Assembly (NCBI GenBank): GCA_045611685.1
Contig: JAZKXO010000106.1
Span: forward strand, 13,833-77,832
Length of the DNA stretch: 64,000 nt
Direction of reading: 5' to 3'
DNA from: Eubacteriales bacterium
Lineage (GTDB): Bacteria; Bacillota; Clostridia; Oscillospirales; CAG-272
Both the position numbers and the translations under genes were made by a program. Numbering within the stretch: the stretch's first letter is position 1; each line of letters opens with the position of its first letter. Below are positions 1-64,000 of the stretch, piece by piece. Below the pieces are notes generated by a model that did not search any database, was not told the DNA's origin, and worked only from the letters and a program-made list of their open reading frames with translations.

Positions 1-1536
1 AGTGCCGAGCGTGAGGCCGCGGCCGTAAAACACGCATCGGCACAAAAAGAACTCGGAAAGATGCAAGAGCAGATTTCCGCACTTGCTGCTACCCGTAACG
101 CGGAGGAGGATAAGGAGAACCTGATTGGAACGCTTATGCGCGCAGATCAGGCACAGCTTGACGAGCTCAACGCCCGCCGTGAAGTTACCGAAAATCTGAT
201 GGTTCAGCTTCGCGAGGACTTTGAGAAACTTGACGAACTCGGCAAGCGCGGCGACAGCGATATGAAAGAACTCCAGACGCTTTGTGATGCAGAGACAGCG
301 GCGATCGAAGAGATTGCGATCACACGCGCTGAGATGGACGTGGAGAAAAACGCGCTCGGCGATCTGCTTGACACACTTGCTGAGGATGTTTCAAAGTGTC
401 AGATCCACATAGCCGAAGCGAAGAAAGACCTTGAGAATGCGGCGAAAGAGATTCTTGATACGTCTGCCGCAATTGAGCGGCTGAACGAGGAAATTGCCGC
501 ATCCGAAACGGATGCAGGCGCTCTTGCAGCGTCGCTTGCACAGATGAAAGCGACGATTGATTCAAAGAAAACGGAGAACTCTGAACTGGAGGGCGAACTT
601 GCCGCGCTTGAAAAAGAGCGTGCCGCGCTTGAAGCCGCCAGCATGGATTATGAGAAGCGCTCGAACGATCTGCGTCTGCGTCTGCGCGATCTTTCTGCAA
701 AGAAGGAGCTCGTCGTAAACGCCAACGTTAAGAACGAGAACAAGCACGCCCAGCTGCTCGATCAGATCGACAAGATGACACAGCGGTTGTGGGATGACTA
801 CGAACTGACAGCCACTACCGCTGCCGAACTCGGTTATCCGCCTGTCGAGGAGGGAACGCGGGCGCCCATATTTGCACGTCTTTCCGAGCTCAAGTCGCAG
901 ATCAAGGGACTCGGGCACGTGAACGTAGCCGCGATCGAAGAGTATGCCGAGGTGAAAGAGCGGTACGATTTCGTCAGCGTCCAGATGGCAGATCTGAACG
1001 ATGCGAAAAACGACCTGCTTGGTATCATCGGATCCATTGAAGAAGAGATGAAGCGGATGTTCATCGAGGCGTTTGATAAGATCAACGAGAACTTCGGTGA
1101 AGTATTCCGTGAACTGTTCGGCGGCGGTGAGGCGCATTTGTCCCTCTCCGATCCCGAGAACATTCTCACGAGCGGCATTGAGATCAGTGCCGCACCGCCC
1201 GGTAAGATGATCAAGAATCTTTCGCTTCTTTCCGGCGGTGAGCAATCCGTTATTGCGATCGCGCTTCTGTTTGCGATGATCCGCGTCAATCCGTCTCCTT
1301 TCTGTATTTTTGACGAGATTGAAGCGGCACTCGATGAAGTGAATGTACAGCGCGTAGCACAGTACGTAAAGCGCTATTCCGAAAAGATGCAGATCATTAT
1401 GATCACGCACCGCCGCGGTACGATGGAGATTGCAGACACGCTCTACGGTGTTACGATGCCGCGCCACGGCGTCTCCAAAGTATTTACGCTCGACGTCGCT
1501 TCCATGACGGACGAGGATTTTGAAAACGCGCTTTAA
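1..1536 (+). CDS. smc: Chromosome segregation protein SMC, C-terminal part (5' truncated by window edge)
   Basis: Long coiled coil, then LGxVNxxAIEEY, signature LSGGEQS and Walker B/D-loop CIFDEIEAALD. Frame is open from base 1, and ftsY follows. Confidence 0.97.
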   Translation, partial: SAEREAAAVKHASAQKELGKMQEQISALAATRNAEEDKENLIGTLMRADQAQLDELNARREVTENLMVQLREDFEKLDELGKRGDSDMKELQTLCDAETAAIEEIAITRAEMDVEKNALGDLLDTLAEDVSKCQIHIAEAKKDLENAAKEILDTSAAIERLNEEIAASETDAGALAASLAQMKATIDSKKTENSELEGELAALEKERAALEAASMDYEKRSNDLRLRLRDLSAKKELVVNANVKNENKHAQLLDQIDKMTQRLWDDYELTATTAAELGYPPVEEGTRAPIFARLSELKSQIKGLGHVNVAAIEEYAEVKERYDFVSVQMADLNDAKNDLLGIIGSIEEEMKRMFIEAFDKINENFGEVFRELFGGGEAHLSLSDPENILTSGIEISAAPPGKMIKNLSLLSGGEQSVIAIALLFAMIRVNPSPFCIFDEIEAALDEVNVQRVAQYVKRYSEKMQIIMITHRRGTMEIADTLYGVTMPRHGVSKVFTLDVASMTDEDFENAL

Positions 1537-1561
1537 AAGACAGAACATATGAGGGAACCCT

Positions 1562-2485
1562 ATGGGATTTTTTGATAAACTGAAAAGCGGTCTCGCTAAA
1601 ACGAAAAATTCTTTTTTCGGTCAGATCAGTGAGGTCGTAAAAAGCTTTCGTAAAGTAGACGAGGATCTCCTTGAAGAACTTGAAGAACTCATGATCTGCG
1701 CCGATATGGGGGCGGAAACAACCGAGTCGATTATCGACGAACTTCGCGATCGGATCAAGGAAGAAAAGATCACTGAGTCCGACGAAGTTCTGGCGGCTCT
1801 TAAAGAGATTCTCCGCGGACACGTCGGGGAAGGTGAGCCGCTTCACATCACGACTACGCCGTCCGTTATTCTTGTGATTGGCGTAAACGGTGTCGGAAAA
1901 ACGACCTCCATCGGTAAAATTGCCGCCAGACTCAAAAACGAAGGCAAGAAGGTTATCGTTGCCGCCGCCGACACATTTCGCGCGGCCGCGATCGATCAGC
2001 TTGCTGTCTGGTGTGATCGTGCGGGTGTAGAGCTTATCCGCCAGAGCGAGGGAAGCGATCCCGCGGCGGTTGTGTTTGATGCCGCTGCAGCCGCGAAAAA
2101 ACGCGGTGCTGACGTGTTGATCGTCGATACTGCGGGGCGTCTTCACAATAAAAAGAACCTGATGGACGAACTTGCCAAAATTGACCGTGTGCTTATGCGA
2201 GAGTTGCCCGATACAGATCGCGAAACGTTGCTCGTGCTTGATTCCACGACCGGGCAGAACGCCGTTATGCAGGCGAAGGAATTCATGAATGCCGCAAAAA
2301 TCACCGGCCTCATTTTGACGAAACTGGATGGCACTGCTAAGGGCGGCGCTGTGTTCTCCATTAAAACGATTCTTTCCATCCCCGTAAAGTTTATCGGGGT
2401 AGGCGAGCAGATGGACGACATGCAGCCGTTTGATGCCGGTATGTTTGTGGATGCGCTCTTTGATGAAGGAATTGGTGAGGGATAA
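1562..2485 (+). CDS. ftsY: Signal recognition particle receptor FtsY
   Basis: [35 protein letters not shown] motifs; MGFFDKLK amphipathic N-terminus. Confidence 0.98.
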
Positions 2486-2487
2486 GT

Positions 2488-3147
2488 ATGAAGGTAGTAT
2501 TGGCTTCCCGCAACGTGAAAAAGATCCGCGAGCTTCAAACGCTCCTTTCCTCTTTGACTTACGGGAATATCGAAGTTTTATCCCTTGACGACATCGGTTA
2601 CACCGACGAAATCGAGGAAAATGGCAATTCTTTCGCTGAAAACGCACTCTTGAAGGCATCCGTTGCTGCAAGACTCGGATATATCGGTATTGCGGATGAT
2701 TCCGGCCTTATGGTCGATGCGCTTGACGGTGCGCCGGGTATCTATTCCGCGAGGTATGCGGGTGAAGGCGCGGCGGACGGTGAGAATAACGAAAAGTTAC
2801 TCCGTGCGATAGAGTCCGTTTCCGACGAAAAACGGGGCGGTGCATTTGTTTCCGTAATCGCCTGCGTTATTCCCGCCGGCATGGAAGCCCAGATTCCCGA
2901 TGCGGTGCGCACGCTTACCCCTGACGGGCTTACTGCTTTTACGATCCGCGGTGAGTGCCGTGGTACGATTCTCCGCCAGCCGAGAGGGAATGACGGCTTC
3001 GGATACGATCCGTTGTTTTACGTTTCCTCCCACAGCCGTACGTTTGCAGAACTCAGCCCCGCAGAAAAAAACGAGATCAGCCACCGTGGCATTGCGATGC
3101 GCGCTTTTTGCGCAGCGTTCACTCACGTCTTTGCCGATCTTTTGTAA
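2488..3147 (+). CDS. rdgB: Non-canonical purine NTP pyrophosphatase (RdgB/HAM1)
   Basis: ASRNVKK, ADDSGL, PGIYSARYAG, GFGYDPLF, KNEISHRG motifs. Confidence 0.96.
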   Translation: MKVVLASRNVKKIRELQTLLSSLTYGNIEVLSLDDIGYTDEIEENGNSFAENALLKASVAARLGYIGIADDSGLMVDALDGAPGIYSARYAGEGAADGENNEKLLRAIESVSDEKRGGAFVSVIACVIPAGMEAQIPDAVRTLTPDGLTAFTIRGECRGTILRQPRGNDGFGYDPLFYVSSHSRTFAELSPAEKNEISHRGIAMRAFCAAFTHVFADLL

Positions 3148-3172
3148 TAGTCAAATTGTTTGAGGAATAATT

Positions 3173-3460
3173 ATGTTAACAAGTAAACAAAGAGCGACGC
3201 TTCGCTCCATGGCGAACAACATGGATTCCATTATGCAGGTAGGGAAAAGCGGTATCGGCGAAGAGCTGATCACCTCCGTTGATAACGCACTTGAGGCGCG
3301 CGAGCTTATTAAAATGACCGTTCTTGAAACGGCACCGCTCACCGCACGCGATACGGCTGAAGAACTTGCCGCTGCTGTCGGTGCGGACGTTGTCGGCGTG
3401 GTCGGGCGCAAGATGATCCTTTTCCGTCCGTCAAAAAAGAAACCGAAGATTACGCTGTGA
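3173..3460 (+). CDS. yhbY: CRM-domain RNA-binding protein YhbY
   Basis: LTSKQRATLRSMA...QVGKSG...RELIK; located before nadD. Confidence 0.93.
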   Translation: MLTSKQRATLRSMANNMDSIMQVGKSGIGEELITSVDNALEARELIKMTVLETAPLTARDTAEELAAAVGADVVGVVGRKMILFRPSKKKPKITL

Positions 3461-4092
3461 TCTCCCAGGAGAGAAGCGGCAGACGCCGCATCGGCATATT
3501 CGGCGGCACATTTGATCCGCCGCATATGGGACATGTAAATGCCGCGCGCGCTTTTCTTGCTGAAATGCACCTTGACGCGCTTCTCGTTATGCCTGCCGCT
3601 ATCCCACCGCACAAATGCGGCGTGGCCGGTGCAGCATCCGAAGTTCGACTTCTGATGACACGTGCCGCGTTCGATGGTTTGGATCCCCAAATATCAGTTT
3701 CTGATTTTGAGGTCCGGTGCGCGGACGTGAGCTATACGTACAGAACGCTTCGGCATTTCAAAGAGACCGAGGACGCGGATATTTACTTTCTCACGGGTGC
3801 TGATAAGTTTGTTTCCATAGACAGCTGGAAATGTCCTGACATCATTTTTGATAGCGCTGTGATCGTCTGTGCCATGCGCGATGGGGATCCTGCGGTGTAC
3901 GAGGATGTTATTGCGAAGACACGGCTTTATAAGGAACGCTACGGCGCAAGAACGGAAATGTTAAAGGTTTCGCCCATAGAGATATCCTCCAGTGAAATCC
4001 GGCGAATATACTGCGAGGGTGGTGATCTTTCAGTGCTCATGCCGCCTGCTGTTCTCAAAATTATGGACACGCATCATTTATACAGGGAGTGA
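3457..4092 (+). CDS. nadD: Nicotinate-nucleotide adenylyltransferase
   Basis: GIFGGTFDPPHMGH, SYTYRTL, ISSSEIR motifs. Confidence 0.95.
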   Translation: MISQERSGRRRIGIFGGTFDPPHMGHVNAARAFLAEMHLDALLVMPAAIPPHKCGVAGAASEVRLLMTRAAFDGLDPQISVSDFEVRCADVSYTYRTLRHFKETEDADIYFLTGADKFVSIDSWKCPDIIFDSAVIVCAMRDGDPAVYEDVIAKTRLYKERYGARTEMLKVSPIEISSSEIRRIYCEGGDLSVLMPPAVLKIMDTHHLYRE

Positions 4093-4096
4093 TAAG

Positions 4097-4753
4097 ATGA
4101 TTTCTCTCAGCGAAGATACGCTTTCCCGCCTGCGTGAGCAGATTCGTCCGTATCTTACCGAAAGTCGCTATCAGCATACTTTGGGCGTGGAAGAAGAAGC
4201 CGCCCGCATCGGGGCTATATATCTCCCCGACAAAATCCCGAAGCTGCGTGTTGCCGCACTCCTCCACGATATTACGAAGCGCGACACTTTCGAAAAACAG
4301 TTGCAATACTGTGAAGAATTTGGTATAATACTGAAGCAGGGAGGCGTTGCTTTCCCGGAATCATTGCACGCTTCGCTGCATGCACGGACTGCAATGTCGG
4401 TTGCCCACCGTGATTTTGCCGATCTTACGGACGAAGAGATTCTTTTCGGTATCCGTTGGCATACAACGGGGCACAATGAAATGACCGTTTTTGAAGCTAT
4501 TGTTTATTTGGCGGATTATATAGAACCAGGCCGCACGTTTGATGATTGCGTCGCCGTCAGGGATTATTTCTGGAACGGAATAGAGGCTGCCGGTGACCCG
4601 AGGACACACGTCGTTCATCTTTGCAAAACAATGGTGTATTCCTTTGACCTGACGCTTCGTGCTCTCATTGATGAGGGGAAACCGATTGCGGCGGATACGA
4701 TCCTCGCCCGCAACTGTTTTCTGGAGCGATCCCTTATGCTGCAAGGCAATTGA
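4097..4753 (+). CDS. yqeK: HD-domain Ap4A hydrolase YqeK
   Basis: RYQHTLGV, LLHDITK, HTTG, YLADYIEPGR motifs. Start placed at ATG 4097, just after the nadD stop. Confidence 0.92.
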   Translation: MISLSEDTLSRLREQIRPYLTESRYQHTLGVEEEAARIGAIYLPDKIPKLRVAALLHDITKRDTFEKQLQYCEEFGIILKQGGVAFPESLHASLHARTAMSVAHRDFADLTDEEILFGIRWHTTGHNEMTVFEAIVYLADYIEPGRTFDDCVAVRDYFWNGIEAAGDPRTHVVHLCKTMVYSFDLTLRALIDEGKPIAADTILARNCFLERSLMLQGN

Positions 4754-4833
4754 TGCTTTGGGTGTATCCTTTGCTTCATATCTTTGACTAAAAATTCTCG
4801 GAAAGGATTTGGCTGCGTTGGCAGCAGAAAACT

Positions 4834-6018
4834 ATGAGATATAATAGAAGGCGTTTGTATGGACCGACACGCGGTCAGCAAGTGGCTGTTCTGTGTGTTG
4901 TTCTTGCTATCACGATGATTACTCTTGCTGCGGCGTTCGTGTTTTTGTACAAGCCGAATACAAGCCCGAAACTTCCGTTTTCGACCGATACGGGTGATCA
5001 GCCGCATCAGCCGAGTGAATCAACAGGCGAAGATGATACCCCTAAGCCTGTCGTGCCGATTTACACCGCACGTGAGGACGTGTACAATTTTCTTATCATC
5101 GGACACGACCGCACTGCTAAATTGGCAGACGTGATTATGCTCGTCCATTACGACGTTCAGGCGAAATCCGTTTCTGTTATGCAGATCCCGCGAGATACCT
5201 ACGTGGAAGTCGGTAGCAATGTGCCGAAGATCAACGTATTGTTTGCTGCCTATTATAACCGCGCTGCCGCCGATCGCGTAAAGAACCCGACAAAAGTGGC
5301 GGCGGAGAAACTTGCGGAAGTGTTGGAACAGAACCTTTGTATTCAGATACAGTATACGGCTGTTATGAACCTCGACGGTTTTGCCGGTATCGTTGACGCC
5401 ATCGGCGGTGTCGATATCGACATTCCGTACGATATGGATTACGATGATCCCGATCAGGATCTCCATATCCATTTGAAGGCAGGACCGACCCATCTTACCG
5501 GTGAACTGGCAGAAGGATTTGTTCGCTTCAGAGATTCTTACGTCCAGGCGGACATCGGGCGTATGAATGCGCAGAAACTGTTTATGGCGGCTTTCCTTGA
5601 TAAGTTGAAGTCCTCCATAAGCATCACGAATCTATCAGTAATTTCCAATCTTGCAAACGAGGTTGTCTCCAATCTTACGACAGATATTACCGCCGCGGAC
5701 GTAACGTATTTTGGAAAAAATGCGCTTTCCGTTGACTTTTCCAACATTACGCTTCTGACGATTCCCGGTGACAGCGTAAAGAGCAACGGCTCATGGTACT
5801 ATGTTATCAACCGAAATGCTACGCGTGCCGCTATCAACACGTATTTCAATATTTACGATAACGGTATTACTGATTCCATTTTTGATAAAAACGGCGTATT
5901 TAACGATGAATCCTCCGAGACGATTTCTACTGCTTACAACGCTGAAAATCCCGCTCTTGATTTCCAATTCAAAGTGGATGACGTTCTAGACAGTTCCATT
6001 GATATCCCGCACAACTGA
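4834..6018 (+). CDS. LCP (LytR-CpsA-Psr) family cell-wall polymer ligase
   Basis: N-terminal TM helix; ADVIML, SIPRD-like QIPRDTYV, VDAIGGV, FVRFR, DIGRMNAQ. Confidence 0.92.
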   Translation: MRYNRRRLYGPTRGQQVAVLCVVLAITMITLAAAFVFLYKPNTSPKLPFSTDTGDQPHQPSESTGEDDTPKPVVPIYTAREDVYNFLIIGHDRTAKLADVIMLVHYDVQAKSVSVMQIPRDTYVEVGSNVPKINVLFAAYYNRAAADRVKNPTKVAAEKLAEVLEQNLCIQIQYTAVMNLDGFAGIVDAIGGVDIDIPYDMDYDDPDQDLHIHLKAGPTHLTGELAEGFVRFRDSYVQADIGRMNAQKLFMAAFLDKLKSSISITNLSVISNLANEVVSNLTTDITAADVTYFGKNALSVDFSNITLLTIPGDSVKSNGSWYYVINRNATRAAINTYFNIYDNGITDSIFDKNGVFNDESSETISTAYNAENPALDFQFKVDDVLDSSIDIPHN

Positions 6019-6055
6019 TTTACTGACCGCATAACGAAAGGAATATTACAAACAC

Positions 6056-6472
6056 ATGGATAGAGAAGAACTTCTCGAAGCAACCGCTCAACAGCCTTTG
6101 GTGGATAAAAACGCAGCGCCAAAAGAGCTTGCGGAGGCAATCGTTACCGTTCTGGATGCGAAAAAGGCAAGAAATATAAAGCTTCTTTACGTGGAAGAAC
6201 AGACAAGCATCACGGCGTATTTTGTCCTATGTACGGCTAATTCTCGCACACAGGTACGCGCGTTCATTGACGAGATCGAATATAAACTTTCACTTTCCGG
6301 TATACTGCCGGATCACATTGAAGGTGTCGATGCCTCCGGATGGATGCTGATCGATTACGGTTCCGTGATCGTACACGTTTTCAACCGCGAAGCACGTGAG
6401 TTTTACAATCTTGAAAAACTCTACGCTGAGAACAGCGAAGTGGATATTACCGGCCTTCTCAAGGAAGACTAA
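6056..6472 (+). CDS. rsfS: Ribosome silencing factor
   Basis: KKARNIKLL...YFVLCTANS...WMLIDYGSVIVHVF...REFYNLEKL. Confidence 0.95.
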   Translation: MDREELLEATAQQPLVDKNAAPKELAEAIVTVLDAKKARNIKLLYVEEQTSITAYFVLCTANSRTQVRAFIDEIEYKLSLSGILPDHIEGVDASGWMLIDYGSVIVHVFNREAREFYNLEKLYAENSEVDITGLLKED

Positions 6473-6519
6473 GTCGCATTTATACTGACTCTAAGTAAAT
6501 ATTTGACAGAGGAAGCAAC

Positions 6520-8937
6520 ATGAAGTACGAATTTAGCAGAATCGACGAAAAATGGCAACAGAGATGGGAAAAAGAAGGTGCATTCAACGCCGAGGATTAT
6601 TCTACCAAACCGAAATTTTACGGCCTTGTTGAATTTCCATATCCGTCCGGATCCGGTATGCACGTCGGACACATCAAGGCGTATTCCGGCCTTGAAGTAG
6701 TTTCCCGCAAGAGAAGAAAGGAAGGATACAACGTCCTTTTCCCCATCGGATTTGATGCATACGGTCTGCCAACCGAGAACTCGGCAATCAAGTTCAACAC
6801 ACACCCTCGCATCTTGACGGATAGAAACATCGAGAAATTCACCTCTCAGCTCAAGCGTGTCGGCTTCTCCTTCGATTGGAACCGCGTAATTGATACGACG
6901 GATGAGAACTACTACAAATGGACACAGTGGATCTTCCGCAAAATGTTTGACGAGGGACTCGTGTTCCGCGCCAAAACGCTTGTAAACTATTGTCCGCACT
7001 GTAAGGTCGTCCTTTCAAACGAGGACTCCCAGGGCGGTAAGTGTGACATCTGCCACAACGACATCGTACAGAAGTCAAAGGACGTTTGGTATCTGCGGAT
7101 TACCCAGTATGCGGACAAGCTTCTCGAGGGTCTCGACCACGTCGATTATCTCCCGAACGTTCGACTCCAGCAGGAGAACTGGATCGGACGCTCCACCGGC
7201 GCTTTCGCCGACTTTGCTCTGGTAGATGCTGACGGGGTGTCTCTCGGCGAATCTCTCCGCATTTACACTACCCGCTGTGATACGATGTTCGGCGTAACGT
7301 TTATGGTTATCGCACCCGAACATCCCGTCCTTGAAAAGTATGCGGACAAACTGAAAAACACCGAAGCGCTTGACGCGTATAAGGTGGAGTGCTCGAAGAA
7401 AACAGAGTTCGAGCGTACTCAGCTCGTTAAGGATAAGACGGGCGTTTGCCTTGACGGCATCTATGCCGTAAACCCCGCAAACGGCAAACAGATCCCGATC
7501 TACATTTCCGACTACGTAATGATGGGTTACGGTACGGGTGCAATTATGGCGGTTCCGGCGCACGATGAGCGCGATTACGAGTTTGCCAAGAAATTCGGTA
7601 TTGACATTATCGAAGTTATCAAAGGCGGCGATATTGAAAAAGAAGCATACACCGGCGACGGTGAAATGGTGAACTCCGACTTTTTGAACGGTATCAAGAC
7701 GAAAGCCGAAGCAATTGAAACGATGCTCAAATACCTCGGCGAGAAGGGCATTGGCGAGAAGGGCGTTCAGTACAAGATGAAGGACTGGGCGTTCAACCGT
7801 CAGAGATACTGGGGTGAGCCGATTCCGATCGTACACTGTGAGCATTGCGGTGACGTTGGCGTTCCGTATGAGGAACTACCGCTGAAATTGCCCGTTCTTG
7901 AAAATTTCGCTCCCGGTGAAGGCGGAGAAAGCCCGCTTGCCAAGATCGAATCGTTCGTTAACTGCACTTGCCCGAAATGCGGCAAGCCTGCAAAGCGCGA
8001 AACGGATACGATGCCGCAGTGGGCAGGATCTTCCTGGTACTTCCTCCGTTACATTGATCCGGATAATGCCGAGAAGTTTGCCGATCCCGAGAAGCTGAAA
8101 TACTGGCTGCCGGTTGACTGGTACAACGGCGGTATGGAGCATGTCACCCGACACATGATCTACTCCCGCTTCTGGCACCACTTCCTCTACGATATTGGAA
8201 CGGTGCCTGTTAACGAGCCGTATGCGAAGCGTACGGCACAGGGACTGATTCTCGGCCCCGATGGAGAGAAGATGAGCAAATCCAAGGGCAACGTCGTGGA
8301 TCCTAACGACGTAATTGACGAATACGGCGCGGACGTTCTGCGTGTATACGTTCTCTTTATGGGCGAGTACGGATCCGCAGCTCCGTGGAATGACAGCTCC
8401 GTGCGCGGATGTAAGCGCTTCCTTGACCGTGTCGGCGCGCTGACTGATATTGCGTCCGGACGCGGAGTCACCCCTGAGCTCGAAACCGCCTTCCATAAGA
8501 CTGTCAAAAAGGTTTCAAGCGATATTGAAGAGATGAAGTACAATACCGCGATCGCGGCAATGATGACGCTCCTGAACGATATTTATGAGGTAGGCCGCAT
8601 CACGCTTGACGAACTGGAAACGTTCATCTCTATCCTGAATCCGTTTGCTCCGCATATCACCGAGGAGATTTGGGAGATCATCGGCGGCAAGGACCTTCTC
8701 AGCCTTAGAGCATGGCCCACGTACGACGAGGCAAAAACGCAGGATGCCACGATCGAAATCGCAGTACAGATCTCCGGCAAACTGAAAAATACGATTACGA
8801 TTGCAGCAGACGCTTCCAAAGAAGAGGCGATCGCCGCCGCAAAGGCAGATGAAAAGGTTGCGGCATCCCTCGAAGGGAAGAGCATCGTAAAAGAAATTTA
8901 TGTCCCCGGTAGAATCGTTAATATCGTTGCAAAATAA
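6520..8937 (+). CDS. leuS: Leucine--tRNA ligase
   Basis: FPYPSGSGMHVGH (HIGH), GAIMAVPAHDERD editing domain, KMSKSKGN. Confidence 0.98.
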   Translation: MKYEFSRIDEKWQQRWEKEGAFNAEDYSTKPKFYGLVEFPYPSGSGMHVGHIKAYSGLEVVSRKRRKEGYNVLFPIGFDAYGLPTENSAIKFNTHPRILTDRNIEKFTSQLKRVGFSFDWNRVIDTTDENYYKWTQWIFRKMFDEGLVFRAKTLVNYCPHCKVVLSNEDSQGGKCDICHNDIVQKSKDVWYLRITQYADKLLEGLDHVDYLPNVRLQQENWIGRSTGAFADFALVDADGVSLGESLRIYTTRCDTMFGVTFMVIAPEHPVLEKYADKLKNTEALDAYKVECSKKTEFERTQLVKDKTGVCLDGIYAVNPANGKQIPIYISDYVMMGYGTGAIMAVPAHDERDYEFAKKFGIDIIEVIKGGDIEKEAYTGDGEMVNSDFLNGIKTKAEAIETMLKYLGEKGIGEKGVQYKMKDWAFNRQRYWGEPIPIVHCEHCGDVGVPYEELPLKLPVLENFAPGEGGESPLAKIESFVNCTCPKCGKPAKRETDTMPQWAGSSWYFLRYIDPDNAEKFADPEKLKYWLPVDWYNGGMEHVTRHMIYSRFWHHFLYDIGTVPVNEPYAKRTAQGLILGPDGEKMSKSKGNVVDPNDVIDEYGADVLRVYVLFMGEYGSAAPWNDSSVRGCKRFLDRVGALTDIASGRGVTPELETAFHKTVKKVSSDIEEMKYNTAIAAMMTLLNDIYEVGRITLDELETFISILNPFAPHITEEIWEIIGGKDLLSLRAWPTYDEAKTQDATIEIAVQISGKLKNTITIAADASKEEAIAAAKADEKVAASLEGKSIVKEIYVPGRIVNIVAK

Positions 8938-8997
8938 CCGGCACTTAATTTGCGGATAATCAGCGGCGTGTTTTTGGAGAAATTTCCGAATTTTCTA

Positions 8998-9026
8998 TTG
9001 ACAACCCTGGATTAGTGGAGTATAAT
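8998..9026 (+). promoter_or_regulatory. Sigma-A promoter for rpsU
   Basis: TTGACA-17 bp-TATAAT, exact consensus. Confidence 0.85.
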
Positions 9027-9078
9027 ATTTGGGAGATGTACATTATCTCGTGTGCCTAATGCGAAGGGAGGGATATGG

Positions 9079-9255
9079 ATGGCAGAGATCAGAGTTAAGG
9101 ATAATGAATCGCTTGACAGTGCGCTTCGTAGATTCAAGCGTCAGTGTCAGAGATCCGGCATTCAGGCCGAGCTTCGCAAGAGAGAATGCTACGAGAAGCC
9201 GAGTGTCAAGAGAAAGAAGAAGTCCGAGGCGGCAAGAAAACGTAAGTATAAATAA
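9079..9255 (+). CDS. rpsU: 30S ribosomal protein S21
   Basis: [21 protein letters not shown]...[19 protein letters not shown]; GGGAGG RBS upstream of ATG 9079. Confidence 0.98.
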
Positions 9256-9313
9256 TTATATTTATGTAAAGAGAGAGAATTTTTCTCTCTCTTTTCTCTT
9301 GTTTTGGTAATCC

Positions 9314-9342
9314 TTGACAATGCACGTATTTTGTGCTATAAT
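9314..9342 (+). promoter_or_regulatory. Sigma-A promoter for the NahK-like kinase
   Basis: TTGACA-17 bp-TATAAT, exact consensus. Confidence 0.85.
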
Positions 9343-9409
9343 ACTTTTAATATACTGTATAACAGGAGTTACATTTTATAAATGCCGCAAGGTATAGGGA
9401 GGTTTGGTC

Positions 9410-10501
9410 ATGGATCCCATCTTAGATGTTGCATCACAGTTCCAGTACGCAGGAACTCCCGTTTCTGCGGTCCCTTGTCATGTCGGACATATTAACAGCA
9501 CGTACTTTATTACTTGCGACGGGGAGAACGCGGTTCGCTATATTCTCCAGAAAATTAACACCAATGTCTTCACAAAACCAGTTGAGGTTGTGGAGAACAT
9601 GGTTGCCGTCTGCGATCATCTGAGGGGAAAGATCAGAGCCGAAGGCGGAGACGTTGACAGAGAAACGATTGCAATTATTCCCACACGAGACGGAAAGATG
9701 TACTACGTTTCACCTGAGGGTGAGTATTGGCGTACATACCGTGCAATAGAGGGCGTTGTTACTTATAATCTTGCTGAGTCCACGGAAATGTTCCGATCTG
9801 CCGCCTCTGCGTTCGGCCGTTTCTTTAACCGCCTTTCTGATTTTCCGGCTGAACGGTTGCATGTAACAATTCCTAATTTCCATAATACAGTCAGCCGTTT
9901 TGCAGATTTTAAAAAGGCTGTAGCTGAAAACAAAGCCGGAAGAGCCGAGGGAGCCGCCGAAGAAATTGCATTTGCACTGGCCCACGAGGGAATTTGTTCC
10001 TTTATTATGGAAGGCATTGAGACTGGCCGGTTCAAGTTAGGGGTTACCCATAATGACACGAAACTCAACAACATTTTGATTGACAAAGAATCCGGCCGAG
10101 GCATATGTATTATAGATATGGATACCGTAATGCCCGGAAGCCTTTTGTTTGATTTCGGTGATGCAATCCGTTTTGGTGCATCCAGCGCTCTTGAGGATGA
10201 AACGGACCTTGAAAAGGTTTACATAGACCACACTATGTTTGAGGCGTATGTTGACGGCTTCCTCAGCGAGCTTCGCGAAGCTGTGAATGAAGACGAAATC
10301 CGTGCTTTCCCCATGGCTGCGCGTGTTATAACCTTTGAGACAGGTATTAGGTTCCTTACTGACTACCTGAATGGGGATGTGTATTTCCGCACGTCGCATC
10401 CGGGTCATAATCTTGAACGCGCACGAAATCAGTTCAAATTGGTAGCTGACGGTGAAGAACGATATGATGAACTTTGTAAGATTGTCGAAAAATATATCTG
10501 A
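9410..10501 (+). CDS. Aminoglycoside-phosphotransferase-fold kinase, N-acetylhexosamine 1-kinase (NahK)-like
   Basis: GHINSTY, YILQKIN, HNDTKLNN (Brenner motif), IIDMDTVMPG, DFGDAIR, FLTDYLNGDVYF. GGAGG RBS 7 nt before ATG 9410. Confidence 0.8.
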   Translation: MDPILDVASQFQYAGTPVSAVPCHVGHINSTYFITCDGENAVRYILQKINTNVFTKPVEVVENMVAVCDHLRGKIRAEGGDVDRETIAIIPTRDGKMYYVSPEGEYWRTYRAIEGVVTYNLAESTEMFRSAASAFGRFFNRLSDFPAERLHVTIPNFHNTVSRFADFKKAVAENKAGRAEGAAEEIAFALAHEGICSFIMEGIETGRFKLGVTHNDTKLNNILIDKESGRGICIIDMDTVMPGSLLFDFGDAIRFGASSALEDETDLEKVYIDHTMFEAYVDGFLSELREAVNEDEIRAFPMAARVITFETGIRFLTDYLNGDVYFRTSHPGHNLERARNQFKLVADGEERYDELCKIVEKYI

Positions 10502-10594
10502 TAAAATCGCCGAGTTGTTGCACGAATGTGCGTGATAACTCCGCGATATATCCTCTCGGAATTTTAAATGTTCGGGTTATAAGCGCAAATGTTT

Positions 10595-10638
10595 AGGGCT
10601 GACGCATTCAAGTGCGTCAGCCCTGTTTTTATTTTTTT
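10595..10638 (+). terminator. Intrinsic terminator between the convergent kinase and ROK genes
   Basis: AGGGCTGACGCA-ttcaag-TGCGTCAGCCCT followed by a T tract. Confidence 0.75.
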
Positions 10639-11687
10639 GTATCGTCAAAAACTAGATGAGAAAGCCAAACTTCCGTTAGTTTCATGGTAAGTCCGCGGTG
10701 TGAGTGCCTGTCTCCGGAGTTACTGCTTGTGAATCGGGGGAGGGTATCCGAGGATACAGGAGAAAGTTCGCGTAGGTGCTTGTATACCAGTTCTGCAAAC
10801 GCGTCTTGATTCTTATAGAGTTCACACTCAAGTATGACCTCATCGGGGGCAATCACCGTTATGGCATTATAAATCGCTCTTGCCAGAAGTGAGGCATTTT
10901 CATGGGGAGGATTGGATTGTTTGAGAGATGATTGAAGAGTGCGTCCGTGAGCGATCATCATCTCGCCGAAATTGCCCGCCGCATTGTGTCTCCCTTTCAA
11001 AATTTCGCCGTATTCCACGATCGCTCCGCTGACATCGTCTTCTTCTGCAAAGAAGTAGAGAATGATTTTATCACGGTAGTTGTCAATCTCGGAGATTTTG
11101 GATGTAGCAGCGGCATTATAGGATGCATCAATACAAATAGGAATATCGGCAAATGTGCGCCTGACGGTTTCATAAATGGGAATAGAGGAAAGCGCGGGTA
11201 ATCGCTCCCCTAAAACACGATCCTTATCAATCGAATAAGCACCCGGGAGTGATATGCCAAGTCCGATGCAATTGTCGGCATTTGTCGCACTGGTAAGAAA
11301 TTTGCGGGCGTCTTTCAGGAACAAAGTGAGATTTTCTTCAAAAGTAAAATCATCGTTAAAAGAAAAAAGACGATTTTCGACAACATCCAATTTAATGTTG
11401 ACAACAGATAATCTAAAGTCTCGGCTTGTGAGATCGAGAATAAGTGCAAAATATTCCGGATTAATGCAGAGAACACCGGCGCGTCGTCCAGCAGCGGCGC
11501 GCCTTTCTTTTGTTTGATGAATTATGTTTAGGTCAAGTAATGCATCGGCAACCTTTCCAACAGTCATAAGGCTGAGGCCTGTTTGGGCAGAAATATCGGC
11601 CCTGCTGATCATCTTCGCCGCAGAAACAGAGCGAAAAACGGATTTGATACTCTCCCATTTAATGCTTTTAAGACTAATTTGCTGCAT
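10629..11687 (-). CDS. ROK-family (XylR/NagC-like) transcriptional regulator
   Basis: N-terminal HTH SRADISAQTGLSLMTVGKV, then GRR, LDLT, GLGISLPG, GNFGE. Confidence 0.85.
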   Translation of the reverse strand: MQQISLKSIKWESIKSVFRSVSAAKMISRADISAQTGLSLMTVGKVADALLDLNIIHQTKERRAAAGRRAGVLCINPEYFALILDLTSRDFRLSVVNIKLDVVENRLFSFNDDFTFEENLTLFLKDARKFLTSATNADNCIGLGISLPGAYSIDKDRVLGERLPALSSIPIYETVRRTFADIPICIDASYNAAATSKISEIDNYRDKIILYFFAEEDDVSGAIVEYGEILKGRHNAAGNFGEMMIAHGRTLQSSLKQSNPPHENASLLARAIYNAITVIAPDEVILECELYKNQDAFAELVYKHLRELSPVSSDTLPRFTSSNSGDRHSHRGLTMKLTEVWLSHLVFDDTKK

Positions 11688-11746
11688 GTTTTAACTCCAT
11701 TCATGGTGTGCTGAGAAATGAGAATTTTTAATCACCGTATAATAAT

Positions 11747-11775
11747 ATTATATTCAGACACCACCGCTAAGTCAA
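11747..11775 (-). promoter_or_regulatory. Sigma-A promoter for the ROK regulator
   Basis: Minus strand reads TTGACT-17 bp-TATAAT. Confidence 0.7.
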
Positions 11776-11890
11776 GAGGGAGAAAAGGATGGAAGGGTGG
11801 AAACACGGGGGAGAGAAATCGGGAATTTTCTGCGTAAGACATCCGTAAAAAAGAAAAAAACAAATATTTGTCTTTTTTCTCAAATTTGTG

Positions 11891-11919
11891 TTGACAAACG
11901 AGTTAGGCGTGTGTATAAT
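11891..11919 (+). promoter_or_regulatory. Sigma-A promoter for the BlaI-like operon
   Basis: TTGACA-17 bp-TATAAT, exact consensus. Confidence 0.85.
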
Positions 11920-12025
11920 ATTTATTGTCAGCCCTTTTGCGGACTTTTTTCGGCAGACACCGCATATCGTTGGCATAACGTTAGGAGATCGCAGTTGAAG
12001 AGATGGCTGCGTTGTGGATAGTGTG

Positions 12026-12454
12026 ATGATGGACGCGAAAACAACTCACCTTGCTTCCGCGGGTAAAGCGGAGCACAAAATTGACTATACAAAGAAACTT
12101 CCCGATGCCGAATTTGAGGTAATGCTTGCGGTATGGGAGGGCGAGTCTCCGGTTAACACTGCATATCTCATGGAAATGGTGGGACGTGCGCGTGGCTGGA
12201 AGGCACCCACCTTGATTTCGTTCCTTGTGCGCCTTGAAGAGCGTGGGTACATAACTTCCGAAAAGCGTGGTAAAGAGCGGTACTACACGCCGCTTGCGGA
12301 TCGAGTCGAATACCTCCGCATCGCTACCGAGCAGTTTGTGGAACAGTACCATGGCGGCTCGTTCGTGCGCATGATGGATTCGCTTTACAGAAACAAGAAT
12401 CTGTCCGAGGAAGATATTGACGATCTTCTCCAGTGGCTCAAATCCAAATATTGA
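12026..12454 (+). CDS. BlaI/MecI/CopY-family transcriptional repressor
   Basis: LPDAEFEVMLAVW, WKAPTLISFLVRLEERGYI, YYTPL, FVEQYHGGS, LSEEDIDDL. Start is uncertain (GTG 12014, ATG 12026 or ATG 12029). Confidence 0.9.
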   Translation: MMDAKTTHLASAGKAEHKIDYTKKLPDAEFEVMLAVWEGESPVNTAYLMEMVGRARGWKAPTLISFLVRLEERGYITSEKRGKERYYTPLADRVEYLRIATEQFVEQYHGGSFVRMMDSLYRNKNLSEEDIDDLLQWLKSKY

Positions 12455-12460
12455 GTTCAT

Positions 12461-13222
12461 ATGCCGTTTGTTGATGTAAACCGACCGCGTTTCTTGAAAC
12501 TTGCTTACGAGGCAGCAACACTTGATCATGCGCGGTATAATATCGGAACCTATAAAGAGAAGACGCTCCATTTAGTGCTTAAAAATTACTTTTCCGAAAG
12601 CAGGACGGAGCAGGAAGTTTCTCTCAGCGGGTATATCGCCGATATATACAGAACGGATGAAGGCATAATTGAAATTCAGACCTCCGGCTTTGCTTCTATG
12701 AAGGATAAGTTGGAGGCCTTTTTACCGCTTTATCCCGTTACGATCGTCTATCCTATCCCGAAAGTCAAGTGGGTTTCGTGGATTGAGCCGGAGAGTGGGG
12801 AGATAGGGAAACGTAACCGTTCCCCCAAGACCGGCAAGTTCTGCGACGTAATACCCGAACTTATATTTATTAAAGATTATCTTAAAAATCCAAATCTCAC
12901 GGTCCGTGCCGTGCTTCTTGAAATTGATGAATACCGCATGCTGAATGGCCGCCGCAGTCTTTCAAGAAAACGCGGTTCCACTCGGTTTGAACGCATTCCG
13001 GTGGATTTGTTTGAAATTTACGATTTCAAAAACCCCGCCGACTACATCAGCCTTTTGCCGTTCGATGCCGCCGCCGAATTTACTGCATCCGAACTCTCCT
13101 CGGCTTTTAAATTCCGCGGCCGAGATGTCAGCGCCATGATTCGTGTTCTTATGGGGGTAGGGGCTATTGAACGCATAGGAAAACGCGGACGCTCGTATGT
13201 ATACAGAATATCTGACAAATAA
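12461..13222 (+). CDS. Uncharacterised protein with a putative PD-(D/E)XK (CoiA-like) nuclease fold and C-terminal winged helix
   Basis: EKTLHLVLKNYF...E...GYIADI...IIEIQT; C-terminus FTASELSSAFKFRGRDVSAMIRVLMGVGAIERIGKRGRSYVY. The fold assignment is inference. Confidence 0.55.
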   Translation: MPFVDVNRPRFLKLAYEAATLDHARYNIGTYKEKTLHLVLKNYFSESRTEQEVSLSGYIADIYRTDEGIIEIQTSGFASMKDKLEAFLPLYPVTIVYPIPKVKWVSWIEPESGEIGKRNRSPKTGKFCDVIPELIFIKDYLKNPNLTVRAVLLEIDEYRMLNGRRSLSRKRGSTRFERIPVDLFEIYDFKNPADYISLLPFDAAAEFTASELSSAFKFRGRDVSAMIRVLMGVGAIERIGKRGRSYVYRISDK

Positions 13223-13249
13223 AAAGGTTCTGCAACTGCAGAACCTTTT
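13221..13249. terminator. Bidirectional intrinsic terminator
   Basis: AAAAAGGTTCTGCA-ac-TGCAGAACCTTTT between convergent genes. Confidence 0.8.
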
Positions 13250-13251
13250 AG

Positions 13252-14178
13252 TCATTTTGTAAAGTTTTCAAGAAGGTGAACTTTTTGCGCTGAGTACTGG
13301 TAAGCAGCTTTATAGTCATCTTCGGCCGTTGCCGTAGATTCGAGCGCGGTTAAAAGATGATAGCGGGTGAAAAAGCCTGTCCCCAAAGAAGCATGAACTT
13401 TTTTAAGAAGTGGGTATGCCTTAGCGGGAAAACCGTTTGCCAGCGCAACACAGCCGCCCAAAAAATCAAGATAGGCTTGGGTGAAAATGAGACCACTCGC
13501 CAAAACGGCGGATGCTGTCTCAATGTCGCCATTGGAAAGCGCGGTTAATGCGCGCATATATGCAAACCACTCTGCGGGGACGTGTGCATTGGGGAAGGCA
13601 GATGGCGAAGAAAGGAGAGCGGGGATTTCTTTTTGCCCCGCGGATTTGATCAAAAACTGAATATACTCGATTGTTGCAAGGAAACCTTCAGGTGTGTAAA
13701 GAGAGTTTCGCGCTGATTCTTTGGTACTTTCAAGTGCCGTGGCGGCGGTAAGAAGTGCATCATTCTTAAGTGCGTCAAGCGCCAAGTTCCAATGGCACAT
13801 AGCCGTGAGATATAGAATTTCGTCATCTGCTCGGGGAACTTCCGATATGCGGGTAAGACACGCACTGTATTCTTCGGCAAGATATAGTTGGTGAAGCTCG
13901 TCGATCATCCCCATTTTCGTAAAACGTGAGGTCTCCTTTTCATCGGATGCAAAAAAGTAACCGACGGGTACGTTAAGGCGGCGCGCCAATTCTGTCAGAG
14001 TGGAGAGCGAGGGAGCGGCGCTTCCGTTTTCTATCAGGCTGATCATGTTTCTTGTGATCGCTTCTCCGGCGAGTGCGGCTTGCGTGAGTCCACGGTTCAG
14101 CCTAAGTGCGCGGATTTTCTCTCCGATCCGTTTATTCTGCTCGTCCATATGTTCAGCGTTTTCGAATGAACGACGCAT
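13252..14178 (-). CDS. XRE-family HTH regulator with a helical (TPR-like) C-terminal domain
   Basis: IGEKIRALRLNRGLTQAALAGEAITRNMISLIENGSAAPSL. The start overlaps the upstream stop (TAATG). Confidence 0.85.
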   Translation of the reverse strand: MRRSFENAEHMDEQNKRIGEKIRALRLNRGLTQAALAGEAITRNMISLIENGSAAPSLSTLTELARRLNVPVGYFFASDEKETSRFTKMGMIDELHQLYLAEEYSACLTRISEVPRADDEILYLTAMCHWNLALDALKNDALLTAATALESTKESARNSLYTPEGFLATIEYIQFLIKSAGQKEIPALLSSPSAFPNAHVPAEWFAYMRALTALSNGDIETASAVLASGLIFTQAYLDFLGGCVALANGFPAKAYPLLKKVHASLGTGFFTRYHLLTALESTATAEDDYKAAYQYSAQKVHLLENFTK

Positions 14179-15023
14179 TACTTCGTCCGGCGGATGCCGT
14201 ATTTCTCATCCATGTTTTTGAGTGTCTCGTTTACAGATTCAGAAAGGGTGGACTGATAGTATTCCACTTTTACGCTCAGTTCCTGACTGCGTTTCTCAAA
14301 ATCGTTTATCATAGCGGCAGTATTGTCGCGCATTTCACGAAGAGCGGTCATGAGTTCACAAAGACAGCTGTCTGTCGAGGTGTGCAGTTCATTGCTGATC
14401 TGTGAGAGCATCTCGTCCGCCGCCTTGGAAAGACGGGTGCGGATGTAGTCGGCTTCTTTTTCCGTTTCCGACACGATGCGGGTGGCGTGCTCATTGGCGG
14501 CGGCAACGATTGCATCGGCGGAGGTGTTGGCGCTGATCATGATATCGCCGATCTGTGCACTGATGCGATCGTATTTCTCCAGCTTGTCGTCCGTTCCGTC
14601 GGGAAGCGACCTCTGGTGAAGCTCCGTTCTGAGGGTATCGGCGGTCATTTCTGCGGAAAGAAGCTTTTCTCGGAGGGACGTAATCTCTTCCTTCAGCTGA
14701 TCGGCGGATTCACGCGTCGCCGCGAGAACGCTCTCGAGCGCTTCCTTTTCGGACTTAAGGGAAGAGATAGAAGCCTCTAGAGAGGTGCGCTCCGTTTCGA
14801 AGGTTTTGGCATTTGCTTCCATCTCGAGGTGCGCATTCTTTAAAAGGTGATCTTTTTCTTCCATTTCGCGGTTTATCGCCAGTATGTATTTATTCACATC
14901 TTGGCGATTATACCCACCCATGGAAGAACGAAAGGCAACGTTTTTCGTTTCACTCATAAAATGATCCTGCACCGAACATGGTGCTTCCTTTCCGTCTGCT
15001 GTAAGGGGGCGATGCTGATTCAA
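14178..15023 (-). CDS. DivIVA-domain coiled-coil protein
   Basis: FRSSMGGYNRQDVNKYI matches the DivIVA N-terminal motif, followed by long heptad-rich helices. True start may be MSETK. Confidence 0.7.
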   Translation of the reverse strand: MNQHRPLTADGKEAPCSVQDHFMSETKNVAFRSSMGGYNRQDVNKYILAINREMEEKDHLLKNAHLEMEANAKTFETERTSLEASISSLKSEKEALESVLAATRESADQLKEEITSLREKLLSAEMTADTLRTELHQRSLPDGTDDKLEKYDRISAQIGDIMISANTSADAIVAAANEHATRIVSETEKEADYIRTRLSKAADEMLSQISNELHTSTDSCLCELMTALREMRDNTAAMINDFEKRSQELSVKVEYYQSTLSESVNETLKNMDEKYGIRRTK

Positions 15024-15189
15024 GTTTGTCTATAACATTATATCATATTTTTTGTCAAATTGCAACAGAGTAAGTGTATTTTACTGTTTTTTATCAAAAA
15101 CATTTCTGAAATCTGTGATTTCATGAAAATTTCTATGGACGAAAGGGGAAGAATATGGTATAATATTATGTTATAAGGGAGGGGTTGCT

Positions 15190-15816
15190 GTGCAGATACG
15201 AAAACTGCCCGTCAGGGGCTTTGCCTCTAATTCGTGGCTTGTTTTTGATGAGGAAAGCCGCATGGCGGCGGTCATTGATCCGTCGGCTGATGCGGAGGTA
15301 GTTTTGAGACTCCTTCGTGAGGGAAACTTGACTCTCTCGATGATCCTTCTCACCCACGGTCATTTTGATCATATTTTTGCGGCGGATACTTTGCGTGCAT
15401 CAACCGATGCGCCGCTTATGATTCACGAAAAAGATGCCCCGATGCTCACAGATGCGACACTGAACGCCTCGGCGCTGTTCTTTGGAGAGGGTAACGTGTA
15501 TAAGCCGGCCGATCGTCTTCTGCACGGAGGGGATGCTCTCTCGCTTGGAAACAATATCATAACTGTCCGCCATACGCCCGGACATACGGAAGGCTCCGTC
15601 TGTTTCGTTTTACCCGGACGCATTTTCACGGGCGATACACTGTTCGAGGGCAGCATAGGACGCACGGATCTGCCCGGCGGCGACGAACGCGCTCTCAATG
15701 AATCACTTCGCCGCATTGCGGCAATGAGAGGGGAATACACTCTCTACGCGGGGCACGGCAACGTTACGACTCTTGAGCACGAAAGAAAGAACAATCCGTA
15801 CCTTAGCAACATTTGA
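15190..15816 (+). CDS. MBL-fold metallo-hydrolase (glyoxalase II/YcbL-like)
   Basis: THGHFDH, HTPGHTEGS, FTGDTLF, GRTDLPGG, GHG motifs. Confidence 0.93.
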   Translation: MQIRKLPVRGFASNSWLVFDEESRMAAVIDPSADAEVVLRLLREGNLTLSMILLTHGHFDHIFAADTLRASTDAPLMIHEKDAPMLTDATLNASALFFGEGNVYKPADRLLHGGDALSLGNNIITVRHTPGHTEGSVCFVLPGRIFTGDTLFEGSIGRTDLPGGDERALNESLRRIAAMRGEYTLYAGHGNVTTLEHERKNNPYLSNI

Positions 15817-15838
15817 TTTTCACAAAGGAGAACGAAAA

Positions 15839-17542
15839 ATGGCTCTCATGAACGGAATAGACACAAACACGTTGGCGGAACTTCTGTTTCCCGATATAAA
15901 AACGCTTCCCGAAGATATAGAGGCACGTTATCCCGTACGGGATTTGCCCGAGGGCGCGAAAGTCACCCGATTCGCTCCCAGTCCCACGGGATTCGTTCAT
16001 TTTGGCGGATTGTTTCCGTCTACGGTAGGTGAACGCCTGGCGCACCAAAGCGGCGGTGTGTTCTATCTCCGCATCGAGGATACGGATGCAAAGCGAGAGG
16101 TAGAAGGTGCAGCGGAAGGACTTATTCGCACGCTTGCCACGTACGGTATACATTTCGACGAGGGTGCAATCCTTGATGAAAACGGTAAAATCTCCGATAA
16201 AGGTGCGTACGGTCCGTACCGTCAATCCGAGCGTGCGGAGATTTACCAGACGTTTGCAAAGCAACTGATCCGTGAGGGAAAGGCGTATCCGTGCTTTACT
16301 ACGGAGGAAGAGCTGGACGAGCTTTCGCAGGTAAACAAGAAAGAAGAACTGAAAAACACCGACTGGCAGGCGGAGGCGGAAGCGCGCCGCCTTGAAATGC
16401 TTGCAAGAAGAAATTTCACTCTCGACGAGGTGAAAGAGCATCTCGCGGCAGGACATCCGTTTGTTATCCGTATTTTGGCTGACGGCACGCCCGATGCGAA
16501 GGTGAAATTTACCGATCTCATCAAAGGAAATATGGAGATCCCCGAAAATGACGAAGACTTTGTTCTTCTGAAATCGGACGGAATCCCCACTTACCATTTC
16601 GCACATGCTGTGGACGATCACCTTATGCGGACAACGCACGTGATCCGCGGCGAGGAGTGGCTCCCGAGCCTTGCAAAGCACCTGCAGCTGTTCCGCTATC
16701 TTGGATTCAGAGTGCCTAAGTATATGCATATCGCACAGATCATGAAGCTGGACGAGGCAGGGAACAAAAAGAAGCTCTCGAAACGCGATATGGGCGCCAA
16801 CATGGACGACTACACCCGCATGGGCTACTGCCCTGAAGCGGTGTGCGAATATATTATGACGCTTCTCAATTCCAACTATGAAGAGTGGCATATGCAAAAT
16901 CCGGAGAAGCCGTATACCGATTTCCCATTCAACATCAAAAAGATGTCCACCTCGGGCTGTCTGTTCGATTTCAACAAACTGAACGACGTATCCAAAAATA
17001 TCATCTCCCGTATGGACGCCGCGGCCGTTACCGAAAAGGTAACTGCGTGGGCGCTGGATTTTGATTCCGCATTCGGTGCGGCCCTTCAGCGTGATCGTGT
17101 GTATGCAGAGAGCATATTTGCCATCGGCAGAGGCGGCAACAAGCCGCGCAAGGATCTTGCAACGTGGGCGGACGCAAAACCGTATATGGGATTCTTCTAC
17201 GACGAATACTTTACCGTGGAAGACGTGTATCCGGAGAATTTTTCCAAAGAGGATATTAAGGCAGTCCTTTCTAATTTCGCGTACGTTTTCGATCCCACAG
17301 ACGATTCGTCAGCGTGGTTCGCAAAGATAAAAGAGATCGGTGCAAAACTCGGTTTTGCCGCCGATATGAAGCTTTATAAGCAGAATCCGGACGACTACAA
17401 GGGAAGTGTTGCGGACGTCAGCATGTTTTTACGACTTGCCGTTACCGGAAAAATGAATTCACCCGATATGTACAGCGTCATGCAGATTCTCGGCAAAGAA
17501 CGCGTTCTCGGCCGTATCAAGGCGATGGCGGAATCACTTTGA
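15839..17542 (+). CDS. gltX: Glutamate--tRNA ligase
   Basis: TRFAPSPTGFVHFGG, LRIEDTD, PTYHFA, HVIRGEEW, KKLSKR. AAGGAG RBS before ATG 15839. Confidence 0.95.
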   Translation: MALMNGIDTNTLAELLFPDIKTLPEDIEARYPVRDLPEGAKVTRFAPSPTGFVHFGGLFPSTVGERLAHQSGGVFYLRIEDTDAKREVEGAAEGLIRTLATYGIHFDEGAILDENGKISDKGAYGPYRQSERAEIYQTFAKQLIREGKAYPCFTTEEELDELSQVNKKEELKNTDWQAEAEARRLEMLARRNFTLDEVKEHLAAGHPFVIRILADGTPDAKVKFTDLIKGNMEIPENDEDFVLLKSDGIPTYHFAHAVDDHLMRTTHVIRGEEWLPSLAKHLQLFRYLGFRVPKYMHIAQIMKLDEAGNKKKLSKRDMGANMDDYTRMGYCPEAVCEYIMTLLNSNYEEWHMQNPEKPYTDFPFNIKKMSTSGCLFDFNKLNDVSKNIISRMDAAAVTEKVTAWALDFDSAFGAALQRDRVYAESIFAIGRGGNKPRKDLATWADAKPYMGFFYDEYFTVEDVYPENFSKEDIKAVLSNFAYVFDPTDDSSAWFAKIKEIGAKLGFAADMKLYKQNPDDYKGSVADVSMFLRLAVTGKMNSPDMYSVMQILGKERVLGRIKAMAESL

Positions 17543-17569
17543 GTTTGAACGTTATAATGGAGAGTGTCT

Positions 17570-19240
17570 ATGGAAAACACATCTAAGAATTTTATTCACG
17601 CATTTATTGAAGAAGATATTGCCGAGGGCGGCCGTTACGAGGGGCAGACTGTCCATACGCGTTTTCCTCCCGAACCGAACGGCTACTTGCACATCGGACA
17701 CTGCAAAGCGCTCATTATTGACTTCGGCACGGCCGAAAAATTCGGCGGTCTTTGTAATCTCAGAATGGACGATACGAACCCGACAAAAGAGGACGTGGAG
17801 TTCGTTGAAGCGATCAAGGAAGATATCCGCTGGCTCGGCTTTGATTGGGGTGACCGCTTCTACTACGGCTCCGATTATTTTGAAAAAGACTACGAATACG
17901 CAGTTGAGCTGATCAAAAAAGGACTCGCATACGTTTGTGAGTTGACACCCGACGAATTCAAAGAGTTCAGGGGTGATCTGAACACGCCCGCGAAATCCCC
18001 GTGGCGCGACCGTCCCGTCGAGGAAAGTCTCGATCTTTTCGCCCGTATGCGTGCCGGCGAATTCGAGGACAACAAATATACGCTTCGTGCCAAGATCGAT
18101 CTTGCGTCGGGTAACTTCAATATGCGCGATCCCGTTATTTACCGTATCCGACATATGCATCACCACCGCCAGGGCGATAAGTGGTGCATTTATCCGATGT
18201 ACGATTTTGCTCACCCGATTCAGGCTGCACTGGAGGGCATCACGCACTCCCTTTGCTCTTTGGAGTTTGAGAATCACCGCCCGCTTTACAACTGGGTCGT
18301 TGAGAACGTCTCTGTGCCGCATCACCCCCGTCAGATCGAGTTTGCACGGCTCGGCATCGACCATACCGTTCTTTCAAAACGCAAACTCCGCGCCCTTGTG
18401 GAAAACGGATACGTATCCGGATGGGACGATCCCCGTATGCCCACGCTTTGCGGTCTGCGCCGTCGTGGATATACGCCGCGCGCTATCCGCAATTTCTGCG
18501 ATCGCGTAGGTGTTGCGAAGAGCCCCAATACCATTGAATTCGGCTTTTTGGAGTATTGCCTCCGTGAGGATCTGAATGAGACGGCACAGCGCGTTATGGC
18601 GGTTCTGAAGCCGGTAAAACTGACGATCACCAACTATCCCGAAGGAAAAACGGAGATTTTTGACGTCGAGAATAATCCTAACGATCCCGAGGCCGGTACC
18701 CGCAAGGTCGCCTTCTCTCGCAATCTCTGGATCGAGGAGGATGACTTCCTCGCGGAACCCGTGCCGAAATACAAGCGTCTCTATCCGGGTGGCCCCGAGT
18801 GCCGTCTGAAGGGGGCGTACGTCATTACCTGTACGGGATGCGTAAAGGATGATGACGGCAACGTCATCGAAGTCCTTGCTACCTATGATCCCGATTCCCG
18901 CGGCGGTGATCCTGCCGACGGACGCAAGATCAAAGGGGCTACCATCCACTGGGTAGATGCCGAAACCTGCGCAGAAGCGGAAGTACGCCAGTATTCGAAT
19001 CTCTTTGACGACGCCGACCCCGATGCTGCGGGAAAGGACTTTATCGCGTGTCTCAATCCGAACTCTCTCGAAGTCCTTACCGGATGCAAGGTGGAGGCCT
19101 CTCTGAAGGATGCAAAGGCACCGTCATCCTATCAGTTTATGCGTCTCGGATATTTCTGTCCGGACAGTCGGGATTCGTCCGCGGAGCATCTTGTTTTCAA
19201 CCGTTCCGTGAGCCTGAAGGACAGTTATAAACCGCAGTAA
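17570..19240 (+). CDS. glnS: Glutamine--tRNA ligase
   Basis: TRFPPEPNGYLHIGH, IYPMYDFAHP, LCSLEFENHR, LSKRKL, QFMRLGYF. Confidence 0.97.
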   Translation: MENTSKNFIHAFIEEDIAEGGRYEGQTVHTRFPPEPNGYLHIGHCKALIIDFGTAEKFGGLCNLRMDDTNPTKEDVEFVEAIKEDIRWLGFDWGDRFYYGSDYFEKDYEYAVELIKKGLAYVCELTPDEFKEFRGDLNTPAKSPWRDRPVEESLDLFARMRAGEFEDNKYTLRAKIDLASGNFNMRDPVIYRIRHMHHHRQGDKWCIYPMYDFAHPIQAALEGITHSLCSLEFENHRPLYNWVVENVSVPHHPRQIEFARLGIDHTVLSKRKLRALVENGYVSGWDDPRMPTLCGLRRRGYTPRAIRNFCDRVGVAKSPNTIEFGFLEYCLREDLNETAQRVMAVLKPVKLTITNYPEGKTEIFDVENNPNDPEAGTRKVAFSRNLWIEEDDFLAEPVPKYKRLYPGGPECRLKGAYVITCTGCVKDDDGNVIEVLATYDPDSRGGDPADGRKIKGATIHWVDAETCAEAEVRQYSNLFDDADPDAAGKDFIACLNPNSLEVLTGCKVEASLKDAKAPSSYQFMRLGYFCPDSRDSSAEHLVFNRSVSLKDSYKPQ

Positions 19241-19255
19241 TACAGCACTTTTTCG

Positions 19256-19291
19256 AAAATCCCCCGAGGAAATATTTCGGGGGATTTTTTT
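19256..19291 (+). terminator. Intrinsic terminator after glnS
   Basis: AAAATCCCCCGAG...TTCGGGGGATTTTTTT hairpin with T tract. Confidence 0.75.
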
Positions 19292-19312
19292 GAAAAAATG
19301 TGGGGAAACTAC

Positions 19313-19341
19313 TTGACAGAACAGATTTTTCGTGGTATTAT
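19313..19341 (+). promoter_or_regulatory. Sigma-A promoter for the tRNA
   Basis: TTGACA-17 bp-TATTAT, preceded by TG. Confidence 0.7.
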
Positions 19342-19358
19342 ATATAGGCGTTTTGGAT

Positions 19359-19434
19359 GCCCCATTAGCTCAGACGGTAGAGCACTTGACTTTTAATCAA
19401 GGTGTCCGGAGTTCGAATCTCCGATGGAGCACCA
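19359..19434 (+). tRNA. tRNA-Lys (anticodon UUU)
   Basis: 76 nt with D arm AGCTCAG..GGTAGAGC, anticodon arm CTTGA-CTTTTAA-TCAAG, T arm CGGAG-TTCGAAT-CTCCG and encoded CCA. The acceptor stem has a C3-A70 mismatch. Confidence 0.97.
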
Positions 19435-19439
19435 CGCAG

Positions 19440-19478
19440 AAGACTTAAAGCCTTTTGGTTTTAAGTCTTTTGTTTTTG
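19440..19478 (+). terminator. Intrinsic terminator after the tRNA
   Basis: AAGACTTAAAGCC-tttt-GGTTTTAAGTCTT followed by a T-rich tract. Confidence 0.75.
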
Positions 19479-19484
19479 AAATTA

Positions 19485-19512
19485 TTGACATGCGGCGAGA
19501 AAATGTTATAAT
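19485..19512 (+). promoter_or_regulatory. Sigma-A promoter for the acyltransferase gene
   Basis: TTGACA-16 bp-TATAAT with an extended -10 TG. Confidence 0.65.
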
Positions 19513-19557
19513 ATTAATATCTTGTATAGTGAATTTGTTTTACTAAAAGGAGCAGAT

Positions 19558-20442
19558 ATGGTTAAGGATTTTTGTAAAAAACTCGCTTTTCCGACAGAAG
19601 CCACAGTGTGTCTCACCGAGGCGTATAGTAAAATTGTATCCGACCCCGAGGCGCTTTCTCTAATCTATAAAACTATGGATATTGTCTACAAAGTAAAAGA
19701 CAACTCTTTTGTCCCGCTTTTACAAGAAATTTCCGAGAAAACGGGTATCCACAGATATACCTCCGATCTCGTGTTTTGGATTATGAGCGCAAAACCGCTT
19801 TATTACATTTATAACGAGAAAAAACTTCCTGAAAACCTCTATTGGGATGCTATGGCGGATCTCCGATACAAACTCATGGAGTGCTATAATCTGCACGGAA
19901 TTTGGGGCGTTTTTTCTACGTGGTTTTCGAAGTTTTATACTCTTGAACGTATGACGTTCGGAAGACTCCATTATGACGTACTTAAATGGGGAGGAGATGC
20001 CTACCGAGGCGTTTTGATGCCAGGTGACACGTACTATCGGTCCCATATCCCTTCAAGCGGACCTTTGACTCCCGAGTCCGTTATGGATTCGCTTAAAAAG
20101 GTGTATGCCTATTATAAAGACGACTTGAAAAACGGACTTATGCCGGTTGCATGCAATTCGTGGCTTTTGTATCCGCCCGTTACTGCTTTGTTCGGGGAAA
20201 ATTCAAACACGAAGAAATTCTGCGATCTCTTCGATCTGATCGGGACGAAGGAAGATCCAATGAACCGCGATTTTTGGCGTGTATTCAATAAGGAGTATAA
20301 AGGCCCCGAAACACTCCGCGAGATTACGGCAGAAAAACCTCTCCAGAAGAATTTGAAAGAGTATCTCGAGGCGGGGAACTCATTCGGTATCGGCTACGGA
20401 ATTCTTCTTTTTGATGGTGAAAAAGTCATAAATTACAACTAA
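19558..20442 (+). CDS. Putative acyltransferase (GNAT-like C-terminal domain family)
   Basis: TFGRL, HIPSSGPL, CNSWLL, FWRVF, LQK pattern, which I recognise from this uncharacterised family. AAAGGAG RBS before ATG 19558. Confidence 0.6.
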   Translation: MVKDFCKKLAFPTEATVCLTEAYSKIVSDPEALSLIYKTMDIVYKVKDNSFVPLLQEISEKTGIHRYTSDLVFWIMSAKPLYYIYNEKKLPENLYWDAMADLRYKLMECYNLHGIWGVFSTWFSKFYTLERMTFGRLHYDVLKWGGDAYRGVLMPGDTYYRSHIPSSGPLTPESVMDSLKKVYAYYKDDLKNGLMPVACNSWLLYPPVTALFGENSNTKKFCDLFDLIGTKEDPMNRDFWRVFNKEYKGPETLREITAEKPLQKNLKEYLEAGNSFGIGYGILLFDGEKVINYN

Positions 20443-20447
20443 TTTTT

Positions 20448-20475
20448 GCACGGTCTTGAAAAAGACCGTGCTTTT
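20448..20475 (+). terminator. Intrinsic terminator
   Basis: GCACGGTCTT-gaaa-AAGACCGTGC-TTTT. Confidence 0.75.
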
Positions 20476-20601
20476 ATTCATATAGTGTAAACAGATTGTT
20501 AATAAGGAAAATTGCACAAATTTTCTTGCGCGAGTTCGAAAAATATGGTATACTGTAATGGTAGTTTTCTTTCAAATAGAACCCGGGTTAAGGAGAATTT
20601 T

Positions 20602-23600
20602 ATGAAAATGCGTTTTTCTCGTCTTCTGGCACTTCTCTTGGTGCTCACCCTGGCTGTGCCTACTGCCGCACTCACTGCGGTAATTTCTGCCGCTGACGGC
20701 GGCTTCCCATCCATCACGGCAACCGTGCCGGCATCTGCCTCGTCGGCAGTAATGACTGTCTATTCGGAGGATTTCGAGGGCAGCACGGCATCCCTTTTTG
20801 AATCTACCGCCGGCAAGACGTACAATAAAAGCGGTGAAAAGTGTGTTACCGAGCAGAAAGAGTCCGGTAATAGTGTCCTTGACATTGATTACAGCAAACT
20901 CGATTGGGGCAAGATCGCCGAAAAGGGCGGCACTGCCGTCAGAAACCCGATTTCATCATCTAACTCCACCAAAACAGGCGAAGAGTACGATTTTCCGGAG
21001 CTTGAACAGGGCTTCGTGCTCTCTTTGGACTTCCGCAAAGTAACGGATGCTGTCTTTACCGGCAAAGAAGAAACGGAGCGCCTCCACATCTCTTATTATG
21101 CCGAACTGAACAACCGAAAAGGCTTTGAGATATTCACCGAGCCGCTCAAGGCAGGTGAATGGTACAAGATTACTATAACCGCTGCAAACGGCGGTCAGAC
21201 GTTTACCGTTACCGCTACGGACAAGGCCGGTACTGTGACGGAACTGAAATGGAACCACCATGCGGGAATGAGCTCGGGTAGCTTTAATAAGATCTCGATC
21301 ATTCCGATCACCAGAGGCGGCGATGTCAGCGAAGGCCGTCAAGAGACGCATTTTCAGATCGATAACATCCTTCTGACGACGGAAAGCAAAGCGCCTATCA
21401 CTGCCGTTCTCACTCCCGATACCGCCATCAAAGGCGAAGTAACGCCTATTCTCGTAGGTTACGACTCCCAGGGTAAAGTTACCGCTATGGTAACAGGCGC
21501 GATGGTTGATACTGCAAAATCGACCAAATCCGAATTTTTTATGCTTCAGTATGAGGACGCTTTGAAGGCATCCAAATCTGTAAAGGTACTGTACTGGGAG
21601 AACCTGCAGTCTGCAAAGCCGTACGCAAATCCTGTCGAAATCGGTGATAAGATCGATCCCGCAGTAGGTACCGCGGCAGGGAAGACTGAGTCGTTTGCGA
21701 TCACTTCCGCTATGACGCCCACCGGTACGGCCGATGCGTACTCTATCCTTGTGTACGCTGTACCGAACTTTGCGACGAAAGAGGCTATTCCCGGTTACGA
21801 CGCTGCCTCTCACACGCTTTTGTATCTCGGCCAGAGCGGAAGCGCATTTACCTCGGTTCCGTATGATGGTACTCTTTTTGACTCTGCCACGCAGGATATC
21901 GTTGTAACCGTGCATAATGGCAAGACCTCGGTTACGACTCTTATTGAATACACCGTGCTCCCGTCTCTCACCAACATCGTGATCCAGCTCGGTGAGAACG
22001 AGTCCAAACTGAACTTCACATGGTTTTCCCTCAGCGATGCTATCGGTAAGATTTCCTTTGCCAAGGAATCTGAACTTGTGAACGGACAGCTTCCCGCAAA
22101 TGCGACCGTTGTTACGGCTGACCGCACCGAGTCTGTAAAAGCCGGTTACTTTGGCAACAAGGCAACGATTGAAGGTCTTGAGCCGAGCACTACATACTAT
22201 TACCAGATCACAAACGGAACCGACAAAACGGATCTTACGAAGATCGCTACCTCCGATTCCGATTCCTTCACCTTTGCATTTGCCGGCGACCCGCAGATCG
22301 GCCGCGGCTACGGAAGTGATTATTCCAAGGCGATGGAATGCATTGAGGCTGACGGCGAAGCGTGGGGCAGAACTCTTTCTCAAATGGAAAACTCCCCTGA
22401 ATTTGCAGGCGTTGATTTCTTGATGGTCGCCGGCGACCTTACCAACACGCACCTTATCGAATACTATAAGGACTACTATGGCCTCACCGATGCTGCGTCG
22501 AACTTTATCGGTCAGGAGCTTCAATGGGACGCGTACTCAAATCAGGAGGAGCTTCTCGGCATACCGACGGTAACTGTCCTCGGTAACCACGATAACGATC
22601 CGTACGCTGTGTATCCTTCTCACCTGAATCAGCCCAATATGCTCAAGAAGCCTGACGGCACCTACTACGGCGCCACCTATGAGACCAGAGCCGGCAACTA
22701 CCTCCATAGCGCAGATTACTATTTTACCTACAATTCTGTGTTGTTCATCGTTCTTAACGTAAACAATTTCAAAGCGACGAGTGCTTCCGCAGCTGCTACC
22801 GCTGCCGATAAGGCTGTCGCTGAGGAGCACGGTGAGTTCGTGAAGCGTGTAATGGAGGAAACGAAGGGCCAGGAGTTTGACTGGACGATCGTACTGTACC
22901 ATGAATCCCCTTACGGTTCGAGCTATCATGGAAACTACACCGTAAATTCGTCCGGTGAATTCAACAGAACTGAGCAGCATGCGTTCATCAATATGAGAAC
23001 GTATCTCTTGCCCATCCTCTATGAAAACGGTGTCGATCTCGTTCTTTCCGGACACGATCACTGCTATACCCGTACGCACATCCTGAAGCCCGCTACGGAT
23101 GAAAACGGCAATTACATCGACGCTTCTATTATCACGCCGTATGAGGATGGTTCATACGTCTACGAGGACGGCTCCACAACGCCGAAATTCGTTTCCTGGA
23201 AGGATGATACCGGTAAGATCCACACGGATCTGAAGGTTGAGTCCAAGCCCGTAAAGGTTATCAATCCTGATGGTATTCTCCACGTTACCGGTGCAAACAG
23301 CACGGGTTCTCTGCCGAACGCAGCGCAGTATGAAAACATCTATACTGCGGTCAAGGCAACTGCCGATAAGCGTCATCTGACGCGTATTGACGTCTCTGAG
23401 AACGAGCTTACGCTCATAACCTACAACCTCGGTCCCAAGGATTCCGATAATATCACGGTCGTTGATACTTTTACCATCGTCCACACGTCTGATACCGATC
23501 CGGTTGTCCCGGGTACCGATCCGGTTGTTCCGGATACCGATCCTGTTGTCCCGGGTACCGATCCCGTTGTTCCGGGCACCGATCCTGTTGAACCCGGTAC

Positions 23601-23703
23601 GAGAGCAAGCGTTGTTCCGATTATCATCCTTGTCGTGGTTTCACTCTGCGCACTTGTTCTTGTGTTTGTGGCTGTAAGGGTTTCTGTTAAGCGGAAGAAA
23701 TAA
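20602..23703 (+). CDS. Secreted, membrane-anchored multidomain metallophosphoesterase (purple acid phosphatase-like, FN3-type N domain)
   Basis: Signal peptide MKMRFSRLLALLL; LNFTWFS, LEPSTTYYYQI; GDPQ, GDL, GNHD, YHESPY, SGHDHCYTR motifs; C-terminal TM helix plus KRKK. Confidence 0.85.
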   Translation: MKMRFSRLLALLLVLTLAVPTAALTAVISAADGGFPSITATVPASASSAVMTVYSEDFEGSTASLFESTAGKTYNKSGEKCVTEQKESGNSVLDIDYSKLDWGKIAEKGGTAVRNPISSSNSTKTGEEYDFPELEQGFVLSLDFRKVTDAVFTGKEETERLHISYYAELNNRKGFEIFTEPLKAGEWYKITITAANGGQTFTVTATDKAGTVTELKWNHHAGMSSGSFNKISIIPITRGGDVSEGRQETHFQIDNILLTTESKAPITAVLTPDTAIKGEVTPILVGYDSQGKVTAMVTGAMVDTAKSTKSEFFMLQYEDALKASKSVKVLYWENLQSAKPYANPVEIGDKIDPAVGTAAGKTESFAITSAMTPTGTADAYSILVYAVPNFATKEAIPGYDAASHTLLYLGQSGSAFTSVPYDGTLFDSATQDIVVTVHNGKTSVTTLIEYTVLPSLTNIVIQLGENESKLNFTWFSLSDAIGKISFAKESELVNGQLPANATVVTADRTESVKAGYFGNKATIEGLEPSTTYYYQITNGTDKTDLTKIATSDSDSFTFAFAGDPQIGRGYGSDYSKAMECIEADGEAWGRTLSQMENSPEFAGVDFLMVAGDLTNTHLIEYYKDYYGLTDAASNFIGQELQWDAYSNQEELLGIPTVTVLGNHDNDPYAVYPSHLNQPNMLKKPDGTYYGATYETRAGNYLHSADYYFTYNSVLFIVLNVNNFKATSASAAATAADKAVAEEHGEFVKRVMEETKGQEFDWTIVLYHESPYGSSYHGNYTVNSSGEFNRTEQHAFINMRTYLLPILYENGVDLVLSGHDHCYTRTHILKPATDENGNYIDASIITPYEDGSYVYEDGSTTPKFVSWKDDTGKIHTDLKVESKPVKVINPDGILHVTGANSTGSLPNAAQYENIYTAVKATADKRHLTRIDVSENELTLITYNLGPKDSDNITVVDTFTIVHTSDTDPVVPGTDPVVPDTDPVVPGTDPVVPGTDPVEPGTRASVVPIIILVVVSLCALVLVFVAVRVSVKRKK
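23491..23600 (+). repeat. 21-bp coding tandem repeat, about 5 copies of (D/G)TDPVVP, forming a stalk
   Basis: gataccgatccggttgtcccg / ggtaccgatccggttgttccg and variants, immediately before the TM anchor. Confidence 0.95.
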
Positions 23704-23715
23704 GCTGCATAATTT

Positions 23716-23745
23716 AAAGGCGTCTGCAAAAGCAGACGCCTTTTT
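23716..23745. terminator. Bidirectional terminator between the phosphoesterase gene and sigG
   Basis: AAAGGCGTCTGC-aaaa-GCAGACGCCTTTTT. Confidence 0.8.
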
Positions 23746-23746
23746 G

Positions 23747-24520
23747 CTACATTTGTTTTCGGATTCTGTCAAGCGCACCTTTTTCGAGTCTGGATACCTG
23801 GGCTTGCGAAATACCGATTTCTTCGGCAATTTCCATCTGTGTCTTTCCTTTGTAAAAACGCATTTGGATGATTTTCTTTTCGCGGTCGGAAAGCTTTTTC
23901 ATTGCTTCTTTGAGTGCAATGTTTTCTAGCCACGCTTCATCGCTCGACGATGTGTCACTCACTTGATCGATCACGTAAATGGAATCTCCGCCGTCGTTGT
24001 AGACCGGTTCGTAGAGGGATACCGGTTCTATGATCGCTTCAATGGCTTGATGAATGCTTTCTTCTTTTTCGCCGAGTTCTTTGGCGATCTGCGCGATCGT
24101 TGGTTCAGAATCCGCGTTTTTTGACAGTTGCTCGCGCATCTGAAGTGCTCTGTACGCAAGATCACGGATAGAACGGCTCACGCGGATCGTGTTGTTGTCT
24201 CTGAGATACCGTCTGACCTCGCCGATGATCATCGGAACTGCGTAGGTGGAGAATTTCACGTCAAGCTCGATATTGAAATTGTCAATCGCTTTTATAAGTC
24301 CTATGCATCCAACTTGGAACAGATCGTCCATGTTCTCACGTCGGTTTGTGAAACGCTGAATGATACTTAGAACAAGCCGAAGATTACCGTCTATCAGTTT
24401 TTGCCGTGCCTCGGCATCACCTGCTTTCGTTTGTATCAAAAGCTTGCGCTTTTCGTCGCTTGTGAGTGTTGCCAGCTTTGCTGTATTAACGCCGCATATT
24501 TCTACTTTGTTATAATACAT
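23747..24520 (-). CDS. sigG: Forespore RNA polymerase sigma factor SigG
   Basis: MYYNKVEICGVNTAKL N-terminus, GNLRLVLS, DDLFQVGCIGL, GKTQMEIAEEIGISQAQVSRLEK. Confidence 0.95.
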   Translation of the reverse strand: MYYNKVEICGVNTAKLATLTSDEKRKLLIQTKAGDAEARQKLIDGNLRLVLSIIQRFTNRRENMDDLFQVGCIGLIKAIDNFNIELDVKFSTYAVPMIIGEVRRYLRDNNTIRVSRSIRDLAYRALQMREQLSKNADSEPTIAQIAKELGEKEESIHQAIEAIIEPVSLYEPVYNDGGDSIYVIDQVSDTSSSDEAWLENIALKEAMKKLSDREKKIIQMRFYKGKTQMEIAEEIGISQAQVSRLEKGALDRIRKQM

Positions 24521-24558
24521 GTCCGCATTCAATCCTTACTTTCGCAAGTTGATACAGA

Positions 24559-24589
24559 CAGTATTGCCGAGTTCAGATATGGGTTATGC
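24559..24589 (-). promoter_or_regulatory. SigF/SigG-type promoter upstream of sigG
   Basis: Minus strand GCATA-16 bp-GGCAATACTG matches the B. subtilis sigma-F consensus GYATA...GGnnAnAHTR. Confidence 0.65.
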
Positions 24590-24659
24590 AAATGAGCGTA
24601 TGCATCTTATTTCCATATTGGGAAAGAAAAAGAGGGTGAGTAAACACCCGCTCTTTGCA

Positions 24660-25571
24660 TTAATAACGGCTCTCAGTTTCGCGGATTTTTTCGTAGAGGT
24701 TACGGATAACAGGTTCGTCTGCCGCGCACAGGGGGATAAACGGCGCCCGTACGCTGCCGCACTCGATACCGAGGAGCCGCAAAACGCCCTTGGCTGCAGC
24801 ATAAAGGGAAGACGCTTTTTTCGTTTCGTAAATCAGTCCCGTGATCTCCTTTTGCAGAGATGCCGCTTTTTCCGTGTCACCCTTTGTGATGAGATCTTCG
24901 AGTTTCATAAATAGTTCGGGCATATATCCGTACGTACCGCCGATACCGCCCGAGGCGCCCATGAGGCGTCCTGCAAGGTACTGCTCATCCGGACCGTTGA
25001 AGATTGCGACGTCTTCGCCGCCGAACATGCGAAAACGCATAATATCCTGGACGGATCCTGACGAGTTCTTAACACCGGCAACGCGTCCCGTTTCGAGCAT
25101 TTTTAAAAACAGATCCGTCGGCAGATTGAAGCCGTTCGTCGTGCCGGGGATGTTGTAGATGAACATGGGAACGGCATCAGTTGCATGGAGCACATCCGTC
25201 CAGTATTTGTAAACGACCTTTTCGCTGAGTCCGTAATAAAATCCCGGCACCATGGCGATCGCATCGACACCGATTTTTTCGGCGTGCTGTGCTAAGGTAA
25301 TGCTGTCCCTTGTAGCCGGCGCCGCGATGTGGGCGATCACTGTCATCTTGTCGCCGACTGCTTCCATAACCGCTTCGAGCGTTGCCTTTCTTTCCTCTAT
25401 CGTGTGAAAGACGCATTCGCCTGAGCTACCCGTCACGTAAAGGCCCTTCATTCCGAGGGAATGATAAAACGACGCGAGCTTTGACGCGCGTTCGCGCGAA
25501 ATGTTTCCTTCCTCATCGTAGCAGGCGTAGAAAGCCGGAAATACGCCTCTGTATTTTTTCTGTACAGCCAT
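24660..25571 (-). CDS. nanA: N-acetylneuraminate lyase (DHDPS family)
   Basis: GVFPAFYACYD, GLYVTGSSGEC, FIYNIP, GVKNSS (Schiff-base Lys), NGPDEQ; lies in an operon with nanE and nanK. Confidence 0.85.
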   Translation of the reverse strand: MAVQKKYRGVFPAFYACYDEEGNISRERASKLASFYHSLGMKGLYVTGSSGECVFHTIEERKATLEAVMEAVGDKMTVIAHIAAPATRDSITLAQHAEKIGVDAIAMVPGFYYGLSEKVVYKYWTDVLHATDAVPMFIYNIPGTTNGFNLPTDLFLKMLETGRVAGVKNSSGSVQDIMRFRMFGGEDVAIFNGPDEQYLAGRLMGASGGIGGTYGYMPELFMKLEDLITKGDTEKAASLQKEITGLIYETKKASSLYAAAKGVLRLLGIECGSVRAPFIPLCAADEPVIRNLYEKIRETESRY

Positions 25572-25592
25572 AATAGTTCTCCTTTATGTAAG

Positions 25593-26708
25593 TTAAATAT
25601 TGATTATACTACCGTCAATCATCGTAAACCGAATGCGGTAGTCAGTGTCCATGCCGACGAGATCCGCTTTAAACGAGGGAGCGATGTCGCCGAGTGTTTT
25701 TTTTGAGATCCGTCTTGCGGGCGTGTTTGAGGTCATACAGAAAACGTCCCACGGATCGATGCCGATACTGATCAAAGCACGTGCACAGTCATCCATCAAA
25801 TACCGTCCACCGGTTAAGGTGCCGTTTTCAAGACGCGGACTGCCGTCTTTAACAATGCGGTCATCATATCGGCCATCCGGCATGCCCGTCAACGTCACAG
25901 CGTCCGTGATTACCGAAAGACGTCTCGGACCTACAGCCTTTACCAGCAAGCGGATAATCTCAGGAGCAAGATGCACAAGGTCGCAAACGATCTCCGAGAA
26001 CACGCCGTCATTGATGACAGCTTCAGTGAGAAGTCCCGGATCGCGATGGTTGATTGGGCGCGTTGCATTGAAGAAATGCGTAATGCCGTCGAGTCCAGCC
26101 TTTATCGCCGTGCGCATTTCTTCAGCTGTTGCGTTACTGTGACCTGCGTTCACGTGAACATTGTTTTCTTTTAAGTAACGTATTAATTCTAAAGCACCTT
26201 CAAGTTCCGGCGCGAGTGTGATCTGCTTTACTGCCGATGCGTGGTTACCCGTGAGTTTTTCGAAATGCTCCAAAGAGGGAAGCGTGATGTACTGCCCATT
26301 GATCCCACCTTTTTTTTCGAAATTAAGGAAAGGTCCCTCAAGATGAACACCGAGGACTCTCGCGCCGTTATCCACAGGGTTCTTCATTATTTCATCATAA
26401 AACGCAACCGCATCTCGGATCTTTTCGGGCGGCGAGGAACTGAGCGTCGGCAGGATGCCTGTAACGCCGTGTAAAGCCAATCTTTTGAGCCACTGTTCAT
26501 TCTCTTCTTTGTTAGGTGAAGCGGCGTTGTACCCAAGCGATCCGTGCGCGTGCAATTCAATCATTCCGGGGATGAGAATGGGCACGTCGTACGTATTCGC
26601 ATCTTCACTTGCGCTGATATGGTCAATGATTCCGTCTTCTATATAGACACGTGCGTTATGTAGCCAGCCGCTTGAAGTCCATACCTGTTTTGCATAAATT
26701 GAGTTCAT
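25593..26708 (-). CDS. nagA: N-acetylglucosamine-6-phosphate deacetylase
   Basis: PGMIELHAHG, GVHLEGPF, TLAPE, AGHSNA, THFFNA, ITDA motifs. Confidence 0.93.
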   Translation of the reverse strand: MNSIYAKQVWTSSGWLHNARVYIEDGIIDHISASEDANTYDVPILIPGMIELHAHGSLGYNAASPNKEENEQWLKRLALHGVTGILPTLSSSPPEKIRDAVAFYDEIMKNPVDNGARVLGVHLEGPFLNFEKKGGINGQYITLPSLEHFEKLTGNHASAVKQITLAPELEGALELIRYLKENNVHVNAGHSNATAEEMRTAIKAGLDGITHFFNATRPINHRDPGLLTEAVINDGVFSEIVCDLVHLAPEIIRLLVKAVGPRRLSVITDAVTLTGMPDGRYDDRIVKDGSPRLENGTLTGGRYLMDDCARALISIGIDPWDVFCMTSNTPARRISKKTLGDIAPSFKADLVGMDTDYRIRFTMIDGSIINI

Positions 26709-26732
26709 TTGAATTTTCCTTTGTACGGAAGA

Positions 26733-27419
26733 TTATTTGAGTGCCTTCACATAGCGCTGTGTGATTTTCAAAGGACGCGTGATCGCTGAGCCGACAACGC
26801 ACGCGTGCACGCCTTGATCCATCGCCGTGCGAAGTTCCTCGGGAGAGAAGATACCACCCTCGGCAATAACGGGCGTGTGGAGCGTTTCGGCGAGTTTATG
26901 CATAAAATCGAAATTCGGCGGCGGCAGATGGCGTGTATCATCCGTATAGCCGTTCAAAGTCGTGCCGATAAAATCAAACCCGAGTTCTTGGGCGCGCAGG
27001 GCATCCTCATAGGTGGCGCAATCGGCCATAAATAACTGTTCGGGATATTTTTTGCGGACTTCTTTGAAGAATTCGGTGACCGTACTGCCGTCGGGGCGGA
27101 TTCTTGATGTCGCGTCCGTGGCGATGATGGAAACGCCTACTTCCACGAGAGCGTCGATTTCTTTGAGAGTCGGGGTGATTCTGACTTTGCAGTTTTCGTA
27201 ATCCTGTTTTATGATACCGATGATTGGGAGAGGGACGGTCTTTTTGATTTCCCGTATGTCTTCAACGGAATTTGCACGGATGCCGACGGCACCGCCGAGA
27301 TAGGCGGCATACGCCATACGTCCCATAATAAAGCTGCTGTGAAGCGGCTCATCGGCGAGTGCCTGGCAAGATACGATAAGCCCGCCGCGCAGTTTCTCCA
27401 TAAGTTCTTGTTTCGTCAT
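26733..27419 (-). CDS. nanE: N-acetylmannosamine-6-phosphate 2-epimerase
   Basis: GLIVSCQAL, GAVGIRANS, PIIGIIKQDY, RITPT, GTTLNGYT, IAEG, VGSAITRP. Confidence 0.96.
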   Translation of the reverse strand: MTKQELMEKLRGGLIVSCQALADEPLHSSFIMGRMAYAAYLGGAVGIRANSVEDIREIKKTVPLPIIGIIKQDYENCKVRITPTLKEIDALVEVGVSIIATDATSRIRPDGSTVTEFFKEVRKKYPEQLFMADCATYEDALRAQELGFDFIGTTLNGYTDDTRHLPPPNFDFMHKLAETLHTPVIAEGGIFSPEELRTAMDQGVHACVVGSAITRPLKITQRYVKALK

Positions 27420-27438
27420 TTTTGTCTCCTTTTATTGC

Positions 27439-28329
27439 TTAGCTTTCATTAAGCCGTTGTTTTGCGTATACGGCGGCACCAATCATGCCTGCCTTGTTTC
27501 CAAGTTCAGCTGCAAGAATATCTACGTCCGCAAAGGTGGGGATAACTCTTTTTAAAAAACGTTTTTTGATATCGGCAAGAAGAACTTCCTCCTGCATAAC
27601 ACCGCCCCCCAAAATGATCGCGCACGGGTTAAATATGTACGTGAGGGTCAGGAGTCCTTCTGTGATTTCGTCTTCCCAAGCGGTGATGACGCGGCGAAGT
27701 CTCAGATCCTTTTCTGCCTCATTGAAAATTTCTTTTGCGTTTTCGAGTTCGGGACGGAGTTTTCTTGCGCTATCCAGGAGCGCCGTTGTAGATGCATACT
27801 GTTCGTAGCATCCGCGGTGTCCGCATCCGCAGAGACGGCCGCCTTTATGCGTTACCATGTGTCCCATTTCCCCCGCGATTCCTTTTGTGCCTGTGAACAG
27901 CCTTCCGTTTTGAATAATGGCACCGCCAACGCCTGTCCCGTAAGTGAGACAGAGAAAATCCTTATGTGCACGACCGGCACCCAAATGTGCTTCACCTAAG
28001 GCGGCGGCATTCGCATCGTTAAGGATAAAAGCGGGGCGGCCGAGCGCTTTTTCCAATATTTCGCCGGCAGGGTAAGCCTGTGCGTCCTCGCCGGCGGCTT
28101 TATTATATCGGAAAAGCATAGTTTTTGCTTTGTCGTCAATCTGCCCGCGCATCGAGGCACTGAGAACATCGAAGTCGCCGTATTCGCCCGCAATATGGAT
28201 GACTTTCTCCATGCGGACTTCAACGTTCTTATCAGATGATGTTGTGCGAACGTCCGACAACTTGCCCGTGTCATCAATGATAGCTGACTTGATTGCCGTA
28301 CCTCCCACGTCCATTACAAGAATTCTCAT
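27439..28329 (-). CDS. nanK: ROK-family sugar kinase (ManNAc kinase)
   Basis: MDVGGTAIK, NDANAAALGE, TYGTGVGG, GEMGH, CGCGHRGCYE; nan operon context. Confidence 0.8.
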   Translation of the reverse strand: MRILVMDVGGTAIKSAIIDDTGKLSDVRTTSSDKNVEVRMEKVIHIAGEYGDFDVLSASMRGQIDDKAKTMLFRYNKAAGEDAQAYPAGEILEKALGRPAFILNDANAAALGEAHLGAGRAHKDFLCLTYGTGVGGAIIQNGRLFTGTKGIAGEMGHMVTHKGGRLCGCGHRGCYEQYASTTALLDSARKLRPELENAKEIFNEAEKDLRLRRVITAWEDEITEGLLTLTYIFNPCAIILGGGVMQEEVLLADIKKRFLKRVIPTFADVDILAAELGNKAGMIGAAVYAKQRLNES

Positions 28330-28469
28330 ATATAATCCTCCTTCTTATACACAATTATAACATAAATTTTTCCACATAAGTTTGAGTATTTTGCCATGTT
28401 TTTTATTGTGGTTGCTTTTTTGCAAAAATGTGATATAATAAGGATCAAGCAATGAAAAGAGGGACAGAT

Positions 28470-29279
28470 ATGCGAATCATACATCATGAAAGAGGGCGCG
28501 ACCCGCTTTATAACATTTGGAATTCTTCTGAGGAATGCATGATCATTTATTTTTACTCCGACGGCGGTAACGTAGTCTTTCAAAATAAGATATATCCGAT
28601 AAAAAGGGGTGGACTTTGCTTCATCCGTGCGGGGGAACAGCACTACACACTCCCTGATAAGCCGGAAATATATGACAGAAGCAAAATATTTGTTTCCGAA
28701 AAGAAACTCAACGATATGCTGAATCTTGCATACGGAGATGATGTATTGAACAGCTTGTTTCGGAGTAATTCAGTAATTTATGCGCAAATACCGGAAAGTG
28801 ATCGGTCGGATGTGGAAAAAATATACGAGAAGGCACTTGATGCGTTGGGTGACAAAATTGACGAGACAGTTTTTACATGCTGTTTCTTTCAGTTACTTAT
28901 TTACTTGAGGGATTATTCGTCAGGCCGCATCACAAACAGAAGCGATTCTTTGACAAGGACGATTGATTTTATAAACCGTAGTTATGCTTCTCCCATCACT
29001 CTTGATGATGTCAGCGCCGGAGTGCATATGAGTAAGTACTATTTATGCCGTCGCTTTAAAGAAGCGCTCGGTGTGACGATCATGGAATATCTCCTTAAAA
29101 CCCGAATCGCGGCTGCAAAAAATCTCCTTGCATCTGATCGCATATCTATCAGCGAGATTGCGGAAAAATGCGGTTTTTCAAGCACATCTTACTTTAGCCA
29201 GATCTTTAAAAAATCCACCGGCTTAACGCCGATTCGATACAGAAACCGCTTGGGTGAAAACGAAAACTCCCGACCTTAA
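28470..29279 (+). CDS. AraC-family transcriptional regulator, divergent from the nan operon
   Basis: C-terminal double HTH: ITLDDVS..MSKYYLCRRFK..ISEIAEKCGFSSTSYFSQIFKKSTGLTP. Confidence 0.93.
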   Translation: MRIIHHERGRDPLYNIWNSSEECMIIYFYSDGGNVVFQNKIYPIKRGGLCFIRAGEQHYTLPDKPEIYDRSKIFVSEKKLNDMLNLAYGDDVLNSLFRSNSVIYAQIPESDRSDVEKIYEKALDALGDKIDETVFTCCFFQLLIYLRDYSSGRITNRSDSLTRTIDFINRSYASPITLDDVSAGVHMSKYYLCRRFKEALGVTIMEYLLKTRIAAAKNLLASDRISISEIAEKCGFSSTSYFSQIFKKSTGLTPIRYRNRLGENENSRP

Positions 29280-29292
29280 TTCGGGAGTTTTT
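29262..29292. terminator. Bidirectional terminator shared by araC and the duplicated spoIVB 3' end
   Basis: AAAACTCCCGA-ccttaat-TCGGGAGTTTTT. Confidence 0.75.
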
Positions 29293-29306
29293 GTAATGAG
29301 TGATAA

Positions 29307-29429
29307 TCATCCCGCCGCAGCGAGCATGTTTTCGATATAAATACCGTATCCCTTCGAGGGATCGGAAACCAGAACGTGCGTTACCGCACCGATAAGCTTT
29401 CCGTCCTGAATGATGGGACTGCCGGACAC
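29307..29429 (-). pseudogene. Duplicated 3' fragment of spoIVB (last 40 codons plus stop)
   Basis: Translates to [40 protein letters not shown]. It has 10 mismatches in 123 bp against 30760-30882, an in-frame stop 4 codons upstream and no RBS. Confidence 0.93.
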
Positions 29430-29578
29430 GTTCGATGTTCATTAGGGACAACACACTTTCTACCAAAACTAAAGTATCGCTTCAGTATGAGTATGAATCT
29501 GCTGTGTGGAAAACACATGAAAATGTGGTATAATAGAATCACAAAAGCGCTTTTGAATATAATTTGGAGGTAGATACA

Positions 29579-30712
29579 ATGTCTATTGGATCAACTATCA
29601 AAAAACTCCGCCGTGAACGCGACATGACCCAGGAACAGCTGGCGGAATATCTCGGTATTACCGCCAATGCTGTGTCACAATGGGAATGTGACAGGACGGC
29701 GCCCGATATTTCGCAGCTTCCAATTCTTGCTGGATTATTTTCTACTACAATCGATACACTTCTCGAATATGATTGCGACGCACAAAAAGAAGATATAGAA
29801 AATTTTTTCCGACTGATTCGTGAAGAACTGCCCAATGATGATATGGAATCGCGAATCCGATTGGGAAAAGAATACACATCGAAATACCCCAAAAATTATG
29901 ATATTGCCCATGAAATGTGTTGGATAATCAATTGGTCAGACAAAGAACAGAGACAGGAAAACCTCCCACTCCTCCGTTCGCTTTGTGAAAAGATCATATC
30001 AGAATGTACCGTTCAAACTTACCGTGAATCTGCAGTCAAATTGATGTGTACTCTTGGAAACGACGATGACTGGGAAAAGTGGTCAAAGATGTGTGCGCAT
30101 GACTACAAGACTTATCGGGGTGAGATACTTGAGAACAGATTGCTTGAACAGGAAAAGTATGATGAGTGCATCTTGAGAAAAGGTGTAAATAAGCTTGAGT
30201 ATTTTTGCCATCTGATGCAGTCAAACTGTGGGAATTGGCACGATCCAATCAAGTCCATAGCCTGGATAGATTTTCGCATTGAACTGATGTATTCATTCGG
30301 TGAAAACGGAATTATCCCATCGGCATGGCAGGGATTTTATGCAATCATGCTTACTTATAAAGCAGATCAGCTTTTCCGTCTCGAAAGAAAAGAAGAGGGC
30401 TACGCTTGCTTAGAAGATGCTTATCGTAATTTTGCAGAATGGACAACCATTCCGGACGGAAGTCCGCTTGATGTAGGACACGATTGGATATTCCACGGTG
30501 TGAAAGCTCTGAAAAATGAATGGAACTATCGCCTTGCAAACGGAAAAGAGGAATATTCCAATTATATGTACGCCTTTGCTGATCAGTGTGACTATCTGGA
30601 GAAAGTTATGAAAATGCAGATGAATTGGGATGGTTTCGTACGTGTCAGAAATGAAGAAAGATACCAAAAGGTTTTACTAAAAGCAGAATCACTAGTAAAT
30701 GAATCGAAGTGA
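29579..30712 (+). CDS. XRE-family HTH regulator with a large uncharacterised helical C-terminal domain
   Basis: IGSTIKKLRRERDMTQEQLAEYLGITANAVSQWECDRTAPDI; GGAGG RBS; TGgTATAAT extended -10 at 29526-29534. Confidence 0.9.
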   Translation: MSIGSTIKKLRRERDMTQEQLAEYLGITANAVSQWECDRTAPDISQLPILAGLFSTTIDTLLEYDCDAQKEDIENFFRLIREELPNDDMESRIRLGKEYTSKYPKNYDIAHEMCWIINWSDKEQRQENLPLLRSLCEKIISECTVQTYRESAVKLMCTLGNDDDWEKWSKMCAHDYKTYRGEILENRLLEQEKYDECILRKGVNKLEYFCHLMQSNCGNWHDPIKSIAWIDFRIELMYSFGENGIIPSAWQGFYAIMLTYKADQLFRLERKEEGYACLEDAYRNFAEWTTIPDGSPLDVGHDWIFHGVKALKNEWNYRLANGKEEYSNYMYAFADQCDYLEKVMKMQMNWDGFVRVRNEERYQKVLLKAESLVNESK

Positions 30713-30726
30713 TTTACAATACCCAA

Positions 30727-30757
30727 AAAAAGCCGAGGCTCACCACCCCGGCTTTCG
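30727..30757. terminator. Bidirectional terminator between the cassette gene and spoIVB
   Basis: AAAAGCCGAGG-ctcacca-CCCCGGCTTTC hairpin flanked by A and T tracts. Confidence 0.65.
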
Positions 30758-30759
30758 TT

Positions 30760-31944
30760 TTACCCCGCCGCTTCAAGCATGTTTTCGATATAGATTCCGT
30801 ATCCCTTCGAGGGATCGGAAACCAGAACATGCGTTACCGCACCGATAAGCTTTCCGTCCTGAATGATGGGACTGCCCGACATCCCCTGTACGATCCCGCC
30901 CGTTTTTTCTATCAGCGCGGGATCGGTAACCGTGATTTCCATACATTTATTATCGGATGCGTTTCGGATTTTCTTTATAGTAACCTCATACGCGCATACA
31001 CCGGACTCATCCAGCGTACAGTAGAGTTTGGCGGCACCATCTTTGATTTCGTTTTTGAGCGCAATGGGAATTGCGGTATCAGCGGATACACTTTTTGGGA
31101 ATTCAGTTATGAAGCCGTAAACGCCGGCTGAGGTGTTGCCCAGAAGCGTTCCGATTTTACCCGAGGAAAAATAGCCTTGCAGTTCGCCCGGGACCCCCGC
31201 CGTTCCTCGACGGACGCCGGTTATGCTTACGTTTGCGATCATTCCGCGGGAGAGAGGGAGGAGCGCCCCTGTCTCCGTATCGCAGATTCCGTGCCCCAGT
31301 CCGGCAAACGAACCGGTTTTTGGATCAACAAAGGTAACAGTTCCGATACCCGCCGTGTTGTCTTTCACCCACATGCCGGTTTTATAAGTCTGCTCCGAGA
31401 CGGAGAGAGAGGGAAGTACGGTGCAGTGCATTTCTGCATCGTTTCTTCTGACTGTGAAATCTAAAGGGGAGCCGTCGCTTTTTTCTAAGATTTCGGATAA
31501 CTGAGCCGCTGAGGTAAGATCTGTTTCATCAATTTTTAAAATTACGTCATGCATTCGTATGCCGGCGTCATATGCAGGCTGTCTCGAGCCGGATTCACAA
31601 TCCACTTCCGAGAAGCCAACTACGATAAGACCGTCCGTGAACATTTTTGCCCCAAACGCCATTCCGCCGGGACAGAGTTTTATATCATCAAAGCGTTGTA
31701 CGTTTACAGATTTAACGGGAAGAAAGCCCAAAAATTTGGCGGAATGAGATATGCGTTCATTTGTGGAGGCAGCAAGCGCTTGTGAGCAGGGCTCAATTTC
31801 CAGGAGGCTGGTTGCAGGTAATGCATCCCATTTGCGAATGGATATGGTGTCTTCTATCAGATAGTCCGCTGTACCGAGGAGCATTATCATTATTAAAAGC
31901 CACGATAGCGCCGCCTTGAGCGGATGAATTAATTTTGTTTTCAT
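30760..31944 (-). CDS. spoIVB: SpoIVB peptidase (PDZ plus S55 domain)
   Basis: PGGMAFG, GLIVVG PDZ domain, [56 protein letters not shown] before ATG 31944. Confidence 0.96.
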   Translation of the reverse strand: MKTKLIHPLKAALSWLLIMIMLLGTADYLIEDTISIRKWDALPATSLLEIEPCSQALAASTNERISHSAKFLGFLPVKSVNVQRFDDIKLCPGGMAFGAKMFTDGLIVVGFSEVDCESGSRQPAYDAGIRMHDVILKIDETDLTSAAQLSEILEKSDGSPLDFTVRRNDAEMHCTVLPSLSVSEQTYKTGMWVKDNTAGIGTVTFVDPKTGSFAGLGHGICDTETGALLPLSRGMIANVSITGVRRGTAGVPGELQGYFSSGKIGTLLGNTSAGVYGFITEFPKSVSADTAIPIALKNEIKDGAAKLYCTLDESGVCAYEVTIKKIRNASDNKCMEITVTDPALIEKTGGIVQGMSGSPIIQDGKLIGAVTHVLVSDPSKGYGIYIENMLEAAG

Positions 31945-31987
31945 TCTGTACATCCTTTGGTGTGTTTTCGATAATTTCGCTGCCTTT

Positions 31988-32015
31988 AATGTATGCTGAA
32001 ACAGGCGGAATATGA
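31988..32015 (-). promoter_or_regulatory. SigE-like promoter candidate upstream of spoIVB
   Basis: Minus strand TCATATT-13 bp-CATACATT. Confidence 0.45.
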
Positions 32016-32117
32016 GTAACAATATTGCTTCATCTTGTCTATTCTTTCCTTGACGTATCGTTTATATTAAAAATATCAGAAAAAATGATAAATTTGAGTA
32101 AAATCAGAAAATAAGGT

Positions 32118-32146
32118 TTGAAATACAGGCAGAAATGTGGTACAAT
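32118..32146 (+). promoter_or_regulatory. Sigma-A promoter for cdaA
   Basis: TTGAAA-17 bp-TACAAT with extended TG. Confidence 0.65.
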
Positions 32147-32181
32147 AAATTATGAATACGCTCATACGGAGGATTTCTGTT

Positions 32182-33099
32182 GTGCCAAATTGGTTGACCG
32201 ACTTTTTCGAAAGTTTTTCAAGAAACATCAAAATCTCTTTTGTTGATATCATAGACATTATCTGTGTTACATTCTTACTCTATTATGTCTATCGATTTAT
32301 ACGCGACAGACGGGCCGGAAAACTGGCACTGGGTGTTGCTTTTGTCTTTCTCTTTTTGATTTTGAGCGATTTTCTTGAAATGCATGCACTGCAATATATT
32401 CTCAAAAATGTCTTTCAAGTTGGTCTTATCACTTTCGTAATTCTGTTTCAGCCGGAATTCCGCTCTGCCCTTGAAAAAATGGGCGGTGAATCTCTCCGTG
32501 GATTCAGAAGCATATCCGAGCAGAAAAGCGCAGCATCCGCTAAGGTGTTGATTGATGCTGTAACGTCCGCTGTAACCGATATGTCCGCCAAGCGTACCGG
32601 CGCTTTGATCGTGTTTGAGGGGACAACGAAGCTCGGTGATCTTATACTTACCGGAACTGTCATCAACGCAGACCCCTCCTCTTTCCTTATTAAAAACATA
32701 TTTTTTGATAAATCACCGCTTCACGACGGTGCTGTTATTGTGCGCGACGGAAGGTTGTATGCTGCCGGGTGTCTTTTGCCGCTGTCGGCAAAGTCCGATA
32801 TTACGCAAGATCTTGGCACACGACACAGAGCCGCAATCGGTATGAGCGAAAACAGCGACGCCTTGGTTGTCGTTGTGTCCGAGGAAACCGGTATAATCTC
32901 CGTTGCGCGAGAGGGAGTCTTAAAGCGCGGTTTCAAGACACAGTCCTTGCATAAGGAACTCAAAGCATTCCTTATCCCTGAGACCGAATCTCAGGTTGGA
33001 AAGGCTGTCAGCCGTCTGAAACGCGTAACACGCATCAGGAAAATGTCTGCGAATGCGCCAGAAATAACTAATCCAAAGGAGGATTCTCATGAAGCGTGA
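32182..33099 (+). CDS. cdaA: Diadenylate cyclase CdaA
   Basis: Three N-terminal TM helices, FQPEFRSALE, SPLHDGAVI, GTRHRAAIGMSE. GGAGG RBS 9 nt before GTG 32182. Confidence 0.96.
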   Translation: MPNWLTDFFESFSRNIKISFVDIIDIICVTFLLYYVYRFIRDRRAGKLALGVAFVFLFLILSDFLEMHALQYILKNVFQVGLITFVILFQPEFRSALEKMGGESLRGFRSISEQKSAASAKVLIDAVTSAVTDMSAKRTGALIVFEGTTKLGDLILTGTVINADPSSFLIKNIFFDKSPLHDGAVIVRDGRLYAAGCLLPLSAKSDITQDLGTRHRAAIGMSENSDALVVVVSEETGIISVAREGVLKRGFKTQSLHKELKAFLIPETESQVGKAVSRLKRVTRIRKMSANAPEITNPKEDSHEA

Positions 33100-34357
33100 A
33101 AACAATACGGCGACCGTCCTTGACGCCGATTCCGAGGTAACACGCCGCTCCTCCGGAGACTGGCTTGCCAAAATCACTTGCTTTTTAATTGCGTTTGTTA
33201 TCTGGTTTTACGTTATGCAGGTCGATAGTCCCGAGCATACGGAAACCTTCCATTCCGTGGATGTTTCTCTCTCGAATGTTTCTGTGCTTGAAGGCGAGCG
33301 CGGTCTTTCGGTTTACAGTGGATACGGCATTACGGTAGATATTACTGTCATTGGTCAAAAGAGCGTGATCGGAAAGCTTTCCGGCGACGATTTTACAGTT
33401 ACAGCGGACTTGTCCGGCATATCTGAGCCGGGGTTTCACTCCGTTGCGATCGATGTTGATCTTCCTTCAGGTCTCACCCTTGATTCCGTTTCTCAGAATT
33501 ACATTCAGGTTTATGTGGATGAAAGGTCGACGGTTGTAACCGAGATTCGTGCGAAACTTACTTCGTTTACGATGGAAAGCCAGCTGGAAATGGGGGAGCT
33601 TGAGCCCGAGTACGACACTGTCGTAGTAACCGGTCCGAAATCGGCGCTCGACGAGATTGCCTATGCCGAGGTCAAACTTTCCCTTGGCAGCATTAATGCA
33701 TCAATGACGGCCACCGGGCAGTTGACCCTCATCGATAAAACGGGCGCTTTGATCAACAACCCGTATCTTCGTCTTGCGCGAACTGAAGTGCGCGTTGATA
33801 TCCCCGTCTATGCCACGAAGCAGCTTGTGCTTACAGCCAACAGTAAATACGGATATTTCAACGATAAAAACGTAAAGATAACAATAGAGCCCGCCTCGCT
33901 CTTGTTCCGTGGTGATCCTGCGGTTCTTAGCGGGATGGATGAAATTGTAATAACAACGCTTGATGAGAAGAGCATTCTCGGCAACGTTACGAGACAGGTA
34001 CAACTTGAATTACCGCCGCGTGTAGAAGTCGTTAACGGAACGACTATGGCATCCGTTAAGGTCGAGCACGTGAACACGTACACTAAAAACTTCACGGTCA
34101 CCGATATTGACGTCACCGGTGCCGTCGGGCTGGATTATGATATAATGACAACCGTTCTGATGGTGCAGGTTCGCGGCACGATAGAGGAACTTGCCAAACT
34201 GAAAACCTCTGACTTTACGGCTGTCGTTGATCTGAGCGGATACACGAGCGATGCTACGGGTGTGATTACCAAAAATGCCATTATTCATATTGATTCCGCA
34301 TATGCCAGTGGAGTTTACGAAATCGGTGAATATTCCGTACAGGTGAGATTAAATTGA
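33089..34357 (+). CDS. cdaR: CdaR/YbbR-like regulator
   Basis: KITCFLIAFVIWFYV TM helix, repeated YbbR-like beta domains (DLSGI, VTGPKS); overlaps the cdaA end. Confidence 0.85.
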   Translation: MKRENNTATVLDADSEVTRRSSGDWLAKITCFLIAFVIWFYVMQVDSPEHTETFHSVDVSLSNVSVLEGERGLSVYSGYGITVDITVIGQKSVIGKLSGDDFTVTADLSGISEPGFHSVAIDVDLPSGLTLDSVSQNYIQVYVDERSTVVTEIRAKLTSFTMESQLEMGELEPEYDTVVVTGPKSALDEIAYAEVKLSLGSINASMTATGQLTLIDKTGALINNPYLRLARTEVRVDIPVYATKQLVLTANSKYGYFNDKNVKITIEPASLLFRGDPAVLSGMDEIVITTLDEKSILGNVTRQVQLELPPRVEVVNGTTMASVKVEHVNTYTKNFTVTDIDVTGAVGLDYDIMTTVLMVQVRGTIEELAKLKTSDFTAVVDLSGYTSDATGVITKNAIIHIDSAYASGVYEIGEYSVQVRLN

Positions 34358-35979
34358 GCGACATAATTACTCGAAACGTGCGACACTTACTGATTGAAAA
34401 TATTCGTGTACCCGTTTCGGATTCTGACGAAGCGGTGTTTCAAAAGGCGCGCCGCATTCTCGAAAAAACCGGTGCATTTGGTGAGCCGATTCGTATGGGA
34501 ATGCACAAAAAGTCCATTGATGCCCGCAAAAAGGACGCTATTACGTTTGTTTGCTCCGTGTACGCTGAGGCGGAATCCCTAAAGACATTAAGTGATGATA
34601 AGCTGAAAAAGTTTTCTGTAAAGCTTAGCGACTGCGAGTCGATTTCTTTACCTCTGGGCGAAGAGATCATGCACGGCCGCCCCGTTATCATCGGATTTGG
34701 GCCTGCCGGAATGTTTTCTGCGCTTCTTTTGGCTGAATGTGGCTTCAAGCCGCTCGTTTTGGAGCGAGGTGCTCCCGTAGATGAGCGAGTTCCTATCGTT
34801 GATCACTTTTCATCCGGCGGGATGCTTGATACGGAAACGAATATTCAGTTCGGTGCCGGCGGTGCAGGTACGTTTTCGGATGGGAAACTGACAACGCGTA
34901 TCAGCGATCCTCGGTGCGGCTACGTCATGGAACAGCTTGTCCGCTTCGGCGCACCGGAAGATATTTTGTGGCGCGCGAAGCCTCATATTGGCACGGATAT
35001 TCTCAGAGAGGTCGTACGCTGTGCCGACGCACGAATCAGGGCTCTGGGCGGCGAGATCCGCTATCACGCCCGTGCTGCGCGTATTGCGGGCGATCATTTG
35101 TACGTTGGTGCGGAACGGATTTCGTTCGGCGCGCTGATAATTGCCTCAGGCCACAGTTCACGCGATCTGTACGCCGAGCTGATTGCAAACGGATTTTCTG
35201 TTAATGCTAAACCCTTTTCTGTCGGTGTCCGGATTGAGCATCTCCAAGAGGAGCTTGATTACGCTATGTACGGCAACTTTGCCGGCAAATACGGACTTGT
35301 CCACGCGGATTACGCTCTGTCCTATCGGATGGGTGATCGGGGTGTTTATTCGTTTTGTATGTGCCCCGGCGGACAGGTTGTTGCGGCGGCATCGGAAATC
35401 AGTAGTGTCGTTACCAATGGTATGAGTCATTACGCCCGTGATGGCAAAAACGCGAATGCAGCGCTGGCGGTATCTGTCCATCCCGCTGATTACGGCGCAA
35501 CTCCTATGGAAGCGATTGCGTTCCAGCGCGATCTCGAACGCAAAGCATTTGAAAAGGGCGGCAAAACGTACGCAGCCCCCTGCCAGACTGTCGGCGATTT
35601 TCTCAACGGAAATCGCGGAACACTGCCCACGAAGATTCAGCCTTCTTATCGCGGCGGTGATGTCGTGATGACGGATTTCAGAGAAATCTTCCCGCCGTTT
35701 GTTACGTCTATGCTTGAGGCGGGTCTTCATGATTTCGGACGAAAAATCCGCGGATTTTCGGATGCCTCCGTCCCGCTCACAGGTGTTGAGACGAGAACCT
35801 CTTCACCTGTACGCATCCTTCGAGATGACGCGTCGTATCTTGCTCCTGGGTTTGACCGCATTTATCCGTGCGGTGAGGGGGCGGGATACGCAGGCGGTAT
35901 TGTAAGTGCTGCGGTTGATGGAATCCGTGTAGCAGAGGCTATACTGGCTCGTTACAAAAAGACAGATGAGACTGAGTAG
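34354..35979 (+). CDS. Uncharacterised FAD-dependent oxidoreductase
   Basis: IIGFGPAG Rossmann motif, GAGGAGTFSDGKL, FCMCPGG, GVETRTSSPVRI, GEGAGYAGGIVSAAVDG. Confidence 0.9.
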   Translation: MSDIITRNVRHLLIENIRVPVSDSDEAVFQKARRILEKTGAFGEPIRMGMHKKSIDARKKDAITFVCSVYAEAESLKTLSDDKLKKFSVKLSDCESISLPLGEEIMHGRPVIIGFGPAGMFSALLLAECGFKPLVLERGAPVDERVPIVDHFSSGGMLDTETNIQFGAGGAGTFSDGKLTTRISDPRCGYVMEQLVRFGAPEDILWRAKPHIGTDILREVVRCADARIRALGGEIRYHARAARIAGDHLYVGAERISFGALIIASGHSSRDLYAELIANGFSVNAKPFSVGVRIEHLQEELDYAMYGNFAGKYGLVHADYALSYRMGDRGVYSFCMCPGGQVVAAASEISSVVTNGMSHYARDGKNANAALAVSVHPADYGATPMEAIAFQRDLERKAFEKGGKTYAAPCQTVGDFLNGNRGTLPTKIQPSYRGGDVVMTDFREIFPPFVTSMLEAGLHDFGRKIRGFSDASVPLTGVETRTSSPVRILRDDASYLAPGFDRIYPCGEGAGYAGGIVSAAVDGIRVAEAILARYKKTDETE

Positions 35980-36087
35980 CACCCACATTCCTATCATCGC
36001 CGATCTTTGATCGGCTCAGCATAAATAGCGCTTTACTGCCGTGCGTGAAGCATTTTGGCACAAAAGCGATGAAATGGATTGATTGAC

Positions 36088-38292
36088 ATGCATTTTGACG
36101 ATAACAAACACGCCATGAAGGAGTGGATCCTTCATGCCTCGGCGGAAGAAATCTCGCAAAGTAAGGCAGTACACGAAATTGCCCAGACGCTTTCACTTAC
36201 GCTTCCTACGGCACAGCTTCTTGTAAACCGAGGCTATAAGACACCTGAACAAGCGCGTGCTTTCCTTGCCAAAGAAGAGGAATTGTTTCACGATCCCTTC
36301 GAGCTTGCGGATATGCGTGCTGCTGCCGAGACCATTCTTAATTCGGTCAAACGCGGCGATAAAATCGCTATTTTTGGAGATTATGACGTTGACGGTGTTA
36401 CGTCTGTAAGTATTTTATACCTGTACCTTTCAAAACTCTCCGCAGATGTCGTTTACTATATTCCTTGCCGTACCGGGGAAGGATATGGAATGTCCGAAGC
36501 CTCTGTGCGAAAACTGGCCGCAGACGGTGTCAAAATGATTATCACAGTTGATACGGGAATCACCGCGCAAAAAGAGGCGCTTCTTTTAAGAGAATTGGGT
36601 GTTACCCTTGTTATCACCGACCATCACGAATGCCACGGTGAACTTCCCGAGGCCGCTGCCGTTGTAAATCCTCACCGTCCCGACGACACGTATCCTTTCA
36701 AGGAGCTTGCCGGAGTGGGCGTTGCGTTTAAACTCTTGTGTGCTATAGAATCCCTGCGTCGGCCGGAGGCGTCTTTATCTGAATGCGTACGGACGGTAGC
36801 GATGGCGTACGCCGATCTTGTTGCGATCGGTACGATCGCGGATGTGATGCCGGTGAGAGATGAAAACCGTCTCATTATAGCCTTGGGCCTTCAGTTGATC
36901 GAACGCTCGCCGCGCGAAGGTGTCAGAGCTCTGCTTGATGCTGCTGCGAGTGATTCCAAGAGCAAATCTCCACGAAAAATTTCGTCTTCTCTCATCGGAT
37001 TCACGATCGCACCGCGTATCAACGCCGCGGGGCGTATCCGAAATGCAACTGAAGCTGTCGAACTTTTCCTTGAGGATAATCCACAAAAAGCTGATCATCT
37101 TGCTTATAAGCTTTGTGACATCAACCGTGAACGACAAAATGAGGAAAATAAAATTGTCGATATAGCTTACGCTCGCATTGATGCTGAACACGATTTTGAA
37201 AAAGATCCGGTTATCCTTTTAGCGGACGAGCATTGGCACCACGGTGTTATCGGTATTGTTGCATCGCGTATCACCGATCGCTACGGCTGTCCGTCCATTC
37301 TTGTTTCTTTTGACAGCGATGCCGAGGTGCACGATCCGAAGGGCGACGATATAGGAAAAGGTTCAGGCCGAAGCGTAAAGGGAATGAATCTTGTGGAAGC
37401 GCTTGCCGCTTCTTCGGATATTCTGGAAAAATTCGGCGGTCATGAATTGGCGGCCGGACTTTCTGTTCGCAGAGAGAATCTTCCTGCTTTAAAGGAACGG
37501 CTGAATGAATACGCCCGCACCCATTTTGAGAACGGTATTCCGATTCCTGCGGTCGATGTTGACTGCGAGCTGACTGCCTCTGATTTTACGATACGACAGG
37601 CGGAGCAGCTCAGTGCGCTTGAACCGTTCGGTGTTGAAAATCCCGTTCCGCTTTTTGCTACATACAGGATGACAGTGTGCGACGTGGCGGCGGTTGGTGC
37701 CGGCAAACATATACGATTTAAACTCGAAAAGGATGGCGTCCAACTTACGGCTATGTATTTCCGCCACGGCCTTTCAGATATTGACGTATATCCCGGTGAT
37801 GAGATCGACGTGCTTTATAATCTTGACGTCAATGAGTTCCAGGGTAAGCGCTCAGTTCAGCTTATCGTAAAAGAATTCCGTCTTTCGAAAGAGATTTTGA
37901 CGTGTGAAAAAGAGGAGGTTTCCCTGTACAGGCGTGTTTCGGATGCCTTTGAGAATAAAACAGAAGCCTCTCCCATTGATACCGCGGCCGTTCTTCCCAA
38001 TCGCTCGGAGTGCGGCATTGTATACAACACGCTGAAAAAGGAGCTTACGCTTGGGCACGAGGTGTTCAGTATGCGGGCGCTCGGACATCTTCTCGATTCA
38101 CACGGAACGCCTGTCCCGTATGCAAAACTCAAATTCATTTTGCGTATTTTTGATGAACTTCGTCTTTTGCGGGTTGAGGAAAACCCGGCAAAAGAGGACG
38201 TGTTCGCTTTTCAGTACGTGTATATGCAAGAAAAAACCAGTTTGGATAAATCAGAAATTCTCAGATGGCTTCGCAAATCGGCGGAGCAATAA
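36088..38292 (+). CDS. recJ: Single-stranded DNA exonuclease RecJ
   Basis: GDYDVDG, TVDTG, TDHHE, LAGVGVAFK, GTIADV, PRINAAGR, GGHELAAG. Start is uncertain (36079, 36088 or 36115). Confidence 0.96.
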   Translation: MHFDDNKHAMKEWILHASAEEISQSKAVHEIAQTLSLTLPTAQLLVNRGYKTPEQARAFLAKEEELFHDPFELADMRAAAETILNSVKRGDKIAIFGDYDVDGVTSVSILYLYLSKLSADVVYYIPCRTGEGYGMSEASVRKLAADGVKMIITVDTGITAQKEALLLRELGVTLVITDHHECHGELPEAAAVVNPHRPDDTYPFKELAGVGVAFKLLCAIESLRRPEASLSECVRTVAMAYADLVAIGTIADVMPVRDENRLIIALGLQLIERSPREGVRALLDAAASDSKSKSPRKISSSLIGFTIAPRINAAGRIRNATEAVELFLEDNPQKADHLAYKLCDINRERQNEENKIVDIAYARIDAEHDFEKDPVILLADEHWHHGVIGIVASRITDRYGCPSILVSFDSDAEVHDPKGDDIGKGSGRSVKGMNLVEALAASSDILEKFGGHELAAGLSVRRENLPALKERLNEYARTHFENGIPIPAVDVDCELTASDFTIRQAEQLSALEPFGVENPVPLFATYRMTVCDVAAVGAGKHIRFKLEKDGVQLTAMYFRHGLSDIDVYPGDEIDVLYNLDVNEFQGKRSVQLIVKEFRLSKEILTCEKEEVSLYRRVSDAFENKTEASPIDTAAVLPNRSECGIVYNTLKKELTLGHEVFSMRALGHLLDSHGTPVPYAKLKFILRIFDELRLLRVEENPAKEDVFAFQYVYMQEKTSLDKSEILRWLRKSAEQ

Positions 38293-38322
38293 CACTAACT
38301 TTCTATATAGGAGGTGGCGATC

Positions 38323-40566
38323 ATGTCGGATACGATAAATAAGATGAGCGGCGATGCAGGCTTTGTCAATATTGATGCGCTTATGGAAAAACTTCGGCAG
38401 AGTGGACGGAATTACGATCTGGAGAAAATCCAAAGATCGTTTGAGTACGCCGCAAAGCTGCACGAAGGACAATTTCGCAAAAGCGGAGATCCGTACATTT
38501 CTCACCCAATTGCAGTAGCGGAGATCGTAGCCTCGCTCGGTTTTGATACGGATTCTATCTGTGCTGCTTTTCTCCACGATACGGTCGAGGATTGCCCCGA
38601 TAAAACGAATCTCGGGCTGATCCGATCCTATTTTGGTGAGGAAGTGGCCATGCTCGTTGACGGCCTCACGAAAATGGAGAATATCAATATTGAGGATAAA
38701 GAAGAAGCGCATATGGAGAATATCCGAAAAATGCTTCTTGCAATGTCCAAGGATATACGCGTCATTTTCATTAAACTGTGCGATCGACTTCATAATATGC
38801 GGACGCTCTCTGCAAAAACCGAGAAGAAGCAGAGAACGACGGCACTTGAAACGATGAACGTATATGCGCCGCTTGCACACCGTCTTGGTATCCAGCGAAT
38901 CAAACAGGAACTTGAGAACCTTGCACTCAGTTATCTTGATCCGATCGGATACGAGGAAGTCAATACCAATATTGAGCAGAAATACGGACAGAACCGCGAT
39001 TTTCTCGAGTCGATCCGTTCTTATATTTCCGAAAAACTTTCCGAATACAACATTCACTTTGTAGTGGAAGAGCGCGTAAAAACCGTATACAGCATCTACC
39101 GCAAGATGTTTAATCAAAACAAGAACTTTGATGAGATCTATGATTTTTATGCACTGCGCATCATTGTGGAAACGGAGCTCGAGTGCTATACCGCGCTCGG
39201 CGTCATTCACGAGATGTTTAAGAGCATCCCCGGCCGTTTCAAGGACTACATCTCTACGCCGAAGCCGAATATGTACCAGTCATTGCACACTACGGTAATC
39301 GGCAGCGCAGGTGTTCCATTTGAGGTGCAGATCCGTACGAGACACATGCATCACGTGGCTGAATACGGTATCGCCGCACATTGGAAGTATAAGACTGGCG
39401 AGAGCTCAAAGGCGGAAATAGATCAAAAACTTTCGTGGATCTCGAGACTGATCGACACAGAGGATTCCGCCGCCGATCCGGACGAGTTCATGCACGCCCT
39501 CAAGATTGATCTTTTCCATGACGAAACATTTGTCTTTACGCCGAAGGGAGACGTAATCTCTCTGCCGCAGGGATCTACACTTATTGACTTTGCGTATGCG
39601 ATTCACTCCGGTGTCGGCAACAAGATGGTCGGTGCGAAGGTCAACGGTATGATCACGCCGATAGACCGTGAACCGCACACCGGCGATATCGTGGAGATTC
39701 TTACTTCGTCTACGTCCAAAGGACCGAGCCGCGATTGGCTCAAGATCGTCCGTACGAGTGAAGCGCGCAGCAAGATCCGCCAGTGGTTTAAAAAAGAAAA
39801 ACGATCCGAGAATATCGTTGTCGGTAAAGGTGACGTCATGCGCGAGATCACCCGTTTCGGGCGCCAGCTCACTGATGCGCAGAAAGGTGAGATCGCTCAC
39901 GCAGTTGCAAGACGTATCGGTATGCAGGATCTGGACGACTTGTATAACGCAATCGGTTACGGTGGACTGGCTGTCAGCAAGATTCTGCCCAAATTGCGCG
40001 ATGAGTATGACCGCTATGTGAAGCTGCTCACCGATACTGAACCTACTATGCCCGTTCAGGCAGAGCAGGTGAAGACTGTTGAACATCACCACGCCCACAC
40101 GGGTGGCATCATTATCGACGGCGAATACGGCTGTGCCGTTAAGTTTGCCAAATGCTGTAATCCGCTTCCGGGTGATGACGTGATTGGTTTTGTAACGAAG
40201 GGCTACGGCGTTTCCGTGCATAAGCGTGACTGCCCGAACGTCATAAGCGGTATGCAGAATGAAGAGAATCGCGGGCGCTGGAAACACGCAGAGTGGGATC
40301 TTAGCGAAGACGACAGCGGCCGTTCTATGTTTGAGTCCGGCATCGTTCTTGAAGCAGAGAATCACATTGCTTTGCTCGCGGAGATCACGACCGCTCTCGC
40401 TGAGATGAAGGTCTCGCTTTTGTCTATCAACACACAGAAACGTTCTCAGTCTGTTATTATCATCCATTTGACTGTCGGATGTAAAAACACCGAGCATTTC
40501 AATTCTATTTTGTCGCGGCTGCGTTCTATCCGTAACGTAGAATCCGTAAACCGCGCTATTGGCTGA
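38323..40566 (+). CDS. relA: Bifunctional (p)ppGpp synthetase/hydrolase
   Basis: HEGQFRKSGDPY, HDTVED, RFKDYI, YQSLHT, EVQIRT, HWKYK, then TGS, CC and ACT domains. Confidence 0.97.
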   Translation: MSDTINKMSGDAGFVNIDALMEKLRQSGRNYDLEKIQRSFEYAAKLHEGQFRKSGDPYISHPIAVAEIVASLGFDTDSICAAFLHDTVEDCPDKTNLGLIRSYFGEEVAMLVDGLTKMENINIEDKEEAHMENIRKMLLAMSKDIRVIFIKLCDRLHNMRTLSAKTEKKQRTTALETMNVYAPLAHRLGIQRIKQELENLALSYLDPIGYEEVNTNIEQKYGQNRDFLESIRSYISEKLSEYNIHFVVEERVKTVYSIYRKMFNQNKNFDEIYDFYALRIIVETELECYTALGVIHEMFKSIPGRFKDYISTPKPNMYQSLHTTVIGSAGVPFEVQIRTRHMHHVAEYGIAAHWKYKTGESSKAEIDQKLSWISRLIDTEDSAADPDEFMHALKIDLFHDETFVFTPKGDVISLPQGSTLIDFAYAIHSGVGNKMVGAKVNGMITPIDREPHTGDIVEILTSSTSKGPSRDWLKIVRTSEARSKIRQWFKKEKRSENIVVGKGDVMREITRFGRQLTDAQKGEIAHAVARRIGMQDLDDLYNAIGYGGLAVSKILPKLRDEYDRYVKLLTDTEPTMPVQAEQVKTVEHHHAHTGGIIIDGEYGCAVKFAKCCNPLPGDDVIGFVTKGYGVSVHKRDCPNVISGMQNEENRGRWKHAEWDLSEDDSGRSMFESGIVLEAENHIALLAEITTALAEMKVSLLSINTQKRSQSVIIIHLTVGCKNTEHFNSILSRLRSIRNVESVNRAIG

Positions 40567-40577
40567 GGAGGTCCACT

Positions 40578-41072
40578 ATGATCGCTGTTATACAACGGGT
40601 GAAAAACGCGAGCGTGTCGATTGACGGTGAAGTTACCGGTGCGTGCGGTACGGGATTTCTTGTGCTTCTCGGTGTGGCCCAAGGCGACAGTGAGCGTGAA
40701 GCCGAGCTTCTGGCTGACAAGATTACAAAAATGCGCATTTTCGAAGATGCGGATGAGAAGATGAATCTTTCCCTCAGCGATATAGGCGGCGAACTTTTGG
40801 TGATTTCCAATTTTACACTCCTTGCATCCTGCCGCCGCGGAAACCGTCCTGATTTCATGGGGGCAGAGCGCCCCGAGAAGGCTAGTCCCTTGTTTGACTA
40901 CTTTTGCGATTATATAGGCCGCACGATTCCGCACGTTGCACGCGGTACGTTTGGGGCAGATATGCAAGTGTCCATTCTTAATGACGGTCCCGTTACCATA
41001 CTGCTTGACAGCGACGTTTTGAAATTGCCGAAGAGCCAGGCACAGAGGAGCAAAACAGAGGAAACGGTATGA
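40578..41072 (+). CDS. dtd: D-aminoacyl-tRNA deacylase
   Basis: MIAVIQRV, SNFTL, FGADMQV, NDGPVT. Confidence 0.96.
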   Translation: MIAVIQRVKNASVSIDGEVTGACGTGFLVLLGVAQGDSEREAELLADKITKMRIFEDADEKMNLSLSDIGGELLVISNFTLLASCRRGNRPDFMGAERPEKASPLFDYFCDYIGRTIPHVARGTFGADMQVSILNDGPVTILLDSDVLKLPKSQAQRSKTEETV

Positions 41073-42574
41073 TTCTTACGATCGACGGAAATTTAAAGCC
41101 TTATTACGCGCAAACGCTTTGTATGAGTTTTTTTCCGGGCGTGAAATTCCCCGAAGGAGAGATGCCCGGTGAAGATGTACCTGAGGCGCATTTCATTATC
41201 CGAGAGGACGACGGCGGGGCGTTTGCCTCTGCAGCGCTTCAGTTAAACGGTGTTTCTCAGTCTCGCGAGAGTTACTGCGCTATCGAACCGGGCATAGATC
41301 GCGCCCGTGCGCGACAGATTGCCGCAGGATGTGCTTTCTTCGAAGCGGCATCTGCTTTGACCGGTGTTCGACCGCCGTGGGGCGTTTTGACCGGCGTACG
41401 GCCGGCGAAGATCGCCTCGGAACTCTTTCGATACGGCTACACGCCGAAAGCAGCCGCAGAGTGGATCACATCCCGTTATCTGACGGAGCCGATCAAAGCA
41501 TTGCTCGCATCGTCGGTTGCATCAGCAGAGAGGGAACTCATCACGCCGGATCTTGTGAACAAGTGCAGCGTGTACATCGCCATTCCTTTTTGTCCAAGTC
41601 GCTGTTCGTACTGCTCATTTGTTTCGTATACGTCGAAGAAGCTTTTGGATCTGATTCCCGAGTACCTTGGGGCGCTTGCCCAAAATATCCAAACCGTTTT
41701 TGGAACGATTCGAAAGCTCGGCAGGGAAGTATCAACTGTATATATCGGCGGCGGCACACCTTCGGTTTTGAGTGCAGAACAGCTGCGTTTTTTGCTATCG
41801 ACGGTAGCGAATGAGATGGATACATCATCTCTTCTCGAGTTCACGCTGGAAGCGGGACGGCCTGATACCATCACAGCCGAGAAACTCGCGGTTGCCAAGG
41901 AGTATGGCGTAAGCCGTGTCAGTGTGAATCCGCAGACGCTGAATGACGAGGTGTTGGCTTCCGTCGGCCGCCGGCATACGGCAGAGCAGTTCTTTTCTGC
42001 CTTTGAGGCAGCCCGCAAAGCAGCGATCAAGCATATAAACGTCGATCTCATTGCGGGTCTTCCGGGCGAGAGCACGGAGAGTTTTTCAAGTACTGTTGAT
42101 CGCATCATAGATCTTCATCCCGATAACATTACGGTACACACGTTTGCCGTGAAGAAGTCCGCTGAAATACGGCAGGAGAATGCCTCCGTCTATGACAGGG
42201 AAGGCACGGTTGCGGCTGCATCTGTTGCGTACTCACAAAAGTCGCTGACGGCTGCGGGCTATTTGCCGTATTATATGTATCGCCAAAAGAACACTGTCGG
42301 CAATCTTGAAAACGTCGGATATGCACTTCCCGGTGCCGAAGGACTATACAACATTTACATGATGGAAGAAGTCCACAGCATTTTTGCCGCAGGTGCATCC
42401 GCCGTTACGAAGCTTGTTTCTCCGACAGACTCCGCAGGGAATTGCCGCATCGACCGCATATTTGAGTCTAAATATCCATATGAATATCTAAAAGATTACA
42501 AGGATGAGGCAGGCGTCAGGCGTGCTCTCGAATATGAGAAAACCGCCCTTGATTTTTATAATCGGTATTTCTGA
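41069..42574 (+). CDS. hemZ: HemZ radical-SAM protein
   Basis: PWGVLTGVRPAK, CPSRCSYCSF, YIGGGTP, EAGRPD, YYMYRQKN. Confidence 0.92.
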   Translation: MILTIDGNLKPYYAQTLCMSFFPGVKFPEGEMPGEDVPEAHFIIREDDGGAFASAALQLNGVSQSRESYCAIEPGIDRARARQIAAGCAFFEAASALTGVRPPWGVLTGVRPAKIASELFRYGYTPKAAAEWITSRYLTEPIKALLASSVASAERELITPDLVNKCSVYIAIPFCPSRCSYCSFVSYTSKKLLDLIPEYLGALAQNIQTVFGTIRKLGREVSTVYIGGGTPSVLSAEQLRFLLSTVANEMDTSSLLEFTLEAGRPDTITAEKLAVAKEYGVSRVSVNPQTLNDEVLASVGRRHTAEQFFSAFEAARKAAIKHINVDLIAGLPGESTESFSSTVDRIIDLHPDNITVHTFAVKKSAEIRQENASVYDREGTVAAASVAYSQKSLTAAGYLPYYMYRQKNTVGNLENVGYALPGAEGLYNIYMMEEVHSIFAAGASAVTKLVSPTDSAGNCRIDRIFESKYPYEYLKDYKDEAGVRRALEYEKTALDFYNRYF

Positions 42575-42607
42575 TTCTGTCGTGCCTTTGCGTTTTCGGA
42601 GGAGTCT

Positions 42608-43510
42608 ATGCGTATAGTAGAGATGTATGATGTCAGTTCAACTGCAGCAAAAGCCTTTGTTGATGCCTCAGAGTCCGATTTTCAAAACCGGCTCGCCGAG
42701 GTATCCCACCACATCGTGTGTGATGACCGCGTTGAATTTATTATGCTTTCAGGACCAACCTGTTCCGGCAAAACAACGTTGGCGGCGAAACTGACGAGTG
42801 AGATCACAGGGGCAGGTAAGAAAGCGATTGTTTTATCGGTTGACGACTTTTTCAAAGAGCACTCTGCAATGAAGCGCGTTGGTGACCGGATTGATTTTGA
42901 TTCTGTTGACGCAATCGATCTTTTCTATTTTGCTGAATGTGTTTCTAAAATCTTAAACGGTGAAGATACACCTTTACCGTCCTTTGATTTTGTTACCGGC
43001 ACAAGGAAAGAAGGCGTGCCTTACAGACACACCCCCGACGATATTATCATTTTTGAGGGGATCCAGACTGTTTATCCCGAGGTGCTGGCCCTTATGGAGG
43101 GCTATCCGTACAAATCACTTTCTATCGCCGTGCGCGAGGCGCTGTCGGTGAACGGCACCATTTTTTCTCCCGAAGAGATACGACTTGCCCGACGAATCGT
43201 CCGTGATTTCAAATTCCGCTCGGCTTCTCCGGAATTCACTTTCCACATTTGGAGGGGCGTGCGCGAAAACGAAGAGAAGAATATTACACCGTATCTGGAT
43301 ACGTGTGATTACTGTATCGATTCTCTCATGCCCTATGAACCTTTTATGATATCTCCGTTTCTTATCCCCCTTTTGGAAAGTATTCCGGCCCACAGCCGCT
43401 ATTATTCCGAAGCGAAGACGTTCCGCGAAAAATTTCGCGCTGTGGAAAACTTTCCGATTTCAAGTGACCTTTTACCGGAAAATTCTTTATATCGTGAGTT
43501 TTTAGGATAA
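42608..43510 (+). CDS. Uridine/nucleoside kinase-like P-loop protein
   Basis: GPTCSGKTT, SVDDFF, IIIFEGI, RRIVRD, ENEEKNI. Confidence 0.8.
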   Translation: MRIVEMYDVSSTAAKAFVDASESDFQNRLAEVSHHIVCDDRVEFIMLSGPTCSGKTTLAAKLTSEITGAGKKAIVLSVDDFFKEHSAMKRVGDRIDFDSVDAIDLFYFAECVSKILNGEDTPLPSFDFVTGTRKEGVPYRHTPDDIIIFEGIQTVYPEVLALMEGYPYKSLSIAVREALSVNGTIFSPEEIRLARRIVRDFKFRSASPEFTFHIWRGVRENEEKNITPYLDTCDYCIDSLMPYEPFMISPFLIPLLESIPAHSRYYSEAKTFREKFRAVENFPISSDLLPENSLYREFLG

Positions 43511-43537
43511 CATCCAAGTCTTTCGGAGGAAAAATCA

Positions 43538-45205
43538 TTGAAGAGAAAAAACAACAGCGGCGGCTCACCCAGCGTTAAGAGCACAACCAATCTGTTCTTT
43601 TCCGGTGTGCTTGTTTTGACTATCTCCAATTTAATTATTAAAGTGATCGGTATGCTCTTTAAAATCCCAATGAGCCATTTCGTCGGAGACGAAGGCATGG
43701 GGTATTACTCGCAGGCATACACGCTCTACACCTGTTTCTTTATGATTGCCACGAACGGATTGCCGGTTGCTTTGGCAACGATGCTTTCAGACAGCCGTTC
43801 GAAGGGACAGTTCAAGCAGGCAAAGCGGATTTTCCGTATAGCTATGGGACTGTTTTTCGCCGTCGGTCTTCTCAGCATGCTCGTCATGCTTTTCGGTGCA
43901 AGAATATATTCATCTGAATTTCTTCGGGTAGATCAGGCGTATTACTGTATCCTTGCCGTTGCTCCCACAATCTTTTTTATCAGTATTTCCAGTGCCTATC
44001 GTGGCTATTTTCAGAGTTATCAGCAGATGCTTCCCACCTCTGTTTCACAGCTTACGGAGGTCCTTTCCAAGTTGTTTTTAGGCGTGTTTTTTGCTCTGTA
44101 TGCAAAAGGACAGGGATATGGTGTACATATCGTTGCCGCATACGCCGCCGCAGGTCTTACGATCGGCGCAGCACTCGGAATGATATTTTTGTTTTTTGCC
44201 AAACTTGCTTTTCGATCAAAGGAAGAGCAGTACAATGCGCAGATCATTGAGGGAAATACCATATCCGAGTATACTGCTTCCACCGGTACCATACTGAAAC
44301 GGATTGCCATTATTGCAATTCCTATTACACTCAGTTCCTCCGTTATGAGTATAACAAACCTGATTGATTCAGGACTCGTTTCCACGGGACTGCAGGATAT
44401 TGGGATGACGGCCGAAGAGGCAACAAAAGTATACGGGAACTATACGACCCTTGCTGTCACTATGTTCAACCTGCCACCGTATCTCATCTATCCGATATCG
44501 TATTCTATTATTCCAATCTTGACTATGGCACGCAGCACGAAGGATACTGTGCGTGCGAACCGCATCATGGAATCTTCGCTTCGTGTATCTGTTTTGATTG
44601 GATTGCCGTGCGCACTCGGAATGTCGGCTCTTTCTAAGCCGATCCTTTCGCTTTTGTTTCCTATGGAATCTGTGGAGATGGCATGGCCGCTTTTGTCGCT
44701 TTTGGCGCCCGCCTCTTTCTTCATTTGCGTTTTGTCAGTTACCAACGCGATTCTGCAGTCATGCGGATATGAGCGGATGCCCCTGTATTCTATGCTTGTG
44801 GGCGCGGCGATAAAATTAGTGTCCAACTATATTTTGATACGCACAATCGGTATGTACGGTACGCCCGTCAGTACATTCCTTTGCTACCTTACCGCAACGG
44901 CTATGAATCTGTACTTTGTTGCGAAGAAGACGGGTGTTATGCCCTCAGTAAGCCGCGTGTTCCTCCGCCCGCTCCTGGCTGCCGTCCTGTGCGCTTTAGC
45001 CGCGCTCGGCTCCTACACGCTTTTCAGCGACGTTCTGGGGCTCAGCGGACGCGTGATCACGCTTGCCGCTATCTTGATTGCTGTGATTGTGTACGGGGGG
45101 CTTGTTTTCACTACACGCGCCATTACGGCAGACGATATTCTCCTTCTCCCCAAGGGTGAGAGGATTTTGTCCGTTCTTAAAAAAATTAAACTCGTAAGAG
45201 TATAA
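43538..45205 (+). CDS. MOP-family flippase (SpoVB/YabM/MurJ-like polysaccharide biosynthesis protein)
   Basis: Multi-TM protein; KVIGMLFKIP, GDEGMGYY, YRGYFQ; TTG start with GGAGG RBS; sits before mazG like yabM. Confidence 0.88.
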   Translation: MKRKNNSGGSPSVKSTTNLFFSGVLVLTISNLIIKVIGMLFKIPMSHFVGDEGMGYYSQAYTLYTCFFMIATNGLPVALATMLSDSRSKGQFKQAKRIFRIAMGLFFAVGLLSMLVMLFGARIYSSEFLRVDQAYYCILAVAPTIFFISISSAYRGYFQSYQQMLPTSVSQLTEVLSKLFLGVFFALYAKGQGYGVHIVAAYAAAGLTIGAALGMIFLFFAKLAFRSKEEQYNAQIIEGNTISEYTASTGTILKRIAIIAIPITLSSSVMSITNLIDSGLVSTGLQDIGMTAEEATKVYGNYTTLAVTMFNLPPYLIYPISYSIIPILTMARSTKDTVRANRIMESSLRVSVLIGLPCALGMSALSKPILSLLFPMESVEMAWPLLSLLAPASFFICVLSVTNAILQSCGYERMPLYSMLVGAAIKLVSNYILIRTIGMYGTPVSTFLCYLTATAMNLYFVAKKTGVMPSVSRVFLRPLLAAVLCALAALGSYTLFSDVLGLSGRVITLAAILIAVIVYGGLVFTTRAITADDILLLPKGERILSVLKKIKLVRV

Positions 45206-45240
45206 ACCGATTATACGGCTTAGCCGAAAGGATGTTCAAA

Positions 45241-46041
45241 ATGAATCAGACAGCTCTAGATTTGCTGAATGAAGAGCGACACGACTTTGAGTCTCTTGTC
45301 CGCGTGATGGAACTTCTCCGTGCACCTGGCGGATGTCCTTGGGACAGAGAGCAGACGCACGAGACTATCCGCGGAAATTTCATTGAGGAGACGTACGAGG
45401 TTATCGAAGCGATTGATACGTCAGATGCATCTCTTTTAAGGGAAGAACTGGGCGACGTGCTTCTCCAAGTGGTCTTCCATGCACGCATCTCCGAGGAAGC
45501 GGGCGACTTTTCTATTGAGGATGTCATACACGATATTACGGAGAAACTCATACGCCGTCATCCGCATGTTTTTGCTGACGTGGAAGCGGATACGTCCGAC
45601 GAAGTCCTTAAAAACTGGGAAGCTATCAAAAAAGAAGAAAAACAGCGCGTTGGAATTGCTGGGACGCTTGGTGCAGTTCCGCCGTCTTTGCCGGCGCTTA
45701 TGCGCGCACAGGCTTTGATGAAGAAAGCAGGGAAGGCTGGTATAGTACCCGACCCGGATATACTCGCAAAAGAGATTAGTGCCGTTGCCGCTCAACTCTC
45801 AAATGCGATTTCGAATGCTAACGAAGAATCGATCGCACAGTTGACCGGAAAAATGGCGTTTCTTACTGCTGCCGCCGGGCAGCATGCTGGCTGTGATGTA
45901 GAGGAATTATTATCAAAAGAATCAAACAGTTTCGTCAACTCTTTAACAGAATGTGAACGCACAAGTGGTGACTTTTCCGGTTTTGTGGATGAAAAGAGAC
46001 GAATTGTAGCGCAAAATGCCTATTTTTCTCATAAAATTTGA
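45241..46041 (+). CDS. mazG: MazG nucleoside triphosphate pyrophosphohydrolase
   Basis: LRAPGGCPWDREQT, EETYE, EELGDVLLQVVFH, KLIRRHPHVF, NWEAIK. Confidence 0.93.
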   Translation: MNQTALDLLNEERHDFESLVRVMELLRAPGGCPWDREQTHETIRGNFIEETYEVIEAIDTSDASLLREELGDVLLQVVFHARISEEAGDFSIEDVIHDITEKLIRRHPHVFADVEADTSDEVLKNWEAIKKEEKQRVGIAGTLGAVPPSLPALMRAQALMKKAGKAGIVPDPDILAKEISAVAAQLSNAISNANEESIAQLTGKMAFLTAAAGQHAGCDVEELLSKESNSFVNSLTECERTSGDFSGFVDEKRRIVAQNAYFSHKI

Positions 46042-46071
46042 TGTATTTTTGAGAAAAAACGGAGAAAACTC

Positions 46072-46100
46072 TTGATTCTTTTCCAATATAATGATATAAT
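46072..46100 (+). promoter_or_regulatory. Sigma-A promoter for hup
   Basis: TTGATT-17 bp-TATAAT with extended TG. Confidence 0.65.
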
Positions 46101-46179
46101 ATCATTGCTTATATAATACCCGGCGTTGGGCTCCAACGCTAATTTACGCATAATTGCGAAAAGAAAGGAAATGCATCCC

Positions 46180-46455
46180 ATGAATAAGACTCAGCTCATT
46201 GAAGTTGTTGCCAAAGAGGCAGGACTCAAAAAGAAATCTGCAGAAGCTGCTGTAGCTGCTGTCCTCGGTGCAATCGAGAATGCACTCGCTGACGGTGAAA
46301 AGGTTCAGATCGCCGGATTCGGCACCTTCGAAGTTAAGGAAAGAGGTGCAAGAGCTGGCCGTAATCCCGCTACCGGTGCTGCTATCACCATCCCCGCTTC
46401 CAAGCATCCTGCTTTCTCTGCCGGCAAGGCTCTGAAGGACAAGGTAAACAAATAA
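46180..46455 (+). CDS. hup: DNA-binding protein HU
   Basis: [31 protein letters not shown]. Confidence 0.97.
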
Positions 46456-46526
46456 TTAACAGGTGAATTTTGTGTGCTGACAGCTCCGGTGTTCCACTGG
46501 GGCTGTTTGCCGCACAAAGCACGCGT

Positions 46527-46772
46527 ATGAGACTGGATAAATTTTTAAAAGTATCGCGTATCATCAAACGTCGTACCGTTGCCAATGATGCCTGTGATAC
46601 CGAGCATGTTTCTGTTAACGGAAAACGAGCAAAAGCATCTTATGATGTTAAGGTCGGAGATGTTATTGAAATCACATTCGGCGAGCGTACGATGAAAATC
46701 CGCGTTCTTGATGTCCGCGAGCATGTTACAAAAGCTGATGTAGCCTCGCTGTACGAAGTTCTACCCAACTGA
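46527..46772 (+). CDS. yabO: S4-domain RNA-binding protein (YabO/RqcP-like)
   Basis: MRLDKFLKVSRIIKRRTVA...VKVGDVIEI. Confidence 0.92.
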   Translation: MRLDKFLKVSRIIKRRTVANDACDTEHVSVNGKRAKASYDVKVGDVIEITFGERTMKIRVLDVREHVTKADVASLYEVLPN

Positions 46773-46774
46773 GG

Positions 46775-46802
46775 GCATAATTTTTTGTTTATTGCATATA
46801 CT
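46775..46802 (+). promoter_or_regulatory. SigE-like promoter for yabP-yabQ
   Basis: GCATAAT-13 bp-CATATACT; yabPQ is SigE-controlled in B. subtilis. Confidence 0.6.
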
Positions 46803-46829
46803 GAACCAGAATAGCGGGGAGGTGTCTGC

Positions 46830-47114
46830 ATGAATGTTCAAAATGTCCAATCCCACACTGTTATGATCCGCGAATGCAAGCGGATTGAGTTGACCGGAAT
46901 TTCCGAGGTGGAAAACTTTAACGAAACCGGCATTGATTTGATTTCGGACTGCGGCGCTGTCGCCATCGAAGGTGAGTCATTGCGCATTGAAAGTTTTTCC
47001 GTTGAAAGCGGAAAGATTGTTATTGATGGAAAAATAACCGGTGTTTTTTATTACGAGAGGCAAGTAAAGCCAACGCGCACAGCCGACGGTTTCTTCCGTA
47101 AACGCGCAAAGTAA
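46830..47114 (+). CDS. yabP: Sporulation protein YabP
   Basis: LTGISEVENFNE, IEGESLRI, GKITGVFY; position in the yabO-yabP-yabQ cluster. Confidence 0.88.
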   Translation: MNVQNVQSHTVMIRECKRIELTGISEVENFNETGIDLISDCGAVAIEGESLRIESFSVESGKIVIDGKITGVFYYERQVKPTRTADGFFRKRAK

Positions 47115-47120
47115 CAGTAG

Positions 47121-47738
47121 ATGGGAATTTCTTATGAGCAGCAGTTGTACGCGCTTCTGTATGCGGTACTTACGGGGTGTATCCTTGGGTGCATTTTAGA
47201 CGTTATCCGCATATCGCGTGTCCTCTGCGGTATTGCCTCTTATACGGGGTGTAACAAAACACTTAGAAAAGTTTCTTTTCCTCTTATCGGAACAGTTAGA
47301 AATTTAGCCTTAAAAAACGAAAGTTCGGTTTCAAAATCGGTGATTCTTTTTTTCGGTGATCTTTTGTTTTTCACACTGTCAGGATGTTTTTTCTGTGTTT
47401 TTTTGTTCCATGCAGCAAGTGGATGTTTCCGCTGGTTTTATATTTTAGGGGCTCTTGCAGGCTTCTTTGCGTATTATGTATCCGTTGGTAGAATGGTAAT
47501 GATGCTTTCTGAGACCATTAATATTTTTCTTAATCTGTTTTTTCTTTATTTGGTTTGGTTACTGCGTCTGCCATTCCGTGCCGTTTTTCGCTTCGCACGA
47601 TTTGTATGCCAATTGATTGCCGTGCATTTTCTTGAGCCGATATGGAATGTTATTGTTCACGCATGGCGTATACGGTATACAGGACGTGCCCGTAAACATT
47701 TGTGCGATGCTGTTCGTATCGCGCATATTTTCGATTAA
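47121..47738 (+). CDS. yabQ: Spore cortex biosynthesis protein YabQ
   Basis: GCILDVIR, GDLLF, GCFRWFYILG; hydrophobic; follows yabP. Confidence 0.8.
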   Translation: MGISYEQQLYALLYAVLTGCILGCILDVIRISRVLCGIASYTGCNKTLRKVSFPLIGTVRNLALKNESSVSKSVILFFGDLLFFTLSGCFFCVFLFHAASGCFRWFYILGALAGFFAYYVSVGRMVMMLSETINIFLNLFFLYLVWLLRLPFRAVFRFARFVCQLIAVHFLEPIWNVIVHAWRIRYTGRARKHLCDAVRIAHIFD

Positions 47739-47781
47739 TCTTACGTTTGCAAATTACGTTTTAGGGAAGGAGTTGTGGGGG

Positions 47782-48063
47782 ATGTATCAGATTAAAAGTA
47801 ACGTCTTTTTTAAGATTGCGGTTCTTCTGCTCGTGATTTTTTGCATTTTTATGATCGTAACCCTACAGCTTCGGTACAATCGTCTAAAGGCGCAAAAGGA
47901 ACTTTTGGCACTTGAAATCTCAGCGACCGCTAATCGTATTGAGGCGATACAGACAACACTTGACACTCCCTTTGACGATGAATACATTATAAAAATTGCA
48001 AGAGAAAAATTGAATTTGCGCTTGCCTGAGGAAATTGTCTTTTATAACGATTTAAACGATTGA
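47782..48063 (+). CDS. divIC: Septum formation initiator (DivIC/FtsB-like)
   Basis: TM helix, coiled coil, YIIKIAREKLNLRLPEEIVF. GGAAGGAG RBS. Confidence 0.8.
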   Translation: MYQIKSNVFFKIAVLLLVIFCIFMIVTLQLRYNRLKAQKELLALEISATANRIEAIQTTLDTPFDDEYIIKIAREKLNLRLPEEIVFYNDLND

Positions 48064-48148
48064 GCAAGCGGGAAGTTGAATACTGTTGAAACTTGTGTCG
48101 TGGTTGCCATAGGGGGCCACGACACAGTTCTTCTCATAAAGGAGCAAT

Positions 48149-49108
48149 ATGAAGAAATTTAAAAGCGACGTTGCGATTATAGGCGGTGGACCTGCTGGTC
48201 TCACTGCGGCGATCTATGCTGTCCGCGCGGGGCTTTCTGTTACCGTATATGATGGAAACGGCTTGGGCGGCCAGATGCTTTTGGCGCACGAAATCGAGAA
48301 TTATGCTGGATTTACAAAAATCAGCGGCATCGAATTGGCTGATGCAATGGCTGCACAGGCACAGGGATTAGGTGCTTCGTTTACGTATTCTCCCGTTACG
48401 GCCGTTGCGCCGACCAAGGGCGGATTTTCCGTATCGACCGATGCGGAGACATATATTCACAGGGCTCTTATACTGGCAACCGGGACAAGCCGACGCAAGC
48501 TTTCTATCCCCGGCGAAGATGAATTCATCGGTCGCGGCGTCTCGTACTGTGCCGTTTGTGACGGGCGTTTTTTTTCGGGTAAAGATGTTGTTGTTGTCGG
48601 CGGCGGAAACACAGCCGTGGGTGATGCATTGTATCTTTCTAAAATTTGCCATTGTGTAACTTTGGTTCATCGCCGTGATTCTTTCAGGGCGGATCGCATT
48701 CTTATCGAACGTCTTAATGCTTGCGAAAACGTAAAAACAGTTATGAAGGCGAGAGTTGAGAAAATTATGGGTAGTCTCCGTGTTGAATCCGTGGAGATTA
48801 TTCGACATGGTGAGATCGCTTTGCCGTCCCCGATGGTTCTTCCTACGGACGGTGTATTCGTTGCGGTTGGCAGCGTGCCGGTGCTTCCATCATTGGAGGC
48901 ATTTGACAATCTCGCGAGGGATCCCGGTGGATATCTCGTGACAGACGATAGATGTCGCACCAGCGTCCCGGGCTTGTACGCGGCAGGGGACGTCCGTGCC
49001 AAAGCACTTCGTCAGATCGCTACCGCATCCGCGGACGGTGCGATTGCGGCCGTAGAAGTAGCGGAATATCTTTCGTCATTGACAACCGAGGATGGCGTTT
49101 CTGTATAA
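48149..49108 (+). CDS. trxB: Thioredoxin-disulfide reductase
   Basis: GGGPAG, GVSYCAVCDG, GGGNTA, AAGDV, QIATASADGA. Confidence 0.92.
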   Translation: MKKFKSDVAIIGGGPAGLTAAIYAVRAGLSVTVYDGNGLGGQMLLAHEIENYAGFTKISGIELADAMAAQAQGLGASFTYSPVTAVAPTKGGFSVSTDAETYIHRALILATGTSRRKLSIPGEDEFIGRGVSYCAVCDGRFFSGKDVVVVGGGNTAVGDALYLSKICHCVTLVHRRDSFRADRILIERLNACENVKTVMKARVEKIMGSLRVESVEIIRHGEIALPSPMVLPTDGVFVAVGSVPVLPSLEAFDNLARDPGGYLVTDDRCRTSVPGLYAAGDVRAKALRQIATASADGAIAAVEVAEYLSSLTTEDGVSV

Positions 49109-49132
49109 ACAAGTTTTGGAGTATCAAAAATA

Positions 49133-50515
49133 ATGGATAACAGACCGGCGAAAATAATTATCTCTCTTTTGTGCATCGTGCTCCTTCTGTTGGGCACGCT
49201 CTCATACTGGCTTTACGCTTTATATGAGAGTCCCGAAGAATTAGCTCTTAAGGCAAGGGTTTCTCAATTAACGGAAGATTTGGAGTGTGCAAACGAAGCG
49301 ATTCTGGGGCTGAGTTCCGATATGCGTCTTACGCAGGAGCAGAATGAAGCTGAGATTGCGTTGCTTGAACAGAAAGTAAGCATTTTGATTGAGAACGGTG
49401 TCGCGTCTGATGCGTATACAGCGATCCTTCTTGATGAAATTCAAAAGCTTAAAACGGAAGCGCAAGCCGATTCTAACCGAATCAAAGAACTCGACACGCT
49501 TCTTAGCACTTTTGAAAGGTTCGCCGCTGACAACTTCGGATACGATTCTGAAAAGATCAGCGATCTTTTACTTCTTATGACAGAGCCAAATCGTCCCATG
49601 CGTACGGTTTATACTGAACATCTTAATGAAGAAACGGGCGAGATCATCGATGTTACTTCAGACGAGAAGATAGGGAAGGTGGCATTTTACTATAAAGATC
49701 TCATAACGGGACACACGATTGGCTATAATGATAACGAGATTATGTATGCTGCCAGTTTGATCAAAGTCTCATATATATATTCAATCTTCTATTCCGTTGT
49801 AGGCTTTGAAAATAATAAACTCTATTTTGACAGCGAGGGGAATCCCTTGTACGGCGAAGACGGAACTCCGCTGTTTGAGGGCAAGCATCCAAACCTTGAT
49901 GAGGAGGGGCGTATCATATATCTTCCCGGCGAGGAGAAGTACGACCTTTCACGCGTCTGGACCTTTGAGAAAGAAGGAATGATGGTGGAGGGGTCCGGTA
50001 TTCTGAGGGATGCGGAGGATGGTTTAGAGCTTACGTATCTCGAGCTTATCGAGTATGCGCTTCTGTATAGCGATAATATAGCTTTCGCGCAGCTTCGAAA
50101 GACCTTCGGCTTTGAGGATTATTACAGAATTGCCTCAATTATGGGGATACAAGGGTACAAAAAGGGATATATGCAGTTGACAGCAGAAGATTGCGGCAAA
50201 TTTCTTTTTGAGATATACTCATTTATGGAAGACAACGAACAGTATGGAGCTGTTATGAAAGAAGCGATGCTCCACTCAAATCATCCTGTCATGATAACGC
50301 CCGCTGTCTCCCCCACTCCCGTAGCACATAAATATGGATGGGATGTTGATGCATATCACGATGTGGCTATTGTCTACGATGAACATCCGTATATCCTGGT
50401 AATTATGACCGATTACGATGGCGGCGGCAACAAAATCAATTCCTACATACACAAAATCACGCGCCTTATAAACGAGATTCATAAAACGTATTACGAAAAC
50501 AAAGAACCTGCATAA
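49133..50515 (+). CDS. Membrane-anchored serine hydrolase (class A beta-lactamase-like fold) with N-terminal coiled coil
   Basis: TM helix, coiled coil, AASLIK (SxxK), YSDN, HKYG, HDVAIV. Confidence 0.8.
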   Translation: MDNRPAKIIISLLCIVLLLLGTLSYWLYALYESPEELALKARVSQLTEDLECANEAILGLSSDMRLTQEQNEAEIALLEQKVSILIENGVASDAYTAILLDEIQKLKTEAQADSNRIKELDTLLSTFERFAADNFGYDSEKISDLLLLMTEPNRPMRTVYTEHLNEETGEIIDVTSDEKIGKVAFYYKDLITGHTIGYNDNEIMYAASLIKVSYIYSIFYSVVGFENNKLYFDSEGNPLYGEDGTPLFEGKHPNLDEEGRIIYLPGEEKYDLSRVWTFEKEGMMVEGSGILRDAEDGLELTYLELIEYALLYSDNIAFAQLRKTFGFEDYYRIASIMGIQGYKKGYMQLTAEDCGKFLFEIYSFMEDNEQYGAVMKEAMLHSNHPVMITPAVSPTPVAHKYGWDVDAYHDVAIVYDEHPYILVIMTDYDGGGNKINSYIHKITRLINEIHKTYYENKEPA

Positions 50516-50520
50516 TAGTG

Positions 50521-50556
50521 ATCGCCAAATGGCAGATGTCGTTTGGCGATTTTTTC
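50521..50556 (+). terminator. Intrinsic terminator
   Basis: ATCGCCAAATGGCA...TGTCGTTTGGCGAT-TTTTT. Confidence 0.7.
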
Positions 50557-50723
50557 TTCTTTTGGTAGTATTGTGCATATTGTTTAATATTATTTGAATA
50601 ATTGTTTCAATATTGTTTCATGTGCACAAAAGTTATTGCCCCGTTAAACTCGTTGTGGTATCATATCGTTGCGAGAGAGAAATGCATCTCTCGGATATGA
50701 AAACCACAGGAGGAACTCATTTT

Positions 50724-53246
50724 ATGAGAAAAGCAAGAAACGTAAGTTTCAAACGCATTCTTTCCGCGGCTTTAGCATCTATGATCATTTCTACTGGTAT
50801 TCCGGCAGTCTTTGCCCGTGAATACGTCGACGTTACCGTGGAAAATCCAGCTCGGGATGAAATTGACATTCTTTCCGACATCGGCGTAATCGTCGGTACG
50901 TCGGAAAACGAATTTTCTCCCAACGAAAACGTTACCCGCGAACAGATGGCACTTCTTCTGTTCCGCCTCATGCTGAATAAGCAAAATGGTGGCAGGGTAA
51001 ACACCTCGCCCTTTACGGATCTGTATGATGACACCTACCATGGTGCGATCTCTTGGGCGAATGCTTCCGGATACATACTCGGTACCTCCGGATCCACCTT
51101 TGAGCCTCTTTCCGGCATTACCATGCAGGATGCCATGACGATTCTTGTTCGTGCGCTCGGTCAGTCCAGTGCCTCTATGAACAGTGGTTATCCTTGGACC
51201 TACATTGATGCCGGCATCAAACTCGGCCTTGATCGTGGACTTGAGCATATTTCTTACACCGAAACGCTCACTCGTGCAGAGACTGCTATCATCCTTTATA
51301 ATGCACTTACTGCTGAGTACCTTGTTCCCAAGAATCTTGCAGGGGGAAACGTGCTTTATGAGGCAACGACCATTATTGAACGAGTATTCGGCTACGAAAT
51401 GGATGAAGCGACAGTTATTGCTACTAACGATTATGCAATCGTCGGCACGACCGTTGTGAAGGACGGCTACGTAACTCTTCGCTACTATGATGACAGCAAC
51501 GCACCGCGCACTATGACAGTCAATTTCAAGGAGCTTGGTCTTAATGGCGAAGCGGATGATTATCTTGGCCATACCTTTAAGGTGATCTATTCCGTGAATA
51601 GCGCTACGAAGCTGATTAATGTTTTGAGCGCGATCGAAGTGAGCGAAAAGGAAACCTTCCTTGAGGCAGTTGTGAATACGGACAAAGGCTATGCTACGAT
51701 CGGCGGCACGAACTACACCGTTGTTGAGGAATACTCCGACATTCTCGCTACCAATGCAAATGAGCTGATCGTATACGCATACGAGAATGACAAGACTCTC
51801 ACTCAGATTACCACTCTTAACGCTCTCAACGAACGACTCGGACTTTACACAATCGATCTTTTCTTCTATGGCGATTCCGATACCGCTTCCGTTGCAATCC
51901 TTAGAAATTTCCAGCTTGGAAAGCTTGAGGTGAATACTGCGGGTAAGATTAACATTGCAGGCAACCTTACGGCAGCACAGCTTGTCGGTGGTTATTACAA
52001 CAAAGCCAACGCTAAAAACGGCGATCATGTTTTGTATTACTTTAATTCCCAGACGAAAGAACTCCACATCGTAGAGGTTCTTGATATCGCCTTCGGTACT
52101 GTCACCCGCATTACCTCCGAGGTTGCAAAGATCGGCGGTGAAACCTATAAGCTCGGTAATGAAAAAGCAGGAATTACCGCATCTTCCATCGCATCTGCGC
52201 TTGTGATTGGTGCCAATGCACAGGTAGTCGTACGCGGCGGTGAGATTCTCGCTGTTATTGGTGAGACGATTCTCACGGATCATTCTGAATACCTGATCGC
52301 AATGACGAACTCTCTCCCTGTATTTACAAATGGCGCATTCCGCTACGTTGTAACCGTAAACATTAATGGTGTAAACAAAAATATCTACACGGCGAATGCC
52401 GATATTACCGCAGGCAATGTATATCGCTACACAGTAAACGGCGATATCTACACCCTGATCGCGCCCGAAATCTCGGGCGGTGAGATTGCAACCGGTATCA
52501 ATAAGTTTGTACAGAGCGGCTTTGGTACGGATGAAATCGCAGTGATTGTTGATTCTGCCAACAACACCACCATCGGAAAGGGCGAGAACACCTTCCACAC
52601 TTTCTCGGCAGGCGATGCTTCTTTCGCAGCGTCTCAGAACGGTGCTGCTTCCATGAAGTTCGTTACCGATAATAATACGGTAATTATCGTTGTAAATGAT
52701 GGTGTTCTTCAGGTCAAGACGGGTGCATACCAGTCTCAGATCAACGTAAATGACGGCGCGAAGGTTGTTGCTGTGTTCGGAAACGAGGCCGGCTCTGTCG
52801 AGACGCTCCGTTACCTGTATGTCAGCGACGGTAGCCTTGGCAACTATGACTCTGCCGCCCAATCCGTTCGTCTTCTGGCTCTGAACGGCATCGTATACGA
52901 AAACAACGTTACGTACCTTGAGTACACCGTTTTCAACTACATGACCGGTGCTGTTGAAACCCGTCTGACTACTGTCGTAGGTCTGACTCTTGACGGAATC
53001 TACCTGATTGGCTCTGACGGAACGATCGTGGACGCAGAGGGCAATGTTGCTACCGGCGAGGTAAGCGGTTACACCGCATCTACCGTAACGATCGGCGATG
53101 AAACCTATAAGATTAATGCTCAGACCAAAATCATTACTATTAACGCTGAAAACAAGGTTGTAAACAAGAAGATTGAAAACGCGTTCGGAAAAACCGTTGA
53201 GTTTGTTCTGAACGGTGACACTGTAAGCCTCATCGTTATTCAGTAA
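50724..53246 (+). CDS. SLH-domain S-layer/cell-surface protein
   Basis: Signal peptide ending VFA; SLH repeats (GVIVGT..FSPNENVTREQMA; GYILGT..FEPLSGITMQDA; LTRAE); beta-rich remainder; AGGAGG RBS. Confidence 0.88.
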   Translation: MRKARNVSFKRILSAALASMIISTGIPAVFAREYVDVTVENPARDEIDILSDIGVIVGTSENEFSPNENVTREQMALLLFRLMLNKQNGGRVNTSPFTDLYDDTYHGAISWANASGYILGTSGSTFEPLSGITMQDAMTILVRALGQSSASMNSGYPWTYIDAGIKLGLDRGLEHISYTETLTRAETAIILYNALTAEYLVPKNLAGGNVLYEATTIIERVFGYEMDEATVIATNDYAIVGTTVVKDGYVTLRYYDDSNAPRTMTVNFKELGLNGEADDYLGHTFKVIYSVNSATKLINVLSAIEVSEKETFLEAVVNTDKGYATIGGTNYTVVEEYSDILATNANELIVYAYENDKTLTQITTLNALNERLGLYTIDLFFYGDSDTASVAILRNFQLGKLEVNTAGKINIAGNLTAAQLVGGYYNKANAKNGDHVLYYFNSQTKELHIVEVLDIAFGTVTRITSEVAKIGGETYKLGNEKAGITASSIASALVIGANAQVVVRGGEILAVIGETILTDHSEYLIAMTNSLPVFTNGAFRYVVTVNINGVNKNIYTANADITAGNVYRYTVNGDIYTLIAPEISGGEIATGINKFVQSGFGTDEIAVIVDSANNTTIGKGENTFHTFSAGDASFAASQNGAASMKFVTDNNTVIIVVNDGVLQVKTGAYQSQINVNDGAKVVAVFGNEAGSVETLRYLYVSDGSLGNYDSAAQSVRLLALNGIVYENNVTYLEYTVFNYMTGAVETRLTTVVGLTLDGIYLIGSDGTIVDAEGNVATGEVSGYTASTVTIGDETYKINAQTKIITINAENKVVNKKIENAFGKTVEFVLNGDTVSLIVIQ

Positions 53247-53253
53247 TTTTCAA

Positions 53254-53288
53254 AAGAAAACTCCCGTGCATTGCACGGGAGTTTTCTT
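53254..53288. terminator. Bidirectional terminator
   Basis: AAGAAAACTCCCGTGCA-t-TGCACGGGAGTTTTCTT, a perfect 17-bp inverted repeat. Confidence 0.85.
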
Positions 53289-53316
53289 AATTATGTGGTT
53301 TTGATGATTTACTGCC

Positions 53317-53715
53317 TTACAGCGTTGTATGGAGAACAGCGAAAAACACGGAGAGGACGAGAAAAGCAACACCTGGATAGAGAAGGTTCCAAACCTCAAA
53401 GGTACGGTCGCTTTTTGACTTTTGATATTCGTAGAAATCCTTCGGAAGGTTCTCGTCGACCATTCCGCGTCGAAAAAGACGGAAAAAGTTTCTGGTACTG
53501 TAGGCAAGCATATCAAAGGTGCCCCAAAGGGAGATAGCATGCAGTGCTGATATACCAAGGTAGACAGCAGCAGGAGCAAGTAACGCATCGCTTATGCATT
53601 TTACAATGTAAGCCTTGTCCGTAGATTCGAACACATCGTTATAAAATAGAATAATGAGACTTATGGCAATGCCGCCACATATCGTGGCGGCATACTTTAA
53701 AAACTTATCGTTCAT
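53317..53715 (-). CDS. Small membrane protein at the end of the opp operon (DUF3899-like)
   Basis: Three hydrophobic segments; GTFDMLAYS, DFYEY; ATG 4 nt after the oppF stop. Confidence 0.7.
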   Translation of the reverse strand: MNDKFLKYAATICGGIAISLIILFYNDVFESTDKAYIVKCISDALLAPAAVYLGISALHAISLWGTFDMLAYSTRNFFRLFRRGMVDENLPKDFYEYQKSKSDRTFEVWNLLYPGVAFLVLSVFFAVLHTTL

Positions 53716-53719
53716 GGTT

Positions 53720-54778
53720 TCAGAGGGATCCGTTGGATTCTTTAAGATAGCGCTCTGCTTCCTCTGTGTTGCAGAGGACAAAGTGGTCCGGATATAACTC
53801 TCTGAGTGTCGGTTGCTCCTTCGAATAGTCGTGCGCAAGGGAAGGAATGTAGACCGATCTCTTGCGCTGTTTCTCATAGTTCGGATCCGGCAGGGGAATC
53901 GCAGAAAGAAGCGCCTTGGTGTACGGATGTGTCGGATGCGCAAAAAGTTCTTCCGAGGAAGCAAGTTCTACGATCTTGCCGTAGTACATAACAGCGATAC
54001 GGTCGGAGAAATACTTAACGACGGACAAATCGTGCGCAATAAAGAGAATGGTAAGCCCCATCTCACGGCGGAGCTCATTCATAAGGTTAATGACCTGCGC
54101 CTGAATGGAAACATCAAGAGCGCTGATCGGCTCGTCGGCAATGATAAGTTCCGGATGGAGAACGATAGCGCGTGCGATACCGATTCTTTGACGCTGACCG
54201 CCCGAGAACTCGTGCGGATAGCGTTCTGCGTGCTCGCTGACGAGACCAACCATTTCAAGAACTTCGGCTACAGCCTTGTCAATGACTTCTTTTCGTTTTT
54301 CACCTTTGATAATTAGTCCCTCTGCGATGATCTCGCGCACAGTCATACGAGGGTTGAGAGAGGCAATTGGATCCTGGAAAATCATCTGGATCTTCGTCAT
54401 GAGGTTATCTTTGCCGTTTACGTTTGCTTTGACCTCGGCTACGGATTCCTTCATGTATTTTTCCAGTTCAGCGGCTTCGACGGTTTTTCCTTCTTTACGA
54501 AGGGCAGAGATCTTTGCTTTCATGTCTGCCGCGCCGATACCAATCTTTTTGCCCTCAAATTCGATCTCACCGCCGGTGATGTCGTAAAGACGGATAATCG
54601 AACGGCCCGTGGTTGTTTTACCGCATCCGGATTCACCAACGAGGCCGAAGACCTCACCGCGCCGGATATCAAACGAAATGTCATCGACAGCCTTTACGGT
54701 GCCGCGACCCATTTTGAAATGCTGTTTGAGGTGCTTAACGCTCAAAAGCACATCATTTGCGTTGTTCATTTCGCTCAT
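53720..54778 (-). CDS. oppF: Oligopeptide ABC transporter ATPase OppF
   Basis: [46 protein letters not shown]. Confidence 0.93.
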
Positions 54779-56838
54779 GATTCAGCACCTCCGTATTTCT
54801 TCATGCGTTTAATTCGATCGGTAACGATTTTCGGGGGATCCACGTGCGGCGCATCCGGATGGAGAAGCCACGTGGCCGCGTAGTGAGTGGGGGAGACCTC
54901 GAACATGGGCGGCTGCTGTTCAAAGTCGATCTGAAGCGCGTATTTATTTCTGGCCGCGAACGCATCTCCCTTGGGCGGGAGAATCATGTTCGGCGGTGTG
55001 CCGGGAATGGCTTCGAGTTTTTCTTTTGTATCCAGATCGGGCATGGAGGCAAGAAGCGCCCACGTGTACGGATGACGGGGATCGTAGAAAACGTCGTTGA
55101 CAGTGCCGTATTCAACGATCTTGCCGGCGTACATAACAGCAATCTTATCCGCCATGTTTGCAACAACACCCAAGTCGTGCGTGATAAAGATGACAGTCAG
55201 CTGACGTTCCTTCTTCAGACCGTTGATAAGATCAAGAATCTGTGCCTGAATGGTAACGTCCAACGCGGTTGTCGGCTCATCGCAGATAAGGATATCGGGA
55301 TTTGCGGCAAGAGCGATGGCGATTACGATACGCTGACGCATACCGCCGGAGAACTGGAAGGGATACTGATAATATCTCTTGTGCGGCTCGGGAATACCAA
55401 CTTCCTGCATCAACTTGATGGAGCGCGCCTTTGCCATCTGCTTTGTGATACGATATACCTTAGCAGAGGCGCGGTTTTCAAGATAATTTAAGAGGGAAGC
55501 GGCGGCCGCTGCTGCATTAAATTCCGTCGGTGCATTTTCGTACGTCTCGATCATACGAGTAATCATATCAAGAATGTTTCGGCGGGGAAGTTCGACATCC
55601 GTTTCCGGATTCGCACGCGCAGATATAATTGCTTTTTCGTAAATCTCCACAGCATTCTCAAGAGAGGAAGCGAAGGTGTAGGAAACGCCTTCTTTTACGA
55701 TGGCAAGTTTATCAATGCCGGCGCTAACGGCAACACCTAATTCTTTTGCGAGAACCTTCAGTTTCGCAAGATCGATTTCACCGTTTGAAAGCATAGCGTG
55801 TGCAGAGCGAAGCGCATGAAGTGCGGTTACTCTGGCGGTGGCTGCTTCAGCGGAGGAGAAGGAGACGCCCTTTTCCATATCAGCAAGAAAATCGTTTGTG
55901 AATGCGGATGTCATTTGCTCATTGAGGAGACGATTTTTCTCGGAAACATGGACGGGCAGATTAGCTTCGATACCGCCGTTCATGAGATAGTAGCCGAGGG
56001 CGAAGAAGTCTGTTTTTTCTGCATCCAGAATTTCAGTGAGATACGTTTGCAGATTTTTGAGAGCGGATTCCATGGCCGTTTTGTCGCCATTCAGGTATCC
56101 GTCCTTAGCAGTTTTCGTGTCGGAAAGAACAGCGTCAAAGCGATCTGCATCTACCGTGAGATATTGGTTTTTTGCCTTCTGAACAGCGTTCAGCGTGTAG
56201 TTGATCTTTTTTACAACGTCCTTCGGCTGACCGGCGATAAGCTCGATGAGAAGCCCCTCGATATCAGAAAGCGCACCGGTTGCGTAGGAACGCGCTTCAT
56301 TGTAGAGACTTTCTTTTTTTGTGCCGATATCCGAGTACTTCTTAAAATCGTTGACTTTTTTTGCAAAGGCAGTCGCTGCAGACGTGTTGTTTTCTGCGGT
56401 ATATGCCTTCGAAGTGTAGTCGAGGAGAAGCTTCAGCTTGGTGTCAAAATCACGGTGCGCTTCTTTTTGGTTGGCACTGCCGTTCAAAAGCATAGCCTCA
56501 TCCAACTGTTTACCGATTTTTACGATCGGGTTAAGGCTGGAAAGCGGGTCCTGGAATATCATCGAAATGCGGTTGCCGCGGAGCTTATGGAAATCTTCCT
56601 CTTCGATCTTCATAAGATCCATGCCGTCGTAGAAGATCTCACCGCCTTCGACGATCGAGTTGCCCGCAAGGATTCCCATAATCGCGCGGGCGGTAACACT
56701 TTTGCCGGAACCGGACTCGCCGACGATTGCGATGGTCTCGCCTTTGTTTACATCAAACGTAATGTCACGGACTGCCTTAACAGTACCGTTGTTTGTTTTG
56801 AAGGAGATGCGAAGGTTACGTACACTCAATACTGACAT
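54775..56838 (-). CDS. oppD: Oligopeptide ABC transporter ATPase OppD with a ~340-aa insertion
   Basis: [14 protein letters not shown], then a long insert, then [23 protein letters not shown]. Confidence 0.92.
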
Positions 56839-58379
56839 TATTCGTCAACTCCTCTCAAAGACGGATTGAATGCATCGCGCAAGCCGTTACCAAACAGATT
56901 AAAGGAAATCATAAGGAGAGAAATAACAAGCGCGGGGAAAAGAATGATATGCGGGTCGGTCGCAAGGTAGCCTTGACCGTTGCCGAGGAGCGTACCGAGC
57001 GAAGTCATATTCTGGCTGTTAAAGTTAAAGATGCCAAGGTAGGAAAGGGTAGACTCCGTCATGATTGTGCTGGGAATAATAAGCACGCTCGACGTGATGA
57101 TTGTGCCGAGGGAGTTCGGGAGAATGTGTTTGAACATAAGGCGGCGGTCTTTCGCACCAAGCGTTTTAGCGGCGAGCACGTACTCCTGGTTCTTGAAACG
57201 GTAGAACTGGGTACGCACACGGTAAGCGATACCGATCCAGCCTGTGAGGACGAACGCGAAAAGGACGCCGACGAAGGTTGATACCTTGCCCGTCTTTACG
57301 AGATGGAGATTAAACAGTGTCGCCACTACGATAAAGGGCGTTCCGTTAAGGATCTCGGTAATGCGTTCGAGAACGATATCGAGCCATCCCCCGTAGAAGC
57401 CTTCGATTGCACCGTAAATCGTACCGATAATCAGGTTGAGAACAGACACGGAAATAGAGAGCAGAAGGGAAAGGCGAACGCCGTATGCGAGACGGGTAAA
57501 GATGTCATAGCCCTGTGCATCCGTTCCAAAGAAGAAAGTAGGCTGATGACCAGTTTTCATAACGTAGTAGTTATAATAGAGAACGCGGACCTGCATCATG
57601 TTTTTATCTTTTTTGAGATAATCCATGACTTCACCGTTTTCGTTACGAATATAGTTATCCACATATTCGCCTTTTTGTATCTGGGCGAGCTTCATAACGT
57701 TGCCGTTCTCGTCGAGCGGCATATATGTGTCGGATTTGTACCAACAGTTTGCATCCGCAGGGTCAGCGCAGTAGGCGTTGTTGATATCAACCATGGGGTA
57801 GATGATTTGAAGGCCAAGCTCGCGCTCTTTTTCTTTGATTGCATTGTACTGATCCAGCGTAATCGTCAGATACTTGAAGCCGATCTCATGGCAGGAGTCA
57901 ATACGGGCGTAGCGGTACGTGCGGCCACCCTCTGTGAACTCTTCGTCAACGGAGTAAATAGGGGAAAATTCATTAGTAAAACCGGTTTCCCAGTCGCGGT
58001 TGCCCGTGCCGGCTATATTGTCAGCGGCACCTACACCGATCGCGTTGTAATAAATAAGGAATTTGTCATTAATTTTCTTTTCGAGTGTGCCGTTATAGAA
58101 GGGTGTGTCACTCAAGGAATCAATACGGGGACGGATTTTTACGTACACACCGTCATTGGTTGAAATCTCATACGGGGAGAAAATCGGAGCGATAATGGCA
58201 AACAGAGTGATGGCAATAATAATAATTGCCGCAGTAATAGACGCTTTGTTCTTTTTGAAGCGAAGCCAAGCATCCATGAAGTAGCCGATTGGCTTTGTTT
58301 CGAATTTTTTGTCGTGAAGTTTTTCATCCAGTTGGGCAAACGCCAGCTTTTCTTTTGGAATATTGAACTGCTTGTCCAT
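56838..58379 (-). CDS. oppC: Oligopeptide ABC permease OppC with an enlarged extracytoplasmic loop
   Basis: DAWLRFKKNK, FGTDAQGYDIFTRL, EYVLAAKTLGA, KHILPN, LFGNGLRDAFNP. Confidence 0.92.
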   Translation of the reverse strand: MDKQFNIPKEKLAFAQLDEKLHDKKFETKPIGYFMDAWLRFKKNKASITAAIIIIAITLFAIIAPIFSPYEISTNDGVYVKIRPRIDSLSDTPFYNGTLEKKINDKFLIYYNAIGVGAADNIAGTGNRDWETGFTNEFSPIYSVDEEFTEGGRTYRYARIDSCHEIGFKYLTITLDQYNAIKEKERELGLQIIYPMVDINNAYCADPADANCWYKSDTYMPLDENGNVMKLAQIQKGEYVDNYIRNENGEVMDYLKKDKNMMQVRVLYYNYYVMKTGHQPTFFFGTDAQGYDIFTRLAYGVRLSLLLSISVSVLNLIIGTIYGAIEGFYGGWLDIVLERITEILNGTPFIVVATLFNLHLVKTGKVSTFVGVLFAFVLTGWIGIAYRVRTQFYRFKNQEYVLAAKTLGAKDRRLMFKHILPNSLGTIITSSVLIIPSTIMTESTLSYLGIFNFNSQNMTSLGTLLGNGQGYLATDPHIILFPALVISLLMISFNLFGNGLRDAFNPSLRGVDE

Positions 58380-58380
58380 A

Positions 58381-59343
58381 TTAGCGTTCCCCCATTCTGA
58401 CTCGCGGATCCAAAAAACCGTAGCTCAGGTCAATGAGGATGGTTCCGGCAAGTCCGATTATAGTATAAAATGCAGTAGTAGCAATGAAAACGTCATAGTC
58501 AAGAAGATTGATGGAAGCGAGTATGAGTCCGCCGATTCCATTGACGGCAAAAATCTTTTCAATAATGAGAGAGCCGCCGAGAATGCTGATAAACATAGAG
58601 AGAATGGACGGAAGAATCGGCACCATAGCGTTTTTCAGTGCATGGCGTACCGTCGCCTGGGCGCGAGTAAGACCCTTTGTGCGTGCAAGGAGCATGTAAT
58701 CACTCGTAAGTGATTCCGTAAGCTCTGCACGTGTGAAACGTGCAAGACCTGCGATCGTGCTGAAAGAAAGGGAAAGAACAGGCAGCACCATAGAGAGCAG
58801 CATTTTCCCCGACAACCAACTGCCTCCGGCATCATAGAGCGAAGACATAATGACAGGGAACCAACCGAGCTTGAAACCAAGGAGATACTGTACCAGGAAT
58901 GCGTACACGTAACTGGGCACAGATACAAAAATCATGATGAGCGTTGAGAGAAGATGGTCCTGCCATTTATTCTTTTTGACCGCGGCAAAAATACCGATAG
59001 CGATACCGATCGGCACAGAAAAGAGAATCGAGCCGACGTTTATAATGATAGTCGGAGGGAGACGGGAAGCGATAACGTCGCCAACATCACCCATATAGTC
59101 GATTTTCCATGAGGAACCCCAATCCCATTTGGTAACGACATTTTTTACGTAAATACCAAGCTGTACCAAAATGGGCTTGTTGTATCCGAGCGCTTCGCGG
59201 CGGGCCGCTTCAATTTTAGCCGCTTCACCAAGTCCTACCTCAGGCTGTAAGAGGCGGATCAAAATGAAACAGATTGTCATAATGACCGCAAAGGTCAAGA
59301 TGAGTGCACCGAGTCGTTTTAATACATATGTGAAAGTAGACAT
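58381..59343 (-). CDS. oppB: Oligopeptide ABC permease OppB
   Basis: YVLKRL, LGYNKP, DYMLLARTKGL, RHALKNA, IEKIFAVNGIG, DLSYGFLDPRVR. Confidence 0.93.
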   Translation of the reverse strand: MSTFTYVLKRLGALILTFAVIMTICFILIRLLQPEVGLGEAAKIEAARREALGYNKPILVQLGIYVKNVVTKWDWGSSWKIDYMGDVGDVIASRLPPTIIINVGSILFSVPIGIAIGIFAAVKKNKWQDHLLSTLIMIFVSVPSYVYAFLVQYLLGFKLGWFPVIMSSLYDAGGSWLSGKMLLSMVLPVLSLSFSTIAGLARFTRAELTESLTSDYMLLARTKGLTRAQATVRHALKNAMVPILPSILSMFISILGGSLIIEKIFAVNGIGGLILASINLLDYDVFIATTAFYTIIGLAGTILIDLSYGFLDPRVRMGER

Positions 59344-59565
59344 GTATAAAATCCCCAATCTGATTTGTCTTGCGAGAACCGATTTCACGTAGGCAACATC
59401 CGTCACATCCGAATGCAAGCGCTTTTTACGGACTAAAATCCCCGTTTTTCGTGGCTTGCATACAGGTATCGCGGATGTTGATATAGCAAAATTTTCGGGG
59501 CATCGTAAAGACACCCCGAAATTTGCTAAATCGGTGTAGTGTTGCTATTTAGTTGTTCTTTTGGA

Positions 59566-62010
59566 TTATTCGTAGCTCAGAGTGCCGCCCTGCTCAGCAA
59601 CGTATGCTTCCCAAGCTGCATCATCGTAGTTGTAGGTCATAAGACGGATTCCGCCGTAGCCGTACATGATGTTGTAGTTGAGGGTAGCGTACTGGATCTG
59701 CTGAGAGTAGAGAGCAACTGCGGTCTCAGCTGCGAAGGGGATGCACTGGTAAGAACCGAGAACTGCATTCTCAAGAGCAGCAAAGATGGAGAGCTGAACG
59801 TCAGCGTCAAGGATAGCAGCCTCAATGGTGTTGCCCTCTGCGTCCTGGATACCGCCGTTGATAAGCTTAGCCCAATCCTGGAGAGTATGGGTAACGGTTT
59901 CAGCGGTGCCGTCGCCGTTTACATCAACTGTCAACTCAAGTGTTTCCTTGGAGGGATCCCAACCGCAGGACTCATGGATAGCATCGATGCCGCCCATGTA
60001 ATCCGGCTCAGTGTAGCAACGGATGGTGGAGATCGGGTAGAAGGCTGCGCCGCCCCATGCACCGCGGATCATTTCAATCTTACCCTGCGCAACGTCGAGG
60101 TAACGGTTGGCGGCACCGCAGTTGAATACAACGGAAACCTTGCCTTCAAAGCCGGTGCCAACGGTAGCAGCGGTGAGGAACTCGTTAAGGAGCTGCTCCT
60201 GCTTGAGGTCGTCAGCGGTGAGTTCGGTAGCAGCGGAAGCCATGCAGTTGATGACAACCTTCTGGCCGTCGGTGTAGTTACCGTCAGCCTTAGCCTGCTC
60301 GTATACAGCCTGGAAGAGCTTCTTAGCTTCTTCGAGGTCGTAACCGGTTACAGCGTTGTAAGCGGCGTCGATGTCTGCATACTGTTTACCTTCGCCGTAT
60401 TCGATGCCGTACAGATCGAGAACTGCTTTCTTAGCAACATCGGTGTTACGGTAGATGGAGTCAGGGTTGTTAGCAACGTCGTAGTAGTAGAGGCTGTTGA
60501 AGAGATAGTAAGCCGGTTTGTAAGCGGGCGTAGCCTGCTGTGCAAACGTGGTTCTGTCCATAGAAAGGGAGATTGCCTTACGGAAATCGTCGTAAGAGAG
60601 AACCTTCTTGTTCACATCTGCGCTCGGCTCAAGAGCAGCGAGCTTGTTGATGTCGGTAGCGAAGACGTAACGGAAGGTGTAAGTCTGATCGGTCTTGAGG
60701 AGGTAATCAGACATTCTGTAAGTGTTCATATCGTCACTGGTGAGATCTACGCCGTCCAGCTTACCCTGGTTGAAGAGCTGGAGAGCAGTGTTGTGATCAG
60801 CGATGATGTCGCACTTGATAGCAGTGGTCATATACTGACCTTCGTGCTTACCGTCGGTATAGCCGTACCACTCAGGGTTTCTCTCGAGAACGAACTGCTT
60901 GTCGGTTTCGAAAGCGGAGAGTTTGTACGGACCGTAGGACATGTAAGTGTCAACGGAAGTACCGTAGTTGGTAGTAACGAGTTCACCGGTGGTGTCCTTG
61001 CCTGCTTCGTAGAGGCCTTCATGAACGATCCAGTTGGAGGTCATGTTGGTCAAGAAGTAGAACATCTGAACCTGCTGAGCGGTGATGTAGGTCAGCTCGT
61101 ACTCGCCGGACTTGAAGATACCTACGTTCTCGAAGTTATAAGGTTCGGAGAAGGTGCCGGTGTTGTAGAAGAGCATCTCTTTGAAGTAGTTCTCTTCGTA
61201 CGCAAGGCCGAAGGCAGCCAGGAAGTTGGTTGCAACAGTCTTAGCGGCTTCCTTCGTGGTGTCGTTGATTTCAACGTAACCGAAGGAGTTCTGGTTGTCA
61301 GCGAGAATGCCGTATGCAGCGGTATCGATGTAACCCATATCCATGAGATCGTATACGGAATAAGAACCGGTGAGGGTCATACCGTAAGAGGTGAGGTGCA
61401 TGTATACGGTGTTGTTCTCGATGTCATAGGAGTAATCGGGGGTATCATTCTCGCCGTAAGCGGGAACAACTGCTGCGTAGATCGGGGTTTCGGAGCTGAA
61501 GTACTTATTAGCATTCAGAATGGCAGTAGAACCGCTGTAATAGGTGTTAGCGCGGTAGTTCTGCATTTTGGGATCAAGCAGAGCCTTGATCGAATACATG
61601 TAAGTGTCAGCGTTGATTACGTCGCCGTTTGCCCATTTTGCGTCGGGATTAAGGGTGATCTTGTAGACGCGTCCTTCGTCCTCGGTGATGCCCCATTTTT
61701 CCTTATCGGCAAAGTCTTTGGTGATGTCGTCGATGGCAGTAGCCATTTCGTAAACCCACTGGTAGTTTACGCCGTCTTCTGCGATAGAAACATCAACGAG
61801 ACCCATTTCGGCATAGCCGGCAATGTAGTTGTCTGCGTTGGTCTCCCAGGTGTGGGGATTCCAGTTCAGCGGACTGGCGCCCAAGAAGTCGTTAAGCGTA
61901 TAGGACTTTTCGTCGTCGCCAGTGGGACCGCAGCTTGCAAGGCTTGCAAGGCTGGTGCAGAGCATCAGTGTTGCAAGTGCGAGTGCAAGAAGTTTGGTCT
62001 TAGTGCGCAT
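59566..62010 (-). CDS. oppA: Oligopeptide ABC substrate-binding lipoprotein OppA (large, 814 aa)
   Basis: Lipobox LASC, family-5 SBP motifs (AKWANGDVINADTY, SYGPYKL, LERNPEW, FRKAISLSMDR); first gene of the operon. Confidence 0.88.
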   Translation of the reverse strand: MRTKTKLLALALATLMLCTSLASLASCGPTGDDEKSYTLNDFLGASPLNWNPHTWETNADNYIAGYAEMGLVDVSIAEDGVNYQWVYEMATAIDDITKDFADKEKWGITEDEGRVYKITLNPDAKWANGDVINADTYMYSIKALLDPKMQNYRANTYYSGSTAILNANKYFSSETPIYAAVVPAYGENDTPDYSYDIENNTVYMHLTSYGMTLTGSYSVYDLMDMGYIDTAAYGILADNQNSFGYVEINDTTKEAAKTVATNFLAAFGLAYEENYFKEMLFYNTGTFSEPYNFENVGIFKSGEYELTYITAQQVQMFYFLTNMTSNWIVHEGLYEAGKDTTGELVTTNYGTSVDTYMSYGPYKLSAFETDKQFVLERNPEWYGYTDGKHEGQYMTTAIKCDIIADHNTALQLFNQGKLDGVDLTSDDMNTYRMSDYLLKTDQTYTFRYVFATDINKLAALEPSADVNKKVLSYDDFRKAISLSMDRTTFAQQATPAYKPAYYLFNSLYYYDVANNPDSIYRNTDVAKKAVLDLYGIEYGEGKQYADIDAAYNAVTGYDLEEAKKLFQAVYEQAKADGNYTDGQKVVINCMASAATELTADDLKQEQLLNEFLTAATVGTGFEGKVSVVFNCGAANRYLDVAQGKIEMIRGAWGGAAFYPISTIRCYTEPDYMGGIDAIHESCGWDPSKETLELTVDVNGDGTAETVTHTLQDWAKLINGGIQDAEGNTIEAAILDADVQLSIFAALENAVLGSYQCIPFAAETAVALYSQQIQYATLNYNIMYGYGGIRLMTYNYDDAAWEAYVAEQGGTLSYE

Positions 62011-62068
62011 GTGAGGTCCTCCTAAAAAATTAATGTATTATGCGGAATTATCATTCCACACTGCAAAT

Positions 62069-62097
62069 ATTTTATCACAAAAACCTCTGAAGGTCAA
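62069..62097 (-). promoter_or_regulatory. Sigma-A promoter of the opp operon
   Basis: Minus strand TTGACC-17 bp-TAAAAT with extended TG. Confidence 0.65.
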
Positions 62098-62191
62098 GTT
62101 ATACTTTACTTTTTTGCAAAATAAATATGAATATTTTCCACAAATGGGAGAAAAATGGACACAATTTGTCAAAAATATTTATTCCATTTTA

Positions 62192-62869
62192 TTAGTCGTT
62201 TGTAAGGTTTCCGTTTCCGCTTACAGGAATTGCATCGCCCAGATAGGTCGGTTCGGGCATAAAGATGCATTTGGCGAAATCCTTCGTGCGTGCTGCAAAT
62301 TCTCGCAGATTGCGCATCCCCTGTCCTCTGTACGTTCTGAGATCAGCCGAAACGCCGACGGCTTCGAGGCCCAGCCGATCAGCTATATAAAGGGCTCGCG
62401 GAAGATGATACTCCTGCGTAACGATAATCACTCGCTTTGCCTTGAATACATCGCGAGCACGGTACAGACTTTCGTAGGTAGAGAATCCCGCGTGATCCAT
62501 AAATACGTTTTCGGAAGGTACGCCGCGTTCTGTCGCGAAGTCTTTCATTACGCCTACTTCGTTGTACTCTTGGCGCCCGTGATCGCCGGTCATGAGAATT
62601 TTATCCGGTGCGCCTAACTCATAAAGCTGCAGTCCTGTTTTCAGGCGATCCTCCAGCATATGACTCGGTGAACCGTCATCGCGCACGCCGGCACCGAGGA
62701 TGAGAATGCAGTCGGCATCAAAACTTGCCGCCTTGTCGGCGGATAGAATCTTATCTTTTGCTGCCGAAACCAAACAAATATTGATAATAAGAAGTGCAGA
62801 TACGGCGAGCAGTCCCAAAACCAGAACGAATAGAAGGAGCCTGCGCCACCGTTTTCTTTTTGCAACCAT
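62192..62869 (-). CDS. SanA/YdcF/ElyC-family (DUF218) membrane protein
   Basis: N-terminal TM helix, ILILGAG, LEDRL, DHAGFSTYES, VTQEYHLPRA, REFAAR. Confidence 0.9.
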   Translation of the reverse strand: MVAKRKRWRRLLLFVLVLGLLAVSALLIINICLVSAAKDKILSADKAASFDADCILILGAGVRDDGSPSHMLEDRLKTGLQLYELGAPDKILMTGDHGRQEYNEVGVMKDFATERGVPSENVFMDHAGFSTYESLYRARDVFKAKRVIIVTQEYHLPRALYIADRLGLEAVGVSADLRTYRGQGMRNLREFAARTKDFAKCIFMPEPTYLGDAIPVSGNGNLTND

Positions 62870-62890
62870 GTCTACCTCCTTTTATATGCA

Positions 62891-62920
62891 AAAACCGGCA
62901 GCGAATCCGCCGCCGGTTTT
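62891..62920 (-). terminator. Terminator hairpin after serA
   Basis: AAAACCGGCAGCG-aatc-CGCCGCCGGTTTT. Confidence 0.65.
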
Positions 62921-62933
62921 AGGTGATATGTAA

Positions 62934-64000
62934 TCAAGCAATTTTGATAACGCGGATGATGCCTTCCATGGAAGAGATGCTTGCAAGCATGGCGTCCGTG
63001 ATATCGGAATTGGTCTCTGCGATCGTGCAGGCGAAATCGCCCTTGGATGAGTTGACAAGATTCTCAATGTTGATGTTCTGTTCAGCGAGAGAGCCTGTGA
63101 TATGAGAAATCATGTTCGGAATATTCTTATGAAGGATCACGACGCGGTGGTCAGCCGTGCGCTCCAGACGAACGTTTGGATAGTTTACGCTGTTTTTGAT
63201 ATTGCCGTTTTCAAGAAAATCAATGATTTCGTTAGCGGCCATTACTGCGCAGTTGTCTTCGCTTTCTTCCGTGGAAGCACCGAGATGCGGGATGGCTACG
63301 ATGCCCTTAACATTAATGCTTTCTTCGGTGGGGAAGTCGGTAACGTAGGATGCGACCTTGCCCGAAGCCAAAGCTTCCTTCAGATCGGCGATGTTTACAA
63401 GATCAGCACGGGAGAGATTGAGGATGCGCACGCCGTCCTTCATCTTTGCGATCGTGTCTTTGTTGATCATGTTCTTCGTCTGCGGGGTAGCCGGAACGTG
63501 CAGGGTGATGTAGTCGCATTGCTCGAAGACTTCGTCATAGGATGCAGCCTTCTGGATAGCGCGGGAGAGATGCCACGCACCGTCGATCGTGATGTACGGA
63601 TCACATCCGACAACGTTCATGCCGAGGGATTTGGCGGCGTTTGCTACCATACCGCCGATCGCGCCGAGACCGATTACGCCAAGCGTCTTGCCGGCGATCT
63701 CGCATCCTGCATAGGCGGACTTGCCTTTTTCAACGGATTTTGCAACGTCAGTGGTAAGGGTAGAAGCCCACTGAATACCGCCAACGATGTCGCGGGATGC
63801 GAGCATCAATGCGGCGATTGCAAGCTCTTTTACGCCGTTGGCGTTTGCACCCGGTGTGTTGAAAACAACGATACCCTGGTTGGCGCAAGCCTCAACGGGG
63901 ATATTGTTAACGCCGGCACCCGCACGGCCGATTGCTTTCAGCTCGGGACCGAACGTCATATCATGCATAGCGGCGGAACGGACCAGGATAGCATCCGGTG
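62934..64000 (-). CDS. serA: D-3-phosphoglycerate dehydrogenase with ACT domain (5' truncated by window edge)
   Basis: ILVRSAAMHDM, RAGAGVNNI, GVIGLGAIG, PHLGASTEE, HKNIPNMI; frame open to the window end. Confidence 0.92.
   Translation of the reverse strand, partial: PDAILVRSAAMHDMTFGPELKAIGRAGAGVNNIPVEACANQGIVVFNTPGANANGVKELAIAALMLASRDIVGGIQWASTLTTDVAKSVEKGKSAYAGCEIAGKTLGVIGLGAIGGMVANAAKSLGMNVVGCDPYITIDGAWHLSRAIQKAASYDEVFEQCDYITLHVPATPQTKNMINKDTIAKMKDGVRILNLSRADLVNIADLKEALASGKVASYVTDFPTEESINVKGIVAIPHLGASTEESEDNCAVMAANEIIDFLENGNIKNSVNYPNVRLERTADHRVVILHKNIPNMISHITGSLAEQNINIENLVNSSKGDFACTIAETNSDITDAMLASISSMEGIIRVIKIA

Follow-up and report, generated by a model that had tools for sequence, protein, structure and literature searches.

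Organization of the spoIVB locus

The window analyzed here, a stretch of 64,000 nucleotides, contains an intact spoIVB gene, an XRE-family regulator gene, and an araC-family regulator gene (Table 1). The spoIVB product matches TIGR02860 with 368 bits (NCBIfam cutoff of 305 bits), and the start of the gene is uncertain, the candidates being the ATG at 31947 and, further upstream, a TTG at 32022. The last 40 codons of spoIVB plus the stop occur twice, as 123-bp direct repeats 1,453 bp apart, referred to below as the proximal (gene-attached) and distal (displaced) tails. A repeat search identified them as one direct-repeat family (29311-29428 and 30764-30881, 94%), and exactly two tail copies were found in a search of the genome to which the window belongs. 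The tails are identical at 113 of 123 nucleotides (~92%) and differ at positions 1, 6, 54, 87, 90, 108, 110, 111, 120, and 122. These differences comprise a change from ATG to GTG, six synonymous substitutions, GAA to GCT (two bases, E to A), and the stop codon (TAA/TGA), leaving exact runs of 47 nt (positions 7-53) and 32 nt (positions 55-86). Similarity runs from the stop codon to the ATG/GTG codon and then ends, so the break lies at the Met codon of the catalytic motif GMSGS. Both a recount and an alignment reproduced the earlier, sequence-only reading of the repeats in every detail, including this break. That reading had named an assembly artefact as a possible source of the repeats; an artefact or a chance repeat is excluded by the 10 differing sites, the location in a 163-kb contig with unique DNA between the copies, and the occurrence of the same layout in relatives.

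The XRE gene is the sole ORF between the tails according to the ORF and Pfam check, and lies on the strand opposite to spoIVB. Matches of its product in NCBIfam and PDB are confined to the N-terminal ~70 aa, and no family match was found for the C-terminal domain of ~300 aa in Pfam, NCBIfam, or PDB; precomputed family annotation gives weak TPR matches on XRE paralogues. The hairpin located between the stop codons of the XRE gene (30712) and spoIVB (30760) was not flagged by a consensus terminator scan, and the same hairpin is present 3' of the cassette tails in the relatives G007 and G008. Together with the promoter-like site, it agrees with the earlier description of one oppositely oriented XRE gene equipped with its own promoter and terminator. 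Exact-protein look-ups of the AraC and XRE proteins found no records. A search of metagenomes with the XRE protein recovered one close orthologue, located outside a spoIVB context, as well as one paralogue adjoining a P arm, the element-side half-site described below.

Table 1. Features of the spoIVB locus, with positions in the window.
Feature	Position	Strand	Basis or remark
araC-family regulator gene, native convergent neighbour of spoIVB, outside the insertion	28452..29279	+	Pfam HTH_AraC/HTH_18; collinear with G009
Distal (displaced) spoIVB tail, 40 codons + TGA, first codon now GTG; attR-type (P arm / TG / native tail)	29307..29429	-	
P arm, element-side half-site, GTGTTGTCCCTAATGAACATCGAAC followed by GTG on the spoIVB strand	29430..29454	-	Family consensus and relatives
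Promoter-like site of the XRE gene, TGGAAA-16-TATAAT with TG extension (extended -10)	29507..29534	+	10/12 consensus matches
XRE-family HTH cargo gene, 377 aa	29579..30712	+	HTH_3 2.6e-11; alternative TTG start 29564
Hairpin with T/A runs, likely bidirectional terminator common to the XRE gene and spoIVB	30727..30757	.	Read from sequence
Proximal (gene-attached) spoIVB tail, 40 codons + TAA; attL-type junction (B arm / TG / tail)	30760..30882	-	
Inferred crossover dinucleotide TG (bases 2-3, Met codon of GMSGS)	30880..30881	-	Distal counterpart 29427-29428
spoIVB, intact, SpoIVB signalling protease (PDZ + S55)	30760..31947	-	Pfam Peptidase_S55 2.8e-80 and PDZ

Comparison with an empty site

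An empty site, which the sequence-only reading had called for, is found in the closest relative (G009), a sister species in which spoIVB is directly convergent on araC. Positions 26001-29428 of the window align with G009 at 95% as far as the repeat boundary, and the same G009 stretch then continues with 30764-33990, identity dropping from 95.4% to 79.7% exactly at the insertion site. Relative to this empty site, the alignment demonstrates that 1,453 bp have been inserted at the TG of the GMSGS Met codon. Only a short crossover sequence is common to the two boundaries, as in elements inserted by large serine recombinases (LSRs) into an empty attB.

Beyond the stop codon of the distal tail, 109 of the next 120 nt match G009, whereas past the proximal tail only 32 of 120 do so and the sequence is unrelated. 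Since the G009 flank runs on from the distal tail, the distal copy is ancestral, and the gene-attached tail, the terminator, and the XRE gene were imported. This polarity, a native distal and an imported proximal tail, is established by the alignment of the flanks, and the terminator likely came in with the imported tail; both the stop codon and the terminator of the proximal tail differ from those of the distal tail. The earlier suggestion of a donor tail is supported accordingly by the contiguity of the distal tail with the ancestral flank. The proposal that the spoIVB 3' end is an attachment site, with the gene kept intact by a replacement tail, is likewise borne out by the empty site, the conserved junction described below, and the intact spoIVB. 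The site lies in the 3' end of a conserved gene whose ORF is preserved by imported codons, as in SCC islands.

A conserved junction across Clostridia

The P arm has a family consensus of ~25 nt, TGTTGTCCC…TGACA…CTC followed by GTG, directly before each displaced tail. The P arm in the window is the sole such site in its genome, and the same 24-25 nt adjoin displaced tails in G007 (L060), L218, L272, and L325. Displaced tails were collected from relatives (52) and with a P-arm-independent tail pattern run over genome contigs (at least about 130). This pattern recovers 42 of the 52 known junctions and none of 40 intact genes; an earlier P-arm pattern was too narrow (17 of 52). Among the matches listed, ~166 unique displaced tails from more than 100 gut Clostridia genomes all begin at the same nucleotide. 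The conserved crossover junction that the sequence-only reading had looked for is therefore nucleotide-exact in these fragments and is accompanied by a conserved arm.

The TG is invariant in 166 fragments among the matches listed and in 44 genes, and base +1 and codon +2 vary. That only TG is invariant at the boundary fits the 2-nt overlap of a serine recombinase. Raised synonymous-site conservation near the crossover was looked for in the alignment and not found, and recognition must therefore rest on amino-acid-constrained bases. Half-sites placed on nucleotides fixed by the codons of the catalytic motif would keep the site across families. The TTGACA within the P arm was also considered as an outward promoter and rejected, as it stands 19 nt from a -10-like ATTAT and a terminator follows the tail.

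Linked recombinases and the attachment sites

The sequence-only reading had asked for a co-occurring tyrosine or serine recombinase, and the only recombinases linked to the site are of the serine type, namely LSRs encoded as tandem triplets or as a single gene. Triplets were located in 5 of 120 genome loci and in the IMG/VR contigs L119-L123 and L269, with 70-170 nt between the end of the triplet and the P arm, and in G037 a single LSR gene directly follows the spoIVB stop. A small sigma-like ORF beside the triplet is a candidate directionality factor. LSR genes, with Resolvase, Recombinase, and zinc-ribbon domains, lie inside related units in G037, L152, L156, L161, L259, L263, and L119-L123. 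On the other hand, an HMM search for tyrosine recombinases over about 180 loci gave one weak-context match, 6 kb from a junction, and none was present among the recurrent cassette families.

In four MAGs (G422-G425), a triplet element splits spoIVB itself, GGIVQG-ATG being joined to the reverse-complemented P arm (TGAGTGATATATAATAGGGACAACAC). The attP of the triplet elements, rebuilt from attL (L264-L267) and attR, is a palindrome of ~50 bp with TG as its dyad centre. These elements are without any replacement tail. The unit in the window has a P arm on one side only, and its other half-site is the spoIVB tail and not a palindromic P'. A P' arm was searched for in G426, where a triplet element lies distal to an intact gene, with no match, and contig L120 is a composite in which a tail and a second LSR element come after a triplet element. 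Compared with the sequence-only reading, these comparisons add a putative recombinase type (LSR), a predicted TG crossover, and a reconstructed palindromic attP.

No LSR is present inside the 1,453-bp unit, and no cognate LSR was found in the genome of the window; its three LSR-like ORFs are only distantly related (22-32% identity) and do not lie near spoIVB. Overall, an LSR lies beside only about 3% of P-arm junctions. Among 47 multi-tail genomes, PF07508 adjacency occurs only in G037 and G310:C20, and several of these genomes have no PF07508 match anywhere. Other tandem LSR triplets in multi-tail genomes are not followed by a P arm and were set aside as belonging to other target sites. With so few adjacent LSRs, the link between LSRs and the recombinase-less units is drawn from their common att-site architecture, not from co-occurrence.

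Cassette arrays and their cargo

Displaced tails occur in roughly 40 of 359 genomes of the order (~1 in 9) and form arrays of up to about 9 tails. The expectation that other cargo would lie between spoIVB tails was confirmed by 38 complete cassettes of 0.7-11 kb. Recombinase-less units stand in rows in G037, G021, G334, and others, and in the cassette survey their cargo genes are intact, with their own promoters and terminators. Through this site, regulators, glycyl-radical and other metabolic enzymes, and surface proteins are imported. The idea of an integron-like array holds for the row layout but not for the enzyme and site, as there is no tyrosine integrase or attC-type site.

Cassettes have been transferred between species, with identities of 95.4% and 97.4% compared to 65-78% for the adjacent gene body. 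A natural before/after pair is provided by G371 and G037, the latter having a G371-type array plus a gene-proximal, tail-carrying LSR element. Moreover, the tail-XRE-P-arm unit recurs with the same P arm as the second array unit in the metagenome contig L325, where an additional unit is gene-proximal to it.

Origin of the cassette

The repeats probably represent the junctions of a site-specific, recombinase-less cassette of 1,453 bp at an LSR docking site in spoIVB. Along spoIVB, the cassette would consist of a replacement tail, a terminator, the opposite-strand XRE gene, and a 25-nt P arm, and the TG of GMSGS would be the attachment site of an LSR element family widespread in gut Oscillospirales and Lachnospirales. 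We infer that an LSR made the insertion, the enzyme presumably being encoded elsewhere. Recombinase-less cassettes may arrive in trans, by hitch-hiking on an autonomous element, or by tail homology. The favoured route is that the cassette arrived with, or was helped by, an autonomous LSR element since lost; for example, a composite could integrate by attP x attB and its autonomous part could then excise at the nearer attR. The cassette is probably fixed in its genome, given the lack of a cognate LSR. Nevertheless, it could be lost through RecA-type recombination between the 92%-identical tails, which would bring back the native ...LAAAG end, and excision as a 1453-bp circle may still be possible.

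The canonical LSR model treats a P/B' site as an attR, for which recombination with attB is expected only when a directionality factor is present. The right half-site of a tail-carrying unit is B'-like, which counts against simple attB insertion under this model. Somewhat speculatively, the spoIVB site could instead be a serine-recombinase cassette-exchange platform, at which triplet islands split spoIVB and must leave and re-enter, and cargo units, each made of a former host's tail and downstream genes with a P-arm cap, are carried between species. The cargo units would then co-excise with the islands, or attL x attR-type reactions in trans would also repair the split gene, and palindromic P/P' joints inside arrays would be a by-product.

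It is rather unlikely that the cassette is a deletion remnant that was never mobile at 1.45 kb. In that case, a full LSR element of 11-30 kb would have integrated, and internal deletions would have spared only the tail, XRE gene, and P arm. Autonomous elements with the same ends do exist, no recombinase remains in the genome, and the divergence from G009 is that of separate species (80-95% identity), which gives time for decay. However, no decay trail is visible: among the 151 P-arm junctions that have 600 nt or more of upstream sequence, five have intact LSR triplets and none has an LSR fragment (E ≤ 0.05), and the cargo genes are not decayed either. Furthermore, deletion within triplet elements, which carry no tail, cannot give a tail-first cassette, and the unit recurs as a discrete unit in L325.

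Homology-driven spread, in which units of tail, cargo, and P arm move and stack by RecA-type (Campbell) recombination between 120-bp tails or by replacement of flanking DNA, needs no site-specific enzyme and appears improbable. It would be helped by the 75-95% identity of tails across genera and by the step in identity to G009 exactly at the site. The tails in the window are also mosaic relative to G009 (three sites agree with one copy and four with the other), and the tails of the block shared by G371 and G037 (~83% identical) are more diverged than its cargo (95%), as reshuffling predicts. It leaves unexplained, however, why an intact P arm abuts the tail at the same nucleotide in every unit, how the first cargo-to-P-arm joint arose, and why the left edge of blocks common to genomes lies within 6 nt of TG. 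A purely local origin or an artefact is hardly credible. On the surface, a repeated 3' end with point differences recalls the VR/TR pair of a DGR or the e14-icd duplication, but a tandemly duplicated gene end that later received an insertion, a DGR, and an assembly error are all refuted by the empty site in G009 and the same foreign P arm in unrelated genomes. The unit has no reverse transcriptase (its only ORF being the XRE gene), and the differences are not adenine-specific (adenines at 1 of 10 sites in one copy and at 5 of 10 sites in the other). Copies that differ at 10 sites within a long contig do not suggest misassembly.

Comparison with known mobile elements

The closest analogue of the putative LSR docking site is provided by SCC islands. 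SCC, SCCmec, and pseudo-SCC islands occupy the 3' end of rlmH (orfX) in staphylococci and are moved by the large serine recombinases CcrAB and CcrC. In both systems, a serine-recombinase site lies in the 3' end of a conserved gene and the element supplies the remaining codons, new units enter gene-proximally and push older ones outward, many units are without a recombinase, and there is more than one recombinase paralogue. Composite rows of the SCC type are seen in the G037, G021, and G334 arrays, with gene-proximal entry in G037 and L325. On the other hand, the target here is spoIVB, 120 bp from the stop, with a duplicated 40-codon tail compared to about 15 bp in SCC. The recombinases are also distant, as the best NCBIfam match of the G037 LSR is CcrB at 94 bits against a 900-bit cutoff. 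The spoIVB hosts are anaerobic gut spore-formers, and a sister form of the element with a palindromic attP splits the gene.

Restoration of a gene 3' end from attP is also known for e14 in icd of E. coli, and CIMEs and tandem accretion of ICESt1/3 occur at fda. As in these systems, a mostly synonymously diverged gene end brackets the spoIVB element, att-flanked units lack integration genes, and tandem rows occur. The cassette in the window resembles a CIME in having attL- and attR-type flanks of an autonomous family and no recombination genes. However, e14 and CIMEs depend on tyrosine integrases and long identical cores, whereas the spoIVB site has ~2 nt of identity and linked LSRs. Integrons likewise consist of rows of small cargo-only units, each with a terminal recombination site, beside a fixed platform, but the spoIVB arrays are without IntI, an attC hairpin, or a common promoter; their unit ends are a P arm and a gene tail, and the units bring their own regulators and terminators.

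The forespore, where B. subtilis expresses spoIVB, is the germ line. The triplet elements that interrupt spoIVB in G422-G425 are reminiscent of intervening LSR elements in sporulation genes, for which the available portions of the literature describe skin in sigK, SPbeta in spsM, and gin in gerE (PMC4191935; PMC5499854; PMC5595907). The known intervening elements lie in mother-cell genes, and the cassette in the window differs further in leaving the spoIVB frame intact. Within the available text of these three papers, spoIVB is absent, and no published description of spoIVB as a docking, attB, or intervening-element site was found in a search of the accessible literature, including the portions available of the text and supplements of an LSR atlas.

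Streptococcal ICEs carry three tandem LSR genes of the same orientation at one end and insert inside genes, which they disrupt, with 2-8 bp repeats (Ambroset et al., 2016; PMC4701971). The spoIVB-splitting triplet elements share this layout of tandem LSR genes, are similarly site-specific, and disrupt a gene from within, but the streptococcal targets are mutT, traG, and hsdM and not spoIVB, and tail-carrying, recombinase-less arrays are not described for them (PMC4701971).

Implications

The spoIVB locus is a hot spot at which abundant Clostridia of the gut and rumen gain genes horizontally. Searching for the site and its 25-nt arm is easy, and annotation pipelines could map islands from them. 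The well-defined attB/attP pair, with its natural variants, may also be of use in the large-serine-integrase toolbox, and the insertion of a site with a B'-like right half poses a directionality question for serine integrases. With the sister elements that split the gene, a sporulation gene expressed in the forespore would for the first time contain an intervening element, and this makes the germ-line problem of such elements testable. For the window alone, the effect is modest, namely one extra XRE-family regulator and a change of the SpoIVB C-terminus from ...LAAAG to ...LEAAG.

Duplicated spoIVB End and Its Ancestral Copy

The duplication at the 3' end of spoIVB is real and just as described: a direct repeat (29311-29428 and 30764-30881, spacing 1453 bp) and the sole long direct-repeat family found by a repeat search. 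The gene carrying it was identified as SpoIVB by Peptidase_S55 and PDZ domains (Pfam) and a TIGR02860 match above cutoff (NCBIfam). Pairwise alignment places the similarity from the stop codon to an ATG/GTG codon, and this 5' limit is the Met codon of GMSGS, the catalytic motif. The sequence-only reading had counted 10 differences over 123 nt (ATG to GTG, six synonymous changes, GAA to GCT giving E to A, and TAA/TGA) and exact runs of 47 and 32 nt between the two tails, all of which were reproduced, as was its lone opposite-strand gene between the copies, encoding an XRE/HTH_3 protein. This gene has a promoter-like site at 29507-29534, and a hairpin common to it and spoIVB can be read from the sequence. 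A search of the genome found two tail copies and no others.

The empty site that had been predicted was found in G009, the closest relative within the genome set (SpoIVB 86% identical), which runs collinear to the entire window (77-95% identity) yet has no cassette. The window aligns to G009 at 95.4% identity over 24644-29428, reaching the repeat boundary, and 30764-35959 resumes at the same G009 tail. Moreover, the 120 nt 3' of the distal tail's stop are identical to G009 at 109/120 positions, versus 32/120 for those 3' of the proximal tail's stop. This continuity and flank match identify the distal copy as the ancestral gene end. The flank comparison also bears out the earlier proposal of a donor tail, as the imported segment consists of the proximal tail with its TAA, the terminator and the XRE gene. 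The comparator is unusually clean, and the window instance itself is simple. The proximal terminator, AAAGCCGRGGYGGTGAGCCTCGGCTTTTT, is the terminator found behind cassette tails in congeners G007 and G008. Exactly at the attachment site, identity to G009 drops: it is 95.4% toward araC and the sialic-acid genes, 79.7% toward spoIVB and cdaA, and from 77% to 92% in the rest of the window.

Features of the spoIVB attachment site in the window and in related loci
Feature	Location	Strand	Remark
Proximal spoIVB tail	30760-30882	-	imported with cassette
Distal spoIVB tail	29307-29429	-	ancestral gene end
XRE cargo gene	29579-30712	+	HTH_3 protein, 377 aa
P arm	29430-29454		GTGTTGTCCCTAATGAACATCGAAC; match to family consensus arm
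DHDPS/NanA-like gene	24660-25571		candidate assignment
NagA-like gene	25593-26708		candidate assignment
NanE-like gene	26733-27419		candidate assignment
ROK kinase gene	27439-28329		Pfam
P-P' (attP-like) sites in arrays	L060 53-105; L153 1509-1558; L181 ~1664; L200 7465-7515; L218 ~3644; L225 3451-3500
Second-class (T-H-V) tails	L055 6085; L056 6977; L061 774; L088 3519/4899/6284; L092 119; L093 465/7085; L151 4267; L195 4109
Split spoIVB, sole copy	L264-L267 = G424:C96, G423:C10, G425:C99, G422:C53		...GGIVQG-M-stop
attR of split spoIVB	L161, L156, L259, L152		tail on another contig, behind triplet

Conserved Junction Across Genomes

Searching SpoIVB against 40 relatives returned tail-only matches in several genomes, which share one first residue (VSGSP in place of MSGSP). 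Across the order, a tail match is present in 359 of 401 genomes, and roughly 40 genomes have extra tail fragments (maximum about 9 per genome) after paralogous full genes were discarded. At the DNA level, genes read ...CAR GGN/ATG, the slash marking the boundary, and fragments read arm/GTG, or occasionally arm/CTG or arm/TTG. Genes and fragments alike have an invariant TG, and the base 5' of it and the serine codon 3' of it (TCN or AGY) are variable in both. An arm of ~25 nt, the P arm, precedes every fragment, with the consensus aAAAatnTGTTGTCCCTaAtTtgAcACACTC/GTG from 166 unique sequences; the expectation of conserved junctions is thus borne out by one boundary nucleotide and arm in all 166. 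The window's P arm is the sole such site in its genome by pattern search.

A pattern consisting of the tail and a TG preceded by any base but A, with no P arm required, was run on 185,579 species genomes and gave at least 136 matches at no fewer than 120 loci. Among the 136 matches listed, 6 are real genes that encode Leu or Val in place of the Met and about 130 are displaced-tail fragments. The hosts among the matches listed include Oscillospiraceae, Acutalibacteraceae, Faecousia, Vescimonas, Ruminococcus, and Lachnospiraceae MAGs, and the tail-bearing MAGs listed come from human and ruminant guts. A codon-position comparison found no extra third-position conservation beside the crossover relative to the rest of the tail, so the right half-site must depend on bases that the protein sequence itself constrains, which explains why a catalytic motif is a durable docking site.

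Displaced tails of a second, shorter class begin near T-H-V codons behind their own conserved arm (…GGCATCATCnnTACAC/CATGT…), and those of a third class begin at G-K-L (L056, L244); other element families may thus have further attachment sites in the spoIVB tail. One displaced tail (L085 14106, G421:C88) retains about 21 nt of gene-side arm, ACCGGCGGCATTGTGCAGGGC/ATG, without a P arm, and is a differently bounded duplication inside an array.

Linked Serine Recombinases

The spoIVB stop of G037 is followed at 58 nt by the start of a 594-aa large serine recombinase (LSR; Resolvase, Recombinase and zinc ribbon), the first gene of an 11.2-kb unit terminating in P arm/tail. Congener G371 has the same array minus the LSR unit, and its proximal tail and terminator are those found behind the P arm in G037. 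The two genomes are a natural pair that shows the locus before and after a tail-carrying LSR element inserted beside spoIVB. Scanning IMG/VR with the P-arm pattern gave five contigs, in 5/5 of which a tandem LSR triplet ends just 5' of the P arm; one of them has a second, G037-like LSR after the tail. A triplet also lies 70-170 nt upstream of the P arm in five among the 120 genome loci listed.

In four MAGs (G422-G425; loci L152, L156, L161, and L259), spoIVB is split at the Met codon and reads ...GGIVQG-ATG/TGAGTGATATATAATAGGGACAACAC. The arm following this ATG (P') is the reverse complement of the P arm, and the attP of the triplet elements is thus an imperfect palindrome of ~50 bp with its dyad center on the same TG. 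An imperfect palindromic attP centered on the crossover is the classical large-serine-integrase layout. The 2-nt identity requirement at the boundary fits a 2-nt staggered cut, not the 6-8-bp overlap of tyrosine recombinases. A tyrosine-recombinase HMM, built from 19 proteins of the window's genome and run on six-frame ORFs of about 180 loci, found one match, 6 kb from a junction, and no recurrent recombinase family was found among the 99 cassette ORFs.

By splitting spoIVB, which is forespore-expressed in Bacillus, a triple-LSR island would constitute an intervening element, and these gene-splitting elements recall skin, SPbeta, and gin. Gene-disrupting serine-integrase triplets that leave 2-8-bp repeats are known in streptococcal ICEs (PMC4701971). 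On the 31.8-kb IMG/VR contig of L122 (L269/L324/L270), a small sigma-like protein adjoins the triplet, and the cargo includes an HD/dGTPase-like protein, DUF6744, a MoxR-VWA pair, and a large helicase, which points to a defense-gene island and not an obvious phage despite the IMG/VR listing.

Cassettes, Arrays and Transfer

Other cargo between spoIVB tails, as predicted, was found: 38 complete units could be delimited, which span 0.7-11.2 kb with a median near 3 kb. The 99 cassette ORFs are mostly regulators (seven AraC, seven XRE, three DeoR, and two LysR), and also include surface proteins and metabolic genes (FAD oxidoreductases, Fe-ADH, glycyl-radical enzymes with activases, and aminotransferases). 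A terminator hairpin lies 3' of nearly every tail. Degeneration by stops, deletions or truncations is common in distal tails, which fits older units being pushed outward. The sequence-only reading had described such an array as integron-like; rows of cassettes between spoIVB tails do occur, but they are not an integron. Functionally, the closest system is SCC/pseudo-SCC at rlmH, which likewise has a serine-recombinase site in the 3' end of a conserved gene, codons that the element itself provides, stacking of units next to the gene, and many units without a recombinase. The units also recall e14 in icd and CIME accretion, although both are tyrosine systems. A literature search found no paper naming spoIVB as an attachment site.

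G037 and G371 have a common recombinase-less block (tail-DeoR-FeADH-P/tail) that is 95.4% identical over 3.3 kb, beginning 6 nt past the TG, whereas their spoIVB bodies are 65-71% identical. Similarly, a 5.9-kb unit common to G421 and G231 has 97.4% identity versus 78% for the gene. By these identities, blocks without a recombinase move between species. The window's unit also occurs in ENA contig L325 as the second unit of an array (85.8% nucleotide identity over 1,574 nt, the same P arm, and an XRE 92% identical). XRE orthologues (80-81%) adjoin spoIVB in contigs with other upstream neighbors (a B12-binding gene; rplU-prp-rpmA). Cassette cargo often resembles native spoIVB neighbors, and DeoR with Fe-ADH is both cassette and native flank (G037, G371, and G007). 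Complete P-P' palindromes lie inside six arrays and may be joints from recombination of an element with an existing P/tail site; their centers are GTAC, GTG, GTTTG, GGTAGG or CTA.

An LSR lies beside only about 3% of P-arm junctions. The P arm-TG-tail site is formally an attR, a type of site that canonical serine integrases leave unrecombined with attB. Units without a recombinase may arrive by a canonical reaction in which a triplet element co-excises with the unit next to it. RecA-type exchange between tails is compatible as a further route, as the window's tails are mosaic relative to G009 and the identity step coincides with the attachment site. Recombination of attL with attR in trans, repairing a split spoIVB, would again be canonical but is improbable. 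Native-like cargo and the array palindromes fit either co-excision or this trans reaction. Evidence against slow decay of LSR elements as the source of recombinase-less units comes from 151 junctions whose upstream sequence reaches at least 600 nt: intact triplets occur at 5 and LSR fragments at none. The triplet elements are also tail-less, so that their deletion cannot produce a tail-first unit. Since the window's genome has only three, distant LSR-like ORFs, its cassette is probably immobile there, save for possible homologous deletion between tails. The best of these ORFs (G000:C79:71046-72488) is 32% identical to a triplet member, and its in-frame TGA reflects pseudogenization, recoding or mis-assembly.

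Window Neighborhood and XRE Family

The native spoIVB-downstream region (24660-29279) has the appearance of a sialic-acid/amino-sugar utilization cluster with an AraC regulator, in which the ROK and AraC assignments alone have a Pfam basis. The XRE cargo belongs to a family of ~370-aa HTH proteins that has expanded greatly: congener genomes have as many as 48 matches each, and the window's genome has 12. Weak TPR matches on several paralogues suggest that the family may be RRNPP-like peptide-sensing regulators. The XRE gene and cdaA are each preceded by one copy of a 32-nt direct repeat, 72% identical (…AAATGTGGTAYAATA), at 29504-29535 and 32116-32147 respectively; both copies look like extended -10 promoters, and thus the similarity probably reflects a promoter consensus, not homology.
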